Source of the DNA: an uncultured Limnohabitans sp.
Lineage (GTDB): Bacteria > Pseudomonadota > Gammaproteobacteria > Burkholderiales > Burkholderiaceae_C
DNA: 64,000 nucleotides
Direction: 5' to 3'
NCBI GenBank assembly: GCA_963512655.1
Contig: CAUPNL010000002.1
Coordinates: forward strand, 112,748 to 176,747
In this document: piece after piece, positions 1 through 64,000 of the stretch
Layout of the letters: each line of letters starts with the position of its first letter
How positions within the stretch are numbered: the stretch's first letter is position 1
Position numbers and translations under genes: made by a program
The notes under the pieces: model-generated
Databases searched by the model: none
Told to the model about the DNA's origin: nothing
What the model saw: the letters and a program-made list of their open reading frames with translations, nothing else

Positions 1-2
1 AA

Positions 3-308
3 GCCGAAGTAGCCCCATCACGCACCACAGTGGCTGGCCGTTACATCTTGACGCCAGCGGTGTTCGAGCGCATTCGCGCAGGCGGCCGTGGTGTGCAAGG
101 TGAAATTCAACTCACCGACGGCATTGCCGGTTTGTTGGCCACAGAAAAAGTGTTGGCTTATTCGTATGAAGGCAAGCGCTACGACTGCGGTAGCAAAGTG
201 GGCTTCTTGCAAGCGAGCGTCGAGCTTGCCTTGCAACACGCAGAAGTCGGTGCTGAATTCCGCGACTACCTCAAGCAACTCAACATCGCTTCATTCAACG
301 TCGCTTGA
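3..308 (+). CDS. galU: UTP--glucose-1-phosphate uridylyltransferase, C-terminal part (runs off window start)
   Basis: Motifs VAGRYILTP, GEIQLTDGI, RYDCGSKVGFLQA typical of the GalU C-terminus; frame open to the window edge. Confidence 0.92.
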   Translation, partial: AEVAPSRTTVAGRYILTPAVFERIRAGGRGVQGEIQLTDGIAGLLATEKVLAYSYEGKRYDCGSKVGFLQASVELALQHAEVGAEFRDYLKQLNIASFNVA

Positions 309-522
309 GGATGTGAACAAAGTCGCTGCCCTCGGTGGTTTGCGACAACAGTTCATTCCCAGTTTGCTTAGCAAACGCTGCAAAGTCACGCACCGAGCCC
401 GTGTCGGTTGACACGACTTTCAGCACCTGACCACTCTGCATCCCCGCCAATGCTTTTTTGGCTTTGAGAATAGGCAGCGGGCAGTTCAGCCCACGCGTGT
501 CGATTTCTACATCGATGGTCAT
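295..522 (-). CDS. tusA: TusA/SirA-family sulfurtransferase
   Basis: 75 aa, DTRGLNCPLPILKAKKAL (CPxP motif); ATGA overlap with cysM stop. Confidence 0.88.
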   Translation of the reverse strand: MTIDVEIDTRGLNCPLPILKAKKALAGMQSGQVLKVVSTDTGSVRDFAAFAKQTGNELLSQTTEGSDFVHILKRR

Positions 523-1433
523 GCGGGGAATACTCCGGTTGATAAATAACGGTCACCACGGTCGCACACGATAAAGGCAATCGTCGCGTTCTCAACCTGC
601 TGCGCAACTTGCATCGCCACCCAACAGGCGCCCGCAGCAGAAATACCAGCAAAGATGCCCTCTTCACGTGCCAAGCGGCGGCACATGTCTTCGGCATCGT
701 CTTGGCTCACGTAGACCAACTCATCCACGTTGCTGGCGTCGTAAATCTTGGGCAAGTACTCTTGCGGCCATTTGCGAATACCGGGAATGCGAGAGCCTTC
801 TGAAGGCTGCGCACCGATGATGCGAATGGCAGGGTTCTTCTCTTTCAAAAAGCGCGACACACCGGTGATGGTGCCCGTGGTGCCCATGGCGCTCACGAAG
901 TGCGTGATGCGGCCCTGCGTTTGCTCCCACAGCTCGGGGCCTGTGGTTTCATAGTGGATACGTGGGTTGTCTTCGTTGGCAAACTGGTCGAGCATGCGGC
1001 CTTTGCCCTCGGCTTGCATGCGCTCAGCCAAGTCGCGGGCGTATTCCATGCCGCCGCTCTTGGGCGTCAAAATCAATTCAGCACCAAAGGCTTTCATGGT
1101 TTGCGCACGTTCAATCGACAAGTCCTCGGGCATGATGAGCACCATGCGGTAGCCCTTGATGGCCGCAGCCATGGCCAGTGCAATGCCGGTGTTGCCAGAG
1201 GTGGCTTCAATCAAAGTGTCGCCAGGTTTGATGTCGCCGCGCTCTTGCGCGCGTTGAATCATCGACAAAGCGGGACGGTCTTTCACAGAACCCGCAGGGT
1301 TGTTGCCTTCAAGCTTGCCCAAAATCACGTTGCCGCGTTTGGCGTTGTCGGCAGCACCCATGCGCTGCAAAGCGACCAAAGGCGTCTTGCCAATGGCGTC
1401 TTCGATCGTGGGATAAATCAGGTGTGAACTCAT
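519..1433 (-). CDS. cysM: Cysteine synthase B (O-acetylserine sulfhydrylase B)
   Basis: KLEGNNPAGSVKDR PLP-lysine motif, EATSGNTG, GTTGT, C-terminal CDRGDRYLSTGVF. Confidence 0.96.
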   Translation of the reverse strand: MSSHLIYPTIEDAIGKTPLVALQRMGAADNAKRGNVILGKLEGNNPAGSVKDRPALSMIQRAQERGDIKPGDTLIEATSGNTGIALAMAAAIKGYRMVLIMPEDLSIERAQTMKAFGAELILTPKSGGMEYARDLAERMQAEGKGRMLDQFANEDNPRIHYETTGPELWEQTQGRITHFVSAMGTTGTITGVSRFLKEKNPAIRIIGAQPSEGSRIPGIRKWPQEYLPKIYDASNVDELVYVSQDDAEDMCRRLAREEGIFAGISAAGACWVAMQVAQQVENATIAFIVCDRGDRYLSTGVFPA

Positions 1434-1560
1434 AAGACGCTACTGTGCCATAAGTCGGGAAGTGCCTAGAGACCTGGCTCTAAAGCGAACCAACCCCGTT
1501 GTTTTTTCAAAAATCGTCGATAACATTCCTTTATCAAATTTAACGACCTAAGGACTCATC

Positions 1561-2106
1561 ATGCAAAACCCAATCAAACCCCAAGTTGAAGCCTCTATGC
1601 AAGCTGCTTTCGAATTGGCTAACCTGTCATTCGCGCAAGTTGAGCGCATCACTGAGTTGACACTTGAGCAAGCCAAGGTCAATGCCGAGTTGGCTCAAGA
1701 GCAACTGGCATCTGCCTTGGAAGTGAAAGATCCAACAGCAGCGATTGCCCTGTTGAAGGACCAATTGGAAACATCCGCCAAGAGCTTGGCAGGCTTTGCC
1801 GCCACGGCATTCGAACTGGGCCAACAATTCCAAGCCGAAGCCACCGCTTTCGCAGAAGGTCACTTTGACCAAGCCCACACAGCGGCCAACAAAGCGCTCC
1901 ATGAAAACCTGAAGAAAGCCCCAGAAGGCTCTGAAGCTGCTGTGCAAGCTGTCAAAGCTGCTGTGGATGCAGGCAACAAAGCACTCGCCGAAGCCCGCAA
2001 AAACGCCAAGAAAACTGCCGAGTTGGCTCAAGAAGGCATTGCCAAATTGAAAGAACACGCACCTAAAGCAGCCAAGGCACCTGTGCGTCGCAAAGCGCGC
2101 GCCTAA
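1561..2106 (+). CDS. phaP: Phasin (PHA granule-associated protein)
   Basis: Ala/Lys-rich helical protein with APEGSEAAV segment like betaproteobacterial PhaP; SD AAGGA upstream; terminator downstream. Confidence 0.82.
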   Translation: MQNPIKPQVEASMQAAFELANLSFAQVERITELTLEQAKVNAELAQEQLASALEVKDPTAAIALLKDQLETSAKSLAGFAATAFELGQQFQAEATAFAEGHFDQAHTAANKALHENLKKAPEGSEAAVQAVKAAVDAGNKALAEARKNAKKTAELAQEGIAKLKEHAPKAAKAPVRRKARA

Positions 2107-2127
2107 AACTTCGTTGCGTTTAAAAAC

Positions 2128-2161
2128 AAATCCCCGTGTCGCAAGGCACGGGGATTTTTTT
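2128..2161. terminator. Rho-independent terminator, probably bidirectional
   Basis: AAATCCCCGTG-tc-GCAA-gg-CACGGGGATTT stem with a T-run on the right and an A-rich run on the left. Confidence 0.85.
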
Positions 2162-2297
2162 ATGCGGTGGGCTCGGCCGCCTTGACTGGGCGGCAATCGC
2201 CACAGAAGAAATGGCTTTTATCCAGCAAGCGGCGAAATGAGCCGAGAGCACGCGGCTTGTGCAAACCACACTTCATGCAACTCATGGTGTTGATCAT
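2160..2297 (-). CDS. Candidate 45-aa protein with two CxxC motifs (not in ORF track)
   Basis: MINTMSCMKCGLHKPRALGSFRRLLDKSHFFCGDCRPVKAAEPTA*; stop abuts the bidirectional terminator; frame stays open upstream to 2369 without another start codon. Confidence 0.45.
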   Translation of the reverse strand: MINTMSCMKCGLHKPRALGSFRRLLDKSHFFCGDCRPVKAAEPTA

Positions 2298-2369
2298 GTT
2301 ACCCGTAGCACCAAACGGACTGCCGCCCGCTTTGGATTTGTAGCGAAGACCGTCGCTGGCGCAGCGGCC

Positions 2370-2396
2370 TCAAGTTTTTGGGTTTCGTTCCGATAC
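2370..2396 (+). promoter_or_regulatory. Sigma-28 (FliA)-like promoter
   Basis: TCAAGTTT-N11-TCCGATAC versus consensus TAAAGTTT-N11-GCCGATAA; 32 nt upstream of a FlaG-like ATG. Confidence 0.6.
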
Positions 2397-2409
2397 TGCC
2401 TAGGCAGTA
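2394..2409. promoter_or_regulatory. Perfect 16-bp palindrome, possible operator
   Basis: TACTGCCTAGGCAGTA is its own reverse complement; overlaps the -10 box and expected start site of the sigma-28-like promoter. Confidence 0.45.
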
Positions 2410-2428
2410 CGTAAAAATCCCATCTTTC

Positions 2429-2758
2429 ATGTCTGACTACCACGTCACCGTTGCATCCTTGAAATCTTTGGAAACAACCAAGGACGGTGCTGTTGCGTTT
2501 TCAAAAGACACACACCGCACCATGGAAGGTACTCAGCAGGTCAAGTTCCAACAAAAACCGGACACGCTGACGAAACAACCTGCGCGCGTGAAGTTGACCG
2601 ACCTCAATTACTCCATCAACCACGAAGACAAAGCCTTGCACTTGAAAGTCAAAAGCGCCGATGGTGAGGTGGTTCGCGAAGTGGTGTTTGACAGGATTGA
2701 TCCCAGCTTGCTTGATGCGAAGAAGCTCAAAGGCATCTTCATCGATGACAACTCATAA
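2429..2758 (+). CDS. Divergent FlaG-like protein (109 aa)
   Basis: C-terminal LNYSINHEDKALHLKVKSADGEVVREV...LKGIFIDDNS parallels the FlaG pattern (L-x-F-S-I-D...V-K-V...GEVIR...G-L-L-x-D); ATG 2429 preferred over track start 2378. Confidence 0.55.
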   Translation: MSDYHVTVASLKSLETTKDGAVAFSKDTHRTMEGTQQVKFQQKPDTLTKQPARVKLTDLNYSINHEDKALHLKVKSADGEVVREVVFDRIDPSLLDAKKLKGIFIDDNS

Positions 2759-2769
2759 AAACCGTGGCG

Positions 2770-2940
2770 ATGAAAAAGCTACCCAAAATTGAATTGCATC
2801 AGCTGGTGCCATGGGGATTGGCGCTGTCTGCATTGGGGTTCGGGTTGTTGCACACAGATGAGTTCATGAACATCGGCGCCATGCTGCTTCCTCTTGGTTT
2901 GTTGCCCGCGGTCTTTGTATTGTCAAAATACAAAGACTGA
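2770..2940 (+). CDS. Small 56-aa membrane protein, two hydrophobic segments (not in ORF track)
   Basis: MKKLPKIELHQLVPWGLALSALGFGLLHTDEFMNIGAMLLPLGLLPAVFVLSKYKD*; 11 nt after the FlaG-like stop. Confidence 0.6.
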   Translation: MKKLPKIELHQLVPWGLALSALGFGLLHTDEFMNIGAMLLPLGLLPAVFVLSKYKD

Positions 2941-3037
2941 CTTCAAGAGCAGCTCAAACCAAGATCGGAGAAAGTTTTTGCCTTGTTCACCTAGCATGCC
3001 CAAAAATCTGTGTCATAATCTTAGTCTTCTCTCCCGT

Positions 3038-3122
3038 GCCCGGGTGGTGAAATTGGTAGACGCAGGGGACTCAAAATCCCCCGCCGCGAGGCGTGCCGGT
3101 TCGATTCCGGCCCCGGGCACCA
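3038..3122 (+). tRNA. tRNA-Leu, anticodon CAA
   Basis: GCCCGGG acceptor stem, D-loop TGGTAGA, anticodon arm GGGGA-CTCAAAA-TCCCC, long variable arm, GGTTCGATTCC T-arm, encoded 3' ACCA; 85 nt. Confidence 0.98.
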
Positions 3123-3168
3123 TCGGTATCCTTTACCGTCCTGACTCGATAGCGACGCCTTCAAATTT

Positions 3169-4431
3169 ATGAATGACGACGACTTTTCCAACATAGTCAG
3201 AAGTGGTGCTGAGCATCATGTCTCTGTTTCCGAGCACACCGGAAACGCCAAAACCCCAAAAAACATCGTGGTTTCTCATGAAGAAGAGACCGAAGCTCGC
3301 AAGCGCGCATTTGAAGAAAAAGCGCTTGCCGCTTTAGATGCTGAAAAAGCCCTTGCGGCAGCACTGGCAGAACACACAGAGCATATTGCAACTGACGACG
3401 GCGCTGCAGACGCCAACATCCAAAAAGTTGCAGCCAGTCAAGGCGCTGCTAACGTACAAAACGTCACCACCGACAAAATTCAAGACAACATTCAATCGGT
3501 TGGCAACGTCAAAGGAATCGCACCTAATGTGCAAAGTGTCTCATCAGACGCGATCGCGGCCAACCTGCAAAGCGTTGGCGGCAGCAATATCGCGGCCAAC
3601 AAGCAAAACATCGCGGGTGAGAAAGCAATTGAGGCGAATCGCCAAGGCATCCCCACAGATGTCATTACCTCCAATGTGCAGAACATCCCCGTAGGGAACA
3701 TCGTCGCTAACGTACAAGACATCGGCAACGACCCAGCCGCGGCTGCTAATTTGCAAGCGCTTGCCAAAGACGATGTGGCAGTCAATCGCCAATTGCTAGG
3801 CCAAGATGGCAATGCAAAAAACCAACAGGGCATCGCCACTGATGCCAACGGCGCCAATGAACAAAAATTGGCCAACTTAGGTGGGCAAAACAACCAGCAA
3901 ACGCTCAATCAAGATAGCGTCGCCAACAACCAACAAGCCATCCCACAAGGCCCAGGCATAGCTCCCAACAATCAGCCCATCGGTACGGATGCGGCTTCGC
4001 TCAATCGCCAAGCCGCACCTCAAGATGGACCAGCGGGCCTCAACCGCCAAGGTGTGGACAGAGGCAAGATTGAGTCGCACTTTGAGCAACTGCCATCGGG
4101 CGACATCGAACGCAAAAAAGTAGACTTTCCCACCGGCATGCAAAGCGGCAGCACTTCTAGTGCACCTGCAAGCTCAGCCACATCAAGCGCCACCAAGCCC
4201 AGCACCCCTGCGGTGGCAGCACATGCGCCATTGACGGCAGCGGAACAACAGCGACTGGCCAAGCTCAAACGCGAGCAGATGAACGACGCGTTTCATAGCC
4301 GTCTTGCAGGCATCAAACACAACGTAGAGGCACTCAACGGGCGTTTGACGGATTTCGAAGAAAAAGTGCACAAAGAGGATGGCAAACTTGAAAAAGGCAA
4401 TCCGGAAGATTTCGACATCGATCTCGACTAA
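3169..4431 (+). CDS. Hypothetical 420-aa protein with Asn/Gln-rich tandem repeats and predicted coiled ends
   Basis: Long ORF with own terminator; helical N-terminal segment (EEETEARKRAFEEKALAAL), central repeats, Ser/Ala/Pro linker, charged helical C-terminus; no obvious signal peptide. Confidence 0.85.
   Translation: MNDDDFSNIVRSGAEHHVSVSEHTGNAKTPKNIVVSHEEETEARKRAFEEKALAALDAEKALAAALAEHTEHIATDDGAADANIQKVAASQGAANVQNVTTDKIQDNIQSVGNVKGIAPNVQSVSSDAIAANLQSVGGSNIAANKQNIAGEKAIEANRQGIPTDVITSNVQNIPVGNIVANVQDIGNDPAAAANLQALAKDDVAVNRQLLGQDGNAKNQQGIATDANGANEQKLANLGGQNNQQTLNQDSVANNQQAIPQGPGIAPNNQPIGTDAASLNRQAAPQDGPAGLNRQGVDRGKIESHFEQLPSGDIERKKVDFPTGMQSGSTSSAPASSATSSATKPSTPAVAAHAPLTAAEQQRLAKLKREQMNDAFHSRLAGIKHNVEALNGRLTDFEEKVHKEDGKLEKGNPEDFDIDLD
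3412..4074 (+). repeat. 18 tandem 12-13-aa protein repeats, consensus x-N-x-Q-x-[VIL]
   Basis: ANIQKV, ANVQNV, DNIQSV, PNVQSV, ANLQSV, ANKQNI, ANRQGI, SNVQNI, ANVQDI, ANLQAL, VNRQLL, KNQQGI, ANEQKL, NNQQTL, NNQQAI, PNNQPI, LNRQAA, LNRQGV at 12/13-residue spacing (aa 82-302). Confidence 0.9.
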
Positions 4432-4481
4432 TGCCTTGTCACGCATATGCCAGCGTGCGCGCTGAACACTGATTAGGATCC

Positions 4482-4511
4482 ATGCCTGCCTCATCCGCAG
4501 GCATTTTTGTT
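4482..4511 (+). terminator. Rho-independent terminator of the repeat-protein gene
   Basis: ATGCCTGC-ctcatcc-GCAGGCAT followed by TTTTGTT. Confidence 0.7.
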
Positions 4512-4524
4512 TCTGGAGCGCACC

Positions 4525-5646
4525 TTGAGTCACCTCTTTTCTGAATTCACCCTCACCTCGCCACTCGGCCCGCTCACCTTGGCCAATCGCGCCATCGTGG
4601 CCCCCATGTGCCAATACTCGGCAGACAACGGCCAAGCTACCGACTGGCACTTGGCGCATTGGACCAATCTGCTCAACAGCGGGGCCGCCATGTTCATCAT
4701 TGAGGCCACAGCTGTGGTGCCTGAAGGCCGCATCACACCCTTGTGCTTAGGGCTTTGGGACGATGTCACTGCTGCTTCCCTGCAAGACAAACTGCATCGC
4801 GCACGCAAGCTTGCACCTAACGTGCCGGTGTGCATCCAGCTCGCGCACGCAGGCCGCAAAGCATCAAGCGCCGCGCCTTGGCAAGGTGGTCAGTTGTTAA
4901 CGCCTGCACAAGGCGGCTGGGCCACAGAAGCGCCCTCTGCTATTCCTCACTTAGCGCAAGAAACTGCCCCACACGAGCTAGACACTCAAGGACTAGAACG
5001 CATCAAACAAGCATTTGCCAAAGCTGCCCAACGCGCCGAAGCCATGGGCATTGACGCCATCGAGTTGCACGGCGCGCACGGCTATTTGTTGCACCAGTTC
5101 TTGTCGCCCATCGCCAACCACCGCACGGATGCGTATGGCGGCAACTTTGACAACCGCACGCGTTTTCCCATGGAAGTGTTTGAGGCGGCCCGTGCCGTCT
5201 TCAAAGGCTCGCTAGGCATGCGCATCTCGGCCTCCGACTGGGTGGAAAACGGCTGGACGCCTGAAGAAACGGCCGACTTCTCCTTGCGCCTGAAACTCGC
5301 AGGCGCAGACTTTGTGCACATCTCCTCAGGTGGCGTCGCCGCCCAACAAAAAATTGCCTTGGGCCCCGACTACCAAGTGCCCTTCGCCAAATTGGTGAAG
5401 CAAAAGACAGGCATGCCCACCATCACCGTAGGCCTGATCACTGAGCCGCAACAAGCCGAAGACATCTTGGCCCGCGGCGATGCGGACCTGATCGCCTTGG
5501 CTCGCGCCTTCCTCTACAAGCCCCGTTGGGTTTGGGAAGCTGCTGCGGCTTTGAACGGCAAAGTGCAAGCCAGCCCACAGTACTGGCGCTGTATGCCGCG
5601 TGAAGCACAAGGCATTTTTGAGTCAGTGCACATGGGCCAGCGCTAA
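4525..5646 (+). CDS. NADH:flavin oxidoreductase / Old Yellow Enzyme family (YqjM/NamA-like)
   Basis: VAPMCQYSA, QLAHAGRKAS, ELHGAHGYLLHQFLSP...NHRTDAYGG; TTG start at 4525 after GGAG. Confidence 0.92.
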   Translation: MSHLFSEFTLTSPLGPLTLANRAIVAPMCQYSADNGQATDWHLAHWTNLLNSGAAMFIIEATAVVPEGRITPLCLGLWDDVTAASLQDKLHRARKLAPNVPVCIQLAHAGRKASSAAPWQGGQLLTPAQGGWATEAPSAIPHLAQETAPHELDTQGLERIKQAFAKAAQRAEAMGIDAIELHGAHGYLLHQFLSPIANHRTDAYGGNFDNRTRFPMEVFEAARAVFKGSLGMRISASDWVENGWTPEETADFSLRLKLAGADFVHISSGGVAAQQKIALGPDYQVPFAKLVKQKTGMPTITVGLITEPQQAEDILARGDADLIALARAFLYKPRWVWEAAAALNGKVQASPQYWRCMPREAQGIFESVHMGQR

Positions 5647-5690
5647 ACGCAACCCATCACGGTCACGATAAAAAACAAACAGGAGACAAC

Positions 5691-6692
5691 ATGAAACACC
5701 TCACACGTCGCAGCCTTCATGCAAGCCTAGTGGCCACTGCGCTCATCAGCACGGGTGCGTTCTTAGCGCCCATCGCCGCACACGCTCAAGCAGACACTTA
5801 CCCCAGCAAGCCCATCACCTTGGTCGTGCCCAACCCACCCGGCGGCTTGGTGGACACCTCGGCCCGTTTGGTAAGCGAGCCTTTGGCCCGCCTCACAGGC
5901 CAATCGGTGGTGGTGGACAACAAGCCAGGCGGCAGTGGCAACTTGGCCTATGCCAACGTGGCACGCAGCGCCAAAGACGGCTACACCGTGTTGGTGTCGT
6001 ACTCGGGTTATCACATTGCCAACCCCATCTTGATGGACAAGCTGCCGTGGGAGTTGAAAGACCTCACACCAGTGGGCCTCATCACCGTGGCCACCAACGT
6101 TATTGCGGTTCACCCTTCTGTTCCAGCCAACAACTTGAAAGAGTTCATCGCGTGGGCCAAACAAAACCCAGGCAAGATCAACTACGCCTCACAGGGCAAT
6201 GGCTCGGTGTCACACATCGGCACGGAAATTTTCAAGCAACAAACCGGTATTGAAATGACGCATGTGCCCTACAAGGGTTCAGGCCAAGCCATTCAAGACG
6301 TATTGGCAGGACAAGTGCAGGTGTTCATCACCACTCCGCCTTCGGTGATGGGCCATGTGCTCAACGGCAAGCTCAAAGCACTGGCCGTGACCGGCAAAAC
6401 GCGTCATCCACAACTGCCCCAAGTCCCCACCGCCTCAGAAGCAGGTTTGAGTGGCTTTGAATTGGAATCATGGGTGGCCTTGTACGTGGCCAGCGGCACA
6501 CCCAAAGACGTGGTGCAAAAGCTCTCTGCTGATGTCAAGCGAAGCATGGAACAACCAGAAACCAAGCAACGCGCCGATGCTGCTGGCGTGGAAGTGCGCT
6601 ACCTCACACCCGAGAACACCACCAAACTGCTAGAGCGCGACACCGCCAGCTGGGCCAAGGCAATCAAGGCGGGCAACATCAAGTCAGACTAA
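5691..6692 (+). CDS. Bug/TctC-family tripartite tricarboxylate transporter substrate-binding protein
   Basis: Signal peptide, YPSKPITLVVP..PGG..D, NKPGGSG, HVPYKGSGQA motifs. Confidence 0.93.
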   Translation: MKHLTRRSLHASLVATALISTGAFLAPIAAHAQADTYPSKPITLVVPNPPGGLVDTSARLVSEPLARLTGQSVVVDNKPGGSGNLAYANVARSAKDGYTVLVSYSGYHIANPILMDKLPWELKDLTPVGLITVATNVIAVHPSVPANNLKEFIAWAKQNPGKINYASQGNGSVSHIGTEIFKQQTGIEMTHVPYKGSGQAIQDVLAGQVQVFITTPPSVMGHVLNGKLKALAVTGKTRHPQLPQVPTASEAGLSGFELESWVALYVASGTPKDVVQKLSADVKRSMEQPETKQRADAAGVEVRYLTPENTTKLLERDTASWAKAIKAGNIKSD

Positions 6693-7598
6693 GCCGTCTT
6701 TGACGTCTGCGTAGCGCAGCTGCAAACGCAGCTCGCGCTTCATGCGCGTGTTCACCATGCGGCGTGACTCGCTCATGAAACTGAGCTGCATGGCAGGCAG
6801 CTCAGTTTGCGCTTGTTCTCGGCTGATGCGTACCGGTTTGGCCAAGGCATACAAGCCAGCGGCCATATCGAAGTAGTCGCCCATCCTCATTTGGCTGTCA
6901 TCGTTCACGTTGTAAACACGTTGTGGCTTGCCGCGCCAAAGAGCCAATTGACACGCACGTGCCAAGTCGTCAGCGTGGATGTGGTTGGTGAAGACATCGT
7001 CAGCCTGCGCCAGCACAGGCGTGCCGCGCAGCAGACGTTCACGCGGCGTGCCGCCTTCACGGTCAGGCGCATAGATGCCGGGGATGCGCAGCACACTCAC
7101 CCGCACCGCGCTGGAGCGCAAACGGCCCACATGACGCACGCGCGCTTCGGCATCCACACGGCGCTGCGCTCTGGGCGTGATGGGGTTCACCGAGCGGCTT
7201 TCATTCACCCACGCACCTGCGCAATCGCCATACACACCGCTGGTTGAGCCATACACCACACTGAGTGGTGCACTGCGACGCATCAATAAGCGGGTGAGTG
7301 CCAAACTGCGAGGGTCGGTGCTGCCCTGCAAGGGCGGGGGCGCCAAATGCAACACCCGCGTGGCCCAGCCCGCCAAGCGTTGCAAAGAGGCTGGCGCATC
7401 CAAATTACCCACCACAGGTGTCACGCCTTGGGCCCGCAAGGCCTCCACACGGTCTGGGCTAGAGGTGAGCGCCACCACCCGCACATGGCGCTGTACGCGC
7501 ACGACGCGCTGGCCCACATCACCGCAGCCGATGATGAGCAAACGCTCACGTTTGAAGCGAGAAGGCAAAGCGCCGAGGGGGGATTGATGGACAGGCAA
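6684..7598 (-). CDS. NAD-dependent epimerase/dehydratase (atypical SDR, YeeZ-like)
   Basis: IIGCGDVG Rossmann motif, YGSTSGVYGD, LRIPGIY, NHIHADDLA. Confidence 0.85.
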   Translation of the reverse strand: MPVHQSPLGALPSRFKRERLLIIGCGDVGQRVVRVQRHVRVVALTSSPDRVEALRAQGVTPVVGNLDAPASLQRLAGWATRVLHLAPPPLQGSTDPRSLALTRLLMRRSAPLSVVYGSTSGVYGDCAGAWVNESRSVNPITPRAQRRVDAEARVRHVGRLRSSAVRVSVLRIPGIYAPDREGGTPRERLLRGTPVLAQADDVFTNHIHADDLARACQLALWRGKPQRVYNVNDDSQMRMGDYFDMAAGLYALAKPVRISREQAQTELPAMQLSFMSESRRMVNTRMKRELRLQLRYADVKDGLV

Positions 7599-7632
7599 AA
7601 TACACCCTATAAAAGTTCAAGGATACCCAAAG

Positions 7633-8664
7633 ATGAGTTTCAACATCACGGTCCAACCCAGCGGCCGCGCATTCACCGCCACTTCTGACGAAACCTTGCT
7701 GGCCGCAGGCCTGCGCCAAGGCATTGGCCTGCCCTACGGCTGCAAAGACGGCGCTTGCGGCTCCTGCAAGTGCAAAAAGATTTCGGGCGAAGTGACCCAC
7801 GGCAAACACCAAGAAAAAGCCCTCAGCCCTGAAGAAGCGGCCAACGGCTTTGTGCTCACCTGCTGCGCTACTGCGCACAGCGATGTGGTGCTGGAGTCAC
7901 GCCAAGTGGTGGAAGAAGGCGCCTTCCCCATCAAGAAGATGCCCGTGCGTGTGGTCTCGCTGGAGAAAGCCTCACACGACGTGATGATCGTCAAGCTGCA
8001 ACTGCCCGCCACTGACCCGATGAAATTCCATGCAGGTCAGTACGTGGACTTTCTGTTGCGTGACGGCGACCGCCGCAGCTACTCGATGGCCAATGCACCG
8101 CACACCTTTGTTGAAGGCTCTCCAGCGATTGAGCTTCACATCCGTCACATGCCCGGTGGCAAATTCACCGACCACGTGTTTGGCGCGATGAAAGAAAAAG
8201 AAATCCAACGCATCGAAGGCCCACAAGGTAGCTTCTTCTTGCGCGAGGACTCTGACAAACCGTTGGTGTTCTTGGCCTCTGGCACTGGCTTTGCCCCCAT
8301 CAAGGCCATCTTGGAGCACATGCAGCATAAGGGCATCACGCGCCCCGTGACGCTCTACTGGGGTGGTCGCCGCCCTGCAGATCTCTACATGCACAACTGG
8401 GTGCAAGCGCAAGTTGCTGCCATGCCCAACCTCACCTACGTGCCCGTGGTGTCTGACGCATTGCCGGAAGACAACTGGACAGGCCGTACAGGCTTTGTGC
8501 ACGCTGCCGTTTTGCAAGACCAAGCTGACCTCAGTGGCCATCAGGTGTATGCCTGTGGCGCGCCTATCGTGGTCGACTCGGCCCGCGCTGCTTATACGCA
8601 AGCAGGTTTGCCGTCGGACGAGTTCTATGCTGACTCGTTCACCTCTGCGGCTGACAAGCTCTAA
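7633..8664 (+). CDS. 2Fe-2S ferredoxin--NAD(P) reductase (CDP-6-deoxy-delta-3,4-glucoseen reductase-like)
   Basis: PYGCKDGACGSCKC...LTCC 2Fe-2S domain, RRSYSMAN FAD motif, ASGTGFAP, YACG. Confidence 0.92.
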   Translation: MSFNITVQPSGRAFTATSDETLLAAGLRQGIGLPYGCKDGACGSCKCKKISGEVTHGKHQEKALSPEEAANGFVLTCCATAHSDVVLESRQVVEEGAFPIKKMPVRVVSLEKASHDVMIVKLQLPATDPMKFHAGQYVDFLLRDGDRRSYSMANAPHTFVEGSPAIELHIRHMPGGKFTDHVFGAMKEKEIQRIEGPQGSFFLREDSDKPLVFLASGTGFAPIKAILEHMQHKGITRPVTLYWGGRRPADLYMHNWVQAQVAAMPNLTYVPVVSDALPEDNWTGRTGFVHAAVLQDQADLSGHQVYACGAPIVVDSARAAYTQAGLPSDEFYADSFTSAADKL

Positions 8665-8677
8665 ACACGAGACCACC

Positions 8678-9688
8678 ATGCAAAGCCCTCACACATCCCC
8701 ACGCCGCCAATTGCTTCGTCTCTTGCCTGCCTTGTTGAGTTTGGGTGCAGGGTTTTGCATAACAAGCGCGCACGCGCAAAACTTTCCTAACAAACAAATA
8801 CGTTGGATCGTGGTGGCCCCCGCAGGTTCGTCGCTTGACGTCATTGCGCGCGCCATGCAAGACAAGCTCAAAGACAACTTGGGTCAAACCGTTGTCATTG
8901 AAAACAAGCCACAAGCAGGTGGCACCTTGGGCACCAACGAGGTGGCCAAGTCAGCCCCCGATGGCCACACCTGGGTCATGTCGTACAACGGCCCTCTGTC
9001 GTTTGCACCTTACCTGTACCCCAAGCTGCCTTATCAGCCGCTGAAAGATTTGCAACCTGTGATGACCACCACATCGCAACCCAACGTGATTGCGGTCAAC
9101 GCTCAACTGCCGGTGAGCACAATGCGTGAAGCCATTGCGCTGATGAAAACATCGCCTGGCAAATACAACTTTGCATCGGTGGGCAACGGCAGCTCGTCAC
9201 ATTTGACGATGGAGTACATCAAGGCCGTGACCAACACCTATGCGGTACACATCCCCTTCAATGGCAGCCCACCTGCTGTCATGGCCACTATGTCGGGTGA
9301 AACACAGTTCATGGCCTCGGTACCCACCGTGATTGCACCGCAAGTCAAACAAGGTCGTTTGAAATATTTGGCCGTCACCAGCGCACACCGCTATACGTTG
9401 CTGCCAGACGTCCCCACTGTGGCTGAAAGCGGCGTGCCTGAACTCAAAGGTTTTGAAGCTTTGGCATGGAACGGTGTGTTGGTGGCCGCAGGCACACCAC
9501 GCGATGTGGTGGACCGCATCAACAGCGCACTGAACGCAGCCATCCACGATGCCTCCGTGAAAGAACGACTCAAAGCTGCTGGCCTTGAACCCGTAGGCGG
9601 CACGCCCGAACAATTCGCGAAATTGATTCACGACGAGTCCATCAAATGGGCACCCATCATCAAACGATCAGGAGCACGCATTGACTAA
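8678..9688 (+). CDS. Bug/TctC-family substrate-binding protein
   Basis: Signal peptide ending AHAQ, FPNKQIRWIV, ENKPQAGG, GNGSSSHL; ATG 8678 preferred to the 8363 extension. Confidence 0.92.
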   Translation: MQSPHTSPRRQLLRLLPALLSLGAGFCITSAHAQNFPNKQIRWIVVAPAGSSLDVIARAMQDKLKDNLGQTVVIENKPQAGGTLGTNEVAKSAPDGHTWVMSYNGPLSFAPYLYPKLPYQPLKDLQPVMTTTSQPNVIAVNAQLPVSTMREAIALMKTSPGKYNFASVGNGSSSHLTMEYIKAVTNTYAVHIPFNGSPPAVMATMSGETQFMASVPTVIAPQVKQGRLKYLAVTSAHRYTLLPDVPTVAESGVPELKGFEALAWNGVLVAAGTPRDVVDRINSALNAAIHDASVKERLKAAGLEPVGGTPEQFAKLIHDESIKWAPIIKRSGARID

Positions 9689-10664
9689 TTTATTTGCTAT
9701 TTCGAGAGTGACTGCAGCACTCGTGATGTGCTTGTGTAGCTTTCAATCCGCCCATGCACAAACGCCCGTTAAACCTATTCGCTTGATCGTGCCCTATGCA
9801 GCAGGTGGACCGATTGATGTCACAGCGCGCGCTTTGGCGGAACGCGTTAAAGACAGCTTAGGTACCGTCATCATCGAAAACCGTCCAGGTGCAGGTGGCA
9901 ACATCGGTGCCGACACGGTGGCCAAAGCGACGCCAGATGGCACCGTGATTGGCATTGCGGCAACGGCCACGCATGCGGTCAATCCTTGGCTTTACAGCCG
10001 AATGCCCTACAACGCGGCAACAGACTTCGCGCCCATCACGCAAATGTTGCGCGTGCCGAATGTGTTGGTGATGAATGCAGACACGGCCAAACGCCTGCAC
10101 ATTGCCACCTTGCAAGATTTCCTGCGCTATGCACGTGCCAACCCAGGCAAACTCAACTACGGTTCGGGTGGCAATGGCAGTGCTGGTCACCTAGCTGGCG
10201 AATTATTCAAAACACGAGCCGGTATTTTTGCGGTGCATATTCCTTATAACGGCGGCAACCCAGCACAACTCGCTTTGCTCGCAGGTCATGTCGATTTCAA
10301 TTTCGACAACCTTGCGACCGCTGCACCCAATATCAAGAGCGGCAAACTCTTGGCGCTGGCTGTCACCACACCCACACGAAGCGCAGCATTGCCAGAAGTA
10401 CCCGCCATTGCTGAAAATCTGAAAGATTTCTCAGTTGATACGTGGTGGGGTTTGGTCGCACCAGCTGGCACGCCTGCGAGTGTGATTCAGCGTTTGAACC
10501 AAGCCTTTGTACAGGCCTTGAACGCGCCAGAAACAAAAACGAGGTTCGCCAGTCTGATGGCCGAACCTGTGCCAAGCACCCCCTCAGCGTTTGGCCAATT
10601 CATGGCCTCTGAACTTTCAAAATACGAATCCGTGGTGAAAGCCAGCGGTGCACGCGTAGACTAA
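9681..10664 (+). CDS. Bug/TctC-family substrate-binding protein
   Basis: KPIRLIVPYAAGGPID, ENRPGAGGNIG, NYGSGGNGSAGHLA; TTG start after GGAG, overlapping previous stop. Confidence 0.93.
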   Translation: MTNLFAISRVTAALVMCLCSFQSAHAQTPVKPIRLIVPYAAGGPIDVTARALAERVKDSLGTVIIENRPGAGGNIGADTVAKATPDGTVIGIAATATHAVNPWLYSRMPYNAATDFAPITQMLRVPNVLVMNADTAKRLHIATLQDFLRYARANPGKLNYGSGGNGSAGHLAGELFKTRAGIFAVHIPYNGGNPAQLALLAGHVDFNFDNLATAAPNIKSGKLLALAVTTPTRSAALPEVPAIAENLKDFSVDTWWGLVAPAGTPASVIQRLNQAFVQALNAPETKTRFASLMAEPVPSTPSAFGQFMASELSKYESVVKASGARVD

Positions 10665-10669
10665 ACCAC

Positions 10670-11446
10670 ATGGATCTCATCACACCCCACCCAGCGCTTG
10701 AGGTCAAAGACATCGAGATGGTTCGCCCCATGCACTGGCTCGCGCTGGCATGGAAGGACATGGAACGCTGCCCAACGCCGGGGGTCATGCACGGCCTCAT
10801 CTTGGCGCTGATTTGTGGGGGCTTGTTTTGGTTTGCACGCCACGAGTTTTGGTGGATCGCAGCCATGCTGTCCGTCAGCATGATCGTGGCGCCCTTACTG
10901 GCCATGGGGCTGTACGACATCAGCCGCCGCTTAGAGCGCAACGAAGAAGCCACCTTGGCAGATGCGTTTCGCATTTGGACTTGCGGCGACAAACGTTTGA
11001 TTCAATTCGGTTTGTTGCTGGCTTTGTCGAGCGCTGGTTGGTTGATTTGCTCAGCCGCTTTGATTCACTGGATGCTACCGGCCAGCGTCCACACACCCAC
11101 CGACTTCATTCGCTTGGTGGTGCTGCAACCGAACTTTGGTTTGTTTGAGATTTGGGTACTGATGAGCGCCCTGATTGCAGCCCCCATGTTTGCATCTACC
11201 TTGGTGACCATCCCTTTGCTGATGGACCACCCCACACTCACCGTGCAACAAGCCGTGCTGACGAGTTGGCGCGTAGTGGCTTTGAACCCATTCGCCATGG
11301 CGTGTTGGGCTGGCATTTTGTGTTTGTTTACAGCGCTGGGCATTGGTTCAGCCTTTTTAGGCTTGCTCGGTGTGGTGCCCATGTTGGGACACGCCAGCTG
11401 GCACGCTTACCGGGACCTGGTCACTTACGACCCATCGGTCCACTGA
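10670..11446 (+). CDS. Integral membrane protein, DUF2189-like
   Basis: WLALAWKD, PLLAMGLYDISRRLE, PMLGHASWHAYRDLV motifs; about 6 TM segments. Confidence 0.75.
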   Translation: MDLITPHPALEVKDIEMVRPMHWLALAWKDMERCPTPGVMHGLILALICGGLFWFARHEFWWIAAMLSVSMIVAPLLAMGLYDISRRLERNEEATLADAFRIWTCGDKRLIQFGLLLALSSAGWLICSAALIHWMLPASVHTPTDFIRLVVLQPNFGLFEIWVLMSALIAAPMFASTLVTIPLLMDHPTLTVQQAVLTSWRVVALNPFAMACWAGILCLFTALGIGSAFLGLLGVVPMLGHASWHAYRDLVTYDPSVH

Positions 11447-11452
11447 GTTTTT

Positions 11453-11653
11453 ATGACAGAAGAACAATTCGCCCAATTCGGGCTAACCTTTGGCGTGGGC
11501 GGCTTCATGCTGTACATGCTGTTCATTATTTTTCAGCTCGCGCGTGAATCCAAAGCCGGAAAGTTCGGCACCTTTGTGTTGTTCTTGGTGCTGGCCTTTG
11601 GCATGCTGGGCTTTGTGGCCAAGCAAGTGTTGATTTGGATGATGGAGGGCTAA
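11453..11653 (+). CDS. Small membrane protein, DUF2788-like
   Basis: 66 aa, LARESKAGKFGTFVLFLVL motif. Confidence 0.75.
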   Translation: MTEEQFAQFGLTFGVGGFMLYMLFIIFQLARESKAGKFGTFVLFLVLAFGMLGFVAKQVLIWMMEG

Positions 11654-11678
11654 GCTCTCCTCTTTTCAAAGCGCAGGC

Positions 11679-12407
11679 TTATTCGCCCAAATACGCTTCG
11701 CGTACTTTGGAGTCATGCAGCATCTCATGTGCGTCGCCACTCAAGGTGATCAAGCCCGACTCCATCACATAGCCACGGTCTGCAATTTGCAGGGCTCGGC
11801 TGGCGTTTTGTTCCACCAACAAAATCGTCACACCTTGCGCTGACACGTCTTGAATCACCTCGAAGATTTTGTCCACCATGATGGGTGACAAGCCCATCGA
11901 AGGCTCATCGAGCAACAGCACTTTGGGGCGGCTCATCAACGCACGGCCCATGGCCAACATTTGCTGCTCACCACCCGACATCGTGCCCGCCAATTGATCG
12001 CGACGTTCTTTCAAACGCGGAAAGGTGATGAACACACGTTCGATGTCTTCGGCAATGGCCGCGTTGTCATCGCGGATGTACGCACCCATTTGCAGGTTCT
12101 CAACAATGGTCATGCGGGTGAACACGCCACGGCCTTCAGGGACCATCGCCAGGCCTTGTTGCACCAAATCCCAAGGACCTTGGCCGTCAATGGTTTTGCC
12201 CGCCAACTCAATGTGGCCACCACCCAAAGGCAGCAGCCCCGTGATGGCTTTCATGGTGGTGGTTTTACCCGCGCCGTTAGAGCCGATGAGCGAGACCAAC
12301 TCGCCCTCGCGCACCTCTAGGCTCACGCCTTTGACGGCTTGAATGCCGCCGTAGCCCACCAACACATTGCTGACCTTCAGCAACACAGTTGCGTTGTCGT
12401 GTTTCAT
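11679..12407 (-). CDS. livF: Branched-chain amino acid ABC transporter ATP-binding protein
   Basis: GSNGAGKTT, VPEGRGVF, MSGGEQQMLAMGRALM, DEPSMGL. Confidence 0.95.
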   Translation of the reverse strand: MKHDNATVLLKVSNVLVGYGGIQAVKGVSLEVREGELVSLIGSNGAGKTTTMKAITGLLPLGGGHIELAGKTIDGQGPWDLVQQGLAMVPEGRGVFTRMTIVENLQMGAYIRDDNAAIAEDIERVFITFPRLKERRDQLAGTMSGGEQQMLAMGRALMSRPKVLLLDEPSMGLSPIMVDKIFEVIQDVSAQGVTILLVEQNASRALQIADRGYVMESGLITLSGDAHEMLHDSKVREAYLGE

Positions 12408-12408
12408 C

Positions 12409-13191
12409 TCAATGCCCCTCATGCTCTGATTGCGTGCCTAGATAGGCTTCAATCACTTGCGGGTTGCGCTGCACCTCAGCAGGTGTGCCTTGGGCAATCA
12501 CTTTGCCGTAGTCGAGCACCGTCACGCGATCGCACAGGCCCATGACCAACTTCACATCATGTTCAATCAACAGCACGGTGCGGTGGTCACGGCGAATTTT
12601 GTCGATCAGTTCGCGCAGCTGCACTTTTTCGGTGGCGTTCATGCCAGCGGCAGGCTCGTCGAGTGCAATGAGTTGCGGGTCGGTCGCCAAAGCACGGGCA
12701 ATTTCTAAGCGGCGTTGATCGCCATAGCTCAGCGTGCGTGCTTTGTAATCGGCCAAGCTGGCGATACCCACATAGTCCAACAGCTCACGCGCGCGTTGCT
12801 CGATCGCCAACTCTTCCGCTTTGAATTTAGCCGTTCTGAAAATCGCGCCGAGCAAACCAGAGCGGGTGCGCACATGGCGGCCCACCATCACGTTTTCTAA
12901 CGCGGTCATCTCAGCAAACAAACGGATGTTTTGAAACGTGCGTGCAATACCCGCCTGCGCCACCAAGTGGACGTCCGTGGGTTCATACGGTTTGCCTGCC
13001 AGCTCAAAGCTGCCGCTGTCGGGCGTGTACAAGCCTGTGATGACGTTGAAGAAGGTGGTCTTGCCAGCGCCGTTGGGGCCGATCAGGCCATAGACCTGAC
13101 CGCGCTCAATTTGCATGCGCACGTCTGTCAAGGCCTGCAAACCACCGAAGCGTTTGGAGATGCCCGAGACATTCAACACGAGGTCGCTCAT
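12409..13191 (-). CDS. livG: Branched-chain amino acid ABC transporter ATP-binding protein
   Basis: GPNGAGKTT, RTFQNIRLF, LSYGDQRRLEIARAL, DEPAAGMN. Confidence 0.95.
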   Translation of the reverse strand: MSDLVLNVSGISKRFGGLQALTDVRMQIERGQVYGLIGPNGAGKTTFFNVITGLYTPDSGSFELAGKPYEPTDVHLVAQAGIARTFQNIRLFAEMTALENVMVGRHVRTRSGLLGAIFRTAKFKAEELAIEQRARELLDYVGIASLADYKARTLSYGDQRRLEIARALATDPQLIALDEPAAGMNATEKVQLRELIDKIRRDHRTVLLIEHDVKLVMGLCDRVTVLDYGKVIAQGTPAEVQRNPQVIEAYLGTQSEHEGH

Positions 13192-14276
13192 CGCGCACCT
13201 CCTTGTGGGTTGCGGTTTTTGCCATGTTCAGGTGTGGGCCACAAACCGCGTGGCCGCCACAACATGATGGTGACCATGGCCAAGGCAATCAGCAACTGGC
13301 GCAAGATGGCAGCGTCCAAACGGCCATCGGTCATGGCCTGCAAAGGCCCCGCCACATAGCGCAACATTTCGGGCAAAGCAGCCAACAACACCGCACCCAA
13401 GATGACGCCTGGCAAATGGCCCAAGCCACCCAGTACCACCATGGCCACAATCATCACCGACTCCATCAGGCTGAAGGACTCGGGCGACACAAAGCCTTGG
13501 AAGGCCGCAAACATCGCACCTGAAATACCGCCAAACGTGGCCCCCATGCCAAAGGCCATGAGCTTCAAGTTGCGCGTGTTCAGGCCCATGGCTTTGGCGG
13601 CAATTTCGTCTTCACGAATCGCCATCCAAGCGCGACCAATGCGCGAGTATTCAAGGCGGTGACAAATCGCCACACTCACCACCACCAGCGTGAGGAACAG
13701 GTAGTAATACAGCGTGACCGAAGGCAACTCGATGAAGCCCAAATCCAAGCGCTTCGACAACGGGTAGCCAAACACGCTCACTGCATCAATCTGCCCCAAG
13801 CCCTTGGGGCCATTGGTGATGTTGACAGGGTGATCAAGGTTGTTCAAAAACACGCGAATGATTTCGCCAAAGCCCAAGGTGACGATGGCCAAGTAGTCAC
13901 CACGCAGCTTCAAGGTGGGCGCGCCCAACAGCACGCCAAACAAACCAGCCAAACCTGCTGCCAACGGCAACACCAGCCAAAGGCTCAGATGCAAACCATC
14001 GGGAAACATCACCGCAATCCACGGAAACACTTCAGTCAAATGCGGCGAAGCCAACAGGCCAAACAAATACGCGCCCACGGCAAAGAACGCCACATAGCCC
14101 AAGTCAAGCAGACCTGCATAGCCCACCACAATGTTCAAGCCAAGCGCCAGCAATACATACAACAGCGACATGTCGGCAATGCGCACCCAAGCATTGCCAA
14201 AGTTTTGCAGCACCAGCGGCAACACCAGCAGCACAACGGCCATGAGCCAACGGTTAGAAAAGAGTTTGTGTGTCAT
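13188..14276 (-). CDS. livM: Branched-chain amino acid ABC transporter permease
   Basis: GLNIVVGYAGLLDLGY, LRGDYLAIVTLGFGEI, AIREDEIAA. Confidence 0.94.
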   Translation of the reverse strand: MTHKLFSNRWLMAVVLLVLPLVLQNFGNAWVRIADMSLLYVLLALGLNIVVGYAGLLDLGYVAFFAVGAYLFGLLASPHLTEVFPWIAVMFPDGLHLSLWLVLPLAAGLAGLFGVLLGAPTLKLRGDYLAIVTLGFGEIIRVFLNNLDHPVNITNGPKGLGQIDAVSVFGYPLSKRLDLGFIELPSVTLYYYLFLTLVVVSVAICHRLEYSRIGRAWMAIREDEIAAKAMGLNTRNLKLMAFGMGATFGGISGAMFAAFQGFVSPESFSLMESVMIVAMVVLGGLGHLPGVILGAVLLAALPEMLRYVAGPLQAMTDGRLDAAILRQLLIALAMVTIMLWRPRGLWPTPEHGKNRNPQGGAR

Positions 14277-14281
14277 GGTGA

Positions 14282-15211
14282 TCAAGCCCTGTCTGCCACG
14301 CGCTCACCCAGCAGGCCCGAGGGGCGCAGCGTGAGCGTGATGATCAACACCACAAACGCCAAGATGTCGGTGTAGTGGCTGCCCAGCACACCGCCGGTGA
14401 GCTCGCCCAAGTAGCCTGAGCCAATCGATTCAATCAGGCCCAGCAGCAAGCCGCCCAGCACTGCACCGCCTAAGTTACCAATACCGCCAAACACCGCTGC
14501 TGTAAACGCTTTGAGGCCAGGTAAGAAACCCATGGCGTGATGCGCTGTGCCGTAGTTCATGGCCCACATCACACCCGCAATCGTGGCCAACACTGCACCA
14601 ATGATGAAGGTGGCAGAAATCACCACATCAGGCTTCACGCCCATGAGGCTGGCCACGCGTGGGTTCTCAGCCGTCGCGCGCATGGCGCGGCCCAGCTTGG
14701 TGCGATTGACCAGCCACGACAACACAGCCAAGGCCACTACGGTGAGGCCCAAAATCATGAGCTGCGTAGGCGTAATCACCGCCTCACCAATTTCAAACGG
14801 CGTGGTGGGCAACAGTGCAGGGAAAGGCTTGTAGTTGGGCTTCCACACAATCATGGCCAGCGTTTGCAGCAAGATAGACATACCAATGGCGGTGATGAGC
14901 GGGGCCAGCTTGGGCGCATTGCGCAACGGACGATACGCAATTTTTTCAATCGCGTAGTTCAACGCCGCCGCCGCCGCAGAGGCCACCACCATCGAGATGA
15001 TCAGCACCACCCAACCCGGTGTGTCGGGCATGAGCGGCTGCAATAACCCAATGACCGACCAACTGCACAAAGCACCAATCATCAACACCTCGCCATGTGC
15101 GAAGTTGATGAGGTTGATGATGCCGTAGACCATGGTGTAACCCAAAGCCACCAGCGCGTACATGCTGCCGAGCACCAAGCCGTTGATGACTTGTTGAAGC
15201 AAGACGTCCAT
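14282..15211 (-). CDS. livH: Branched-chain amino acid ABC transporter permease
   Basis: QQVINGLVLGSMYALVALGYTMVYGI..LINFAHG, GLKAFTAAVFGGIG. Confidence 0.95.
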   Translation of the reverse strand: MDVLLQQVINGLVLGSMYALVALGYTMVYGIINLINFAHGEVLMIGALCSWSVIGLLQPLMPDTPGWVVLIISMVVASAAAAALNYAIEKIAYRPLRNAPKLAPLITAIGMSILLQTLAMIVWKPNYKPFPALLPTTPFEIGEAVITPTQLMILGLTVVALAVLSWLVNRTKLGRAMRATAENPRVASLMGVKPDVVISATFIIGAVLATIAGVMWAMNYGTAHHAMGFLPGLKAFTAAVFGGIGNLGGAVLGGLLLGLIESIGSGYLGELTGGVLGSHYTDILAFVVLIITLTLRPSGLLGERVADRA

Positions 15212-15214
15212 TTG

Positions 15215-16504
15215 TTATTTACCTGCTTGTTTGTTTTTGTCGCGCAAGTGGCGCAATTTGTCCGCGATTTTGATCTCTAAACCGCGCTCCACAGGGCGGT
15301 AAAAGCCCGTATTCTCCAAGCCTTCGGGCATGTAGTTTTCGCCCGCTGCAAAACCATCTTCTTCGTCGTGGGCATAGCGGTAGCCCTTGCCCCAGTTCAT
15401 GTCTTTCATCATCTTGGTCGGGGCGTTGCGCAAGTGCATGGGCACGGGACGCGTGCCGTCTTTCTTGATGAGGGCTTTGGCTTCGTTATAAGCCTTGTAA
15501 ACCGCATTCGATTTGGGAGCGACGGCTAAATACACCACGCACTCAGCCAGCGCCAGCTCGCCCTCGGGCGAACCCAAGCGCTCGTACACCTCAGCCGCGT
15601 CCAGCGCCAAGCGCAAAGCGCGTGGGTCGGCCAAGCCAATGTCTTCGGCCGCCATGCGAATCAAACGGCGCGCCATGTATTTGGGCTCGGCCCCACCATC
15701 TAGCATGCGCACCAACCAATACAAAGCCGCATCGGGATCAGAGCCGCGCACCGATTTGTGCAGCGCGCTGATGGTGTCGTAAAACTGTTCGCCGCCTTTG
15801 TCGTAGCGGCGCATGCGCTCGCCCAACACGCGCATCAACCATGCATCGTTGATTTCTTCTAGCTTCTCGCGGTTGGCCGCAACGGACAAGGTTTCAAGCG
15901 TGTTGAGCAATCGACGTGCATCGCCATCGGCATAGGCAATGAGTCGCTCTAAGGCGGCATCTTCCAAAGCAGGCACTGCGCCAATGGCTTGCGCTTTGGC
16001 AATGATTTGCGTGAGGTCTTCCACACTGAGAGACTGCAACACATACACCGCCGCTCGCGAGAGTAAAGCCGAATTCACCTCGAACGACGGGTTCTCAGTC
16101 GTCGCACCAATGAAGGTGAACAAACCCGATTCGACATGCGGCAAAAACGCGTCTTGCTGGCTCTTGTTAAAGCGGTGCACCTCGTCCACAAACATGATGG
16201 TGCGTTTGGGGTCCAGCGAATCGCGGGCGGCAATGGCTTGCTCGACCGACTCTCGAATTTCTTTCACACCGCCCAGCACAGCGCTGATGGACAGAAACTG
16301 CGCATCAAACGCATCGGCCATCAAACGGGCGATGGTGGTTTTACCCACGCCGGGCGGGCCCCACAAAATGCAGCTGTGCGGTTGGCCCGATTCAAACGCC
16401 ACGCGCAACGCCATACCCTCACCCAGCAAATGTTGCTGACCAATGACTTCGCCCAGCGTGCGTGGACGCAAGCGTTCGGCGAGGGGAATGTGGGTGGAGG
16501 ACAC
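15215..16504 (-). CDS. rarA: Replication-associated recombination protein A
   Basis: PLAERLRP, WGPPGVGKTT, DEVHRFNKSQQDAFLP, SALHKSVRGSDPDAA. Confidence 0.96.
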   Translation of the reverse strand: MSSTHIPLAERLRPRTLGEVIGQQHLLGEGMALRVAFESGQPHSCILWGPPGVGKTTIARLMADAFDAQFLSISAVLGGVKEIRESVEQAIAARDSLDPKRTIMFVDEVHRFNKSQQDAFLPHVESGLFTFIGATTENPSFEVNSALLSRAAVYVLQSLSVEDLTQIIAKAQAIGAVPALEDAALERLIAYADGDARRLLNTLETLSVAANREKLEEINDAWLMRVLGERMRRYDKGGEQFYDTISALHKSVRGSDPDAALYWLVRMLDGGAEPKYMARRLIRMAAEDIGLADPRALRLALDAAEVYERLGSPEGELALAECVVYLAVAPKSNAVYKAYNEAKALIKKDGTRPVPMHLRNAPTKMMKDMNWGKGYRYAHDEEDGFAAGENYMPEGLENTGFYRPVERGLEIKIADKLRHLRDKNKQAGK

Positions 16505-16554
16505 GCTTAAAAAGGCTTTGATTTGTACAGGCTCAGAGTGTAGCGAAGGGCTTG

Positions 16555-17076
16555 CTAAGAAGGCAGCAAACCCGCCGCCTGAAACACCTCACGCCAAGCC
16601 TCTAACTTGCGTGCAAACGTCCAACTCGCATGCGCGGGGCTGGTCGATGGCAAACGATGCACAGGCAAGCCCAAAGCGCGGGTGAGCTTGGCGTGTTTGA
16701 AGCTTTCACCGCCGTTGTGCGCAACCACCACGAGCGCGGGGCAACGTGTGCGCAGGCTTGACAAATCATTGGGTTCTGCGTTTTGAATGTTGGCGTCTAG
16801 ACTGCCTTCGCGCTCGCAGGCGGCGTACACATCCCACAAGCCCACACCTTGGCTGAGCAGCCATTGCGCACGATTGGCATAGGGCATGGCCATCACCTCT
16901 GCCACATGGGGCGACAACAGCGTGCCCATGATTTTCCAAAACTGATTTTGCGGATGGCCGTAATACTGCTGCGCGCGCAGCGAGGCCACACCAGGAAAGC
17001 TGCCCAACACGACCAAGCGTGTGTTGACATCCAGCAAAGGCGGCAAGCCTTGCAACACGGGCGTGGCCTGTGTCAT
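16555..17076 (-). CDS. Uracil-DNA glycosylase superfamily protein (DNA-deoxyinosine glycosylase-like)
   Basis: LGSFPGVASL..QQYYGHPQNQFW, GLWDV, LPSTSPAHA. Confidence 0.85.
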   Translation of the reverse strand: MTQATPVLQGLPPLLDVNTRLVVLGSFPGVASLRAQQYYGHPQNQFWKIMGTLLSPHVAEVMAMPYANRAQWLLSQGVGLWDVYAACEREGSLDANIQNAEPNDLSSLRTRCPALVVVAHNGGESFKHAKLTRALGLPVHRLPSTSPAHASWTFARKLEAWREVFQAAGLLPS

Positions 17077-17084
17077 GTCGACGC

Positions 17085-17765
17085 TTAAGGGCGGATGACG
17101 CTCACGCCTTTGGGGACTGCAAAGTTGAACTGCGCTGCACCTAAGCTGGCAGGGTTGACCTCGAAGCGTTCAAAACTGAGCACCGAGCGTTGGCCCATGG
17201 CATCAAAAATTTCGAGCTTCCCGAGGCTCACTTGCGCACCATCGACACGCAAACCCATGCGCACCGATTGGATGGTGCTCTCGCGGTTTTTGGGCGTGGC
17301 TTGCACCCACTGCAAACCATCGGTATCCGTTTGCGCTTCTAAGCTGAATTCTTTTTGCAAGGTGCTCAAATCCACGGCCGTCGCGACCAAAGCAGCAGGC
17401 GTGCTGCCTAAGGCGTGCGCTTGTTTGCGCGCGGTCACTTGCTCTAGGTCAGCGTCGTACAACCACAGGGTTTGGCCATCGGCCACGATGACTTGGGGAA
17501 ACGGTTTGACGTAATCAAAACGAAAACGTGTGGGGCGCACAAATGAAAACTGACCCGTTGATGTTTTGCTGCGCACCGTGGTTTGCCCAGCTTTGGCAGG
17601 CGGCGTGACCACTTGCGTGAATTCAGCGCGGCCACTTTTGGTGGACTTCAAAAACGTTTCAAGTGTGTCAAGGCTACTCGCATAGGCAACGCTTGCGCTA
17701 AACGCGCAGATAGCCAGGGCTGCACCACCATGACGCATGATGCGTTTTGAAAAAGCTAAATTCAT
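17085..17765 (-). CDS. lolA: Outer-membrane lipoprotein chaperone
   Basis: Signal peptide, RPTRFRFDY, IVADGQTLWLYDADLEQVT; position after ftsK; start approximate. Confidence 0.92.
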   Translation of the reverse strand: MNLAFSKRIMRHGGAALAICAFSASVAYASSLDTLETFLKSTKSGRAEFTQVVTPPAKAGQTTVRSKTSTGQFSFVRPTRFRFDYVKPFPQVIVADGQTLWLYDADLEQVTARKQAHALGSTPAALVATAVDLSTLQKEFSLEAQTDTDGLQWVQATPKNRESTIQSVRMGLRVDGAQVSLGKLEIFDAMGQRSVLSFERFEVNPASLGAAQFNFAVPKGVSVIRP

Positions 17766-17802
17766 TTTTATTCCACTCATCGTCTGAGCCCGTGAATGAA
17801 GC

Positions 17803-20154
17803 TCATTCATCCCGCTTAGGCACCAAAATTTCGCGTTGACCATTGCTGCTCATGGCGCTTACCATGCCGGCCTTCTCCATGTCTTCTACCAAACGTGCGG
17901 CGCGGTTGTAGCCAATCTTCAAGTGGCGTTGCACCAGCGAGATGCTGGCCTTGCGGTTCTTCAACACCACCTCAACCGCTTGGTCATACATCGGGTCTTT
18001 TTCGGCCGACACTTCACCAAACAAATCGGGGCCTGATGGGTTGCCATCACCATCGACTGTGCCGCCTTCCAGCACGCCTTCGATGTAGTCGGGTTCGCCT
18101 TGACTCTTCAAGTAGTTGACCACGCGGTGCACTTCTTCGTCACTCACAAACGCGCCATGCACACGCACGGGGAAGCCTGTACCACTGGCCATGTACAACA
18201 TGTCACCCATGCCCAATAGTGCTTCAGCGCCCATTTGGTCGAGGATGGTGCGGCTGTCAATTTTGGAGCCCACAGAGAACGCGATACGCGTGGGGATGTT
18301 TGCTTTGATCAGACCGGTAATCACGTCCACGCTGGGACGTTGTGTAGCCAAAATCAAATGAATACCGGCAGCACGCGCCTTTTGGGCGAGACGTGCAATC
18401 AGCTCTTCAATCTTCTTGCCCACCACCATCATCAAGTCGGCCAACTCATCAATCACCACCACGATGTGTGGCAGGCGTTGCAATGGCTCAGGTTGCTCGG
18501 GTGTCAAGCTGAAGGGGTTGTAAATGAACTCTTCACGCGCAGCGGCTTCGTCAATCTTGGCGTTGTAACCCGCGAGGTTACGAACGCCCAGCTTACTCAT
18601 GAGCTTGTAGCGTTTTTCCATTTCGCCAACACACCAGTTCAGGCCATGTGCGGCTTGGCGCATGTCCGTCACTACGGGCGCCAGCAAGTGTGGAATGCCT
18701 TCGTAGACCGACATCTCCAACATCTTGGGGTCAATCATCAGCAAGCGCACATCACGGGCTTCTGCCTTGTAAAGCAAGGACAAAATCATCGCGTTGATAC
18801 CCACCGATTTGCCTGAGCCCGTGGTACCCGCCACCAACACGTGAGGCATCTTGGCCAAATCGGCCACGATGGGGTTACCCACAATGTCTTTACCCAAGCC
18901 CATGGTAAGCATGGACTTGGATTCGTTGTACACGTCCGAGCCCAAAATTTCACTCAAGCGGATGGACTGGCGTTTGGCATTGGGCAACTCCAACGCCATG
19001 TAATTTTTGCCTGGGATGGTCTCCACCACGCGGATGGATACCAGCGAGAGGGAACGCGCCAAGTCTTTGGCGAGGTTCAACACTTGCGAGCCCTTCACAC
19101 CTGTGGCGGGCTCAATCTCGTAGCGGGTAATCACAGGTCCAGGAGACGCCGCCACCACACGCACTTCGACGCCGAAGTCTTTGAGTTTTTTCTCAATCAT
19201 TCGGCTGGTCATTTCCAGCGTTTCGGGGGCCACGGTGTCTTGGCGAATCAGTGGGTCGTCCAACAAGTCGACCTGCGGCAAACGCGAATCGGTGGCGGCA
19301 TCGGTGAACAAGGTCTTTTGACGCTCTTTGGCCACGCGTGCGCTCTTGGGCACTTCGATGATCTCAGGCTCAATGTGCACGGTGATGGGCGGATGCTCTT
19401 TGATTTCCACACGCTCTTCAAACACCACTTCTTCACGTTCTCGTGCAGCGACCAGACCGTAGGCCACGTCTTCTTCGCGCTCGCGACGTTCACGCCACTT
19501 TTCGTACAAGCCGTCTAGCAAAGCGCCAATGTTTTCAGCAGTTTGCCCCCATGAGAAGCGAAACACCCACGACGCACCGGCCACGCCAAAGACAATGAAA
19601 ATCAAACCCGAGCCGTTAAAGCCCAACCAGTTCAAACTGGATGGCCCCACCAAGTAACCCAACACGCCGCCGCTGCTGTGGCCGGGCAAGCGGTCTTCAA
19701 AGCGGTACATGCGCGTCCACTCAAGACCGGCACTGGAAATCAACAGCAAGGCCAAGCCCATCCAAAACGCAAAACGCGTGTAGCGCCAGCCGGTGTGTTC
19801 AGGTGCGGGCTCGTCTTCGTCGCGCAAGCGGTTGGCCAAAGCGGACAGCCAAGCCACCAAAGCAGCGGCATAACACCACCACACCGAATAGCCGAGCAAG
19901 AAAAAGCTCAGGTCACCGAACAAGGCGCCCAAACGGCCACCAAAGTTGCGTACCGTGCCGCTTGCGCCGGAGGTGGTCCAAGCAGGGTCGAGTGGCGAAT
20001 GCGTGAGAAGCGCCAACAACCAAAAGGTCATGAACACAAAGCCAGCCGTCAGCGCAATCTCTTGCGCAAAGCGGCGAAAACCTGTGGGCTTGTGGTCCGC
20101 GTCGGCAGCAGAGGCGCGCGGGTCATTCTTTAATGTATTGAGCGAGTAAGTCAT
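17803..20154 (-). CDS. ftsK: DNA translocase FtsK
   Basis: N-terminal TMs, [43 protein letters not shown], gamma domain IGYNRAARL. Confidence 0.97.
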
Positions 20155-20204
20155 GTCTAGAGGCAGAGCTTACCCGAGCGGCAACCATACGCCGTCAGGG
20201 GTAA

Positions 20205-21215
<1,011 letters not shown>

Positions 21216-21329
21216 AACGCGCTACAATCTCAGGCTTTGCTGAATTCAGCGAAGAGATGGGTTACCGCCACCCTTTTTGGCGAGGTGAGGCGCTCGTGGG
21301 AACGACCGCCGTTGATATGGAGTGTCCAC

Positions 21330-21563
21330 ATGGCACGCGTATGTGAAGTAACGGGCAAAGGCCCAATGTCTGGGAACAACGTTTCCCACGCAAACAACAA
21401 GACAAAACGCCGTTTTTTGCCTAACCTGCAATACCGCCGTTTCTGGGTAGAGACTGAAAACCGTTGGGTTCGCTTGCGCGTTTCTAGCGCAGCTCTGCGT
21501 TTGATCGACAAAAACGGCATCGACGCCGTGTTGGCTGACTTGCGTTCACGCGGTCAAGCTTAA
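21330..21563 (+). CDS. rpmB: 50S ribosomal protein L28
   Basis: [30 protein letters not shown]; GGAG SD before ATG 21330. Confidence 0.97.
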
Positions 21564-21588
21564 TTCCAGTTACTGAAAGGACACGATC

Positions 21589-21759
21589 ATGGCATCCAAA
21601 GGCGGACGCGAAAAAATCAAGCTGGAATCGACAGCCGGCACAGGTCACTTCTACACGACCAGCAAAAACAAGAAAACAATGCCCGAGAAAATGTTGATCA
21701 TGAAATTTGATCCCAAAGCTCGTAAGCACGTTGAATACAAGGAAACCAAACTGAAGTAA
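21589..21759 (+). CDS. rpmG: 50S ribosomal protein L33 (not in ORF track)
   Basis: [56 protein letters not shown]. Confidence 0.97.
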
Positions 21760-21780
21760 TTCAGGCTGGACCTCAAGAAG

Positions 21781-21810
21781 AACCCGCTCTCGCAAGATGG
21801 CGGGTTTTTT
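21781..21810 (+). terminator. Terminator of rpmBG
   Basis: AACCCGC...GCAA...GCGGGTT followed by a T-run. Confidence 0.8.
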
Positions 21811-21830
21811 GTTGCCTGTGCAAAGTTACC

Positions 21831-21859
21831 CAAAAGAAAAGGCACCCGAAGGTGCCTTT
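21831..21859 (-). terminator. Terminator of the desaturase gene
   Basis: Minus strand AAAGGCACC-TTCG-GGTGCCTTT then TCTTTTG. Confidence 0.8.
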
Positions 21860-21878
21860 GTCGTGAGTGCAGAACCGT

Positions 21879-23090
21879 TTACACGCGTGCAGCACGCAAG
21901 TGCATCGAGAACTCTTGCAATGCAGCAATGCCGCTGGTCTCGGCGCGTTTGCACCAAGCTTGCAGGTCTAGCGCCAATTGCGCACGGTTGTGGTTGGTGT
22001 TGAGCCACAACTGGCGCAGCTCTTCACGCATCTTCACCATCGTGTCCACATCAGGCAAGGCTGCGCGGGCTTGGGCCAATTGGGCCGCCACTGCCGCAGG
22101 CACCTTCTCGGCATCGCGGTGCATCCAGCGCTTGGCAGCAGCCAGCACAGAGTCAGCAGGCAAGGTGGACATGCTGGACAGCTCTTGGTTCATGGCCAAG
22201 CGCAGTTGACGGGCGTAATTGGCCATCACTTCGTAGCGGTTGGCAATGACGGCTTCCAAGGTCTTTTCATCGGCCACTGGCTTAATGTCGCCAAAGGCGA
22301 GCTTTGGAGGTGTCTTCTTAACAGTCGCCAAACCCACAGTTTCCAAAATGCGGATGTACAACCAGCCCAAGTCGAACTCGTAGGGCTTGACCGACAACTT
22401 GGCCGATGTGGGATAAGTGTGGTGGTTGTTGTGCAACTCTTCGCCACCAATGAGGATGCCCCAAGGCGAAATGTTGGTGCTGGCGTCTGGCGCCTCAAAG
22501 TTGCGGTAGCCCCAGTAGTGAGCTGCACCGTTGATGATGCCGGCGGCTGTGACGGGAATCCACATCATCTGCACGGCCCACACGGTCAGGCCCAAAGCGC
22601 CGAACAACGCCAAGTTGATGACGAGCATCAATGACACACCCAGCACTGAATGCGGGGTGTAGACATTGCGCTCAATCCAATCGTTGGGTGTGCCGTGGCC
22701 AAAACGCTCGAGGGTTTCGAGGTTCTCGGCTTCTTTGCGGTACAACTCAGCGCCCGTGAACAACACGGTTTTGATGCCGTGCACGTGGGGGCTGTGTGGG
22801 TCTTCCGCTTGCTCGCACTTGGCGTGGTGTTTGCGGTGGATGGAGGTCCACTCTTTGGTCACTTGGGCGGTGGTGAGCCACAACCAGAAACGGAAGAAGT
22901 GCGACACCACAGGGTGCAAATCCAAAGCACGGTGCGCCGAGTGACGGTGCAAATAAATGGTCACGCTCGCGATGGTGATGTGCGTGAGCACCATCGTGAC
23001 GATGAAGACTTGCCAGCCAGAAAAATGCAGCAAGCCGTAGCTCAGCCAGTTCAACGTGGCGTCAAGCCAAGCCCAATTGGGTAACAACAT
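21879..23090 (-). CDS. desA: Acyl-CoA/lipid delta-9 fatty acid desaturase with C-terminal helical extension
   Basis: His boxes HRHSAH, HRKHH, HNNHH; about 130-aa extra C-terminal region. Confidence 0.9.
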   Translation of the reverse strand: MLLPNWAWLDATLNWLSYGLLHFSGWQVFIVTMVLTHITIASVTIYLHRHSAHRALDLHPVVSHFFRFWLWLTTAQVTKEWTSIHRKHHAKCEQAEDPHSPHVHGIKTVLFTGAELYRKEAENLETLERFGHGTPNDWIERNVYTPHSVLGVSLMLVINLALFGALGLTVWAVQMMWIPVTAAGIINGAAHYWGYRNFEAPDASTNISPWGILIGGEELHNNHHTYPTSAKLSVKPYEFDLGWLYIRILETVGLATVKKTPPKLAFGDIKPVADEKTLEAVIANRYEVMANYARQLRLAMNQELSSMSTLPADSVLAAAKRWMHRDAEKVPAAVAAQLAQARAALPDVDTMVKMREELRQLWLNTNHNRAQLALDLQAWCKRAETSGIAALQEFSMHLRAARV

Positions 23091-23142
23091 GTAATGTCTT
23101 TCAACGTGTAGAGATCAACTGTCAATTTTAAGGTTTGGGGCC

Positions 23143-24477
23143 TTATTTGGCTACCCAAACTGCGGCAAAGAAGCCGTCCGTGGCATGTATGTGGGGCCAA
23201 AGGCGCAAATACAAACCGTCAGTTGTACAAAGCGAGGCCGCATTGGCTACTTTTAGCTCTGTCAGAGTGTCGGCTGCTGACAACGGCACAAAGTTGGGGT
23301 GAGCTGCACTGAAGGCTTGGGCAATCGCCTCGTTCTCTTCGGGCAACACGCTGCAGGTGGCGTACACCAAGCGGCCACCAGACTTCACCAAACGTGCGGC
23401 GCTGGCCAAGATGGAGGTTTGCTTGACCGTCAACTCTTCAACGGCCTTGGGTGACTGACGCCATTTCAGGTCAGGGTTGCGGCGCAAGGTGCCTAGGCCC
23501 GAGCAAGGAGCATCCACCAACACACGGTCAATCTTGCCGCTCAGACGTTTCACGCGCTCGTCGCGCTCGTGCGCAATGGCAGAGGGGTGAACGTTGGACA
23601 ACTTGCTGCGTGCCAAGCGGGGCTTGAGTGATTCCAAGCGATGACCCGAGGTGTCAAACGCATACAAGCGGCCGGTGCTGCGCATAGAAGCGCCAATGGC
23701 CAGCGTTTTGCCGCCTGCGCCCGCACAAAAGTCCACCACCATCTCGCCACGCTTGGCGTCGAGCAACAGGGCCAACAGCTGTGAGCCTTCGTCTTGCACT
23801 TCAATCGCGCCACGCGCAAACGCGTCTAGGCCCGACAAAGCGGGTTTGCCTTCGATGCGCAAACCCCAAGGCGAGAACGGTGTGTCCACCGCCTTGATGC
23901 CCGCGAGCTTCAACTCGTGCTGCACATCGGCGCGTTTGTCGGTGAAAGTGTTCACGCGCAAGTCCAGCGGTGCGCCGCCGTTGAGGCGTTCGACCAAGGG
24001 CCAAAAGCCCTCGCCCACTTGGGCCTTGAGCGGCTCGACTAACCACTCGGGCATGTTGTGGCGATGGCGCTCCATCAGGTCGGTGGGGTTCACCGCTTCG
24101 CAGGCTTCAAGCCATGCGGCTTCTTGTTTGTTCAACGCGCTGAACAAAAAGTCGAGCGGGCTGTTGTTGGCGTGCTTGGCGCTTTTGGGCGCGTTGTTGG
24201 CAGGCGCTTGGTCTTTCAAGTGCTGTGCAAAGCCGAGTATGGCCAAGCGGCGCTCTTTGGGGCCAGAGCCCGAGGGCGCAAAGTGGTCGTAGCGCAGTTT
24301 GTTGCGCAAGACGTTGTAGGTGGTTTCGGCCAAGGCCGCACGCTCGCGCGGGCCGAAGGCATAGGTTTTACGGTAGTCACGGAAAAACTTAGACACCACT
24401 GAATCAGCAGGGTGGTCAAACTTCAAAGTGAGGCGGACAAGCTCGGTACAAGCTTCAACAAGGGCTTTTGGATGCAT
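23143..24477 (-). CDS. RsmB/NOP-family SAM-dependent RNA m5C methyltransferase
   Basis: VQDEGSQL, DFCAGAGGKT, VDAPCSGLGTLRRNPD, YATCS. Confidence 0.93.
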   Translation of the reverse strand: MHPKALVEACTELVRLTLKFDHPADSVVSKFFRDYRKTYAFGPRERAALAETTYNVLRNKLRYDHFAPSGSGPKERRLAILGFAQHLKDQAPANNAPKSAKHANNSPLDFLFSALNKQEAAWLEACEAVNPTDLMERHRHNMPEWLVEPLKAQVGEGFWPLVERLNGGAPLDLRVNTFTDKRADVQHELKLAGIKAVDTPFSPWGLRIEGKPALSGLDAFARGAIEVQDEGSQLLALLLDAKRGEMVVDFCAGAGGKTLAIGASMRSTGRLYAFDTSGHRLESLKPRLARSKLSNVHPSAIAHERDERVKRLSGKIDRVLVDAPCSGLGTLRRNPDLKWRQSPKAVEELTVKQTSILASAARLVKSGGRLVYATCSVLPEENEAIAQAFSAAHPNFVPLSAADTLTELKVANAASLCTTDGLYLRLWPHIHATDGFFAAVWVAK

Positions 24478-24497
24478 AGGGTGTATTGTCCCATCCT

Positions 24498-24734
24498 ATG
24501 AACGACCAAGACCTCCCCCCACTGCAAGAAACTCCCATCGGCCTCTACCGCCACTACAAAGGCGGCCAATACGAGGTGATTGGCACCGTGCGCCACAGCG
24601 AAACGCTAGAACCGATGACCCTCTACCGCGCCCTGTACGGCGCACACGGCCTGTGGGTGCGCCCTGCAGCCATGTTTAACGAACAGGTGCTGATTGACGG
24701 CGTGATGCAGCCGCGCTTCGTCAAAACCAACTAA
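24498..24734 (+). CDS. DUF1653-like small protein
   Basis: GLYRHYKGGQYEV...RHSET, YRALYG..GLWVRP..MF motifs. Confidence 0.82.
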   Translation: MNDQDLPPLQETPIGLYRHYKGGQYEVIGTVRHSETLEPMTLYRALYGAHGLWVRPAAMFNEQVLIDGVMQPRFVKTN

Positions 24735-24779
24735 GCCTTGTATGCAGCGGCGTTGCCAGCCCCGCGATAATTCGCGGCA

Positions 24780-25370
24780 ATGAAAAACATCGTCATCTTG
24801 ATCTCTGGCGGCGGCTCCAACATGGCCGCCATCGTGCGCACCGCACAAGCCCAAAACTGGGCCAAGCAATTCAACGCGCAAGTGAGCGCCGTCATCAGCA
24901 ACAAAGCCGACGCCAAAGGCTTGGCCTTTGCCAAAGAACACGGCATCGCCACATCCGTCATCGACCACAAAGCCTTCGCAGGCGAACCCCAACCCCGCGA
25001 AGCCTTTGACGCTGCCTTGATGACCGAGATCGACAAACACCAGCCCCACCTTGTGGTGCTGGCTGGCTTCATGCGCATCCTCACACCAAGCTTTGTGGCG
25101 CACTACGAAGGCCGGTTGCTCAACATCCACCCCTCGCTTCTGCCCGCCTTCCCCGGCCTGCACACGCATGAGCGCGCCATCGAAGCCGGCTGCAAATTTG
25201 CAGGAGCCACCGTGCACCGCGTGACCGCCGAGCTAGACCACGGCCCCATCCTCGCGCAAGCCGTCGTACCCGTGCTGCCCGACGACACGGCAGACACACT
25301 GGCGGCGCGGGTGTTGACGCAGGAGCATTTGATTTATCCGAAGGCGGTAGCGGAACTACTGGCGGATTAA
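24780..25370 (+). CDS. purN: Phosphoribosylglycinamide formyltransferase
   Basis: ISGGGSNM, LAGFMRIL, NIHPSLLP, GATVHRVTAELDHGPI. Confidence 0.97.
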   Translation: MKNIVILISGGGSNMAAIVRTAQAQNWAKQFNAQVSAVISNKADAKGLAFAKEHGIATSVIDHKAFAGEPQPREAFDAALMTEIDKHQPHLVVLAGFMRILTPSFVAHYEGRLLNIHPSLLPAFPGLHTHERAIEAGCKFAGATVHRVTAELDHGPILAQAVVPVLPDDTADTLAARVLTQEHLIYPKAVAELLAD

Positions 25371-25378
25371 CGTAGACA

Positions 25379-25484
25379 GAGTGAGGATGTTCGCAGCTGA
25401 GAGGGGGATGGGCAGCTGACGATTTCTGGTACTCCAGCATTAGGATGCTGCCCATCCCCCTCTCAGCGGAGCAACAGCCCACTC
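25379..25484. repeat. ~106-bp hairpin element with a perfect 21-bp inverted repeat
   Basis: GCTGAGAGGGGGATGGGCAGC (25396-25416) and its exact reverse complement (25447-25467), 30-nt spacer, further outer pairing (GAGTG/CACTC, TGTT/AACA). Confidence 0.85.
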
Positions 25485-25504
25485 GCCGGAACGAACGCAA
25501 CAAA

Positions 25505-26062
25505 TCAAACCAAGAGCCGAGAACTCTTAGGCACATGCGCCATCAAAAACTCCATCTGATCCGCCAAGATACGGCGGTTACGCAAGATGAAGTCTTCCCA
25601 CAACGATGGTTCATAAGGTGTGTAAAGAAGCGGCATGCGCGCTTGCTCTGGCGTGCGGTTACCTTTGCGATGGTTGCACGATTTGCACGCCGTCACCACA
25701 TTCATCCACACATTGGGGCCGCCTTGGCCCACGGGGCGAATGTGTTCGCGGGTGAGTTCTGACTCGTGAAAGTGGTCGCCGCAGTAGGCGCAAACGTTGC
25801 GGTCGCGGCTAAAAAGCTTGTCGTTGGTCAGACCCGATTTCAAATCAAACGGGTTGATATTGGGCACACCTTTCGTGCCGATGATGCTGTTGACCGTGAT
25901 GATCGACTGCTGGCCCGTGATGGCATTGGTGCCGCCATGAAACACCGCCACCTCGCCGCCAGATTCCCAGCGTACTTCGTCGGCCGCGTAGTGGAGAACC
26001 GCTTCTTCCAGCGATATCCACGACTGCGGTAGCCCTTGGGCAGACAGTTTCAAGACCTTCAC
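25505..26062 (-). CDS. HNH endonuclease
   Basis: RDRNVCAYCG, TREH, NVVTACKSCNHRKG; GTG start after GAGGT. Confidence 0.9.
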   Translation of the reverse strand: MKVLKLSAQGLPQSWISLEEAVLHYAADEVRWESGGEVAVFHGGTNAITGQQSIITVNSIIGTKGVPNINPFDLKSGLTNDKLFSRDRNVCAYCGDHFHESELTREHIRPVGQGGPNVWMNVVTACKSCNHRKGNRTPEQARMPLLYTPYEPSLWEDFILRNRRILADQMEFLMAHVPKSSRLLV

Positions 26063-26171
26063 ACCTCACCTCCATTCGCTTCTAAAACGACCGATCGGGA
26101 ATGCACATCTATCGCTGACAATATACCTTTATTGGGTGACAGTTTTATGTTCGTCGCCCCACACTCAAACC

Positions 26172-27146
26172 ATGCAAATTTTTCGAGGTTTTCATCACCC
26201 CCAATTGGCTTCAGCCTGTGCGCTGACGATTGGCAACTTTGACGGCGTGCACCGTGGCCACCAAGCCATGCTGGCCCTGCTGAAAAATGAGGCACGTCAT
26301 CGCGGCGTGCCCAGTTGCGTGATGACGTTCGAGCCTCACCCACGCGATTTCTTCGCCAAGCAGCACCAACAGCCTGACCTCGCCCCCGCCCGCATTGCCA
26401 GCCTGCGCGACAAGCTCAATGAGCTGGCCGCTTGCGGTGTAGACCAATGCGTGGTGCTGCCGTTTGACCAAAGCTTTGCCTCGCAAGAGCCTCAGGCTTT
26501 CATCGAAGACGTGCTGGTCAAAGGCCTAGGCGTGAAATACGTGCTGGTGGGTGACGACTTTCGCTTTGGGGCCAAACGTGCGGGCGACTACGCCATGCTG
26601 GATGCGGCAGGCGGAAAGCTGGGCTTCGACGTGGCCCGCATGAACAGCTACGAAGTGAAAAATTTACGCGTCTCCAGCTCTGCCGTGCGCGAGGCCATGG
26701 GCCGTGGCGCAATGCAAGAGGTGGCGCAGTTGCTGGGCCGCCCTTATGCCATTTCGGGCCATGTGGTGCATGGCCGCAAGCTGGGCCGCGAGCTGAACTG
26801 CCGCACGCTCAACCTGCGCTTTAGCCATTGGAAGCCCGCCGCCAGCGGCATCTTCGTGGTGCAGGTACACGGTTTGGCCGAACAGTCCTTGGCAGGCGTG
26901 GCCAATTTGGGCATTCGACCCTCACTCGACGCATCCGATGTGAACGGCGGCCGCGTGCTGCTAGAAACCCATTGCCTCGACTGGCCCGCCAGCCTAGGCG
27001 CTGAGGGGGGCTACGGTAAAATCATCCGTGTGGAACTGCTGCACAAATTACACGACGAGCTGAAGTACGACGGTCTGGACGCCTTGATGCAAGGCATACA
27101 CAAAGACTGCGACGATGCACGCGCCTGGCTCGCAGCCCGAATTTGA
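26172..27146 (+). CDS. ribF: Bifunctional riboflavin kinase/FAD synthetase
   Basis: [41 protein letters not shown]. Confidence 0.96.
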
Positions 27147-27261
27147 CGGGGCGTGCAGCCCCCTCTTGCTGCACATTGCCCCGCATCTGCCTGATTTAGC
27201 TAGCTGCCCCGCTTTTGGGTTTAGCAGCCAGCCCCTCTTAATGCTCCGACCTGAGATAGCC

Positions 27262-30153
27262 ATGACTGACAAAGCCACCCCAACTTTCACGGACTACCGT
27301 TCCACGCTCAACATGATGGACACACCGTTCCCCATGCGTGGTGACTTGCCCAAACGCGAACCCGCATGGGCCAAGCAATGGAACGAGCAAGGCTTGTACA
27401 AAAAACTGCGCGTGGCTCGCCAAGGCGCACCGCTGTTTGTGTTGCACGACGGCCCACCTTATGCCAACGGCAAACTGCACATCGGCCACGCGCTGAACAA
27501 AGTGCTGAAAGACATGATCGTCAAGTCCAAGCAATTGGGCGGCTTTGACGCGCAATACATCCCCGGCTGGGACTGCCACGGTTTGCCCATCGAGAACGCC
27601 ATCGAAAAACTGCATGGCCGCAAACTCAGCCGCGACGACATGCAGGCCAAAAGCCGTGCATTCGCCACAGAGCAAATCGAGCAACAACGCGAAGACTTCA
27701 AACGCTTGGGCGTGCTGGGCGACTGGGAGCGCCCCTACCGCACCATGGACCCCGCCAACGAAGCGGGCCAACTGCGTGCCTTCAAACGCGTGATGGAACG
27801 TGGCTTTGTGTACCGTGGCTTGAAGCCCGTGTACTGGTGTTTTGACTGCGGCTCATCTTTGGCCGAGTTTGAAATTGAATACGCCGACAAGAAGAGCGAC
27901 ACGCTCGACGTGGCCTTCTTGTGTGCCCAACCCGAGAAACTGGCTGCTGCCTTTGGTTTGCCCAAGCTGGACAAAGAAGCCTTTGCCGTGATTTGGACCA
28001 CTACCGCTTGGACCATCCCCGCCAACCAAGCCCTCAACATGAAGGCAGACATCACCTACGCCTTGGTCGACACCGAGCGTGGTTTGTTCTTGTGTGCGGC
28101 TTCCTTGGTCGAGAAATGTTTGGAGCGTTGGAAGCTCGAAGGCAAAGTGGTGGCAACAGCTACCGGCGATAAGTTGGGCTTGATTGAATTCAACCACCCA
28201 CTGTCACATGTGGACGCTGGCTACAAACGCACAGCCCCCGTGTTCTTGGCCGACTACGTGGGCGAGAGCGACGGCACAGGCATCGTGCACAGCGCCCCCG
28301 CCTACGGCGTGGATGACTTCAACTCATGCATGGCCAACGGCATGAAGTACACCGACATCTTGAACCCCGTGCAAGGCAACGGCGCATATGCCGCTGACTT
28401 CCCACTGTTCGGTGGCCAGCACATTTGGAAAGCTGTGCCCGTCATTCTGGAAACCCTGCAAAACGCAGGCCGCTTGATGGCCACACAAACCATCACGCAC
28501 AGCTACCCACATTGCTGGCGTCACAAAACGCCCGTCATCTACCGCGCGGCAGCGCAGTGGTTCATCCGCATGGATGCGTTTGACAGCACCACCGAAAAAA
28601 CCACAGGCAAGTTCATCACCGACAAATCGAGCAAGTCACTGCGTGAACTCGCGTTGCACGCGATTGACCAAACCCACTTCTATCCAGAAAACGGCCGCGC
28701 ACGTTTGCGCGACATGATTGCCAACCGCCCCGACTGGTGCATCTCGCGCCAACGCAGCTGGGGTGTGCCCGTGCCGTTCTTCTTGCACAAAGACAGCGGC
28801 GAGTTGCACCCACGCACGATGGCCATCATGGACCAAGCAGCCGACATCGTTGAAAAAGGCGGCATCGAAGCATGGAGCCGTGTGACGGTGGAAGACATCC
28901 TCAACCAGCCCGGCGACGACGCAGCCAGCTACACCAAGAGCACCGACATTTTGGAAGTGTGGTTTGACTCTGGCTCCACGTTCCAACACGTGCTGCGTGG
29001 CAGCCACAAAGACGCTTACGACCGTGCACCGCACCACGACCAAGGCCCAGAAGCCGACTTGTACTTAGAAGGCCACGACCAACACCGCGGCTGGTTCCAC
29101 AGCTCGCTGTTGCTCGGCTGCGCCTTGTACGACCGCGCGCCCTACAAAGGCCTGTTGACCCACGGCTTTGCCACCGACGGCCAAGGCCGCAAGATGAGCA
29201 AGAGCTTGGGCAACACTGTCGCGCCACAAGAAGTGAGCGACAAGATGGGCGCAGAAATCGTGCGCTTGTGGGTGGCCAGCACCGACTACTCGGGCGACCT
29301 GAACATCGACGACAAAATCTTAGCCCGCGTGGTTGATGCGTATCGTCGCATCCGCAACACACTGCGTTTCTTACTCGCCAACGTGAGCGACTTTGACCCA
29401 ACCAAAGACGCCGTGGCATTTGACGACTTGTTGGAAATCGACAAGTTCGCGCTGTCTCGCGCTGCGCAAGTGCAGGCTGAAATTCGCGCGCACTTCGATG
29501 CGTATGAGTTCCACCCCGTGGTGTCGAAGTTGCAGCTGTACTGCTCGGAAGATTTGGGTGCGTTCTATTTGGACGTGCTCAAAGACCGCCTGTACACCAC
29601 AGCGCCCAAGTCACTCGCTCGTCGCAGCGCCCAAACCGCGTTGAACCAAATCACCCACGCCATGCTGCGCTGGATGGCACCTTTCCTGAGCTTCACCGCT
29701 GAAGAAGCGTGGACCACGTTTGGCAAGTCTGAGTCGATCTTCTTGGAAACCTTCACGGATCTCGGTGCAAGCAATGCGGGGTTGATGGACAAGTGGGGCA
29801 ACATCCAACAAATTCGCGAAATCGCCAACAAAAAAATCGAAGACAAACGCACAGAAGGATCTGTGGGTGCGTCACTGCAAGCTGAACTCATCATTCACTG
29901 CGACGACGCAACATACGACACCTTGGCTTCATTGGGCGACGACTTGAAGTTTGTGTTCATCACATCAAAGGTTTCTTTGGTGAAGGTTGAGGGCGCAGGT
30001 TTGACCGTTGAAGTCAAAGCCAGCGAAGCCCCCAAGTGCGAACGCTGCTGGCACTACAGCGACGACGTGGGCCACAACCCCGCTCACCCCACCCTCTGCG
30101 GCCGTTGCGACAGCAACTTGCACGGTGACGGCGAAGTGCGTCACTTCGCCTAA
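27262..30153 (+). CDS. ileS: Isoleucine--tRNA ligase (type 1)
   Basis: [32 protein letters not shown]-terminal CERCW...CGRC; ATG 27262 preferred. Confidence 0.98.
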
Positions 30154-30179
30154 ACGGCGCACGATAGAAAGCACAACAC

Positions 30180-30680
30180 ATGGCACGCCACACCTTCATT
30201 CGCAACACCACCTCTTACTGGGTGTGGCTAGGGCTAGCCGCTCTGGTGTTGATCGCCGATCAATTCACCAAAGTGCTCATCGTCAGCACGTATCAGTTGG
30301 GTGAAGGTTTTCCCGTCAGCAGCTTTTTCAACATCGTGCGCGTGCACAACGAAGGCGCTGCGTTTTCGTTCCTTGCCACGGCGGGTGGCTGGCAGCGATG
30401 GTTCTTCACCGGCCTTGGCGTTGTGGCAACCTTGGCGATGGTGTGGATGCTGAAAAAACACCCAGGCCAAAAACTGTTTGGCTTTGCCATCGCCTGCATC
30501 TTGGGTGGCGCAGTGGGCAATGTGATTGACCGCGTGCTGTACGGCTACGTGGTCGACTTTCTAGATTTTTATTACGCCGGCATTCACTTCCCCGCGTTCA
30601 ACATTGCAGACAGCGGCATCACCGTGGGCGCAGCCTGCCTCATCTTGGATGAAGTGTTGCGCGTGCGCCGCGGAAACTAA
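30180..30680 (+). CDS. lspA: Lipoprotein signal peptidase II
   Basis: [35 protein letters not shown]. Confidence 0.96.
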
Positions 30681-30682
30681 AC

Positions 30683-31432
30683 ATGCAAATACTTCCCCCA
30701 AAAACAGTTGGCATTGCCGAACTGAACACTGCCATCGCGCAAAAAGGCTACGGCATGCTCAGTGCTGCCAGCGTGGCCGAATGGGCGGGATGTGCATTGA
30801 GCGAGCTGCAAGCCTTGTCTCCCAGCTGGGACAACATGCCGCCCGACAATTACCTCAAAGACGGTGGCCGCTACCGCCGCCGTTTGCACAGCAGCTTTGT
30901 GTTTGAGCGCAACACACTCAGCCAAGTGCCGCATCGTGCGCATTGGCAGTCACTCGACTACAACGCGCTACACGGCGGCATGGAGCGTTGGTTTGAACCC
31001 ATGCACGAGGCCACGGTGGCCACATCTGCGTGGAACAAGCTACTCACAGCCTTAGCCAAAACAGCAAGCGAAGTACGCGGTACACCTCTCACCAAGTGGT
31101 GCATCGAAGCGCATCAGTTCCGCATAGACACCACCGACGGCATTGGCCGCCCCACACCCGAAGGCGCGCATCGCGACGGTGTGGATTTTGTGGCGGTGTT
31201 CATGGTCAACCGCACCGACATCAAAGGCGGCGAGACCCGCGTGTTTGAAGCCAACGGCCCACAAGGCGAACGCTTCACACTGAGCGAGCCTTGGTCGTTG
31301 ATGTTGTTAGACGACACCCGCATGATTCACGAAAGCACGCCCATTCAGCCATTGGCTGAGGGCGGTCATCGCGATACGCTGGTGCTCACCTGCCGCGCAG
31401 ACAAGTTTCAGGACGCCGAACCCAGCGCCTGA
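30683..31432 (+). CDS. 2OG-Fe(II) dioxygenase family protein
   Basis: YLKDGGRYRRR, PTPEGAHRDGVD (HxD), IHESTP, RDTLV. Confidence 0.82.
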   Translation: MQILPPKTVGIAELNTAIAQKGYGMLSAASVAEWAGCALSELQALSPSWDNMPPDNYLKDGGRYRRRLHSSFVFERNTLSQVPHRAHWQSLDYNALHGGMERWFEPMHEATVATSAWNKLLTALAKTASEVRGTPLTKWCIEAHQFRIDTTDGIGRPTPEGAHRDGVDFVAVFMVNRTDIKGGETRVFEANGPQGERFTLSEPWSLMLLDDTRMIHESTPIQPLAEGGHRDTLVLTCRADKFQDAEPSA

Positions 31433-31448
31433 AACCCCTGCGCTGTCA

Positions 31449-32432
31449 TCACAAAGTGATGATGGTGCAACCCGTGGTCTTGCGGGCTTCCAAGTCGCGG
31501 TGCGCTTGGGCAATGTCGGCCAAGGGGTAAGTTTGGTCGATGTGGATCTTCACCTTACCGCTGGTCACGGCTTCAAACAAATCGTCTGCCATTTCTTGCG
31601 TGCTTTCGCGCGTGACGATGTGGCTGAACAAAGTTTGACGTGTGAGGTAGATCGAACCTTTAGGACCCAAGATGCCGGGGGCAATCGGCGCGGGTGCGCC
31701 AGAGGCATTGCCAAAGCTAGCCATCAAACCAAATGGTGCGATGCAATCCAGTGATTTGTCCCAAGTGTCCTTACCCACCGAGTCGTACACCACTTTCACG
31801 CCTTTGCCGCCTGTGATTTCTTTCACACGCACCAGGAAGTCTTCGGTGTTGTAGTTGATGACGTGCGCTGCACCATTGGCCTTGGCCAATGCGCACTTGG
31901 CCTCACTGCCAGCAGTGCCAATGAGTTGGTAGCCCAAGGCCTTAGCCCATTGGCAAGCAATCAGGCCCACACCGCCAGCGGCTGCGTGGAACAAGATGAA
32001 GTCACCTTTGTGCAAGCCGCCTTGTGGCAAGGTGCGCTTCAACAAATATTGCGCGGTCAAACCTTTGAGCATCATGGCTGCGCCGGTTTCAAACGAAATC
32101 GCATCTGGCAATTTGCACACGCACTTGGCGGGCATCACGCGCTCTTCGCAGTAGCTGCCGGGTGGCTGGCTGGCATAGGCTGCACGGTCGCCCACTTTCA
32201 AATGGGTCACGCCCTCGCCGACGGCTTCGATGATGCCGGAGGCTTCCATGCCCAAGTGCAAGGGCATGGGCAGTGCATACACGCCGCTGCGTTGGTACAC
32301 ATCAATGAAGTTCAGGCCAATGGCTTTGTGGCGAATGCGAATTTCGCCTGGGCCAGGTTGACCCACGGTCACGTCAATGAGCTTTAGCTCTTCAGGGCCG
32401 CCGTTTTTTTCGATGATGACTGCTTTGGTCAT
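31449..32432 (-). CDS. qor: NADPH:quinone oxidoreductase (zeta-crystallin/MDR family)
   Basis: GLNFIDVYQRSG, LGMEASG, HAAAGGVG, YDSVGKDT, GSIYLTR. Confidence 0.93.
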   Translation of the reverse strand: MTKAVIIEKNGGPEELKLIDVTVGQPGPGEIRIRHKAIGLNFIDVYQRSGVYALPMPLHLGMEASGIIEAVGEGVTHLKVGDRAAYASQPPGSYCEERVMPAKCVCKLPDAISFETGAAMMLKGLTAQYLLKRTLPQGGLHKGDFILFHAAAGGVGLIACQWAKALGYQLIGTAGSEAKCALAKANGAAHVINYNTEDFLVRVKEITGGKGVKVVYDSVGKDTWDKSLDCIAPFGLMASFGNASGAPAPIAPGILGPKGSIYLTRQTLFSHIVTRESTQEMADDLFEAVTSGKVKIHIDQTYPLADIAQAHRDLEARKTTGCTIITL

Positions 32433-32544
32433 GGGGTGATGCTCCAGATATGGGTGAAATTTTTCAGACGCTGAATCCTGCCATGAAATGGGTGACTCTC
32501 CTGTCGCACAGGTTATTGGGGGGCTCGGGTACAGTCCTGCCCTT

Positions 32545-33465
32545 ATGTCAGTTGTTCCTCACGCCCTCACGCCGCGCAATGCGGCGCTTTTATTGATCCC
32601 TCCCCTTTTGTGGGCGGGCAACGCCGTGATTGGTCGCATGATTGCGGACCTAATTCCGCCCATCACCCTCAACTTCTTTCGATGGGCCTTGGCCTTTGTG
32701 CTGGTGCTGCCCTTGGCACACAGCATGTTGCGCCGCGACAGCCCCTTGTGGGCGCACTGGAAGCGCTATACCTTGCTAGGCCTGCTGGGCGTGGGCTTGT
32801 ACAACAGCTTTCTGTATTTAGCACTGCAAACCTCCACACCTATCAACGTGACCTTGGTCGGGTCGAGCATGCCCGTGTTCATGTTGCTGGTGGGTGCGCT
32901 GTTTTTCAAACAAACCGTGCGCAAGCGCCAAATAGCAGGCGCACTACTGTCCATCCTCGGCGTGATGGTGGTGCTGTGTCGTGGTGACTGGCATGCACTG
33001 GCCAATGTGCATTTGGTCATCGGCGATGTGTTTGTGCTCATGGCTACGGCCGCGTGGTCTTGGTACAGCTGGTTGTTGTCGGGCACCCAAGAGCCCACAG
33101 AAGCGCGCAGCAATTGGGCCAACTTCCTGATGGCGCAAATGGTGTTTGGCTTGTTCTGGTCGGCTGCGTTCAGCGGCGCAGAGTGGGCGGGCCTAACGGG
33201 CATTGCCGATGCACACATCAGCTGGAGCTGGCCGTTGGTGGCTGCGCTGGTTTATGTGTCTGTCGGTCCAGCGGTGTTGGCATACCGTTTTTGGGGCTTG
33301 GGCGTGCAAAACGTGGGGCCCAACATTGCGGGCTTTTTTGTGAACCTCATTCCCGTGTTCACTGCCACCTTATCCGCCTTGGTATTGGGTGAAATGCCGC
33401 AGCTGTATCACGCGGCGGCGTTTGTGCTGATCATTGGCGGCATTGTGGTGTCGTCACGCAAGTAA
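32545..33465 (+). CDS. DMT/EamA family transporter
   Basis: About 10 TM, LWAGNAVIGR, FFRWALA, FVNLIPVF; ATG 32545 preferred. Confidence 0.88.
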   Translation: MSVVPHALTPRNAALLLIPPLLWAGNAVIGRMIADLIPPITLNFFRWALAFVLVLPLAHSMLRRDSPLWAHWKRYTLLGLLGVGLYNSFLYLALQTSTPINVTLVGSSMPVFMLLVGALFFKQTVRKRQIAGALLSILGVMVVLCRGDWHALANVHLVIGDVFVLMATAAWSWYSWLLSGTQEPTEARSNWANFLMAQMVFGLFWSAAFSGAEWAGLTGIADAHISWSWPLVAALVYVSVGPAVLAYRFWGLGVQNVGPNIAGFFVNLIPVFTATLSALVLGEMPQLYHAAAFVLIIGGIVVSSRK

Positions 33466-33466
33466 C

Positions 33467-34261
33467 TCAGAACGTGCCCGCGTAAGCGCCACCATCGGTC
33501 AAGATGTTTTGGCCCGTCATGTAGCCCGCTTGTGCCGAGCACAAAAACGCGCAGGTATCACCAAACTCTTGTGGGTTGCCAAAGCGTTGGGCAGGAATGG
33601 TTCTCTTGCGCGCCTCGGCCACGGCATCCACAGATTGACCCGTTTTTTCTGCGGCACCTTTCATGGTGCCCTTGAGTCGGTCGGTGTCGTACGCACCGGG
33701 CAGCAAGTTGTTGATGGTCACATTGTTGGCCGCCAATTTTTGTGTGCGAGCCACGCCCGCCACAAAACCCGTCAAACCTGAACGCGCACCATTGGACAAG
33801 CCCAAGATGTCGATGGGCGCTTTCACCGCGCTCGACGTGATGTTGATGATGCGGCCAAAACCTCGCTCTGCCATGCCATCGACCGTGGCTTTGATCAGCT
33901 CAATCGGCGTGAGCATGTTGGCGTCCACCGCTTTCATCCAATCGTCGCGCTCCCAGTTGCGGAAGTCACCGGGTGGCGGACCACCTGCATTGGTCACCAC
34001 GATGTCAAATTTTTTGCCGGGTCCACCTGCGACGGACCAAATGGCTTCGCGACCTTGCTCGGTGGTGATGTCTACCGCCACAGCGAGGATGGTGGTGCCC
34101 AGTTTGCGCAGCTCTGTCGCAGCAGCTTCTAACGCCTCAGCACCGCGCGCGACGATGACCACGTTGACGCCTTCGCGTGCGAGTGACTGCGCACAGCCAA
34201 AGCCCAAACCTTTGCTTGCGCCACCCACCAATGCCCATTTACCTTTGAGACCTAAATCCAT
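33467..34261 (-). CDS. Short-chain dehydrogenase/reductase (3-oxoacyl-ACP reductase-like)
   Basis: GGASKGLG, NAGGPPPG, SNGARSGL, NNLLPG. Confidence 0.9.
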   Translation of the reverse strand: MDLGLKGKWALVGGASKGLGFGCAQSLAREGVNVVIVARGAEALEAAATELRKLGTTILAVAVDITTEQGREAIWSVAGGPGKKFDIVVTNAGGPPPGDFRNWERDDWMKAVDANMLTPIELIKATVDGMAERGFGRIINITSSAVKAPIDILGLSNGARSGLTGFVAGVARTQKLAANNVTINNLLPGAYDTDRLKGTMKGAAEKTGQSVDAVAEARKRTIPAQRFGNPQEFGDTCAFLCSAQAGYMTGQNILTDGGAYAGTF

Positions 34262-35169
34262 CACTTACTCCCATACTTCGAAACAATAAATACGCCACTC
34301 ACCACAAGCAGTGTGCCTGCACCAATCCATACGTTCAATGGTTCGTCCAACAGCAACACGCCTAACGCAATGGTAGACATGGGGCCAATCATGCCGGTTT
34401 GTGCGGTCAACGCTGCGCCGATGCGCTCAATCGCCATCATCACCATCAACACAGGGGCCACAGTACAAGCCACCGCGTTCAGCACCCCCAACCACAGCAC
34501 CTCCACAGGTACCGCCGCCGCAGACAAGGGGCGCAACAACAAGAACTGCGCAATGCAGCACAGGCACGCCACACTGGTGGCCCAACCCACCAAGCGCAAC
34601 GAGCCAATGCGCTGCACCAACTCACCGCTGTACAGCAAATACACAGCGTAGCTGATGGCGCTGGCCAAAATCAATCCACCGCCCAAGGCCACGTTGGCGC
34701 CAGACAGTGTGAGCTCATGCGCAAACACCAACAACACGCCGCAGTAACTCACCCCCATCGCCAAGATGCGAATGGGGCGAATCGGTTTTTTGTACAGCAC
34801 CCATCCCAGCAACATCACCAACGTAGGGTTGAGGTACAGGATGAGTCGCTCAAGGCTGGCCGTGATGTATTGCAAACCTAAGAAGTCAAGGTAGCTCGAC
34901 AAGTAATAACCCACAAAGCCAAGACCCACGATGTCGATCACATCGCGGCGTGTCAGTGGGTTTTCGCGCGCAATGGCTTGACGCTCCGCCCACAAGCCTA
35001 TGGCAATGAAGAACGGCAGTGCAAACAGCATGCGGTACATGATGACCGTCACGGCATCGACTCCGTACACATAAGACAGCTTGACGATGATGGCTTTGCC
35101 GCTGAATGCAATGGCGCCGGCGGAGGCCAAAAGAAGGCCCGACAAAGCAGGACGTTGGACAGAATTCAT
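34261..35169 (-). CDS. DMT/EamA family transporter
   Basis: AFSGKAIIVKL, GLQYITASLERLILYLNPT; about 10 TM. Confidence 0.88.
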   Translation of the reverse strand: MNSVQRPALSGLLLASAGAIAFSGKAIIVKLSYVYGVDAVTVIMYRMLFALPFFIAIGLWAERQAIARENPLTRRDVIDIVGLGFVGYYLSSYLDFLGLQYITASLERLILYLNPTLVMLLGWVLYKKPIRPIRILAMGVSYCGVLLVFAHELTLSGANVALGGGLILASAISYAVYLLYSGELVQRIGSLRLVGWATSVACLCCIAQFLLLRPLSAAAVPVEVLWLGVLNAVACTVAPVLMVMMAIERIGAALTAQTGMIGPMSTIALGVLLLDEPLNVWIGAGTLLVVSGVFIVSKYGSK

Positions 35170-35251
35170 TCGTAAAAATCACCAGTAAGTCATGAGTTTA
35201 TGTGAGCAATAAGCACGGGCGTGTCACAAACGCTCGGTACCATTGAGGGGT

Positions 35252-37021
35252 ATGTCATCCCTTGAACTCACCCTGCTGTATTTGTGCGCTGCCGTGGTCA
35301 GCGTGGTGGGTTGCCGGCTGCTGCATTTGCCCGCCATGTTGGGCTATTTGTTTGCAGGCGTGGTCATTGGCCCGCACGCCTTGGCCTTGGCCAATAACTC
35401 GGTAGCCATCGAGCACTTGGCTGAATTTGGCGTGGTGTTTTTGATGTTCGTCATCGGCTTGGAATTCAACTTACCCAAACTCATGCGCATGCGCAAGCTG
35501 GTGTTTGGTTTGGGCTTAGGCCAAGTGGTGCTCACGCTGCTGGGCGCCTTGCTGTTTAACTTGGCCTTGGGTTGGCTGCTCAAAGAGTTGGGCTACATCT
35601 GGCGTTTGAGCTGGCAAGCCGCGCTGGCTTTGGGCAGTGCGCTGGCCATGTCGAGCACGGCCATCGTGGTCAAGCTCATGGCAGATCGTGTGGAGCTGGA
35701 GTCACCGCACGGCCAACGCGTGATGGGCGTGCTGCTGTTTCAAGATTTGGCCGTGGTGCCTCTGCTGGTGCTCATCCCCGCACTGGCCGACATGGGTGAA
35801 CACAACCTGTGGAAAGTGTTGTCCATCGCCATGCTCAAAGCTGCGGTGCTGGTGGGCTTGCTGTTGTGGGGTGGCCAACGTGTGATGCGCAGTTGGTTGC
35901 ACTTGGTGGCGCGCCGCAAGAGCGATGAGTTGTTCATGCTCAACCTCTTGTTCATGACGCTGGGCTTGGCGTGGCTCACAGAGCTGGCCGGTTTGTCACT
36001 GGCCATGGGCGCCTTCTTAGCCGGTATGTTGATTGCCGAAACCGATTTCAAACACAAGGTGGAGGCAGACATTCGCCCCTTCCACGATGTGTTGCTGGGC
36101 TTGTTCTTCATCACCATCGGCATGAAGCTCGATTGGGAAGTGTTGATCGACAGCTGGGGCTGGGTGCTGCTGCTGTCCATCGTGCCTTTGTTCCTCAAAG
36201 CGGGTTTGGTGTTTGTGTTGGCCCGCATCACCGGTGCGCCTGCAGGCGTGAGCCTGCGCACCTCGCTGTATTTAGCGCAAGCGGGTGAATTCGGTTTTGT
36301 GCTGTTGACACTGGGCCTGCAAAACGCACTCATCCCCGCTGCGTGGATGAGCCCCATCTTGGCGTCGATGGTGTTGTCGATGATTGCCACACCGTTCTTG
36401 GTGATGAATGCCGACCGCATCGTCAACCGCCTCATCAGCAACGACTGGCTGCTGCAATCGCTGGCCCTCACCGGCATGGCTCAGCGATCGCTCAAGATAG
36501 AAAACCACGTCATCGTGTGCGGCTATGGTCGCAGCGGCCACAACTTGGTGGACTTGCTCAAGCTCGAAAACATTCCCTACGTGGCCCTCGACTCTGACCC
36601 TGACCAAGTGCAAATGGGCCGTGACCATGGCCACCATGTGGAGTTGGGCGACGCCACTCGTTTCTCAAGCCTCATGTCCGCAGGCTTGGTACGTGCCTCT
36701 GCGGTGGCGGTGACTTACCCCGACCTACCCTCGGCGCTCAAGGTGTTGGCATGGGTCAAAGAACACGCACCGCATGTACCTGTGATCGTGCGCACCCATG
36801 ACGACGAACACCTCGAAGACCTACGCGCCGCAGGCGCCGCCGAAGTGGTGCCCGAAGTGATTGAAGGCAGCCTCATGCTTGCCAGCCAAACCTTGGCACA
36901 CATTGGCATTCCCCTCAAACGCGTGCTTCGTTTGGTGCAAGGCCAACGTATGACGCGCTACGCGCTGATGCGCGATGCATTGAAGCACAAAGAGGGTTTG
37001 GAAAATATTCAGCCGCGTTAA
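35252..37021 (+). CDS. CPA2-family cation:proton antiporter with C-terminal TrkA-N (KefB/YbaL-like)
   Basis: AEFGVVFLMFVIGLEF, GVLLFQDLAVVP, GAFLAG, QAGEFGFVL, VIVCGYGRSG. Confidence 0.9.
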   Translation: MSSLELTLLYLCAAVVSVVGCRLLHLPAMLGYLFAGVVIGPHALALANNSVAIEHLAEFGVVFLMFVIGLEFNLPKLMRMRKLVFGLGLGQVVLTLLGALLFNLALGWLLKELGYIWRLSWQAALALGSALAMSSTAIVVKLMADRVELESPHGQRVMGVLLFQDLAVVPLLVLIPALADMGEHNLWKVLSIAMLKAAVLVGLLLWGGQRVMRSWLHLVARRKSDELFMLNLLFMTLGLAWLTELAGLSLAMGAFLAGMLIAETDFKHKVEADIRPFHDVLLGLFFITIGMKLDWEVLIDSWGWVLLLSIVPLFLKAGLVFVLARITGAPAGVSLRTSLYLAQAGEFGFVLLTLGLQNALIPAAWMSPILASMVLSMIATPFLVMNADRIVNRLISNDWLLQSLALTGMAQRSLKIENHVIVCGYGRSGHNLVDLLKLENIPYVALDSDPDQVQMGRDHGHHVELGDATRFSSLMSAGLVRASAVAVTYPDLPSALKVLAWVKEHAPHVPVIVRTHDDEHLEDLRAAGAAEVVPEVIEGSLMLASQTLAHIGIPLKRVLRLVQGQRMTRYALMRDALKHKEGLENIQPR

Positions 37022-37062
37022 CGTGGTGGATGTGCAGCCACTTAGGCTACCGCGCACACGAA

Positions 37063-37476
37063 TCAATGCTTGATTGGCTGTGCCAAAAAATCACGCCATG
37101 CGAGCAACATGGCCTTCACTTCAGGCCAAGTGAATCGACCTTCGGGCTGGTTCCAATACGCCAAGTCATCTGAATCCACATTGCTCTGATTGAACTGCAC
37201 GCCGTTGATGGCCATGTCCACATTGAAAGCATCGCCATCGATAAACCATTTTTCTCGCGCGCCATCTTCGATTTGCGTCATCGCGTGTAGCACCTCATCG
37301 CAGTGCGCCACGTCAGCCATGTCACTGGTCAACCAACTGCACACAAAGCGGTTGAGCGGATGCTGGTGGTCTCCCGTGCCGTCGTCACTCACCCACTCAC
37401 ACGCGGGGTAGTGCACGGGCTGTGCGGCGCTGCCGGGCACAGGCGCTTGTGTTTGGATGAAGCAACGCAGTGACAT
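37063..37476 (-). CDS. Probable immunity protein for the adjacent EndoU nuclease (YacL/CdiI-like by pattern)
   Basis: 137-aa acidic protein without signal peptide, 3 nt downstream of the EndoU stop; WLTSD...F-x-V...LLAWRDFL pattern; function inferred from position. Confidence 0.55.
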   Translation of the reverse strand: MSLRCFIQTQAPVPGSAAQPVHYPACEWVSDDGTGDHQHPLNRFVCSWLTSDMADVAHCDEVLHAMTQIEDGAREKWFIDGDAFNVDMAINGVQFNQSNVDSDDLAYWNQPEGRFTWPEVKAMLLAWRDFLAQPIKH

Positions 37477-37479
37477 GGA

Positions 37480-38040
37480 TCAGTGGCGTTTGCTGTACAC
37501 GGGATAGGCCGTGACGCGTGGTTCTAAGTAACCTTCCACACGCACACCGCTGGGCGTGAGCGCGCTCCATTTCTCACCACGAATGGTTTTGGTGGGGCTG
37601 AACCATGCGGCATTCACCTCGCTCACCACTTGCTCAGCGGTCCAATCTTTGGGGAACATGGTGTTGGGCATAGGGTTGCCGTTGCGGTCGGTTTTGGTGA
37701 GCCACTGGCCTGGGCGTTTGGGGTCTGCCATTTGCACTTGCGCACGGTACACACCGGTGGCGTCAGGGGCAGAGGCTGTACCTTCAATCATGCGCACATC
37801 GCCATTGAGCAAGGTGTGGCCGCCTGTGGGCTCCCCAGTGCGACGTTTGTAATCTGCACCGATGATGTGTTTGAAATCAATGGGGGAGTTGTTGGCAGGC
37901 ATGGCCTCTTGCGCCACGGCCACTGACTTGGCTTTTTCATGCGACGCCGTGTTCGATGAACTGTGCGACCCTTTGTAAGAAAAGAACGCCGACAGCGCGA
38001 CGATCACCAAAGCCAATCCAACACGAATCAATTTATTCAC
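37480..38040 (-). CDS. Bacterial EndoU-family RNase domain with N-terminal signal peptide/TM anchor
   Basis: KHIIG (H58)...TGGH (H75)...LTK (K116)...TMFPKDW...GVRVEGY...TAYP; hydrophobic N-terminus MNKLIRVGLALVIVALSAFF; GTG start overlaps ggt stop. Confidence 0.8.
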   Translation of the reverse strand: MNKLIRVGLALVIVALSAFFSYKGSHSSSNTASHEKAKSVAVAQEAMPANNSPIDFKHIIGADYKRRTGEPTGGHTLLNGDVRMIEGTASAPDATGVYRAQVQMADPKRPGQWLTKTDRNGNPMPNTMFPKDWTAEQVVSEVNAAWFSPTKTIRGEKWSALTPSGVRVEGYLEPRVTAYPVYSKRH

Positions 38041-39865
38041 CCATCACCTCACCTTCACGTCGTGGGTCAGCGCCGCTCCCCCACACGAATTTGTCATTTC
38101 TGTTTTGTTTGACCACGGCTTGCAAGCCGCTGGTCAATGCAAGTTCCCTCACCTCGTGGCCGCGCTCGCGCAAGGCCGCAAGGGTCGCAGGCGCAAAGCG
38201 TCCGCCTTCCAACACGAGTGGGCCGCCCACGCTGCCAAAGTTGGGTAACGCAATGGCTTGCTGCGGGCTCAGGCCCCAGTTCAACACGCCCACCAAAGTT
38301 TTGGCGGTGAAGTGAATGATCATCGCGCCGCCGGGGCTGCCCACACTCATCACCAACTGGCCCGTGGCTTTGTCAAACACCAAAGTGGGTGACATGGACG
38401 AACGCGGGCGTTTGTTGGGCTGCACACGGTTGGCCACAAGGCGGCCCTGCGCATCACGCGGGGCAAAGCTGAAATCGGTCAGCTCGTTGTTGAGCAAAAA
38501 ACCTTTCACCATTTGGCGCGAACCAAACGCATCTTCGATGGTGGTGGTCATGGCCAACGCGTTGCCGTAGCCATCGACGATGCTGATGTGTGAGGTACCG
38601 TACTCAGGCTGCTCCACCATGGGCGCAAAGCTGCTGCGTTGCGCACGCACGGGCACACCAGGCAAGGCTTGCGGCATGGCAGTGGGGCGAATGAGTTTGG
38701 CGCGCTCACCCAGATACGCAGGGGCCAGCAAACTTTGCCATTCGCCGCTGGGGGCCGGCGCAAAGTCGGGGTCGGCCACATACAAGGCACGGTCGGCAAA
38801 GGCCAAGCGCGAGGCTTCGGTGTACAGATGCAACCAACGCGGGTCAGGCGTGCCGTCCACGGCCTCAGTCGGGGGCGACATCAATGATGCGGGTGTGTGC
38901 TGCAACATGCCCAGTATTTGGCCAATGGCAATCGCGCCCGAACTGGGCGGTGGAAAACCACACACGCGGTAGACACGGCTCGCGGCAGCATGGTCAAAAC
39001 ACACAGGCGTGCGCTCTTTGGCTTGGTAGTTGGCCAAGTCGCTCAATGCCAAGCGTCCTGGATTGCTGGGGTGCTGCTGCACTTTGCGTACCACGGCCTC
39101 GGCCACCTCGCCACTGTAAAACGCTTGCACGCCCTCAGTGGCGATGCGTTGCAACACAGCGGCCAACTCTGGGTTGCGCAACACATGGCCGATCGCGTGC
39201 GGCTCGCCATTGGCTTGGTAGAAGTAAGCGCGGGCTGATGCGTCTAAACGCAAATACGCATCCGCCTTGAGCTGCGCGTGCAAACGCGGGCTGATGGCAA
39301 AACCTTGATTCGCAAGCGCAATGGCAGGCTCAAACAATTTGGCCCATGGCAGCTTGCCGTGTTGGGCATGCGCTTGCGCCAACATGCGCAACACGCCGGG
39401 TGTGCCCACCGAGCGACCGCCCACCACGGCTGCGTGAAACGCCAGTGGTTTGCCATCGGCATTGAGCAGCATGTCTTCGGTGGCTGCTGCGGGGGCAGTT
39501 TCACGGCCATCAAAGGCCTGCACTTTGGCATTTGCAGTTGCGCCATCACCCGCTGTGCTGTGCAGCAAAAATGCACCGCCACCCAGGCCACTGGATTGCG
39601 GCTCGACCAAGCCCAACACCATTTGCACGGCGATGGCGGCATCGACCGCCGAGCCGCCTGCTGTCAACATCTCAAAGCCTGCTTGTGTGGCCAAGGGGTT
39701 GGCCGCAGCCACTGCAAATTTTTGGGTGACGACATCGGCTTTGCGCGTGAACCCTGTGGCGATTTCGGGTTGCAGTGGTGTGTTGTTGTGGAGCTGCGTG
39801 GTGCACGCCCCCAACAACAACACCACCACCACAACGCAGCAGTGCGAACGAGTCGAAGTGCCCAT
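38033..39865 (-). CDS. ggt: Gamma-glutamyltransferase, probable lipoprotein
   Basis: AANPLAT..G, LVEPQSSGLGGG, DGRETAP, GTSHISIVD nucleophile Thr, KRPRSSMSP; lipobox LLGAC; start could be 39931. Confidence 0.94.
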   Translation of the reverse strand: MGTSTRSHCCVVVVVLLLGACTTQLHNNTPLQPEIATGFTRKADVVTQKFAVAAANPLATQAGFEMLTAGGSAVDAAIAVQMVLGLVEPQSSGLGGGAFLLHSTAGDGATANAKVQAFDGRETAPAAATEDMLLNADGKPLAFHAAVVGGRSVGTPGVLRMLAQAHAQHGKLPWAKLFEPAIALANQGFAISPRLHAQLKADAYLRLDASARAYFYQANGEPHAIGHVLRNPELAAVLQRIATEGVQAFYSGEVAEAVVRKVQQHPSNPGRLALSDLANYQAKERTPVCFDHAAASRVYRVCGFPPPSSGAIAIGQILGMLQHTPASLMSPPTEAVDGTPDPRWLHLYTEASRLAFADRALYVADPDFAPAPSGEWQSLLAPAYLGERAKLIRPTAMPQALPGVPVRAQRSSFAPMVEQPEYGTSHISIVDGYGNALAMTTTIEDAFGSRQMVKGFLLNNELTDFSFAPRDAQGRLVANRVQPNKRPRSSMSPTLVFDKATGQLVMSVGSPGGAMIIHFTAKTLVGVLNWGLSPQQAIALPNFGSVGGPLVLEGGRFAPATLAALRERGHEVRELALTSGLQAVVKQNRNDKFVWGSGADPRREGEVMGE

Positions 39866-39927
39866 GTCAAGAAAGAAACGCTTGCGAGATGATTCAGCCC
39901 GACATGCGTGAGGCACACGCTCATCCA

Positions 39928-41202
39928 TCATTTCTTAAATACTCTGTTGTGCAGCCGTCGCATCGACAGCCACACCAACAAGCCTACAAACGGCAAAGCG
40001 CAAGCGGCTGTCAGGTCAGGTGAGAACGGCCAACCCACCTTCTCGGCGCCCTTGGCCAAGTAGCTCACCAAGCCCGTGAAGTAATAGGTGATCGCCGCCA
40101 CGGACAAACCCTCCACCGTGGACTGCATTTTGAGTTGCAAGTCTTGGCGTTGGTTCATGGTGGTGAGCAAGGCTTGGCTGCTTTGTTGTTGCTCAAAGTC
40201 GACCCGTGTGCGTAACAAGTTACTCATGCGTGAGACGCGTTCAGACAATGCGTTTTGACGGCGCGAAGCCCAGTCACAGGTGCTGCGTGCGGGCGACAGG
40301 CGACGCTCCATGAATTCAGCAATGGTTTGCATGCCGGGCATGCGCGACTCGGCAATGTCACGGATGCGGCGATCGACCAGCTCAAAGTAAGCGCGCGTGG
40401 CCGAGAAGCGTGAATGGGTGGCAGCGTACTGCCCTTCGACCTCGCCCGCAAGACGCGTCAAACGGTCCAACAAGCCCGCTTCATCGGCACGCTTGGCATG
40501 GCGAATGGCATGGGCCAGTTCGGCCAATTCACGTTCGGCATCGGCCAACACATGCGAGGCTTCACGAGCGGCGGGCACGCCCAACAGGGCCGCCATGCGG
40601 TAGGTTTCAATCTCCAACAACTGCTGCACCAACCGGCCTTGACGGCGCGGCGTGAGCGAGCCGGTCAACAACACCATGCGCGAAAAACCATCGGGGTGCA
40701 ACTGAAAATCGGTGTACACCTCGCCGTGCCCTTCGGCCACGGTGGAGGCAACCAAGGTGTCCTCATGCAGCACCTTGGGCATGTCTGTGTGAATGTCCAA
40801 GGTAGACGACGGCACAAGCCACACATGCAAACGCGCCAAGCACTCACCAGGCAACTGGGTCAACCATTTTTGGGGGACAGCTTGCACAGCTGTCATGGGC
40901 TCTGACTGCGCAAACACATCCGAGCTCACAGGGCGCATGAAAGTCCATGACACAAACTCGGTGTGCAGCTCCCAACGTAGGCGAAACGAGCCCAGATCCA
41001 TGCGCACATGGTTGGTCTGCGCATCAGGCGCGGGTAAATGGTGATCGTGCAGCAACTGCGCCAAGTGGTCGCGACTCGCTTGCGCACTGGCACGGTCCAC
41101 CCACATGACCACGCGCGAAATCACCTGCGGTGCCTGCATGGGCTCTGGGGGACGTGCGTGCACTTCGTTGTGCAGGGCCAGTCGTTGGGGGTGGTCGATC
41201 AT
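39928..41202 (-). CDS. DUF3422-like membrane-anchored protein
   Basis: HPQRLALHNEVHARP, WELHTEF, GRLVQQLLEIETYRM, QSTVEGLSVAAITYY. Confidence 0.82.
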   Translation of the reverse strand: MIDHPQRLALHNEVHARPPEPMQAPQVISRVVMWVDRASAQASRDHLAQLLHDHHLPAPDAQTNHVRMDLGSFRLRWELHTEFVSWTFMRPVSSDVFAQSEPMTAVQAVPQKWLTQLPGECLARLHVWLVPSSTLDIHTDMPKVLHEDTLVASTVAEGHGEVYTDFQLHPDGFSRMVLLTGSLTPRRQGRLVQQLLEIETYRMAALLGVPAAREASHVLADAERELAELAHAIRHAKRADEAGLLDRLTRLAGEVEGQYAATHSRFSATRAYFELVDRRIRDIAESRMPGMQTIAEFMERRLSPARSTCDWASRRQNALSERVSRMSNLLRTRVDFEQQQSSQALLTTMNQRQDLQLKMQSTVEGLSVAAITYYFTGLVSYLAKGAEKVGWPFSPDLTAACALPFVGLLVWLSMRRLHNRVFKK

Positions 41203-41260
41203 TGATCACTTTCAAAAACGCATTGAACGGCCAATATAAACGAAGCTCAAGCTTGCCCCA

Positions 41261-41289
41261 ACGAAAAACGGCACCCGAAGGTGCCGTTT
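41261..41289 (-). terminator. Terminator of tctA
   Basis: Minus strand AAACGGCACC-TTCG-GGTGCCGTTT then TTCGT. Confidence 0.8.
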
Positions 41290-41313
41290 GAAGGTGAAAC
41301 AGTTTGAACTGAA

Positions 41314-42825
41314 TTACTCTTCCACGAAGGCTTCTTCGCGTTTGGACTTGATGGAGGGCAGCAGCACGATCACCAAGAGCAAGGCCGCCGCCGCCAACAA
41401 ACCAGCTGACAAGGGACGTGTACCGAACACAGTCCAGTCACCACGTGACAGCAACAAGGCGCGACGCAGGTTTTCTTCCATCATCGGCCCTAGGATGAAG
41501 CCGAGCAACAAAGGCGCAGGCTCTACACCTAACTTCATGAAGAGGTAACCAATCAAGCCAAAGCCAGCCACCATCCAGATGTCGAAGGTGTTGTTGTTGG
41601 TCGAGTACACACCGATCGCGCAGAACAGCACGATGGCAGGGAACAAGAAGCGGTAAGGCACTGACAACAACTTGATCCACATGCCGATCAAAGGCAAGTT
41701 CAAGATCACAAGCATCAAGTTACCAATCCACATCGAGGCAATCAGACCCCAGAACAACTCGGGGTTGCTGGTCATCACCTGTGGGCCGGGTTGGATGTTG
41801 TGAATGGTCATCGCACCCACCATCAAAGCCATCACGGCGTTGGGTGGAATACCCAAGGTGAGCAAGGGAATGAACGAGGTTTGTGCACCTGCGTTGTTGG
41901 CAGCTTCAGGCGCAGCCACACCGCGGATGTTGCCTTGACCGAAGGGCACTTCACCAGGTTGAAGTTTGGTTTTCTTTTCGATCGTGTAAGCGGCAAACGC
42001 AGCCAACAACGCACCGCCACCAGGCAACACACCGAGCATCGAACCCAAGGCAGTGCCACGAAGCACCGCAGGCATCATGTTCTTGAAGTCTTCCTTGGTG
42101 GGGAACAAACCTTCCACCTTGGCAGTGAACACTTCGCGGTCTTCTTCGGGGCGCGACAAGTTCGAGATGATCTCGCCGTAACCGAACACGCCCATCGCCA
42201 CCACCACGAAGCCCACACCGTCGGTGAGTTCGGGGATGTCAAAGCTGAAACGCGCTACGCCAGAGTTGACGTCGGTACCGATCAAGCCCATCAAAAGACC
42301 CAACACGATCATGGCAATCGCCTTGAGCAAGGAGCCCGAAGCCAACACCACCGCGCCGACCAAGCCCAAGATCATGAGCGAGAAATATTCGGCAGGGCCG
42401 AACTTGAACGCGAGTTCGGTCAAAGGAGGCGCGAAGGCAGCCAAGATCAACGTACCCACAGAACCGGCGAAGAACGAACCCAAACCAGCAGCCGCCAAAG
42501 CGGGGCCTGCACGGCCTTTGCGGGCCATTTGGTAGCCGTCAATGGTGGTCACCACCGACGACGATTCACCAGGCAAGTTCACCAAAATCGCGGTGGTCGA
42601 ACCACCGTATTGAGCACCGTAGTAAATACCGGCCAACATGATCAGCGCCGACACAGGGGGTAGCGCGTACGTGGCAGGCAACAACATGGCGATGGTCGCC
42701 ACTGGGCCGATGCCTGGCAACACGCCAATCAGCGTGCCCAAGATACAACCGACCAAGGCGTACATCAGGTTAACCGGCGTGAAGGCCACGCCAAAACCTA
42801 GTGAGAGGTTTGCAATCAAATCCAT
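41314..42825 (-). CDS. tctA: Tripartite tricarboxylate transporter large permease
   Basis: GVLPGIGP, YGAQYGGSTTAIL.NLPGE, PEAANNA, LTLGIPPN. Confidence 0.95.
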   Translation of the reverse strand: MDLIANLSLGFGVAFTPVNLMYALVGCILGTLIGVLPGIGPVATIAMLLPATYALPPVSALIMLAGIYYGAQYGGSTTAILVNLPGESSSVVTTIDGYQMARKGRAGPALAAAGLGSFFAGSVGTLILAAFAPPLTELAFKFGPAEYFSLMILGLVGAVVLASGSLLKAIAMIVLGLLMGLIGTDVNSGVARFSFDIPELTDGVGFVVVAMGVFGYGEIISNLSRPEEDREVFTAKVEGLFPTKEDFKNMMPAVLRGTALGSMLGVLPGGGALLAAFAAYTIEKKTKLQPGEVPFGQGNIRGVAAPEAANNAGAQTSFIPLLTLGIPPNAVMALMVGAMTIHNIQPGPQVMTSNPELFWGLIASMWIGNLMLVILNLPLIGMWIKLLSVPYRFLFPAIVLFCAIGVYSTNNNTFDIWMVAGFGLIGYLFMKLGVEPAPLLLGFILGPMMEENLRRALLLSRGDWTVFGTRPLSAGLLAAAALLLVIVLLPSIKSKREEAFVEE

Positions 42826-42842
42826 TTTTTATTTCTCCCGGC

Positions 42843-43328
42843 TCAACCAGTGATGAAGGTGGGCCATACAGGCATTTGCAATTTCAGCAGCACGATGAAG
42901 GCCAAGTAGCTACCAGCAGACAAGATGGTGGCCAAGATGAGGACATCTTTGAACACAAAGGTCTCACCGGCTTTACTGGCAATGATGACCAAGGCGTAGA
43001 TGGCGGCAATCAAGCCCATGGCAGGAATTCCAAAACTTGGCAAGCCTGCTAGCAAGATGCCAAACACCACGTTGGAACCCAAGATGTAAACAATGGGCTT
43101 CCACGCAAAAGCACCTACGGGCTCACCGTCTTCGGTGTGTTCCACCAACGAATAAAACGTGATGAATGCACCCAACACGGCCAAGAAAATGCCGAGTAAC
43201 AAGGGAAAGTAGCCAGGCCCCATGCGAGCGCCGGTACCGATGTTGTAGTTGGTTGCGCCCCAAGCGAAACCAGCACCGACCAATGTAAACATCAGGCCGG
43301 AGAAAAAGTCTTTTTGACTTTTGATCAT
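42843..43328 (-). CDS. tctB: Tripartite tricarboxylate transporter small permease
   Basis: GARMGPGYFP motif, 4 TM; GAGGAG SD before ATG 43328. Confidence 0.9.
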   Translation of the reverse strand: MIKSQKDFFSGLMFTLVGAGFAWGATNYNIGTGARMGPGYFPLLLGIFLAVLGAFITFYSLVEHTEDGEPVGAFAWKPIVYILGSNVVFGILLAGLPSFGIPAMGLIAAIYALVIIASKAGETFVFKDVLILATILSAGSYLAFIVLLKLQMPVWPTFITG

Positions 43329-43405
43329 TTCTTCTCCTCTATTCAAAAGCAAATATGCGATGAATTATGGAGTTGCAGAGGGGCCTAATCCGATGTGGGT
43401 TCCAC

Positions 43406-44206
43406 CTATTTTTGAAGAAGAAAAATCAGGGGTAAACCCTTGCCTAATAAGGCTTTGAGAGGCTTGAACACACGCAGCCACTTGGTCGCTGGCAGCGGCC
43501 AACGCGCCTGAATCGCCTCGGCACGTGCCATCAATTCGGCGCGTTTGGGGCTGCTAGGTGTGCGTTGCGCCAGCACCACCGTGTTGCCCTCGCGCGTGGG
43601 TTTGAAGGCCCACAGTGCATCGGCCCCAAATGCAGCCGCCATCTTCTCGACACTCTGCGCAAAGCTGGAACTGCGGCCAAATAGGTTGACCGTCATGCAG
43701 CCCTCATCCGTCAACAAGCTGCGGCAGTCGGCGTAAAACTCAGCGCTGTCGAGCACGGGCGACGCAGCTTCGTGGTCGTACAAGTCCACTTGCAAGGCAT
43801 CAATTTGTCCGCGCCAATGGTCGTGCTTGGCCACCTCAGCGGCGTCGCCCAACACCACGTGCAGCTTGGCGCTGTCGGCGGGCAACTTGAACCACAGGCG
43901 ACACGCAGCCACCACTTGCGGGTTCAACTCAATCGCCGTGGTTTTCATGCGCAAGTGCTTGAACGAAAACTTGGTGAGCGATGCAGCACCCAAACCCAGT
44001 TGCATGGCGTGCAGCTTGCCCACTTTGTCGATGTCCACAAACAAGAGCCACGCCATCATGCGTTGCACGTATTCAAGGTCGATGTCGAATGGCTTGTCGA
44101 TGTTCATCGAGCCTTGCACCCACGGCGTGCCGAGGTGCAGGTAGCGGGTGTCACCGTAGTCAGAGAAATTGACTTCGGGGAGTTGGATTTTTTTCTTAGT
44201 TGCCAT
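43406..44206 (-). CDS. Spermidine synthase-like SAM-dependent methyltransferase
   Basis: LEYVQRMM, QLGLGAASL, AIELNPQV, GDA, VDLYD. Confidence 0.85.
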   Translation of the reverse strand: MATKKKIQLPEVNFSDYGDTRYLHLGTPWVQGSMNIDKPFDIDLEYVQRMMAWLLFVDIDKVGKLHAMQLGLGAASLTKFSFKHLRMKTTAIELNPQVVAACRLWFKLPADSAKLHVVLGDAAEVAKHDHWRGQIDALQVDLYDHEAASPVLDSAEFYADCRSLLTDEGCMTVNLFGRSSSFAQSVEKMAAAFGADALWAFKPTREGNTVVLAQRTPSSPKRAELMARAEAIQARWPLPATKWLRVFKPLKALLGKGLPLIFLLQK

Positions 44207-44224
44207 TGTGTTGTTTATGTTTTT

Positions 44225-45934
44225 TTATCCAGCCATGCCTTCGACCACAAAGCGCACGCGCTTGTTGCCCTGCCATTCATCCGCCTCTAGGCGAAACGCC
44301 AGATGCGCCAGCGCGGGCAAAGGCTCGACACGGCCAAACCAAATGCCGTCTACGGGCTGGCCGTGGTGGCGTAGTTTGAGGGCCAAATGCTTTTCGCCCA
44401 CCAAGCGTTGGCCCAGCACCTCCACCTCTTCGCTGAACGTGGGTGGTGCAAAGCCTTGGCCCCACACTTCGCGAGCCAGTGTGTCGGCCAGCTCGGGGCG
44501 GCGGTATTCGGGCAGCAGTGGGCCATCGGTTTCTAAGCGGCGTTGCAAGGTGGCTTCGTCTAGCCACTCTTGTGCGACTTGTTGCAAGGCTTCTTCAAAG
44601 GTGGCGAGGTTGTCTTCTTCCAAAGTGCAACCCGCCGCCATGGCGTGACCGCCAAAGCGCAGCAACACGCCGGGGTGGCGTTTGGCCACGAGGTCCAACG
44701 CATCGCGCAAATGAAAGCCAGGGATAGATCGGCCCGAGCCTTTGAGCTCGTGCCCCTTGCCCGCGGCTTGACTGGGCGCAAACACAAACGTGGGGCGGTG
44801 GTGCAAGTCTTTGAGCTTGGCCGCCACGATGCCCACCACGCCTTCGTGAAAGTCGGGGTCGAACACACACAGGGCTGAGGGCGGCTCTTCTTCGGGGTCA
44901 AACATTTCTTGCGCCAGCTCTAAAGCTTGCTCGCGCATGTCGCCTTCAATCTCGCGACGCTCGCGGTTGATGCGGTCTAGCTGCGTGGCCAGCTCGGTGG
45001 CTCGGCCCACGTCATCGGTGGTGAGGCATTCAATACCCAGCGTCATGTCAGACAAACGACCGGCGGCATTGATGCGCGGCCCCACTGCAAAACCAAAATC
45101 TTGTGAGGTGCATTTCTCGCTGGTGCGGCCGGCCGCTGCAAACAACGCGGTCATGCCCGCAGGCATTTGACCTTTGCGCACACGCGCCAAACCTTGAGCC
45201 ACCAAACGGCGGTTGTTGGCGTCGAGCTTCACCACATCGGCCACGGTGCCCAGCGCAACAAGTGGCAACAAGGTGTCTAGTTTTGGCTGTTGTTCTGCCG
45301 TGAACACACCGCGCTTGCGCAGCTCCGCACGCAAAACGAGCAACACATAAAACATCACACCCACACCGGCGAGGGCTTTGCTTTCGAACGTGCAACCGGG
45401 TTGGTTGGGGTTCACGATCGCATCAGCCTCGGGCAAGACCGCCGCAGGCAAATGGTGGTCGGTGACGAGCACTTGCAAACCCAACTTACGAGCCGTGGCC
45501 ACGCCCTCGACACTGGCAATGCCGTTGTCCACGGTGATCAGCACATCTGCGCCGCTGGCTTTGACGCGCTCGGCAATCGGTGGCGTCAGGCCATAGCCAT
45601 CCACCACGCGGTCGGGCACGATGTAGCTCACGTTCTTCGCGCCCAGCAAACGCAAACCGCGCAGGGCCACGGCACATGCTGTGGCTCCATCGCAGTCGTA
45701 GTCGGCCACGATGCACAGTTTTTTATTGGCAGCCATCGCATCGGCCAGCAGCACGGCGGCGGCTTCAATGCCTTTCAAGCCAGAGGGCGGCAAGAGCTGC
45801 GCCAGCGACGCGTCGAGCGTGGCCGCATCTTGAATGCCGCGTGCGGCATACAGGCGCGCCAACAGCGGATGCACGCCCGCTTGCTCCAACGCCCAAATGC
45901 TGCGCGGTGGCATATCGCGTGGGATGAATTGCAT
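44225..45934 (-). CDS. recJ: Single-stranded-DNA-specific exonuclease
   Basis: DYDCDG, TVDNGI, TDHH, LGTVADVV, PRINAAGRL, KGSGRS, FGGHAMAAG. Confidence 0.97.
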   Translation of the reverse strand: MQFIPRDMPPRSIWALEQAGVHPLLARLYAARGIQDAATLDASLAQLLPPSGLKGIEAAAVLLADAMAANKKLCIVADYDCDGATACAVALRGLRLLGAKNVSYIVPDRVVDGYGLTPPIAERVKASGADVLITVDNGIASVEGVATARKLGLQVLVTDHHLPAAVLPEADAIVNPNQPGCTFESKALAGVGVMFYVLLVLRAELRKRGVFTAEQQPKLDTLLPLVALGTVADVVKLDANNRRLVAQGLARVRKGQMPAGMTALFAAAGRTSEKCTSQDFGFAVGPRINAAGRLSDMTLGIECLTTDDVGRATELATQLDRINRERREIEGDMREQALELAQEMFDPEEEPPSALCVFDPDFHEGVVGIVAAKLKDLHHRPTFVFAPSQAAGKGHELKGSGRSIPGFHLRDALDLVAKRHPGVLLRFGGHAMAAGCTLEEDNLATFEEALQQVAQEWLDEATLQRRLETDGPLLPEYRRPELADTLAREVWGQGFAPPTFSEEVEVLGQRLVGEKHLALKLRHHGQPVDGIWFGRVEPLPALAHLAFRLEADEWQGNKRVRFVVEGMAG

Positions 45935-45938
45935 GGGC

Positions 45939-46991
45939 TTAGTCTTTCAAAGGCGCAACGGCCAACACGGTGTCTAAAGAAGTAGGTGCAAAGCGCGTAC
46001 GCACGCGTTGCCACAGCGATGGCTTGACGCTGTCATGCACATGAAATTCATGCTCGCCGCACAACACCAAACGCTGCGGTTCGCCTGCGGCCACACGCGC
46101 CAGCATGGGTGCGATGACGTGGGCATCGACGTGTTGCCACGCGTCCAGCCAACCAATAAGGTCTTGCTGCAACGCGCTTTGACGCAGGGTGTGAATGACA
46201 GCGGGCTCTTGCTGTGCGAGCTTGTTCGCATTGATGGGCAACACGCCAGTGCCATGCACCCAAAACGAGTTGATGGTCAAGCTGCGGCCGTCATTGACGG
46301 GATGGGTGTAGAGCAACATTTGCATTTCGTTTTGTAAACGACGCAGCAGTTTGGCGGCAGGGCTGAGCGCATCGGCGGCCACATGGCTGCCCACCAACCA
46401 CGGGTCGATGTTGCGGCCAATCACACGGTCTACCGATGCAGTGGGCAAGTCAGCTAACAACGGCGACTGCGCCAGCCATTGGCCCGGCTTGTACGGGTGC
46501 AGGGCAATGCCGTCTTCTGCAAAGAAGCGATGCATGGCTTGGAACAAGGTGGCGTCTGTGGCTTCGTCAATTTGCAAATACGCGGGGTCGCCCAGCGTGA
46601 CTTGGCCATTGCTCACGTGCCAGTTGCACAGGGTGATGAAGGCCCAGCCGGATGGCGATGCGGTAGGCGCAACACTGGCGTGAGTGTCTTGTCCATCCAG
46701 CGCAGCCGCCGCTCGCGCAGCCCACGGCAAACACCCATCCTGCGTTGGCCACCCAGCGGCGATCGCCCAAGCGCGTTCATGCGGCGGCGACAAAGTGGCG
46801 AGCAATGGCTCTTGCACCTCATCTACTTGCACATCCACGCGTCGAGCCTGCGCCAGCCACGCACGCAAATTCGGCAGCTCAGCTTTGGCCAACACCGAGG
46901 CCTCGGGGCCGTGGGCAATCCACAGCGAGAAGGGAATCAGGGTTGTGTCGCGCGCGGCGTTGGGTGGCACAGAGGTCAGCACAGAAGTCAT
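45939..46991 (-). CDS. Conserved hypothetical, phosphoglycerate mutase-like / RpfE-type protein upstream of recJ
   Basis: TLSPPHE, LRRLQNEMQMLLY.HPVN..R..TINSFW motif; 4 nt from recJ; start approximate. Confidence 0.65.
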   Translation of the reverse strand: MTSVLTSVPPNAARDTTLIPFSLWIAHGPEASVLAKAELPNLRAWLAQARRVDVQVDEVQEPLLATLSPPHERAWAIAAGWPTQDGCLPWAARAAAALDGQDTHASVAPTASPSGWAFITLCNWHVSNGQVTLGDPAYLQIDEATDATLFQAMHRFFAEDGIALHPYKPGQWLAQSPLLADLPTASVDRVIGRNIDPWLVGSHVAADALSPAAKLLRRLQNEMQMLLYTHPVNDGRSLTINSFWVHGTGVLPINANKLAQQEPAVIHTLRQSALQQDLIGWLDAWQHVDAHVIAPMLARVAAGEPQRLVLCGEHEFHVHDSVKPSLWQRVRTRFAPTSLDTVLAVAPLKD

Positions 46992-47064
46992 AACCTCGAT
47001 TGTCCGTGATGCCGCCAACCGGTTTAAAAAGGCATGCTTTTCACTACGGGATAATCCAGCCCAC

Positions 47065-48336
47065 ATGCAAACCACTTCTTCCAAACTCCCCTACGAACTG
47101 CTGATTGGCTGGCGCTACACACGCGCTGGCAAAGTCGCAGGCCGCAACGGTTTTATTTCGTTCATCTCGGGCGTGTCTATGCTGGGCATTGCGCTGGGTG
47201 TGGCGGCGCTCATCATCGTGCTCAGTGTGATGAACGGTTTTCAAAAGGAAGTGCGCGACCGCATGCTGGCCGTGGTGTCACACATCGAACTGCTCGCTCC
47301 GGGTGGCGAAGGCTTTGCGGATGTGAATGCGCTCATCACCCAAGCCAAACAAAACACCGAAGTCGTGGCCGCAGCCCCCTTCGTGTCACAACAAGCCCTG
47401 ATGGCGCGTGGCGAAGACATGCGCGGCGCCATGGTGCGCGGCATTGACCCCGAGCCCGAAACACAGGTGAGCGACTTCACCCTACAAATCCCCCCCGAGG
47501 TGCGGGCCACCTTGCAACCCGGCAGCTTCAATGTGGTGCTCGGCGGCGAGCTGGCCATGGCGATGGGGGTGCGCGTGGGCGACCAAATTACCCTGATCGC
47601 GCCAGGCGGGCAGGTGACACCCGCAGGCGTAATGCCGCGCTTGAAGCAGTTGCACGTGTCTGGCATTTTTGATTCGGGCCATTACGAATACGACGCGTCT
47701 TTGGCGCTGCTCCACATTGACGACACACAACGCATCTTCCGCCTCGAAGCGCCCACCGGCGTGCGCCTGAAAATCAAAGACAGCCAGCAAGCCCGCAGCG
47801 TGGCCTATGACTTGGCCATGCAACTCGGACCCGACGTGATCGTGCGCGATTGGACGCGCCAAAACCGCACATGGTTTGCGGCGGTGCAAGTGGAAAAACG
47901 GATGATGTTCATCATCCTCACACTCATTGTGGCTGTGGCGGCTTTCAACCTCGTCACCACGCTGGTGATGACGGTGACCGACAAACGCGCGGACATCGCC
48001 ATCTTGCGCACACTGGGTGCGAGCCCCAAAAGCATCATGGCCATCTTTGTGGTGCAAGGCGCGACCGTAGGCGTGCTAGGCACATTGGGTGGTTTGCTGC
48101 TAGGCCTAAGTGTGGCCTTCAACATTGATGTCATCGTGCCTGCCATTGAAAACCTGTTGGGCGCCAGCTTCTTGCCACGCGACATCTACCTCATCAGCCG
48201 CATGCCCAGCGACCCGCAAGCGGGCGACATTTGGCCGATAGCCATCATCTCCTTAGTGCTGGCTTTCCTCGCCACCATCTATCCCAGTTGGCGCGCCAGC
48301 CGCGTCAACCCAGCTCAAGCCTTGCGCTACGAATGA
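47065..48336 (+). CDS. lolC: Lipoprotein-releasing ABC transporter permease LolC/LolE
   Basis: [55 protein letters not shown]. Confidence 0.94.
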
Positions 48337-48344
48337 GGCTTGCT

Positions 48345-49028
48345 ATGACAAATACACCCGTTCTCACTGCCCACAACATCAGCCGCCGCTTCACCGAAGG
48401 GCCGCTGGATGTGACCGTGCTGCAAAACGTCGACCTGTCGGTGAATGCCGGCGAAACCTTGGCCATCGTTGGTTCATCGGGCTCTGGCAAAAGCACCTTG
48501 CTGCATGTGTTGGGGGGCTTGGATGAGCCCAGCTCTGGCAGCGTGTCGCTGATGGGGCAACCCTTGGCAGGCCTGAGCGCTGCAGCCTTGGGCGATTTGC
48601 GTAACCAACACTTGGGCTTTGTGTATCAGTTTCACCACCTGTTGCCAGAGTTCAGCGCACTCGACAACGTGGCCATGCCCCTGTGGATTCGCCGCATGGA
48701 CCGCGCCGCTGCCAGCGCCCAAGCGCAGGCCATGCTCGAAGCCGTGGGCCTTGGCCCCCGCATGCACCACCGTCCGGCAGAGTTGTCAGGCGGTGAACGC
48801 CAACGCGTGGCGATTGCCCGCGCCTTGGTCACGCGCCCCGCGTGTGTGCTGGCCGATGAACCCACGGGCAACCTTGATCGCAACACGGCTGACAACGTAT
48901 TTGCACTCATGCTGCAACTGGCCCGCGAGCACAACACCGCCTTTGTGCTGGTGACACATGACATCGCCTTGGCAGCGCGCTGCGACCGCCAGCTGCACTT
49001 GAGTGCAGGCGTGCTGCAAACCAGCTAA
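48345..49028 (+). CDS. lolD: Lipoprotein-releasing ABC transporter ATPase
   Basis: [48 protein letters not shown]. Confidence 0.95.
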
Positions 49029-49070
49029 CGCACGGCAGGCGCTTCAAGCGTTCAACGAAGGTCTGCTGAT

Positions 49071-49967
49071 TTAGCCGCTGAACAAACGGCCTCGCGCGTT
49101 TTGCGTGATCGCCGCCACACACGGGTGCGATATGCGGCGCTCCACCGACACCGCAAAAAACTCTTCCACCAACTCATCGCTGCGGCCCATCACCTCTACC
49201 CCGTAATGGGCCACGGTCTCGTCTTCCAAAATGCCGGGCGACATGAACACCCCCCGCCCCTCGCGGCCAAACGCCGTCATCAGCGCGCCATCGTCAAACT
49301 CACCCACCACGCGCGGTTGAATTTTGTGGCGGACCAGCCAACCGTCCAATTGCTGCCGTACTGAGGACGATGAGCCTTGAATCAACATGGGCGCGTCATG
49401 CAAACACTGCGGAAACTTGCCCTTCAACGTGGCACGCAAAGCTGGTGTGCAAAAAAAACTCATGGGCGTGGTGCCCAGCGCGTGGTTAAACGCTTTCACG
49501 CTGATGCGCTTAGACAGCGGCTCATCGGCAATCACCAAATCGAGCCGGTGCAAAGCCAGCTGCGCCAGTAGGTCTGGAAACTTGCCTTCGCTGCCAATCA
49601 AGCGCACAGGCTCAGCAATCGACAACGCGGGCTCAAGCAGCCGGTAGGCCACTGACTTGGCCACCGAATCAGCCACGCCCACCCGAAACTCCAACGTCCT
49701 CACGCCCGCTTGGGTGTTGGCCATGGCGGCTTTCAGCTCGGAGCCCAAGGCAAAAATGTCGTCGGCATAGCTCAAGGCTTTGCGCCCGTCTTCGGTCAGC
49801 TCCAGCTGGCGACCGCTTTTGCGGAACAGCTTTCGGCCCAAACTTTCTTCGAGCAATTTGATTTGCCCAGACAGGGTTTGTGGCGTGGTGTGCAACTGCT
49901 CACCCGCGCGCATGATGCCGCCTGCGCGTGCGGTGACCCAAAAATAATACAAGTGTTTGAAATTCAT
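49071..49967 (-). CDS. nhaR: LysR-family transcriptional activator, NhaR-like
   Basis: MNFKHLYYFW...TPQTLSGQIKLLEE, GEFDDGALM..FG, EEFFAVSVERRISHP; closest by recognition to NhaR. Confidence 0.82.
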   Translation of the reverse strand: MNFKHLYYFWVTARAGGIMRAGEQLHTTPQTLSGQIKLLEESLGRKLFRKSGRQLELTEDGRKALSYADDIFALGSELKAAMANTQAGVRTLEFRVGVADSVAKSVAYRLLEPALSIAEPVRLIGSEGKFPDLLAQLALHRLDLVIADEPLSKRISVKAFNHALGTTPMSFFCTPALRATLKGKFPQCLHDAPMLIQGSSSSVRQQLDGWLVRHKIQPRVVGEFDDGALMTAFGREGRGVFMSPGILEDETVAHYGVEVMGRSDELVEEFFAVSVERRISHPCVAAITQNARGRLFSG

Positions 49968-49981
49968 AGACCCTATTAAAC

Positions 49982-49996
49982 TTCGTTTTTTTCGAA
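49982..49996. promoter_or_regulatory. Putative LysR recognition site
   Basis: TTCG-N7-CGAA dyad containing T-N11-A in the AT-rich divergent intergenic region. Confidence 0.55.
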
Positions 49997-50018
49997 TAAA
50001 TAAAACAATAAATACGAA

Positions 50019-50047
50019 TTTACACGAAGTGTTTTTGTGTTTAAAGT
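50019..50047 (+). promoter_or_regulatory. Sigma-70 promoter for the Rrf2 gene
   Basis: TTTACA-17 nt-TAAAGT; strong SD AGGAGG before ATG 50095. Confidence 0.6.
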
Positions 50048-50094
50048 CCCCCTCAGCTGACAGACGTCAGCACCAGAACCGATAGGAGGATTCC

Positions 50095-50610
50095 ATGCGT
50101 TTGAGTACCAAGAGCCGTTTTGCCGTCACCGCCATGATTGACATGGGTTTGCGCCAGCACCAAGGCCCTGTGTCATTGGCCGCCATCAGCCAGCGCCAGC
50201 ACATCTCGATCTCCTACCTCGAACAAATCTTCAGCAAGATGCGTCAGCACGGGCTGGTGGAAAGCACGCGCGGCCCCGGCGGCGGCTATACCCTTAACCG
50301 TGATGCCAACCACATCAGCGTGGCCGACATCATTTATGCGGTCAACAGCCCCGACGAAAAAGAGCAGCTGCCTGCCGATGCCGAGCAAAACGGCTATGTG
50401 TCGGCCGAAGAGCTGTGGTCCACGCTGAATCAAAAAATGGATGACCACATGCAGTCCATCAGCTTGCACAGCCTCATTGCGGCTCAGCTGTCCAAAGGCG
50501 GCAGCGTACCCAGCAATAACTCACCTAAACGTGGTGTGTTTGCGCAAAAACCAGCAGCATCGGCTTTACCCAAAGTGCCTAACTCAGTCTTTGCGCTGGG
50601 TAACGCCTAA
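50095..50610 (+). CDS. Rrf2-family regulator, IscR-like but lacking all cysteines
   Basis: MRLSTKSRFAVTAMID...ISISYLEQIF...STRGPGGGY; no Cys in 171 aa; C-terminal PNSVFAL. Confidence 0.9.
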   Translation: MRLSTKSRFAVTAMIDMGLRQHQGPVSLAAISQRQHISISYLEQIFSKMRQHGLVESTRGPGGGYTLNRDANHISVADIIYAVNSPDEKEQLPADAEQNGYVSAEELWSTLNQKMDDHMQSISLHSLIAAQLSKGGSVPSNNSPKRGVFAQKPAASALPKVPNSVFALGNA

Positions 50611-50640
50611 GTGCAGCCAGACTGGCCCCCGCACTGATTC

Positions 50641-51459
50641 ATGTGGATCGACACACACGGGCACCTAGACGCTGCCGAATTTGAGCCCGACCGCGCTGCC
50701 GTGCACCTACGTGCACGCGCAGCGGGCGTAGCCACGTGTGTGATTCCCGCCGTTGAAGCAGCCAACTTTGATACCGTGCGCTTGCTAGCCCACGCGCAGC
50801 AAGATGCCTATGCGTTGGGCATTCACCCTCTCTACACCCCGCAAGCCACTGAAGTGCATTTGGCACAACTCGATGCAGCGCTGCACACCCACCGTGATGA
50901 CCCACGCTTGGTGGCCGTGGGTGAAATTGGACTTGACGGTTTTGTGCCTGAGCTCAACACACCCGATGCACTTGCCCAGCAACAACACTTTTACAAAGCC
51001 CAACTCAAACTCGCACAACAACACCAGCTGCCCGTCATCTTGCATGTGCGCCGCAGTGCAGACTTGCTGCTGAAAGGGTTGCGCGAAAAACCCGTGGTGG
51101 GCGGCATAGCCCATGCCTTCAATGGCAGCTTGCAACAAGCACAGGCCTTCATCGCCTTGGGCTTCAAGCTCGGCTTTGGCGGCGCACTCACCTATGACCG
51201 AGCCTTGCAACTTCGCCGCTTGGCCACCGAGCTGCCGCTGTCAGCCATCGTGCTGGAGACCGATGCACCCGACATTCCCCCGCATTGGCTCTACACCACC
51301 GCCGAGCAGCGCGCCGCAGGCCAACCCCAAGGCCGCAACGAGCCCGCCGAGCTGCCGCGCATCGCCCAAGTGCTGGCCGAGCTGCGCGGCATTCCCTTAG
51401 AAGCGCTGGCCGCTGCCACCAGCGCCAATGCGCGAGAAGCCTTGCCACGCCTACAATGA
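50641..51459 (+). CDS. TatD-family hydrolase/DNase
   Basis: DTHGH, LGIHP, VGEIGLD, LHVRRS, LETDAPD. Confidence 0.92.
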   Translation: MWIDTHGHLDAAEFEPDRAAVHLRARAAGVATCVIPAVEAANFDTVRLLAHAQQDAYALGIHPLYTPQATEVHLAQLDAALHTHRDDPRLVAVGEIGLDGFVPELNTPDALAQQQHFYKAQLKLAQQHQLPVILHVRRSADLLLKGLREKPVVGGIAHAFNGSLQQAQAFIALGFKLGFGGALTYDRALQLRRLATELPLSAIVLETDAPDIPPHWLYTTAEQRAAGQPQGRNEPAELPRIAQVLAELRGIPLEALAAATSANAREALPRLQ

Positions 51460-51463
51460 AGGC

Positions 51464-52321
51464 GTGACTTCCTCCATCCTCAACGCCGACTTGCACTGCC
51501 ACTCCGTGGTCTCGGATGGCACGCTCACACCTGAGCAATTGGCCGCTCGTGCCAAAGCCAATGGTGTCGAACTGTGGGCCTTGACTGACCACGACGAAGT
51601 GGGCGGCCAAGACCGCGCAATGGCTGCGGCACAGGCCAATGGCATGAAGTACCTCACTGGCGTGGAAATTTCCATCACCTTCGCCAACAAAACCGTGCAC
51701 ATCGTGGGCCTTGGCTTTGACGCGCATGACGAGCAGCTCCAAAAAGGCCTGCTCCAAACACGCGGTGGTCGTGGTGAACGCGCCAAAGAAATGTCAGACG
51801 GCTTGGCAAAAGTCGGCATCCATGGTGCGTATGAAGGTGCTCTCAAATACGCAGGCAACCACGAACTGATTTCACGCACCCACTTTGCCCGCTTCCTCGT
51901 TGAAACCGGCGCATGCCAAGACACCAACGAAGTGTTTCGCCGCTTCTTGACCGAAGGCAACCCCGGCTATGTGCCGCACCGCTGGGCCTCGCTCAAAGAC
52001 GCGGTGCAATGGATCGTGCAAGCCAAAGGCATGGCAGTCATTGCTCACCCAGCACGTTACGGCTTCACGCCCAACGAGGAGTTTGCGCTGTTCACCGAAT
52101 TCAAAAACCACGGCGGTCAAGGTGTGGAAGTGGTCACGGGCAGTCACTCGGTGGCTGAATATGTGACCTATGCCGACATGGCCAAAGAGTTTGATTTATT
52201 TGCCTCACGTGGCAGCGATTTCCATAGCCCCTCGGAGAGTCGCATTGACCTAGGCACACTGCCTTGGCTACCCGGTCAACTCACCCCCGTGTGGGAAGCT
52301 CTGGCTGACCGCATTCAATAA
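51464..52321 (+). CDS. PHP-domain protein (TrpH/YciV-like 3',5'-nucleoside bisphosphate phosphatase / RNase AM family)
   Basis: DLHCHSVVSDG, ALTDHD, GVEIS, HIVGL, IAHPARY, GSDFH; GTG start. Confidence 0.9.
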   Translation: MTSSILNADLHCHSVVSDGTLTPEQLAARAKANGVELWALTDHDEVGGQDRAMAAAQANGMKYLTGVEISITFANKTVHIVGLGFDAHDEQLQKGLLQTRGGRGERAKEMSDGLAKVGIHGAYEGALKYAGNHELISRTHFARFLVETGACQDTNEVFRRFLTEGNPGYVPHRWASLKDAVQWIVQAKGMAVIAHPARYGFTPNEEFALFTEFKNHGGQGVEVVTGSHSVAEYVTYADMAKEFDLFASRGSDFHSPSESRIDLGTLPWLPGQLTPVWEALADRIQ

Positions 52322-52387
52322 GCGCATTCAATTCAAAACCTCGTGGTGTAAGACACCACACCCGCTCACTTTTCGGCGTACCCGCTC

Positions 52388-53023
52388 ATGGCTCAGTTTC
52401 TTCAAGTTCACCCCGACAACCCACAACCCCGCTTGCTCAAGCAAGCTGTGCAACTGTTAGAGCGCGGCGGCATCGTGGCCGTGCCGACAGATTCAAGCTA
52501 CGCCTTGGTCTGTCACCTAGACGATAAAGCGGCGGTCGAGCACATGCGCCGCATCCGTCAAGTGGATGACAAGCACCACCTCACCTTGATGTGCCGCGAC
52601 TTGTCTGAACTGGCCAACTACGCCCGCGTGGACAACCGCCAATACCGCCTGCTCAAAGCGGCCACACCTGGGGCCTACACCTTCATCTTGGAAGCCACCA
52701 AAGAAGTGCCCCGCCGCGTGAGCCACCCACAGCGCAAAACCATTGGCCTGCGCGTGCCGCTGAACAAAACACTGCTCGACTTGCTTGAACTCCACGGCGC
52801 GCCGCTGCTGGCCACCACGCTCATCGCCCCCGGCGAGACCGACCCGATGAACGATGCCGAAGCCATTCGCGACCGCTTTGAGCACGACCTCGCCGCCGTG
52901 ATTGACGCAGGCGCCTGCGCACTCGAACCCACCACCGTGGTGGACCTCACCCCCATGGATGGCGGCGGGGACCCCGAGGTGATCCGCGAAGGACGCGGCC
53001 CGCTGAGCACTTTGGGCCTGTAA
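52388..53023 (+). CDS. Sua5/YciO/YrdC-family protein
   Basis: HPDNPQPRL, PTDSSYAL, PGAYTFIL, KTIGLRVP, PTTVVDL. Confidence 0.9.
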   Translation: MAQFLQVHPDNPQPRLLKQAVQLLERGGIVAVPTDSSYALVCHLDDKAAVEHMRRIRQVDDKHHLTLMCRDLSELANYARVDNRQYRLLKAATPGAYTFILEATKEVPRRVSHPQRKTIGLRVPLNKTLLDLLELHGAPLLATTLIAPGETDPMNDAEAIRDRFEHDLAAVIDAGACALEPTTVVDLTPMDGGGDPEVIREGRGPLSTLGL

Positions 53024-53082
53024 GCCGCGCCGCAGCTAGACCCAAAGTGTTGAATGCAACCATTGAATGAGACAATCGCGCT

Positions 53083-53754
53083 GTGAATTTTCCAGAGCTG
53101 ATTCAAACCATCCTGATCTATGCCTTGCCCGTGGTGTTTGCTATCACGTTGCACGAGGCTGCGCACGGCTATGTGGCGCATCGCTTAGGTGATAACACCG
53201 CGTGGATGCTCGGACGCGTCACCTTAAACCCCATACCGCACATCGACCCACTGGGCACGATTGCGGTACCTGCCCTGCTCTACCTTGCTTCGGGTGGCAA
53301 CTTTTTATTCGGATACGCCCGCCCTGTGCCGGTGCGCTTTGGCAATTTAAATCATCCCAAGCGCGACATGATTTGGGTGGCACTGGCTGGACCGGCCATC
53401 AACTTCTTTCAAGCGCTTGCTTGGCTCTTGGCCTTCTACCTGATGAAGCATTTCGGCGTGACCGAAGCCTACTTTTTAAAGATGAGTTTGGCTGGCGTTG
53501 TGGTTAACGTGTCGATGTTTGTGTTCAACCTGTTCCCGCTACCGCCGCTCGATGGGGGCCGCGTGTTGGTCGGCTTGCTGCCATGGCGCGCAGCCGTTTG
53601 GCTGTCTAAGGTTGAGCCCTACGGCATCTACATTGTGTTGGCGCTGGTGGCCTTCAACAAACTTGACGATATTTGGATTGGGCCTTTGATGAAGTGGACC
53701 GTATTCGCTTTGTCGCTCTTGCTCAGCCCCTTTGAATTCTTATTGCATCCCTGA
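53083..53754 (+). CDS. Site-2 protease family (M50) membrane metalloprotease
   Basis: HEAAH, LAGP, FNLFPLPPLDGGR. Confidence 0.93.
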   Translation: MNFPELIQTILIYALPVVFAITLHEAAHGYVAHRLGDNTAWMLGRVTLNPIPHIDPLGTIAVPALLYLASGGNFLFGYARPVPVRFGNLNHPKRDMIWVALAGPAINFFQALAWLLAFYLMKHFGVTEAYFLKMSLAGVVVNVSMFVFNLFPLPPLDGGRVLVGLLPWRAAVWLSKVEPYGIYIVLALVAFNKLDDIWIGPLMKWTVFALSLLLSPFEFLLHP

Positions 53755-53775
53755 TTTAGGAAAAGTAAACACAAT

Positions 53776-54972
53776 ATGAAAGAACGCGTTCTCTCCGGCA
53801 TGCGCCCTACGGGTGCTTTGCATTTGGGCCACTACCACGGCGCTTTGAAAAACTGGGTGCGTTTGCAGTCCGAGATGGATTGCTTCTACTTTGTAGCCGA
53901 CTGGCACGCCCTGACCACGCACTACGAAAACCGTGAGGTGATTGAAAAGAACGTGTACGAGATGGTGATCGACTGGCTCGCCGCTGGCCTAGACCCCAAT
54001 GCGTGCACCATCTTCTTGCAAAGCCGCATTCCTGAGCACGCCGAGTTGTTCACACTCCTGGCCATGGGTACACCGCTGGGTTGGCTCGAGCGCGTGCCCA
54101 CCTACAAAGACCAACAAGAAAAGCTCAAAGACAAAGACTTGTCCACCTATGGCTTCTTGGGCTATCCCTTACTGCAAGCCGCCGACATCTTGATTTACAA
54201 AGCCAAGCATGTACCCGTGGGCGAAGACCAAGCCAGCCATGTGGAGCTGACACGCGAAGCCGCGCGCCGCTTCAACCATTTGTACGGCCGCGAAATCAAC
54301 GCCGAAGAGAAAATCCAAGCCTCCTTGGCTAAGCTGCCCAAAGACAGCATCAAGCGCTTTGAGAAGTCCCGCAAGGCTTACCAAGAAACAGGCGACGCCA
54401 AAGCCATGGAAGGCGCACTGGGCTACATCGCCTCAGCGCCTGAGTTGCATGAACAAGACCGAGAGCGTTTGGGCGGCTACTTCAAAGGCACTGGCAAGGT
54501 CATCTTGCCCGAGCCACAAGCGCTGCTGACTGAAGCCAGCAAGCTGCCGGGCTTGGACGGCGCAAAGATGAGCAAGAGCTACAACAACTCCATCGCCATC
54601 CGCGAAGACCGCGCCACGATTGAACACAAGGTCAAACGCATGCCCACCGACCCTGCGCGCCAAAAACGCACCGACGTGGGCAACCCCGACAAGTGCCCTG
54701 TGTGGCAATTCCACATGGTCTACAGCGATGCGGGCCAACGCGAATGGGTGACGCAAGGCTGTAAAACCGCAGGCATTGGTTGCTTGGAATGCAAGCAACC
54801 CATCATTGAAGCGATCTTGCGCGAGCAGCAACCGATGCTCGAACGTGCAGAGCCGTACATCACCAATCCCAAGATTGTTCGTGATATCGTGGATGCAGGT
54901 ACTGAAAAAGCTCGCAAAACAGCGCGTGAAACCATGCAGGATGTTCGGTCCGCAATGGGGCTAAACTACTAA
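53776..54972 (+). CDS. trpS: Tryptophan--tRNA ligase
   Basis: SGMRPTGALHLGH, GYPLLQAADIL, VPVGEDQ, KMSKS. Confidence 0.97.
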   Translation: MKERVLSGMRPTGALHLGHYHGALKNWVRLQSEMDCFYFVADWHALTTHYENREVIEKNVYEMVIDWLAAGLDPNACTIFLQSRIPEHAELFTLLAMGTPLGWLERVPTYKDQQEKLKDKDLSTYGFLGYPLLQAADILIYKAKHVPVGEDQASHVELTREAARRFNHLYGREINAEEKIQASLAKLPKDSIKRFEKSRKAYQETGDAKAMEGALGYIASAPELHEQDRERLGGYFKGTGKVILPEPQALLTEASKLPGLDGAKMSKSYNNSIAIREDRATIEHKVKRMPTDPARQKRTDVGNPDKCPVWQFHMVYSDAGQREWVTQGCKTAGIGCLECKQPIIEAILREQQPMLERAEPYITNPKIVRDIVDAGTEKARKTARETMQDVRSAMGLNY

Positions 54973-54994
54973 TATTGATTCAGGAGTAATAAAA

Positions 54995-55588
54995 ATGAGT
55001 ATGTACATCATTGACGACCATCCTTTGGTCCGCCAAGCCATCGCCATGTTGTTGCGCCGCATGCGTCCCGCATCGAAAGTCATCGAATTAGAAAAGTTCA
55101 GCGAATTGCAAGCTGCCATCATCAAAAATGGTGAGCCAGAGCTGTTTGTGCTCGACTTGTTGTTGCCTGGCGTCAAAGGCACCTCCGCCGTCAAAGACAT
55201 CAAGACCATGTATGCGAACGTGCCATTGGCCGTGATCTCTTCTATGCCAGCTGGCGAAGCAGAAGAAACTTGCATCGATGCGGGTGCGGATATTTATATC
55301 GAGAAGTCCACCCCTGCAAACGAAATCTCTTCTGCCATTCAAGGCTTGTTTGCTGCTGAAAACGGCGACGAAGAAGCTGCCGTGGCTGTAGGTGAAACCA
55401 AGCTGTCTAAGCGCCAAAAACAACTCATCATCATGCTGGACCGCGGTTTGAGCAACCGCGATATTGCCGCCGAGTTGGAGATCAGCGAACACACGGTCAA
55501 AGTTCACTTGTGGCGTTTGTTCCGTCGCTTGGACGTGAAGAGCCGCACCCAAACTCTGCACTTTGCACGCATGAACGGTTTGCTGTAA
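54995..55588 (+). CDS. NarL/LuxR-family response regulator (orphan)
   Basis: IIDDH, VLDL, ISS, IEKS receiver residues; LSKRQ..GLSNRDIA..L.ISEHTVKVH HTH. Confidence 0.9.
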   Translation: MSMYIIDDHPLVRQAIAMLLRRMRPASKVIELEKFSELQAAIIKNGEPELFVLDLLLPGVKGTSAVKDIKTMYANVPLAVISSMPAGEAEETCIDAGADIYIEKSTPANEISSAIQGLFAAENGDEEAAVAVGETKLSKRQKQLIIMLDRGLSNRDIAAELEISEHTVKVHLWRLFRRLDVKSRTQTLHFARMNGLL

Positions 55589-55607
55589 TTCAGCACACCA
55601 CCCAACC

Positions 55608-55634
55608 AAAAGCCCCGCCATGCGGGGCTTTTTT
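55608..55634. terminator. Bidirectional terminator between the response regulator and ccmI
   Basis: AAAAGCCCCGC-cat-GCGGGGCTTTTT. Confidence 0.88.
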
Positions 55635-56943
55635 ATTGCAAGGTGTCACGCACCATCAGGTTCAAACCTTTACTGCCCGGTTTCACAGGCGTGAGGCTCA
55701 CGCCGTAGTCACCTGACTGCGCTGTGACCTGCCCACTCTTAGAAATGCGCACTCGCACTGTCACCTCGTCCATGCCCGAGAGCTTGGCACTCGGGCTCAT
55801 GGCCATGCTGTCATCGAGCACAAAGTCCAAAGGCAGTTTGTCTGCTGTGGTGCGCAGAATTGCAATCGGCATGCGTGAACCTGTGACGGGCGTGGCATAC
55901 ACAAACACGGTGTCAGTGGGCGCCACCAAGCCTTGCAACTCTTTGACCAAAGTCACGCGACCGCTGATGCCGCTGGCAGCCATCGCCGCCTTGCTGGCTT
56001 GCGTATCGGCAGCTACGGCAGCGTGTGGCGGAATAGCAGGCAAGCCCAACTTATTGCGGGCCTCACCAATGGCTCGGTCTAGCTCGGGCGCATCGGGGGA
56101 GTCAGCGGGCACCACCTCACGGGCACGCTCCCAATAGCGCAAGGCAGTGGTGAAATTCATTTCCGCATACGACGCACTGCCCGCCAAGAACAAGGCGTTG
56201 AGGTGGTGCGGGTCTGCGGTCAGCACGCGCAGGATGATGGTCCAAGGCTCGCCGGCGAAGCTGCCACCGTTCTTTTGCGCCAACACTTCGGCACGCTCAA
56301 TAGACAGGTTGTCATCACGGCTCAGCGCCAAGGCTTTGGCAAAGGCCTCTGCGGCCTCTTCAAAGTGGCCACGCGCGCGTTGCACGCGCCCAAGCATGAC
56401 CCAGCCCTCCATGCTGTTGGGTTCGTCTTGCAAACGGCGCGTGAGTGCGGTGGCCATCTCGGTCAACTTCTCGGGGGTGACTTCGGCAGATGAATCCACA
56501 CCTTGCTTCAAAGCCATGGGGTCAAGCGCAGCGGGTTCTCCCAATACGCTGTACATCAGCAGGGACGACACAGGCACCACAAACACCAACAAGGCAATGC
56601 TCAGCCAAGGTTTGCGCCACACCACGGTGGACGCAGGTGCCGCAGGGTTGGCTGCTTCATCTAGGCCTGCCACATCGGCCAACAAACGCTCAGACAGTTC
56701 GTCGCGCGCGGCTTTGAGTTCTTCGTAGCTGAGGTTGCCCATCACAAACTCGCGGTCAAGCTCGGCCATTTGGTCGCGGTACACCGCGGCATTGGCTTTG
56801 GCGGGGTCGTTGATGGCATCGGCTTGATGCGCGGCCAAACGCGCGCCCTGTTGCGAGCCACGCCACAGCGCTACGCTCAACACAATCAACACCAAGGCCA
56901 TCATGGCCACGGCGACATAAATAAAAGCGAGTGCGGGATTCAC
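55633..56943 (-). CDS. ccmI: Cytochrome c biogenesis protein CcmI/CycH (TPR)
   Basis: N-terminal TM, NAAVYRDQMAELDR, EGWVMLGR TPR repeats, C-terminal VRVRISKSG domain. Confidence 0.9.
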   Translation of the reverse strand: MNPALAFIYVAVAMMALVLIVLSVALWRGSQQGARLAAHQADAINDPAKANAAVYRDQMAELDREFVMGNLSYEELKAARDELSERLLADVAGLDEAANPAAPASTVVWRKPWLSIALLVFVVPVSSLLMYSVLGEPAALDPMALKQGVDSSAEVTPEKLTEMATALTRRLQDEPNSMEGWVMLGRVQRARGHFEEAAEAFAKALALSRDDNLSIERAEVLAQKNGGSFAGEPWTIILRVLTADPHHLNALFLAGSASYAEMNFTTALRYWERAREVVPADSPDAPELDRAIGEARNKLGLPAIPPHAAVAADTQASKAAMAASGISGRVTLVKELQGLVAPTDTVFVYATPVTGSRMPIAILRTTADKLPLDFVLDDSMAMSPSAKLSGMDEVTVRVRISKSGQVTAQSGDYGVSLTPVKPGSKGLNLMVRDTLQ

Positions 56944-56944
56944 A

Positions 56945-57499
56945 TCAACCTTTCAACAGTTGCTTGGCGCGCTCGCGCGCTTCGTCACTCAACATGGCAG
57001 GCGCAGCCAACGCACGACGTTGACGCAAATACACGCCCAAGAAAATCGCTGCCATCACCAGCAACACAAACGGTCCAAACCACAACACCCAAGTCAACGG
57101 TTTGACCTCGGGGCGATACAGCACAAAGTCGCCATAGCGCGACACCAAAAAGTCTTTCACTTCTTGGTCGGATTTACCGCTGCGCAACAGCTCACGCACT
57201 TCGTTGCGCAAGTCATCGGCCAACTCGGCGTGCGACGACGCCAAGGACTCGTTTTGACACACCAAGCAGCGCAGCTCTTGCGAAATGTCCACCAAGCGCG
57301 CTTCGAGCTTGGGGTCTTCAGCCATGAGTGGTGCTTCACGCCCCACCACCAAACCTGAGGACGCAGTCATCGCAGGCTCAGGAGCCAACGAAGCAGACGT
57401 TGCTTGCGCCAAAGCTGCCTGCGGGCTGAACCACATCGCCATTGAAATGCTGAGCGCATATACGCCATTCAAGGCGCCATTCATCCAAACACGTTTCAT
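56945..57499 (-). CDS. ccmH: Cytochrome c biogenesis protein CcmH
   Basis: ELRCLVCQNESLASS, LVSRYGDFVLYRP. Confidence 0.94.
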   Translation of the reverse strand: MKRVWMNGALNGVYALSISMAMWFSPQAALAQATSASLAPEPAMTASSGLVVGREAPLMAEDPKLEARLVDISQELRCLVCQNESLASSHAELADDLRNEVRELLRSGKSDQEVKDFLVSRYGDFVLYRPEVKPLTWVLWFGPFVLLVMAAIFLGVYLRQRRALAAPAMLSDEARERAKQLLKG

Positions 57500-58077
57500 G
57501 ACTTGTTCAACTCCGCAATCAGAGGCAAGATTTTTTCAGCCAACAACGCAGGCGTAACCGCACCAACAAACTTGTAACGAATCACGCCAGCCTTGTCGAT
57601 GACGTAGGTTTCTGGCACACCGTACACACCGTAATTGATGCCTACGCGGCCATCGAGGTCCATGACCGTCGTGGTGTAAGGGTTGCCATGGCGCTTGAGC
57701 CACACTTGGCTGCGCTCGCGCGCGAGCTGCAGCTTCTCGTCAAACGGTGATTTGTAAGCGGGGTCTTGCGGCTGAATTTCTTTGTAGCTCAGGCCCACGA
57801 TGGGCACTTGGTTCTTTTCAGAAAACGCCACAAGCACGGGGTGTTCTTCACGACAGGCCACACACCAAGTGGCCCACACATTGAGCATCCACACTTGACC
57901 TTGCATGTCGATGGGCGAGAACTTAGCGTCACCTGGCCCAAGCGTGAACAAAGTGAAGTGCGGCGCAGGCTTGCCTATCAAGGGCGATGGAATTTCACGC
58001 GGATCGCGCTTCAAACCCACAGCCAAAAACACCACGAGGCCGATGAACAAGACCAGCGGAATCAAGACCTTTTTCAT
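57496..58077 (-). CDS. ccmG: Thiol:disulfide interchange protein DsbE/CcmG
   Basis: PSPLIGKPAP, NVWATWCVAC, YGVYGVPETY; ATG 58077 overlaps ccmF stop. Confidence 0.94.
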   Translation of the reverse strand: MKKVLIPLVLFIGLVVFLAVGLKRDPREIPSPLIGKPAPHFTLFTLGPGDAKFSPIDMQGQVWMLNVWATWCVACREEHPVLVAFSEKNQVPIVGLSYKEIQPQDPAYKSPFDEKLQLARERSQVWLKRHGNPYTTTVMDLDGRVGINYGVYGVPETYVIDKAGVIRYKFVGAVTPALLAEKILPLIAELNKS

Positions 58078-59993
58078 TTGCGGTATCTCCGGTCGAGCGC
58101 CGCCAACACGCCACCCAACACCATCAACAGCACGCCACCCCACAGCCACGGCACAAAGGGCTTGTAGTACACGCGCATGCTCCACTCAGTGCGTGCGTCG
58201 TCCAGTGGCTCGCCCAGAGACACATACAGGTCACGCATGAAGCCCGAATCAATGCCAGCTTCTGTCATGGCCATGGCCGACGAAAAATAGCGGCGCTTTT
58301 CGGGCTGCAAGATTTCAATGATCTTGTCGTCGCGCAGCACTTGCATATCGGCACGCACAGCCTTGTAGTTGGGGCCGCGCACTTCGTCGAGCGAGTTCAA
58401 GCGGAAGGTATAGGGTGCGATGGTGACCACGTCACCAATTTGCATGCGTACATCGCGCTCCACCTCGTAGCACTTGACGCCGGTGATGCCAATCACCAAC
58501 ACCGCCATACCGAAGTGGGCGATGTGCTGTCCCCAAAAGGATGCACCAATACGGCCAGGCTTGTTCAAACGCTCCAACACTTGCTGGGCCGTGCCCAAGG
58601 CCACCCAGCAGCCGAGGAACAAACCAAATGCAGCGCCGATAGACCAACCACCCAACACAAATGGCAACAGCACGGCCAAGACAAGCGCCCCCGCAAACGT
58701 CCAGCGCAATTTGTGCGCAATCTCGCGCACATTGGCATCGCGCCAACGCGCCACTGAACCAGGAATCATCAAAAACACAGTAGGCACGAGCAGCGGTGCA
58801 AACACGGCGTTGAAGTAAGGCGGGCCCACCGACAGCTTGCCCATGTTGAGCGCATCAATGATGAGTGGGTAAATCGTGCCCAGCAATACAGCCGCTGTGG
58901 CGACCACCAGCAACACACTGTTGGCCAACAAGAACGATTCACGCGACACCAGCTCCATGCGACCACCCAAGGCCACGCGTGGCGCACGCCAAGCGAACAG
59001 CGTGAGCGAAGCGCCCACCACCACCGCCAAGAAGACCAAAATAAACACACCGCGCTTAGGGTCAGACGCAAATGCATGAACTGAAGTCAACACGCCTGAG
59101 CGAACCAAAAACGTGCCCAGCAGCGACAACGAGAACGCTGCAATGGCCAGCAACACGGTCCAAGCCTTGAAGCTGCCACGCTTCTCTGTGACCATCAACG
59201 AGTGAATGAGTGCCGTGCCAACCAACCAAGGCATGAGGGATGCGTTTTCAACTGGGTCCCAAAACCACCAGCCGCCCCAGCCGAGTTCGTAATACGCCCA
59301 CCAAGAACCGAGGCCAATGCCAAAAGTGAGAAAAGTCCAAGCAACTACCGTCCAAGGACGCGACCAACGCGCCCACGCTGCGTCTAAGCGACCACTCATC
59401 AAGGCAGACACGGCAAACGCAAACGCCACCGCCATGCCCACATAGCCCATGTAGAGCATGGGCGGGTGAATCACCAAGCCTGGGTCTTGCAGCAGCGGAT
59501 TCAAATCTTTGCCATCCAAAGCGGCTGGCAACAAACGCTCAAACGGATTCGAGGTGGTCAAGATGAACAGAAGGAAGCCGACCGAAATCAAACCCAGCAC
59601 GCCAATCACACGCGCCACCATGTCGAGTGGCAAGCTGCGCGAGAACACTGCCACAGCCACCGTCCACAGCGACAGCAACAACACCCACAGCAAGAGTGAG
59701 CCTTCATGGCCACCCCACACTGCTGCGAATTGGTAAGGCTTGGGCAACAGCGAGTTGGAATGCTGCGACACGTACAGCACAGAGAAATCGTTGTTCAAAA
59801 ACGATGCAGCCAACGCACCAAACGCAAAGGCCACCAAAGCGAACTGCAAAGCCGCCGTTGGACGCGCCAGCGATTGCAAGGTGACTTGTGTTTGTGGCTC
59901 GCGCACCAAGGTGCCTGCAATGGGCAACACGCCCTGCATCACGGCCACCACAGCCGCGAGCATGAGCGCAAAATTACCGAGTTCTGGAATCAT
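58074..59993 (-). CDS. ccmF: Cytochrome c heme lyase subunit CcmF
   Basis: [45 protein letters not shown]. Confidence 0.97.
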
Positions 59994-60460
59994 GGATTGC
60001 CTTTAACGGGGACCGGTGACTGCACGGACTTGGCTGCTTTGGCGGCAGCCGCTTGGTCCATCGCATGTTGGGCTTCGGGGGGCATGTAGTTTTCATCGTG
60101 CTTGGCCAGCACTTCAGTGGCCACGAATAGGCCGTCGTCACCGAGCTTGCCCTGGGACACCACGCCTTTGCCCTCTTTGAACAAATCGGGCAGCAGCCCA
60201 ACATAGGTCACGGGCATTTCATGCACAGTGTCGGTGATGACAAAACGCACGGTGTTGCCATCGCGTACCAAGCTCCCTTCTTTCACCATGCCGCCCGCAC
60301 GGAAGGTGCGGCCTTTGGGCGCTTCGCCTTTGCTCACTTGCGTGGGCGTGAAGAAGAACACCAAATTGCTTTGGAAGGCATTCAGCACAAAAGCTGCTGC
60401 TGCGCACAACACCACAATGCCAGCAGCAATCAGTGCAAATCGTTTGGTTCTGGGTTTCAT
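59990..60460 (-). CDS. ccmE: Heme chaperone CcmE
   Basis: [33 protein letters not shown] (HxxxY). Confidence 0.96.
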
Positions 60461-60666
60461 CACATCAATTCCTCAACAGGTGACTCTTTGGCGAGCAATT
60501 GAGCCACAGCCTGCTCGGCTTTCAATTGATTCAACACAACACGGTGCGCCCAGCGGGCTTGCCACACTTCCACGGCCAACAGCAAAGCGGTCACACTCAC
60601 GCTGCCCCACACATACACGGCATAGCCGCCCATGGCCCAAAACTGGCTCCAGCTCTCCCACTTCAT
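60460..60666 (-). CDS. ccmD: Heme exporter protein CcmD
   Basis: [14 protein letters not shown] motif; position between ccmC and ccmE. Confidence 0.9.
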
Positions 60667-60676
60667 GATTTCCACC

Positions 60677-61420
60677 TCATGGCTTCACCTCGTCGAGTTC
60701 GTGCACCCAAGTGGCATGGCTCTCACGCTGCAAGATGAGCGTGCGCACGCGGTACAGCACCAGCGCCACGGTGTAAAACCAAAACGCCAAGGCCATCAGC
60801 AACATGCTCCACAACATGATCTCGGCCATGCTGGGTGCTTTGGTGAGCGACACCGAGGCACCTTGGTGCAAGGTGTTCCACCACTTCACTGAGAAATAAA
60901 TGATGGGCACATTGATAGCTCCCACGATGGCAATGAGTGCACCGGCACGGTCGCTGCGGCGCGTGTCGTCAATCGCCGAGGTCAAAGCGATGTAGCCGAG
61001 GTACAAGAAAAACAAAATCAGCTCAGACGTGAGCCGCGCATCCCACACCCACCAAGCACCCCACATGGGCTTGCCCCAGAGTGCACCCGTCCACAAAGAC
61101 AGAAACGCAAACAGGGCACCCGTAGGCGCCAAAGCGCGGGTCATCATGCCCGACAGACGTGTGTTGAAGGTCAGGCCCAACACGCTCCAAAACGCCATGG
61201 CCAAGTAAATGACCATCGACATCCAGCTCGCAGGCACGTGCACGAAGATGATGCGATAGCCCTCACCTTGCTGAAAATCTGTGGGGGCCACAGCAAAGCC
61301 AAGCCACATGCCTGCCAGCATTAGCAATGTGGCCAACACGGCAAACCAAGGCCACGCTTTGCCCGCCAACCCATAAAAGGTGTGCGGTGCGGCGTAATGG
61401 AACCAATTGATATTTTTCAT
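60677..61420 (-). CDS. ccmC: Heme exporter protein CcmC
   Basis: RIIFVHVP, WGKPMWGAWWVWDARLTSEL, WWNTLHQ. Confidence 0.96.
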   Translation of the reverse strand: MKNINWFHYAAPHTFYGLAGKAWPWFAVLATLLMLAGMWLGFAVAPTDFQQGEGYRIIFVHVPASWMSMVIYLAMAFWSVLGLTFNTRLSGMMTRALAPTGALFAFLSLWTGALWGKPMWGAWWVWDARLTSELILFFLYLGYIALTSAIDDTRRSDRAGALIAIVGAINVPIIYFSVKWWNTLHQGASVSLTKAPSMAEIMLWSMLLMALAFWFYTVALVLYRVRTLILQRESHATWVHELDEVKP

Positions 61421-62088
61421 TCCAACGCAATCCGTAAAGCCGCTGCACATGCAAACGGGCTGAAAAAGGCAGCAGGCAACAGCATGGCCATCAAAATTGA
61501 AAAATGCGCCTGCGCTCCCAAACCACTGGCTTGCGCCTCAACTGCGCCAGCACCAAACACCAACACAGGAATGAACAAAGGCAACACCAACAGCGAGAGC
61601 AACACCCCGCCGCCACGCACACCCAAAGTCAACGCAGCACCAATGCCGCCCACCAAAGACAAAACGGGAGTGCCCAACAACAGGGCCAAAGTGAGGGTCA
61701 TCAGGGCATCGGCCGAGAGGTCAAATTGCAGCCCTAAAACTGGAGCCAATAATACCAGCGGCACCCCTGAGACCAGCCAATGCGCCAAGAGTTTGGCACT
61801 GATCAGTAAGGACATTGGCGTAGGCGACAAAGCCATTTGTTCCAGCGTGCCGTCGCGGTAATCCGCCTCAAACAAACGCTGCAAGGCCAGCATGCTCGAC
61901 AGCAACGCGCCCACCCACAGCACGCCGGGGGCCACCAAGCGCAAGGTATTCAACTCAGGGCCAATGCCCAACGGAAACAAGGCGGCCACCACCACAAAGA
62001 AAAACACCGCCGTCAGCACCTCGCTCTTGCGGCGCATGGCCAAGAGCAAGTCGCGCCGCAGCACCGCCATGAACGCGCCGCAACTCAT
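61417..62088 (-). CDS. ccmB: Heme exporter protein CcmB
   Basis: FPLGIGP, LFEADYRDGTLEQM, LVLPLFIPVLVFG; ATG 62088 overlaps ccmA stop. Confidence 0.95.
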   Translation of the reverse strand: MSCGAFMAVLRRDLLLAMRRKSEVLTAVFFFVVVAALFPLGIGPELNTLRLVAPGVLWVGALLSSMLALQRLFEADYRDGTLEQMALSPTPMSLLISAKLLAHWLVSGVPLVLLAPVLGLQFDLSADALMTLTLALLLGTPVLSLVGGIGAALTLGVRGGGVLLSLLVLPLFIPVLVFGAGAVEAQASGLGAQAHFSILMAMLLPAAFFSPFACAAALRIALE

Positions 62089-62723
62089 GCCACGCCTTTC
62101 AATCGGTAGGTTTGCACCGCCACGGATGTGCCACTCGCACTGGTCAGCGTCACAGGTTGATGGCTGGTGAACAACACCATGCCGCCGTTGGCCACATGCT
62201 CGGCCAACAAGCCACGCAAGCCATCGACGGCTTTCGCGTCCAAGGCCACAAAAGGTTCGTCTAGTACCCACAGCGAGGCTTGGCTGGCCAGCAAACGCGC
62301 CAAGGCTGTGCGGCGCTTTTGGCCCTGCGACATCACGCGCAGCGGCAAATGCTCGCGCCCGCGCAAACCCATGCGGGCCAAAGCCACTAAGGCTTGTGGT
62401 TCGCTCAAAGTGCGACCCGACACTGCGGCATCAGACATGAGGTTTTCTAAAGCAGTCAGCTCTTCTTTGAGCGACAAGCCGTGGCCCAAATAAAACAAAG
62501 ACGAACGAAACGCGGCGGCGTTGTGCTGAATGGTTTTGTCGTGCCAGCACACCTCACCCGCATCGGCAGGTGACAAGCCGCAGATGATGCGCAGCAAACT
62601 GGTTTTACCCACGCCGTTGTCGCCTTCGAGGTGCAAGGCTTGGCCCGCTTGCAATTCAAAGCTGACGTCCGCAAACAGGGGCTTGTTGCCACGGCTGCAA
62701 GAGAGGTTGGAGACGCGGAGCAT
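62085..62723 (-). CDS. ccmA: Heme exporter ATP-binding protein CcmA
   Basis: GDNGVGKTSLLR, YLGH, LTALENL, MSQGQKRR, WVLDEPF. Confidence 0.95.
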   Translation of the reverse strand: MLRVSNLSCSRGNKPLFADVSFELQAGQALHLEGDNGVGKTSLLRIICGLSPADAGEVCWHDKTIQHNAAAFRSSLFYLGHGLSLKEELTALENLMSDAAVSGRTLSEPQALVALARMGLRGREHLPLRVMSQGQKRRTALARLLASQASLWVLDEPFVALDAKAVDGLRGLLAEHVANGGMVLFTSHQPVTLTSASGTSVAVQTYRLKGVA

Positions 62724-62726
62724 GGT

Positions 62727-63650
62727 TTAAATGAACGTCCCAGCGCAGGTCAGCACTTGGCCGCCCGTGCTCATCTTGAAGCGCGCAATACCTGCACTGC
62801 GGGTGGTGTTGACACCGCCGAGGTCAAGCTTGCGCACACCGCGCTCGCGCAGCTCCTCGATGCCTTTCCACAAAATCAAATTGTGGGCATGCAAGTCGCG
62901 GCCCGCATCGCTGGTCCAACCCACTTGGTAGGTGGCGGCTTCGCCATGAATCAAAAACATCATGCCTGCCACACGGTCGCGGCCCACGTCGGCACGCATC
63001 GTCAGAATGGTTTTAGATGGCTGCTGACGCGAGGGCACGTACAAGTCGAAGAAGTGCAAGGGCAAGCCATGCAAGCCGCGTTGCTCACGTTGCTGCATTT
63101 CGGCATCCAAAAGCCAACGGTATTGGCCCGCATTCGTGCCCACGCGGTGAACGGTGAGCTCAGAGTTTTCAGCGCCTCCCAAGCGGTGACGCCAGCGCTT
63201 ATCCAACTGCGCACGCAACTCGTCCATCGACAAGGTGAGGTCAAGCATCACCGTGCTGTGCCCTGTCATCACACGACGCCAGCGCGAGAGGCCCAACTCG
63301 GGGCCTTGTGCTTCGAGCGGCGTGAACGCGACCACCCGCAGGTTTTTCAAAGGAATGGTTTGCTTGAGCGCTTTGTAAACACGCGCTTTGTCTACGCCCG
63401 ACATGGGCTGCAGCCACACTGGCCCCAGCGAACACAGCGCCATATTCGCCAAGCCACCCACCATGCGGCGCACGATGAATTGGGCCAAGGCCAGGGGTGT
63501 GCCGTCTTGTTCGACCAACGCACGCAGCACACCCACGCCCAGCGTTTTCATGCATGCGCCATAGGCCCAGTCTTGCTGCAAGGGTGCAGCGGCCGCCGCG
63601 TGATGTGCATCCCACTCAAGGTGAGTCAGCGTGTCCCAGTTGACTTTCAT
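62727..63650 (-). CDS. FemAB-like / GNAT-fold acyltransferase of unknown function
   Basis: LQQDWAYG, GPVW, TVMLDL..DELRAQL...WRHRL, ATYQVGW, HNLILW.GI..L...G...DLGG, ARFK..TGG pattern of FemAB-type two-domain GNATs. Confidence 0.75.
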   Translation of the reverse strand: MKVNWDTLTHLEWDAHHAAAAAPLQQDWAYGACMKTLGVGVLRALVEQDGTPLALAQFIVRRMVGGLANMALCSLGPVWLQPMSGVDKARVYKALKQTIPLKNLRVVAFTPLEAQGPELGLSRWRRVMTGHSTVMLDLTLSMDELRAQLDKRWRHRLGGAENSELTVHRVGTNAGQYRWLLDAEMQQREQRGLHGLPLHFFDLYVPSRQQPSKTILTMRADVGRDRVAGMMFLIHGEAATYQVGWTSDAGRDLHAHNLILWKGIEELRERGVRKLDLGGVNTTRSAGIARFKMSTGGQVLTCAGTFI

Positions 63651-63670
63651 GCGCCTAGAATCCTCACACC

Positions 63671-63868
63671 ATGTTGAACAAACTTCGCCTTCGCCGACAA
63701 GCCGAGACCGTGATGGGTCATCGCTTGGAAGAACCCCGCCTCACGCTGGTGTTTGTGCTGTGGGTGTTTGTGTACGTGGGTTTGCCCCTGCTGGTCGTCA
63801 GCAGCGTGATTGATTTGCTGATTCAGCAAATCACGGGCAGTTGCACCGGTTTTTGGTGCTGGTTTTAA
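63671..63868 (+). CDS. Small 65-aa membrane protein
   Basis: Basic N-terminus, long hydrophobic segment, C-terminal CTGFWCWF; TAGAAT 9 nt upstream of ATG. Confidence 0.6.
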   Translation: MLNKLRLRRQAETVMGHRLEEPRLTLVFVLWVFVYVGLPLLVVSSVIDLLIQQITGSCTGFWCWF

Positions 63869-63896
63869 GGACTGAGCCATCGTTGTTTGCACGGCC

Positions 63897-63998
63897 TTAA
63901 CGGGGCACGCTGCAAGGCCCTGTGATGTTGACACGCACTTTTTTGCCCATGTAAGTGGTGTCGGTGTAAGCGGTGACGATCACGGTGGCTTGCTCGAT
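63897..63998 (-). CDS. 3' end of an unidentified ORF running off the window
   Basis: IEQATVIVTAYTDTTYMGKKVRVNITGPCSVPR*; codon usage looks coding. Confidence 0.45.
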   Translation of the reverse strand: MEQATVIVTAYTDTTYMGKKVRVNITGPCSVPR

Positions 63999-64000
63999 GC

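Follow-up and report, generated by a model that had tools for sequence, protein, structure and literature searches.

The tRNA-linked repeat gene and its product

The window, a stretch of 64,000 nucleotides of uncultured Limnohabitans DNA, carries downstream of a tRNA-Leu gene an open reading frame for an acidic protein built around a regular array of N-x-Q units. The elements of the locus and the modules of the encoded protein are listed below.

3009..3019, + strand: extended -10-like element TGTGnCATAAT, ~19 nt 5' of the tRNA
3038..3122, + strand: tRNA-Leu (anticodon CAA), identified by ARAGORN, 46 nt 5' of the ORF
3169..4431, + strand: repeat-protein ORF, 420 aa, pI 5.0; Cys, Trp and Tyr all absent
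3169..3276, + strand: N-terminal motif MNDDDFSxIVRSGxxHxVSVSEHTGNAKTPKNxVxS, aa 1-36, the best-conserved part of the family
3280..3378, + strand: Ala/Glu-rich N-terminal helix, aa 38-70 (AF2, pLDDT 60-85)
3400..4065, + strand: 18-unit array of 12 or 13 aa each, aa 78-299
4075..4098, + strand: SHFEQLPS motif after the repeats, aa 303-310 (from the alignment)
4126..4236, + strand: low-complexity Ser/Thr/Ala/Pro-rich linker, aa 320-356 (from composition; variable in the alignment)
4237..4386, + strand: C-terminal heptad helix AFHxRLAGIKHNVxxLNxRLxxFE, aa 357-406 (AF2, pLDDT 75-92)
4387..4428, + strand: acidic tail KLEKGNPEDFDIDLD, present in closer relatives only; distant members lack it in the alignment
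4482..4514, + strand: intrinsic-terminator-like hairpin and T run (hairpin at 4482-4504, 8-bp stem with 5 GC pairs)

The repeat protein has a net charge of -17. Neither a signal peptide nor a transmembrane (TM) segment is predicted: the Kyte-Doolittle mean of a 19-aa window peaks at 0.69, and hydropathy averages -0.92 over the first 30 residues, which begin with MNDDDFSNIVRSG. These values agree with the initial annotation, which had seen no signal peptide and had proposed a cytoplasmic or non-Sec protein of a family that it did not recognise. We found 83 homologues, every one of them annotated as hypothetical. A Pfam scan of the repeat protein at E values up to 10 gave two sub-threshold helical matches and nothing else, scans against NCBIfam, PHROGs and PADLOC returned no family match, the PDB yielded 0 matches by sequence and by profile, and literature searches found nothing on an N-x-Q repeat family. 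Judged from its sequence, the gene is real and encodes a predicted cytoplasmic member of a previously undescribed family, which today is without any characterised relative.

The -10-like element is unchanged in all nine aligned loci, distant ones included, and a sigma-70 consensus scan of positions 2700-4700 found no site apart from it. It is probably the promoter of a unit formed by tRNA-Leu and the repeat gene. At the other end of the gene, the terminator-like hairpin is followed by TTTTTGTTTCT. In 12 of the 18 loci checked, tRNA-Leu(CAA) lies ~48 nt 5' of the homologous gene; in four more it is found within ~370 nt, or two small ORFs intervene. The gene had been described at first as a standalone unit between tRNA-Leu and its own terminator. 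Both flanking elements are present, but because the pairing with tRNA-Leu(CAA) is kept genus-wide and the one conserved promoter-like element lies 5' of the tRNA, the gene probably does not stand alone, and we infer that it is co-transcribed with tRNA-Leu.

In its Limnohabitans setting the gene has tRNA-Leu on one side and an OYE-type flavin oxidoreductase gene on the other, with TctC also near. We considered whether the gene is functionally tied to OYE and TctC, which lie downstream, and rejected this, as the pattern looks like plain vertical synteny. The phasin gene and the 'FlaG-like' ORF on the upstream side were likewise discarded as functional partners, both being sporadic inserts between a PALP gene and the tRNA; the 'FlaG-like' ORF gave no match to the FlaG HMM. 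In the window the phasin gene is 1 kb away from the repeat gene, and only one other locus shows a phasin neighbour.

Members of the family were detected only in the window's own genus (Limnohabitans-like), about half of whose genomes carry the gene, culturable Jir/JirII isolates of Limnohabitans among them; order-level and family-level genome samples contained no members beyond the genus. Repeat-number variation among relatives, which the initial annotation had suggested looking for, is present: across species the number of units ranges from 7 to 25, whole units being gained or lost. The profile search also matched long eukaryotic proteins (P0120, P0164, P0199); these were set aside, since the similarity lies in Cys-rich 12-mers and is coincidental.

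Sequence pattern and predicted structure of the array

Each unit of the array consists of a core N-[V/R/I]-Q-x-[I/V/L] and a spacer of 7-8 residues rich in P, G, T, D and A. The N-x-Q motifs of the first nine units start at residues 83, 95, 107, 120, 132, 144, 157, 169 and 181, those of the last nine at 194, 206, 218, 230, 242, 254, 267, 279 and 292. The spacing is thus 12 or 13 residues, with an 11/14 irregularity near NNQQ doublets as the single exception. When the repeat protein was shuffled 10,000 times, N.Q motifs averaged 3.1 and reached a maximum of 11, compared with 18 in the real protein, so that the 18 units described initially are well beyond expectation.

The pattern holds across the family. 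Among 1,085 units from 83 homologues, position +4 is I, V or L in ~93% of 12-mers, in line with the hydrophobic residue first noted at position 6 of the unit, and the β-branched residues I and V predominate there. Almost half of the units have Arg, Lys or Gln at position 1. Pro is found at all spacer positions 5-12 and practically never at core positions 0-4, and Asn and Gln together make up 27% of the repeat region. About two thirds of the units (69%) are 12-mers, and the gaps between motifs (n = 1,219, family-wide) measure 12 or 13 residues in 89% of cases and multiples thereof in another 8%. The hydrophobicity spectrum contains only harmonics of 12.3 (6.1, 4.05 and 2.45), with none at 3.5-3.7. 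A 12-12-13 super-repeat of 37 residues, which would hint at a three-sided coil, is true of this protein but was rejected, as relatives show pure 12-mer and alternating 12/13 runs.

At the DNA level, TRF detected no array of 36-39 nt repeats at a score of at least 30, and repetition is limited to fragments of 16-27 nt with 67-89% identity. The DNA repeats are indeed highly diverged, as had been observed, and set against this divergence the family-wide unit profile supports the earlier proposal that selection acts on the protein pattern: selection appears to maintain the pattern and not the DNA repeats. Spacing this strict would be unusual for a purely disordered linker, and its extent (89% of gaps, 97% including multiples) suggests a regular structure in the array.

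The initial annotation had read the array as a candidate β-solenoid or functional amyloid, and had named a disordered repeat region, or a match to a characterised family, as evidence against that reading. In the full-length AF2 model, residues 74-282 have pLDDT <50 and are devoid of secondary structure, as a disordered repeat region would be, while the flanking helices are confident. The array modelled alone, from an in-register paralogous alignment built from non-overlapping 6-unit fragments, reached a pLDDT of about 60-65 and formed short helical turns and one helix (helical parts at aa 101-107, 126-128, 163-165, 175-183 and 189-219) with zero strands. Hence neither run contains a β strand. 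Foldseek of the full-length model against the PDB gave 0 matches, and with the profile searches likewise empty no characterised family was found.

These models indicate that the free monomeric array is flexible, with at most short capped helical segments, and is not a β-solenoid. Such segments would at most span the stretch from spacer T/D through IAAN-x-Q. Both runs were of the monomer, in which folds arising only on assembly are undetectable; because of this blindness, the rod trimerised by its coiled ends that was proposed at the outset is compatible with the predictions.

Conserved termini, TerB proteins and flagellar-operon homologues

The protein comprises four conserved elements: the 36-residue N-terminal motif, the 12/13-residue array, an H-x-E-x-L-P motif and the C-terminal heptad helix. 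Conservation is far higher at the termini than in the array. Among 46 sequences, columns M1, D4, S12, G13, H16, V20, S21 and E22 of the N-terminal motif are invariant, as are G25, N26, A27, K28, P30, N32, V34 and S36; residues R11, S12, H16, V18, N26, A27 and K28 are invariant also in distant relatives of 675-739 aa. In the post-repeat motif, H304, E306 and P309 are shared without variation by both subfamilies. The linker that follows has pLDDT <50 at aa 321-343.

The helical segments that had been noted on both sides of the array correspond to the AF2 helices at aa 38-70 and 357-406. The C-terminal one shows a clean 4-3-4-3 heptad pattern, with hydrophobic residues at 375, 379, 382, 386, 389, 393, 396 and 400, and matches the C-terminus of P0148 (hhalign probability 96.8%, E = 2.3e-10). 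Its invariant residues are F375, R378, I382, K383, V386, N390, R392, L393 and E397, of which R378, K383, N390, R392 and E397 suggest a specific partner.

Part of this architecture recurs in a 669-aa TerB protein of the same genome, in which two TerB domains precede the repeat, HxE and helix module and a C-terminal TM segment comes after it. There, the repeats are followed by 'LHREAIAP', which resembles SHFEQLPS, and the tail anchor has the module on its cytoplasmic side. TerB proteins of other freshwater Betaproteobacteria also bear N-x-Q units, the HxE motif and the helix. By a hand count of high-quality genomes, 20 contain both the repeat family and the TerB paralogue, 14 the TerB paralogue only, 8 the repeat family only and 18 neither; the two co-occur only loosely.

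The longer homologues (675-720 aa) keep both termini of the repeat protein and are encoded in an operon-like order: fliOPQR-flhB, a SPOR membrane protein, the longer homologue and a TM coiled-coil protein. Their genes lie between those of the post-flhB SPOR/TM protein and the TM coiled-coil protein, with intergenic gaps of 51-68 nt, and the arrangement is present in two lineages whose mutual identity is only 33%. The window's genome retains the flagellar export operon, and the corresponding slot is occupied by a 140-aa repeat-less ORF with a similar terminal helix, for which the hhalign match is weak (probability 29%, E = 5.9e-4). This gene-neighbourhood evidence comes from distant relatives and not from the gene in the window. 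Pfam, NCBIfam, PHROGs and PADLOC scans that covered the repeat protein, the TerB paralogue, neighbouring genes and distant relatives returned only TerB, SPOR and ordinary neighbour families. The source genome is flagellate. Co-occurrence with flagella does not discriminate, since 109 of the 121 genomes examined in the genus contain FliP; two 96%-complete genomes contain the family and have no FliP match.

Possible functions of the repeat protein and comparison with known systems

We tentatively favour a tether or scaffold, flexible or dependent on assembly, whose terminal modules would attach it to a complex of the inner membrane that may be associated with the flagellum, a reading that we consider possible rather than probable. 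The repeat protein would act as a tether of variable length or as a multivalent scaffold, its reach or valency set by the number of units. For the C-terminal helix we propose docking to, or oligomerisation with, related helices in proteins associated with the inner membrane; the TerB-TerB-NxQ-helix-TM paralogue is one candidate, and another is the protein encoded in the slot between flhB-SPOR and the TM coiled-coil gene of the flagellar export operon. The N-terminal motif, in turn, would recognise another conserved partner. Against this reading count the strict spacing of the array, the loose co-occurrence with the TerB paralogue and the two genomes that have the family and no FliP match.

If this is true, Limnohabitans, which ranks among the most abundant genera of freshwater bacterioplankton, would have in this family an undescribed, fast-evolving component at the periphery of its cell envelope or flagella, and the family would offer a natural experiment in which species differ chiefly in repeat number. 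The family also defines a sequence module that is new: an N-x-Q-x-hydrophobic core recurring every 12/13 residues, then the HxE motif and a signature helix. TerB membrane proteins, themselves of obscure cellular role, share this module.

A fibre that forms only on assembly appears unlikely. According to this model, the C-terminal coiled coil, perhaps together with the N-terminal one, aligns the chains and the array folds as an oligomer into a stiff rod whose length is given by the unit number, either as a trimeric α/β coiled coil with a β-layer per 12-13 residues or as a triple-β or polar-zipper rod. Such a rod, if it exists, would explain both the strict spacing, which is kept while the spacer sequences drift freely, and the fit of the 13-mers to a known register. 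In the published β-layer register, e-f-g/c-β1-β2-β3-e-f-g-a-b-c-d, a heptad and a hexad add up to 13 (PMC4786415), and 13-mers of the form N-R-Q-A-I-A-G/T-D-K-A-I-A-P can be mapped onto it with I at β1, Ala at β2, T/G at β3, a hydrophobic residue at a and Asn at d. The sequence I-A-T-D-x-I-A-A-N is similar to the MATKDDIAN nonad of Tcar0761 (PMC4786415), a heptad helix lies C-terminal to the array, and the AF2 helix starts fall on spacer T/D. However, the 12-mers, which make up two thirds of the units, lack one residue of the register, and 7+5 lies beyond the accessible coiled-coil periodicities (PMC4786415). Pro is the most frequent residue at the would-be β2 of 12-mers, the 'a' position is polar in TerB-type relatives, and the hydrophobicity spectrum lacks any signal at 3.5-3.7 beside the 12.3 harmonics. 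AF2 monomers, moreover, usually draw long helices for coiled-coil fibres, and these are absent here. The more specific proposal of a new assembly-dependent rod, nucleated by the C-terminal coiled coil, tuned in length between species by whole units and built cytoplasmically on a membrane complex that might be flagellar, is more doubtful still. An array that folds on assembly would represent a novel fibrous fold, relevant to the structural biology of coiled coils and amyloids.

We give a slim chance to a surface coat, in which the units would become short amphipathic helices only on a surface such as the inner-membrane leaflet or a PHA granule, much as the repeats of apolipoprotein, LEA proteins or α-synuclein do, with Pro/Gly as breaks. 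The weak helical tendency in the AF2 models is in register with the units, and on a helical wheel the hydrophobic positions 9, 1 and 4 share a face, with Gly/Pro at 5 as a break. The membrane anchor of the TerB paralogue and the nearby phasin gene would also fit, but the phasin neighbour is not conserved. The invariant N and Q are polar and do not belong to the hydrophobic face, a stretch of 12 residues includes only ~3 hydrophobic ones, and the charge of -17 disfavours anionic membranes.

It is very unlikely that the protein is a substrate or accessory of flagellar type III export, acting like a ruler, regulator or chaperone, whether exported or held at the export gate. Many flagellar export substrates are free of Cys and Trp and combine a disordered body with terminal heptad helices, features that the repeat protein is predicted to share; its unit number varies as in ruler proteins, the source genome is flagellate, and distant homologues are encoded directly 3' of fliOPQR-flhB. 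Against this, Pfam found no T3S4/Flg_hook (PF02120) match in the repeat protein, and a canonical FliK gene (PF02120) is located elsewhere in the source genome, on contig 10. Its highly conserved N-terminus is unlike typical export signals, the paralogous module sits in a tail-anchored cytoplasmic protein, and the family occurs in the two genomes that have no FliP match.

Least probable of the readings considered is the monomeric β-solenoid or functional amyloid with Asn/Gln ladders proposed at first. In its favour, a β strand would place N (i), Q (i+2) and the hydrophobic residue (i+4) on one face, position 4 is largely β-branched, the region is rich in N and Q, and 12-residue solenoid coils exist, as in the Tenebrio antifreeze protein. 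Against it, the AF2 runs are strandless and Foldseek found nothing in the PDB. The known 12-residue coils have cores of Cys, Ser and Ala, and to our knowledge N, Q and I cannot all be buried in a coil of this length; the frequent Arg, Lys or Gln at position 1 also counts against it. The protein has no curli- or Fap-like signal peptide, the Pfam scan found no Curlin repeat, and none of its neighbours (tRNA-Leu, OYE oxidoreductase, TctC) is csgB/E/F/G or fapA-F. The sole CsgG-family gene of the genome belongs to an unrelated lipoprotein cluster on contig 23, and the tail anchor of the TerB paralogue leaves the homologous module in the cytoplasm.

Comparison with known repeat proteins follows the same lines. 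Like curli CsgA and Pseudomonas FapC, the array has imperfect tandem repeats with conserved Asn/Gln, but CsgA and FapC are Sec-exported, consist of strand-loop-strand units of ~19-23+ residues and are served by dedicated secretion operons, none of which applies to the repeat protein. The 12-residue β-helix of the Tenebrio molitor antifreeze protein shares the 12-residue period and one short strand-like motif per unit. Its fold relies on one disulfide per coil and on small residues in the core, whereas the N-x-Q protein is Cys-free and conserves the bulky N, Q and I. LEA proteins and α-synuclein have an 11-residue (3-turn) period, in contrast to 12/13 with peaks at 6.1, 4.05 and 2.45 here.

With α/β coiled coils (Tcar0761 MATKDDIAN and Actinobacillus OMP100; Hartmann et al. 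2016, PMC4786415), the array has in common a short, strictly periodic unit, a hydrophobic-small-Thr-Asp sequence followed by I-A-x-N with Asn at a would-be d position, and canonical heptad coiled-coil flanks. These proteins have a period of 9, whereas the array has 12/13, mostly as off-register 12-mers with Pro common at β2; it is also mostly helix-free in the AF2 monomer, and PDB searches revealed no sequence homology. TerB-domain membrane proteins (PF05099) share the N-x-Q units, the HxE motif and the helix. The repeat protein has neither a TerB domain nor a TM segment, so that the repeat/helix module alone is common to both.

The tether or scaffold that we favour has its closest counterparts among disordered tethers, rulers and hubs such as FliK/YscP, the acidic repeats of HubP/FimV and TolA domain II, with which it shares an acidic, Cys-free body, predicted to be largely disordered, terminal interaction modules and a repeat number that varies between species. 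By Pfam, the repeat protein is without the T3S4, LysM, FimV and TolA domains of these systems. Compared at the sequence level, the N-x-Q unit is much shorter than their repeats and far stricter in its spacing.

The repeat array and its protein family

3169–4431, + strand: the repeat gene, a real open reading frame encoding the 420-aa window protein (NxQ family).

The window protein contains 18 N-x-Q motifs between aa 83 and 294, spaced by 12 or 13 residues, with the sole irregularity at NNQQ doublets; 10,000 shuffles of the same protein gave a mean of 3.1 motifs and a maximum of 11. TRF detected no 36–39-nt array in the gene, where the remaining short fragments are 67–89% identical, and the DNA-level repeats are old. 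The protein is acidic (pI 5.0), devoid of Cys, Trp, and Tyr, and neither a signal peptide nor a TM segment was found. The initial annotation had described 18 spaced units, diverged DNA repeats, and a protein lacking a signal peptide; on these results, this description is accurate.

Searching 5.8 billion proteins identified 83 relatives, every one labelled hypothetical, with Limnohabitans sp. JirII-29 the only named source, and no significant match to the window protein was found in Pfam, NCBIfam, PHROGs, PADLOC, PDB sequences, or PDB profiles. The relatives are 253–558 aa long and contain 7–25 units. Of 1,219 inter-motif gaps, 89% measure 12 or 13 residues, 8% are multiples, reflecting a degenerate unit lying between motifs, and 3% take other values. 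A profile of 1,085 units from the 83 homologues yielded the consensus N-[V/R/I]-Q-x-[I/V/L]-[P/G/A]-T-D-x-[I/L]-A-A, 13-mers having one additional spacer residue; Pro occurs at all spacer positions and essentially never in the five-residue core. Conservation is highest outside the repeats: at the N-terminus (16 invariant columns in the first 36 residues), in the H-x-E motif directly after the array, and in the C-terminal helix (invariant F375, R378, I382, K383, V386, N390, R392, L393, and E397). The window protein belongs to a genuine family with no characterised relative and an unusual, strictly spaced repeat. Profile search also returned long eukaryotic proteins (P0120, P0164, and P0199), rejected as coincidental matches: this eukaryote-like set includes a C2H2 zinc-finger protein and a DEAH11-like helicase with RING-IBR domains, among others, and its long, near-perfect, Cys-containing 12-residue repeats also begin N-x-Q.

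Genomic locus and distribution

When GTDB was scanned with one genome for each species, 35 NxQ loci emerged, and every one came from a record labelled Limnohabitans, Comamonadaceae, or Burkholderiales. In a sample spread evenly over the GTDB family (301 genomes, 201 genera) the NxQ family was confined to the window's own genus, where about half of the genomes have it, and its long form was absent from an order-level sample of 401 genomes. Gene order is almost always a PALP enzyme (-), variable inserts, tRNA-Leu(CAA) (+), the repeat gene (+), an OYE flavin oxidoreductase (+), and TctC (+). Of 18 loci checked, 12 have the tRNA ~48 nt 5' of the repeat-gene start codon, and four more have it nearby.

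3009–3019, upstream of tRNA-Leu(CAA): TGTGnCATAAT, invariant in nine of nine aligned loci.

Because this element precedes the tRNA and the tRNA-ORF spacer contains no recognisable promoter, we infer that the repeat gene is probably co-transcribed with tRNA-Leu(CAA). A small hairpin in the spacer (CGGTA-TCCTT-TACCG, 3124–3138), conserved among closer loci, might act in processing or attenuation.

In Limnohabitans sp. Jir61 the family is represented by an additional, diverged copy with 38% identity (L061, NESD01000003.1, gene 8001–9491), surrounded by small unannotated ORFs and located 2.8 kb from a phage-type integrase, which suggests that the gene is able to travel on a genomic island. The variable PALP-tRNA interval of the window encodes a phasin (1561–2106; PF09361, E = 7e-9), 92% identical to a copy in the same interval of locus L018 and absent from most other loci. 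It is followed by an ORF of FlaG-like appearance (2378–2758) and a 58-aa ORF with hydrophobic stretches (2764–2940). The former did not match the FlaG HMM even at E = 1 and has a 31%-identical copy in the same interval of locus L035; canonical FlaG is encoded elsewhere in the genome (G000:C2:45369–45599).

Membrane-anchored and flagellar-operon relatives

NxQ units recur in another protein encoded by the window's genome, which is 2.49 Mb in size and 99.98% complete.

G000:C3:94767–96770 (locus L009 868–2877, - strand in L009; also in L045): TerB paralogue, 669 aa, flanked by a sensor histidine kinase gene and tsaD.

In addition to a pair of TerB domains and eight NxQ units, it has an HxE-type motif (LHREAIAP), a helix, and a C-terminal TM segment; the helix, RLQNIHEVAEEVNHRLDRFE, agrees with the invariant positions of the window-protein helix. 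Within the family-level sample, no genus but the window's own had the full-length form. Other freshwater Betaproteobacteria encode comparable TerB proteins, in which up to ~17 units follow one another at a strict 12-residue spacing. These proteins put the repeat/helix module on the inner membrane's cytoplasmic side. Co-occurrence of the NxQ family with the TerB paralogue is loose (hand count of high-quality genomes: both in 20, TerB only in 14, NxQ only in 8, neither in 18).

Profile search of 1.8 billion representatives identified relatives of 675–739 aa that have the N-terminal motif and C-terminal helix in common with the window family, as well as the HxE-LP motif and the array, whose units often read N-x-A instead of N-x-Q; hhalign matched their helix to that of the window family with 96.8% probability (E = 2.3e-10). 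In two lineages whose homologues are only 33% identical, the gene is part of an operon-like row. After fliO-fliP-fliQ-fliR-flhB come a TM protein whose C-terminal domain is SPOR-like, then the homologue itself, then a TM protein with a coiled coil; 51–68-nt gaps separate the last four genes. The same row is present on contig 31 of the window's genome (L060, G000:C31:6000–22000) and continues past flhB.

L060 7071–8552, - strand: TM/SPOR protein, after flhB.
L060 6626–7048, - strand: repeat-less 140-aa ORF in the homologue's slot, ending in a family-like helix, WHETLHVRMGKLTDDIHTLNTRLDRLEE.
L060 5337–6629, - strand: TM coiled-coil protein, third of the trio.

The helix of the 140-aa ORF aligned weakly with the family helix (hhalign E = 5.9e-4). 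Apart from SPOR, no Pfam or NCBIfam family name was assigned to these three proteins, which may constitute an undescribed flagellum-associated trio. Flagellar genes are almost universal across the genus, so their co-occurrence with the NxQ family is uninformative.

Predicted structure and possible roles

AlphaFold2 modelling of the full window protein with a 46-sequence alignment predicted confident helices at aa 38–70 and 357–406, the latter region showing a clean 4-3-4-3 heptad pattern; aa 74–282 had no secondary structure (pLDDT <50). A Foldseek comparison of this model with PDB returned no hits. Because varying repeat number scrambles full-length alignments, a second alignment was built in register from 12 window-protein units and 62 non-overlapping six-unit fragments drawn from the window and ~30 related loci. 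The resulting repeat-only model (mean pLDDT 65, pTM 0.24) likewise lacked β strands and contained two helices (aa 175–183 and 189–219) besides helical turns three residues long, with helical segments beginning at spacer T/D or D-P and extending through I-A-A-N-x-Q. Both are single-chain models, blind to folds formed only in an oligomer; the very strict unit spacing genuinely argues that regular geometry of some kind matters. In the hydrophobicity spectrum all peaks (6.1, 4.05, and 2.45) were harmonics of the 12.3-residue period, with none at 3.5–3.7.

The anatomy of the window protein as described is near certain, and its function is inferential. The protein may be a tether or scaffold, as suggested jointly by its conserved ends, its flexible middle of variable unit number, the membrane-anchored paralogue, and relatives encoded in a flagellar operon; it would dock via both ends at an inner-membrane-associated complex, with unit number setting its reach or valency. 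Taken whole, this reading is put forward tentatively as a possibility, and the docking mechanism is a slightly more doubtful part of it. The main rival, an assembly-dependent fibre, appears unlikely: under the register rules for α/β coiled coils (PMC4786415), 13-mers fit heptad plus hexad exactly (I at β1, A at β2, T/G at β3, I at a, N at d), but 12-mers, which make up two thirds of the units, fall short by one residue and frequently have Pro at β2. An amphipathic-helix coat induced at a surface is improbable. We consider a flagellar export substrate very unlikely. Least probable is the monomeric solenoid or amyloid proposed initially: the available computations support neither, the array is disordered at the level of prediction, and, judging from the models, the protein is probably not a monomeric solenoid.

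As for known systems, the CsgG-family lipoprotein gene followed by two more lipoprotein genes at L067 (G000:C23:33454–36532) was rejected as a curli system, the cluster encoding outer-membrane lipoproteins, and a replacement ruler was rejected since canonical FliK is present elsewhere in the genome.

Follow-up and report, generated by a model that had tools for sequence, protein, structure and literature searches.

The window, a 64,000-nucleotide stretch of the genome of an uncultured Limnohabitans sp., contains two small adjoining genes on the minus strand. The first (37480..38040, stop codon included) encodes a 186-aa protein with an EndoU RNase domain, and the second (37063..37476) encodes a 137-aa protein that is a putative cognate EndoU inhibitor or immunity protein, hereafter referred to as the partner; both open reading frames were confirmed where the sequence-only reading of this DNA had placed them. 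Three segments can be recognized in the EndoU gene: a predicted export leader in codons 1 to 22 (37975..38040, minus strand; MNKLIRVGLALVIVALSAFFSY), which would serve as a Sec signal peptide or as a signal anchor, a low-complexity linker of Ser, Ala, His and Lys residues in codons 23 to 50 (37891..37974, minus strand), and the catalytic domain in codons 51 to 186 (37483..37890, minus strand). The GTG start codon of this gene is preceded by the Shine-Dalgarno-like sequence AGGTGA and overlaps by 8 nt the stop codon of ggt (38033..39931, minus strand), which encodes the periplasmic enzyme gamma-glutamyltranspeptidase (PF01019, E 1.9e-146), and the ATG of the partner gene begins 3 nt past the EndoU stop codon. 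The gene for a DUF3422 membrane protein (39928..41202, minus strand; PF11902, E 7.7e-159) overlaps the start of ggt by 4 nt. Judging by gene spacing only, ggt would be the upstream gene in the same operon as the EndoU gene, and the DUF3422 gene is probably the first gene of this operon. A hairpin followed by a T-run, read as CGGCACC-TTCG-GGTGCCG and then TTTTT, is located 3' of tctA (41264..41286, minus strand) and probably ends the upstream transcript, so that the unit DUF3422-ggt-EndoU-partner would begin after it. A scan of positions 36900 to 41500 returned zero sigma-70-like promoter sites, and terminator-like matches occurred there at the background rate. On the other side, a gene for a kefB-like K+/H+ antiporter (35243..37021, plus strand; Na_H_Exchanger and TrkA_N domains) is convergent with the pair. 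Within approximately 15 kb on either side of the pair, no secretion, Rhs, CdiA/B, mobile-element or defence genes were found, and the neighbours are housekeeping genes.

The assignment of the domain to the EndoU family, which had been proposed from its motifs, is borne out by the Pfam search. EndoU_bacteria (PF14436) covers residues 55 to 181 of the protein (profile positions 4 to 128 of 129) and scores 61.9 bits (cutoff, 25.3; E 1.1e-16), and this is the sole match to the family in the genome. In an alignment of 25 homologues with identities down to 67%, 70 columns are invariant; they include the catalytic His-His-Lys set of H58, H75 (in the motif GGH75) and K116, as well as TMFPK (residues 127 to 131), W133 and AYP (residues 178 to 180). 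The His-His-Lys set is also kept in the toxins of Motiliproteus and of locus L035. The AlphaFold2 model of the domain has pLDDT values of approximately 84 to 97, and its best fold match in the PDB is XendoU (2c1w; probability 0.95), a weak match with an E-value of 0.039 and a TM-score of 0.40 over the full-length query. Sequence searches of the PDB with both proteins and both profiles gave nothing significant, and a search of NCBIfam gave no useful match. The domain is basic (pI 9.5) and its homologues fall into 263 clusters, one of which is named as an EndoU domain-containing protein of Limnohabitans sp. INBF002. It is 54 to 57% identical to the EndoU tips that adjoin genes of the partner family in Motiliproteus and Pseudomonas sp. 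BGI-2. The exported domain is predicted to have RNase activity, which in this family means cleavage of RNA to 2',3'-cyclic phosphate ends.

The N-terminus of the EndoU protein consists of a basic tip (K3 and R6) and a hydrophobic helix, with a hydrophobic core of 15 residues and a maximum Kyte-Doolittle average over 19 residues of 2.1, at residue 4. The Pfam search found no trafficking domain in the 186-aa protein other than this Sec-type leader, which agrees, as does the gene content of the surroundings, with the earlier observation that neither a trafficking domain nor secretion genes are at hand; no conserved Tat motif could be read from the leader sequences. The Ser/Ala/His-rich stretch that follows the helix is disordered in the AlphaFold model (pLDDT <50 for residues 22 to 45). 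Three divergent types of the cassette (types I to III) occur in the genus, and the allele in the window belongs to type I. Among type I alleles the linker varies between 27 and 50 aa with indel-rich alignment columns; types II and III have none. In these two types, the leaders are classic signal peptides that occupy the same position and end in ASA↓RSP or AxA↓FSP directly before the EndoU domain, and 14 sister alleles carry textbook Sec signal peptides with signal-peptidase I sites. These cleavage sites support the predicted export of the protein, as the sequence-only reading had claimed. Because cleavage directly precedes the domain in the sister alleles, their mature proteins are the bare 133-aa domain and have no entry or receptor module. 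The leader of the window's allele does not contain an AxA motif; cleavage after ALSA19 is possible in this case.

A leader without an AxA site that is followed by a flexible linker is what would be expected of a tether. An enzyme that stays attached to the inner membrane through an uncleaved leader and the linker could act as a periplasmic guard that destroys incoming RNA, for example, the genomes of pilus-dependent RNA phages. However, tethering is not a general trait of the family, given that the leaders of types II and III end in clean cleavage sites and that these types have no linker; the surroundings are also free of defence genes. We know of no precedent for a tethered periplasmic RNase guard, and we consider this role quite improbable.

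The partner is acidic (pI 4.5), contains no hydrophobic segment and is modelled by AlphaFold2 with a pLDDT of 91. Its invariant residues include Y23, C26, E27, W28, N42, W48, D52, D80, G81 and Q94 to N96. A fold search of the PDB with this model returned no match, barstar included (the best hit was a PUR repeat with an E-value of 0.24), and therefore no known immunity fold can be assigned; similarly, no Pfam family captures the partner above its cutoff. The partner family is represented by only 38 representative clusters among 1.84 billion proteins. A match to a 2397-aa representative (P0248) was rejected as spurious, since this is a repetitive adhesin-like protein in which a short Cys motif was matched 20 times. 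Relatives of the partner with 24 to 33% identity follow EndoU open reading frames in Motiliproteus, in a Geopsychrobacteraceae MAG, in a Cellvibrionaceae MAG and in Pseudomonas sp. BGI-2 (L062), where the EndoU domain forms the C-terminal end of a protein that contains Fil_haemagg_2 repeats. A further relative lies in an orphan module behind an Rhs toxin, and P. allokribbensis has tandem orphan copies beside CdiI_3, i.e., an immunity array. In other taxa, among them Chitiniphilus and Pseudomonas sp. R1-7, remnant EndoU fragments are found together with intact immunity genes. The distant relatives behind the EndoU tips of CdiA-type and Rhs-linked toxins, together with co-occurrence and co-variation within Limnohabitans, support the earlier suggestion that the downstream gene is the cognate immunity or inhibitor gene, and the partner would inhibit the EndoU domain by binding to it. 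An immunity family that has no Pfam model is now defined, and its cognate toxin is clear.

Two small coupled genes for a basic RNase and an acidic neutralizer would also be in keeping with an intracellular toxin-antitoxin (addiction) module, as would the kinship of the EndoU fold with RelE (PMC3482391); the hydrophobic N-terminus would then have no part in export, and the RNase would be active in the cytoplasm of the cell that makes it. The Sec signal peptides of the 14 sister alleles speak against this arrangement. [quoted passage not shown] Such a module is very unlikely.

EndoU modules of polymorphic toxins, namely CdiA-CT(EndoU)/CdiI and Rhs-CT(EndoU)/immunity, have been described by Zhang et al. 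(2011, PMC3113570; 2012, PMC3482391). In the present analysis, the closest counterpart of the Limnohabitans pair was the Fil_haemagg_2 and EndoU protein of Pseudomonas sp. BGI-2 with its downstream gene, which has the same EndoU subfamily (55% domain identity), the same immunity family, the same gene order and a spacer of a few nucleotides. The occurrence of the partner family in orphan modules and immunity arrays outside Limnohabitans is a further likeness to CdiA/Rhs systems. On sequence comparison, both genes can be traced with confidence to the warhead and immunity modules of CdiA/Rhs-type toxins. In contrast to these toxins, the Limnohabitans protein contains no haemagglutinin or Rhs repeats and no pretoxin or cytoplasm-entry region, its domain stands directly behind a Sec leader, and no CdiB is encoded within approximately 15 kb; the pair is accordingly distinct from a contact-dependent inhibition system (CdiB/CdiA/CdiI). 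[quoted passage not shown] The alternative tips, alternative immunity genes or orphan cassettes that also characterize them were not found in the 27 Limnohabitans loci described below, which differ only in the allelic types I to III. MafB/MafI of Neisseria (PMC4287609) belong to the Sec-dependent polymorphic toxins, and one of them carries an EndoU tip; the likeness to the pair lies in a signal peptide that takes the place of a dedicated secretion domain, in the EndoU warhead of some alleles and in a downstream immunity gene, whereas the N-terminal domain of MafB of approximately 300 aa (DUF1020), MafA and the islands of alternative C-terminal cassettes are absent at the Limnohabitans locus.

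The EndoU gene was found in 27 of the 139 genomes of the genus and the partner gene in the same 27, always adjacent to it and always after ggt, with the pair starting 0 to 95 nt after ggt in all of them. The kefB-like gene borders the pair wherever the sequence of the locus extends far enough, and it follows the pair directly, with no alternative toxin tips or orphan modules in the 27 loci. In relatives that lack the pair, ggt and the kefB-like gene are immediate neighbours, with an empty junction, or have an EamA gene between them, and none of the 112 genomes without the pair contains an orphan partner gene. On the ggt tree, the distribution of the pair requires one gain and one loss. This pattern argues strongly for a single insertion of the cassette and for a fixed, vertically inherited locus. 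Since the same warhead occupies the same chromosomal site in 27 of 27 genomes, in contrast to CdiA/Rhs loci, the Limnohabitans locus itself is not polymorphic. The sequence-only reading had suggested checking whether the two genes co-occur and co-vary across genomes, and the second part of this check also turned out positively: the pairwise distances of EndoU and partner are correlated with a Spearman coefficient of 0.64 (partial coefficient of 0.59 given the flanks), a value that 0 of 5000 permutations reach. RNase T2 was considered as an enzyme that EndoU might replace in the periplasm, and this idea was rejected: hardly any genome of the genus has RNase T2 (it occurs in 1 of the 139, as a broken copy), so there is no anticorrelation with EndoU to exploit. 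The near absence of RNase T2 is nevertheless in keeping with the exported RNase proposed below.

Both open reading frames are intact in 26 of the 27 genomes, and in the remaining one the locus is truncated where the contig stops. The dN/dS ratios are 0.13 for EndoU and 0.20 for the partner at median dS values of approximately 1.0 and 1.6, respectively, which indicates that both genes are under purifying selection; the recurrence of the pair in 27 genomes with such ratios is far above chance. The fragments in Chitiniphilus and Pseudomonas sp. R1-7 illustrate how a toxin cassette can decay into a remnant without present function, but for the Limnohabitans pair this explanation is effectively refuted by the selection data, the intact reading frames and the invariant catalytic residues.

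The nonsynonymous evolution of the partner is 5 to 10 times faster than that of the flanks, and its dS is discordant with them: between genomes G233 and G000 it is 0.02 (flanks, 0.16 to 0.23), and between G119 and G000 it is 1.73 (flanks, 0.40 to 0.60). These values suggest allele exchange or diversifying pressure. In addition, the three cassette types are interleaved on the flank trees. These features would suit an active antibacterial toxin or bacteriocin with a leader only, which would leave the cell via type II secretion, outer-membrane vesicles or lysis and enter the cytoplasm of competitors without a dedicated entry domain, while the partner protects siblings. The CdiA/Rhs ancestry of both genes points in the same direction, and toxins that carry only a signal peptide are treated as a major class in PMC3482391. 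On the other hand, the mature type II and III proteins lack the entry or receptor-binding regions needed by known CdiA-CT toxins, colicins and MafB, the nuclease is conservative (as its dN/dS shows), and neither swapped tips nor orphan modules accompany the uniform warhead, with orphan partner genes likewise missing from the genomes without the pair. Low cell density in the plankton also disfavours such weapons. We regard an active toxin as a somewhat unlikely explanation of the pair.

Barnase-barstar of Bacillus amyloliquefaciens, together with binase and RNase Sa, is a long-known example of a secreted RNase with an intracellular inhibitor. The Limnohabitans pair has the same architecture, a small basic RNase with a signal peptide and no delivery domain and a small acidic cytoplasmic partner for self-protection, and the analogy is a functional one only: enzyme and inhibitor belong to other sequence families, with no sequence or fold match. 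A further difference is that Limnohabitans is Gram-negative, and Sec export therefore ends in the periplasm. With this precedent, and with toxins that have only a Sec leader being a recognized class (PMC3482391), the claim of the sequence-only reading that the pair is an undescribed kind of system cannot be upheld. Its claim of an antibacterial role was drawn from ancestry only, and a domesticated extracytoplasmic RNase appears to fit at least as well, given the missing entry and receptor domains, the fixed vertical locus without alternative warheads, the lack of orphan immunity genes in 112 genomes and the coupling to ggt.

That the two genes form a toxin-inhibitor pair is, in our view, very likely. 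We propose that this pair works by the logic of barnase-barstar. The first gene would yield a basic EndoU-family RNase of approximately 15 kDa behind a Sec leader, which is exported unfolded to the periplasm; in the window's allele, the enzyme may stay tethered by its 30-residue flexible linker or leave with it. The acidic cytoplasmic partner would bind and block any enzyme that folds before export or re-enters, and the RNA of the producer would be protected by this block. The cassette would derive from polymorphic toxins of the CdiA/Rhs type, namely from their module of warhead and antidote, and would have been inserted once between ggt and kefB in the ancestor of one Limnohabitans clade, to be co-transcribed now with periplasmic ggt and maintained since then under purifying selection. 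As to the final location and role of the enzyme, we lean slightly toward an exported RNase with self-protection whose substrate is RNA beyond the cytoplasm, in scavenging or diffuse antagonism, rather than an injected weapon, because entry and receptor modules are missing from the mature protein; this lean is tentative and falls a little short of an even chance. The explanation as a whole, role included, is likewise possible at slightly below even probability. To our knowledge, no scavenging role has been documented for any bacterial EndoU, and all characterized relatives are toxins, which counts against scavenging. The fast dN and discordant dS of the partner, moreover, are what one would sooner expect of a conflict gene than of a housekeeping inhibitor, and they speak against the proposed extracytoplasmic RNase.

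Few members of the freshwater bacterioplankton are as abundant or as fast-growing as Limnohabitans, and the EndoU-partner pair is present in hundreds of metagenome-derived protein clusters. The pair is a pared-down form of a known weapon type and is perhaps no longer used as a weapon: the warhead and antidote of a contact toxin have been reduced to an enzyme predicted to be exported by a leader only and fixed as a stable member of a putative chromosomal operon. It would represent either a toxin domesticated into a barnase-like extracytoplasmic RNase or evidence that delivery is still possible for a nuclease domain on its own. We have also considered that the bare EndoU domain of 15 kDa is a functional antibacterial toxin, able to get into the cytoplasm of other bacteria with neither a receptor-binding nor an entry domain, for instance by vesicle fusion or by uptake intrinsic to the domain, which, if true, would be a route undescribed for nuclease toxins, and, independently, that the immunity family is an ancestor or sister of YacL/UPF0231; this proposal is speculative and distinctly unlikely.

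YacL of E. coli (UPF0231; PF06062), whose function is unknown, binds to RNA polymerase in the vicinity of NusG (PMC8196013). It is similar to the partner in size and acidity, whereas yacL is not located beside an RNase gene. An alignment of the partner with the single E. coli YacL sequence by hhalign has a probability of <1%, and the partner in the window scores 21.1 bits against PF06062, for which the Pfam cutoff is 25. Because the scores are below the cutoff, the hhalign probability is this low and yacL has no RNase neighbour, homology between the partner and YacL/UPF0231 is only plausible; if true, the link would give the first functional lead for that family, as an RNase inhibitor. Across the genus, 20 of 24 Limnohabitans partners match PF06062 at E ≤ 0.01 (best, 3.7e-5), all below the Pfam cutoff, and in the reverse direction the HMM of the partner family scores YacL with 7.3 bits, a value that 5 of 5000 shuffles reach.

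The two ORFs proposed in the sequence-only reading are real, and the minus strand carries both: the EndoU gene (186 aa; 37480..38040) and an acidic 137-aa partner (37063..37476), the ATG of which is 3 nt past the EndoU gene stop. The EndoU gene has a GTG start, preceded by AGGTGA, that creates an 8-nt overlap with the stop of the upstream gamma-glutamyltranspeptidase gene, ggt (38033..39931). The EndoU identity was borne out by an HMM search, in which residues 55 to 181 matched EndoU_bacteria (PF14436) with 61.9 bits against a Pfam cutoff of 25.3, the single EndoU match in the 2.49-Mb genome, and the residues singled out earlier (H58, GGH75, K116, TMFPK..W, and AYP) are all invariant across 25 homologues. 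The N-terminus is also as first described, i.e., a basic tip, a hydrophobic core of approximately 15 residues, and then a Ser-rich stretch, which is rich in Ser, Ala, and His and is disordered in the AlphaFold model. The pI is 9.5 for the EndoU domain and 4.5 for the partner, the sequence of which contains no hydrophobic segment.

No Pfam or NCBIfam model matches the partner at or above its cutoff. The AlphaFold2 model of the partner (pLDDT 91) takes an α+β form for which the PDB provides neither a fold match (best E 0.24) nor a sequence match. The sole recurring signal is UPF0231/YacL (PF06062), matched by 20 of 24 Limnohabitans partners at E ≤ 0.01 (best 3.7e-5) and by 4 of 27 members of a more diverse partner set, always below the 25-bit cutoff. 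Tests in the opposite direction gave weak results: hhalign of the partner with E. coli YacL gave a probability of <1%, and the partner HMM scored YacL at 7.3 bits, which was reached by 5 of 5000 shuffles. YacL is known solely for its association with RNA polymerase and NusG (PMC8196013), and no paper tying PF06062 to immunity was found in a literature search.

The genomic contexts of the partner's relatives are decisive: they mark it as an immunity protein, as the first description of the downstream gene had supposed, and its family is uncatalogued. Among 1.84 billion representative proteins, only 38 match the partner profile at E ≤ 0.001, the more distant ones being mostly 135 to 150 aa long. 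An EndoU_bacteria ORF ends 5 to 15 nt before the start of a relative in Motiliproteus sp. MSK22-1, in two MAGs (one Geopsychrobacteraceae, one Cellvibrionaceae), and on a JGI metagenome contig. In Pseudomonas sp. BGI-2, the EndoU domain preceding the relative forms the C-terminal end of a CdiA-type effector, which is at least 992 aa long and contains four Fil_haemagg_2 stretches. On an ENA contig, the EndoU-partner pair lies as an orphan module behind an Rhs toxin equipped with a nuclease tip and an immunity gene of its own. Only a C-terminal EndoU remnant precedes the partner-family gene in Chitiniphilus and Pseudomonas sp. R1-7. One library protein (P0250; 253 aa) combines, in a single ORF, an N-terminal half resembling the partner with the C-terminal half of an EndoU domain (NTMFPKDW...TPSGV...). 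The two catalytic histidines are missing, which makes it a fused remnant or else a merger of gene calls, and it links the two families independently. The Limnohabitans EndoU domain is 54 to 57% identical to the toxin tips beside partner relatives, and, together with these contexts, this identity points to joint descent of the EndoU gene and its partner from a polymorphic-toxin warhead-and-antidote module.

Two of these loci deserve separate description. In Pseudomonas allokribbensis (CP062252; L033, 5001-7966), six small same-strand genes adjoining sbcCD, among them two tandem partner-family copies and genes for a CdiI_3 protein, a PM0498-family protein, and a HEAT-repeat protein, form what looks like an orphan-immunity island. 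On a JGI metagenome contig (L035, 3649-4995), a partner-family gene follows the gene for a 448-aa EndoU toxin, the start of which resembles a signal peptide and which contains approximately 150 aa of Gln/Arg-rich low-complexity sequence; it is a further leader-type EndoU, differing by its long spacer and a middle region without assignment.

Within Limnohabitans, where the closest named homologue is found in strain INBF002, the EndoU gene occurs in 27 of 139 species-level genomes and the partner in exactly those 27 (16 of 64 when only good-quality genomes are counted), and the order is ggt, EndoU, partner, and a convergent kefB-like antiporter gene at every pair locus, so the expected co-occurrence holds throughout. 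All 27 genomes belong to a sub-lineage in which kefB shares at least 83% identity with that of the window, and the pair is absent from every genome with a kefB identity of at most 70%; no orphan partner gene was found in the 112 pair-less genomes of the genus. In 10 pair-less genomes with a kefB identity of 80 to 90%, ggt and kefB are still convergent neighbours: they abut with 10 to 60 nt between stops in three (G321, G269, and G288) and are separated by approximately 1 kb in the other seven, of which G210 alone was read for gap content and holds an EamA transporter gene. The ggt|kefB junction (window 37022-38032; L039, L047-L055) thus has three states, i.e., empty, a gap of approximately 1 kb, and the EndoU-partner cassette, and is a variable site in this clade. 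Two state changes on the ggt tree suffice, one gain and one loss, from which we infer that the cassette was inserted once at this junction and has been vertically inherited since.

The anticipated co-variation of the two genes was also observed. Pairwise distances within the genus correlate between EndoU and partner with a Spearman coefficient of 0.64, against 0.10 to 0.34 with the flanks, and none of 5000 permutations attained the partial correlation of 0.59; since related genomes are not independent, the correlation reflects shared history as a unit and not residue-level co-evolution. Median dN/dS values (pairwise Nei-Gojobori estimates) are 0.13 for the EndoU domain, 0.20 for the partner, 0.12 for ggt, and 0.07 for kefB; both genes are thus maintained, and that the pair is a relic is given only minor weight. 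Partner dN is 5 to 10 times flank dN for the same genome pairs (0.227 versus 0.018 to 0.038 for G000/G119). Partner dS lies above that of the flanks for G000/G119 (L002; 1.73 versus 0.40 to 0.60) and below it for G000/G233 (L007; 0.02 versus 0.16 to 0.23), the window and G233 partners being nearly identical. Types I and II of the cassette are interleaved, with weak support, on the flank trees. Together, these patterns suggest that partner or cassette alleles may have been exchanged between lineages by recombination, but with such short genes and nearly saturated dS this is treated as a lead.

The three cassette types are clades on the combined EndoU-plus-partner tree. The leaders of types II and III end in ...SG(L/V/A)ASA|RSPID and ...A(W/L/M)A|FSPSSPID, respectively, which are textbook signal-peptidase I sites directly before the domain's first conserved residues, so that Sec export of the family is well supported by the alignments and, in these two types, the predicted mature protein consists of the domain alone (approximately 133 aa). 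Type I, the window's type, has the helix, a linker of variable length (27 to 50 aa), and no AxA motif; its leader is possibly cleaved after ALSA19 or alternatively retained as an anchor, and a tethered periplasmic guard is a minor reading of the pair. No lipobox or conserved twin-arginine motif was found in the leaders.

The pair lies 0 to 95 nt after ggt in all three types, ggt and the DUF3422 gene upstream of it share 4 nt, and a hairpin with a T-run follows tctA ahead of DUF3422; a four-gene unit, DUF3422-ggt-EndoU-partner, is therefore predicted as likely. A second terminator-like hairpin with a T-run (37095-37113, minus strand) lies within the last 50 nt of the partner gene, opposite the end of the convergent kefB gene at a distance of 41 nt, and may be the operon terminator.

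In the mechanism we propose, the EndoU RNase would be exported by Sec and the partner, as a stoichiometric acidic inhibitor, would keep it harmless inside the producer, the same logic of exported RNase and intracellular inhibitor as in barnase-barstar. That the two genes form such a pair is very probable. The RNase-immunity part of the sequence-only reading thus stands, whereas the antibacterial role is ranked lower: an actively delivered weapon, for which the ancestry of both genes, the fast evolution of the immunity gene, and the recognised class of leader-only toxins (PMC3482391) argue, seems somewhat less likely, since the mature protein lacks any receptor or entry module, the locus is fixed with the same warhead across species-level divergence, neighbouring species carry no orphan immunity genes, and EndoU is coupled to the gene of a nutrient-scavenging periplasmic enzyme. 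We lean slightly and tentatively toward a self-protected exo- or periplasmic RNase; a toxin-antitoxin module is a minor alternative. RNase T2, the family of E. coli RNase I, occurs in 1 of 139 genomes of the genus, in a copy with four in-frame TGA codons, so that the usual periplasmic RNase is apparently missing from most Limnohabitans. The claim of an undescribed system falls, since leader-only toxins are already known as a kind; what is new is the combination of features, i.e., an EndoU tip cut down to leader and domain, an immunity family for which Pfam has no model and which is cognate to CdiA- and Rhs-linked EndoU tips, and fixation of the cassette in the predicted ggt operon of an abundant freshwater genus.

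Approximately 15 kb on each side of the pair is housekeeping in content (rsmB, ribF, ileS, lspA, dehydrogenases, EamA transporters, TctA/B, recJ, a LolC/E-like permease, and tatD). A stand-alone gene for a 185-aa HNH endonuclease (HNH_5/HNH; 25505-26062, minus strand) lies among these housekeeping genes, between rsmB and ribF.
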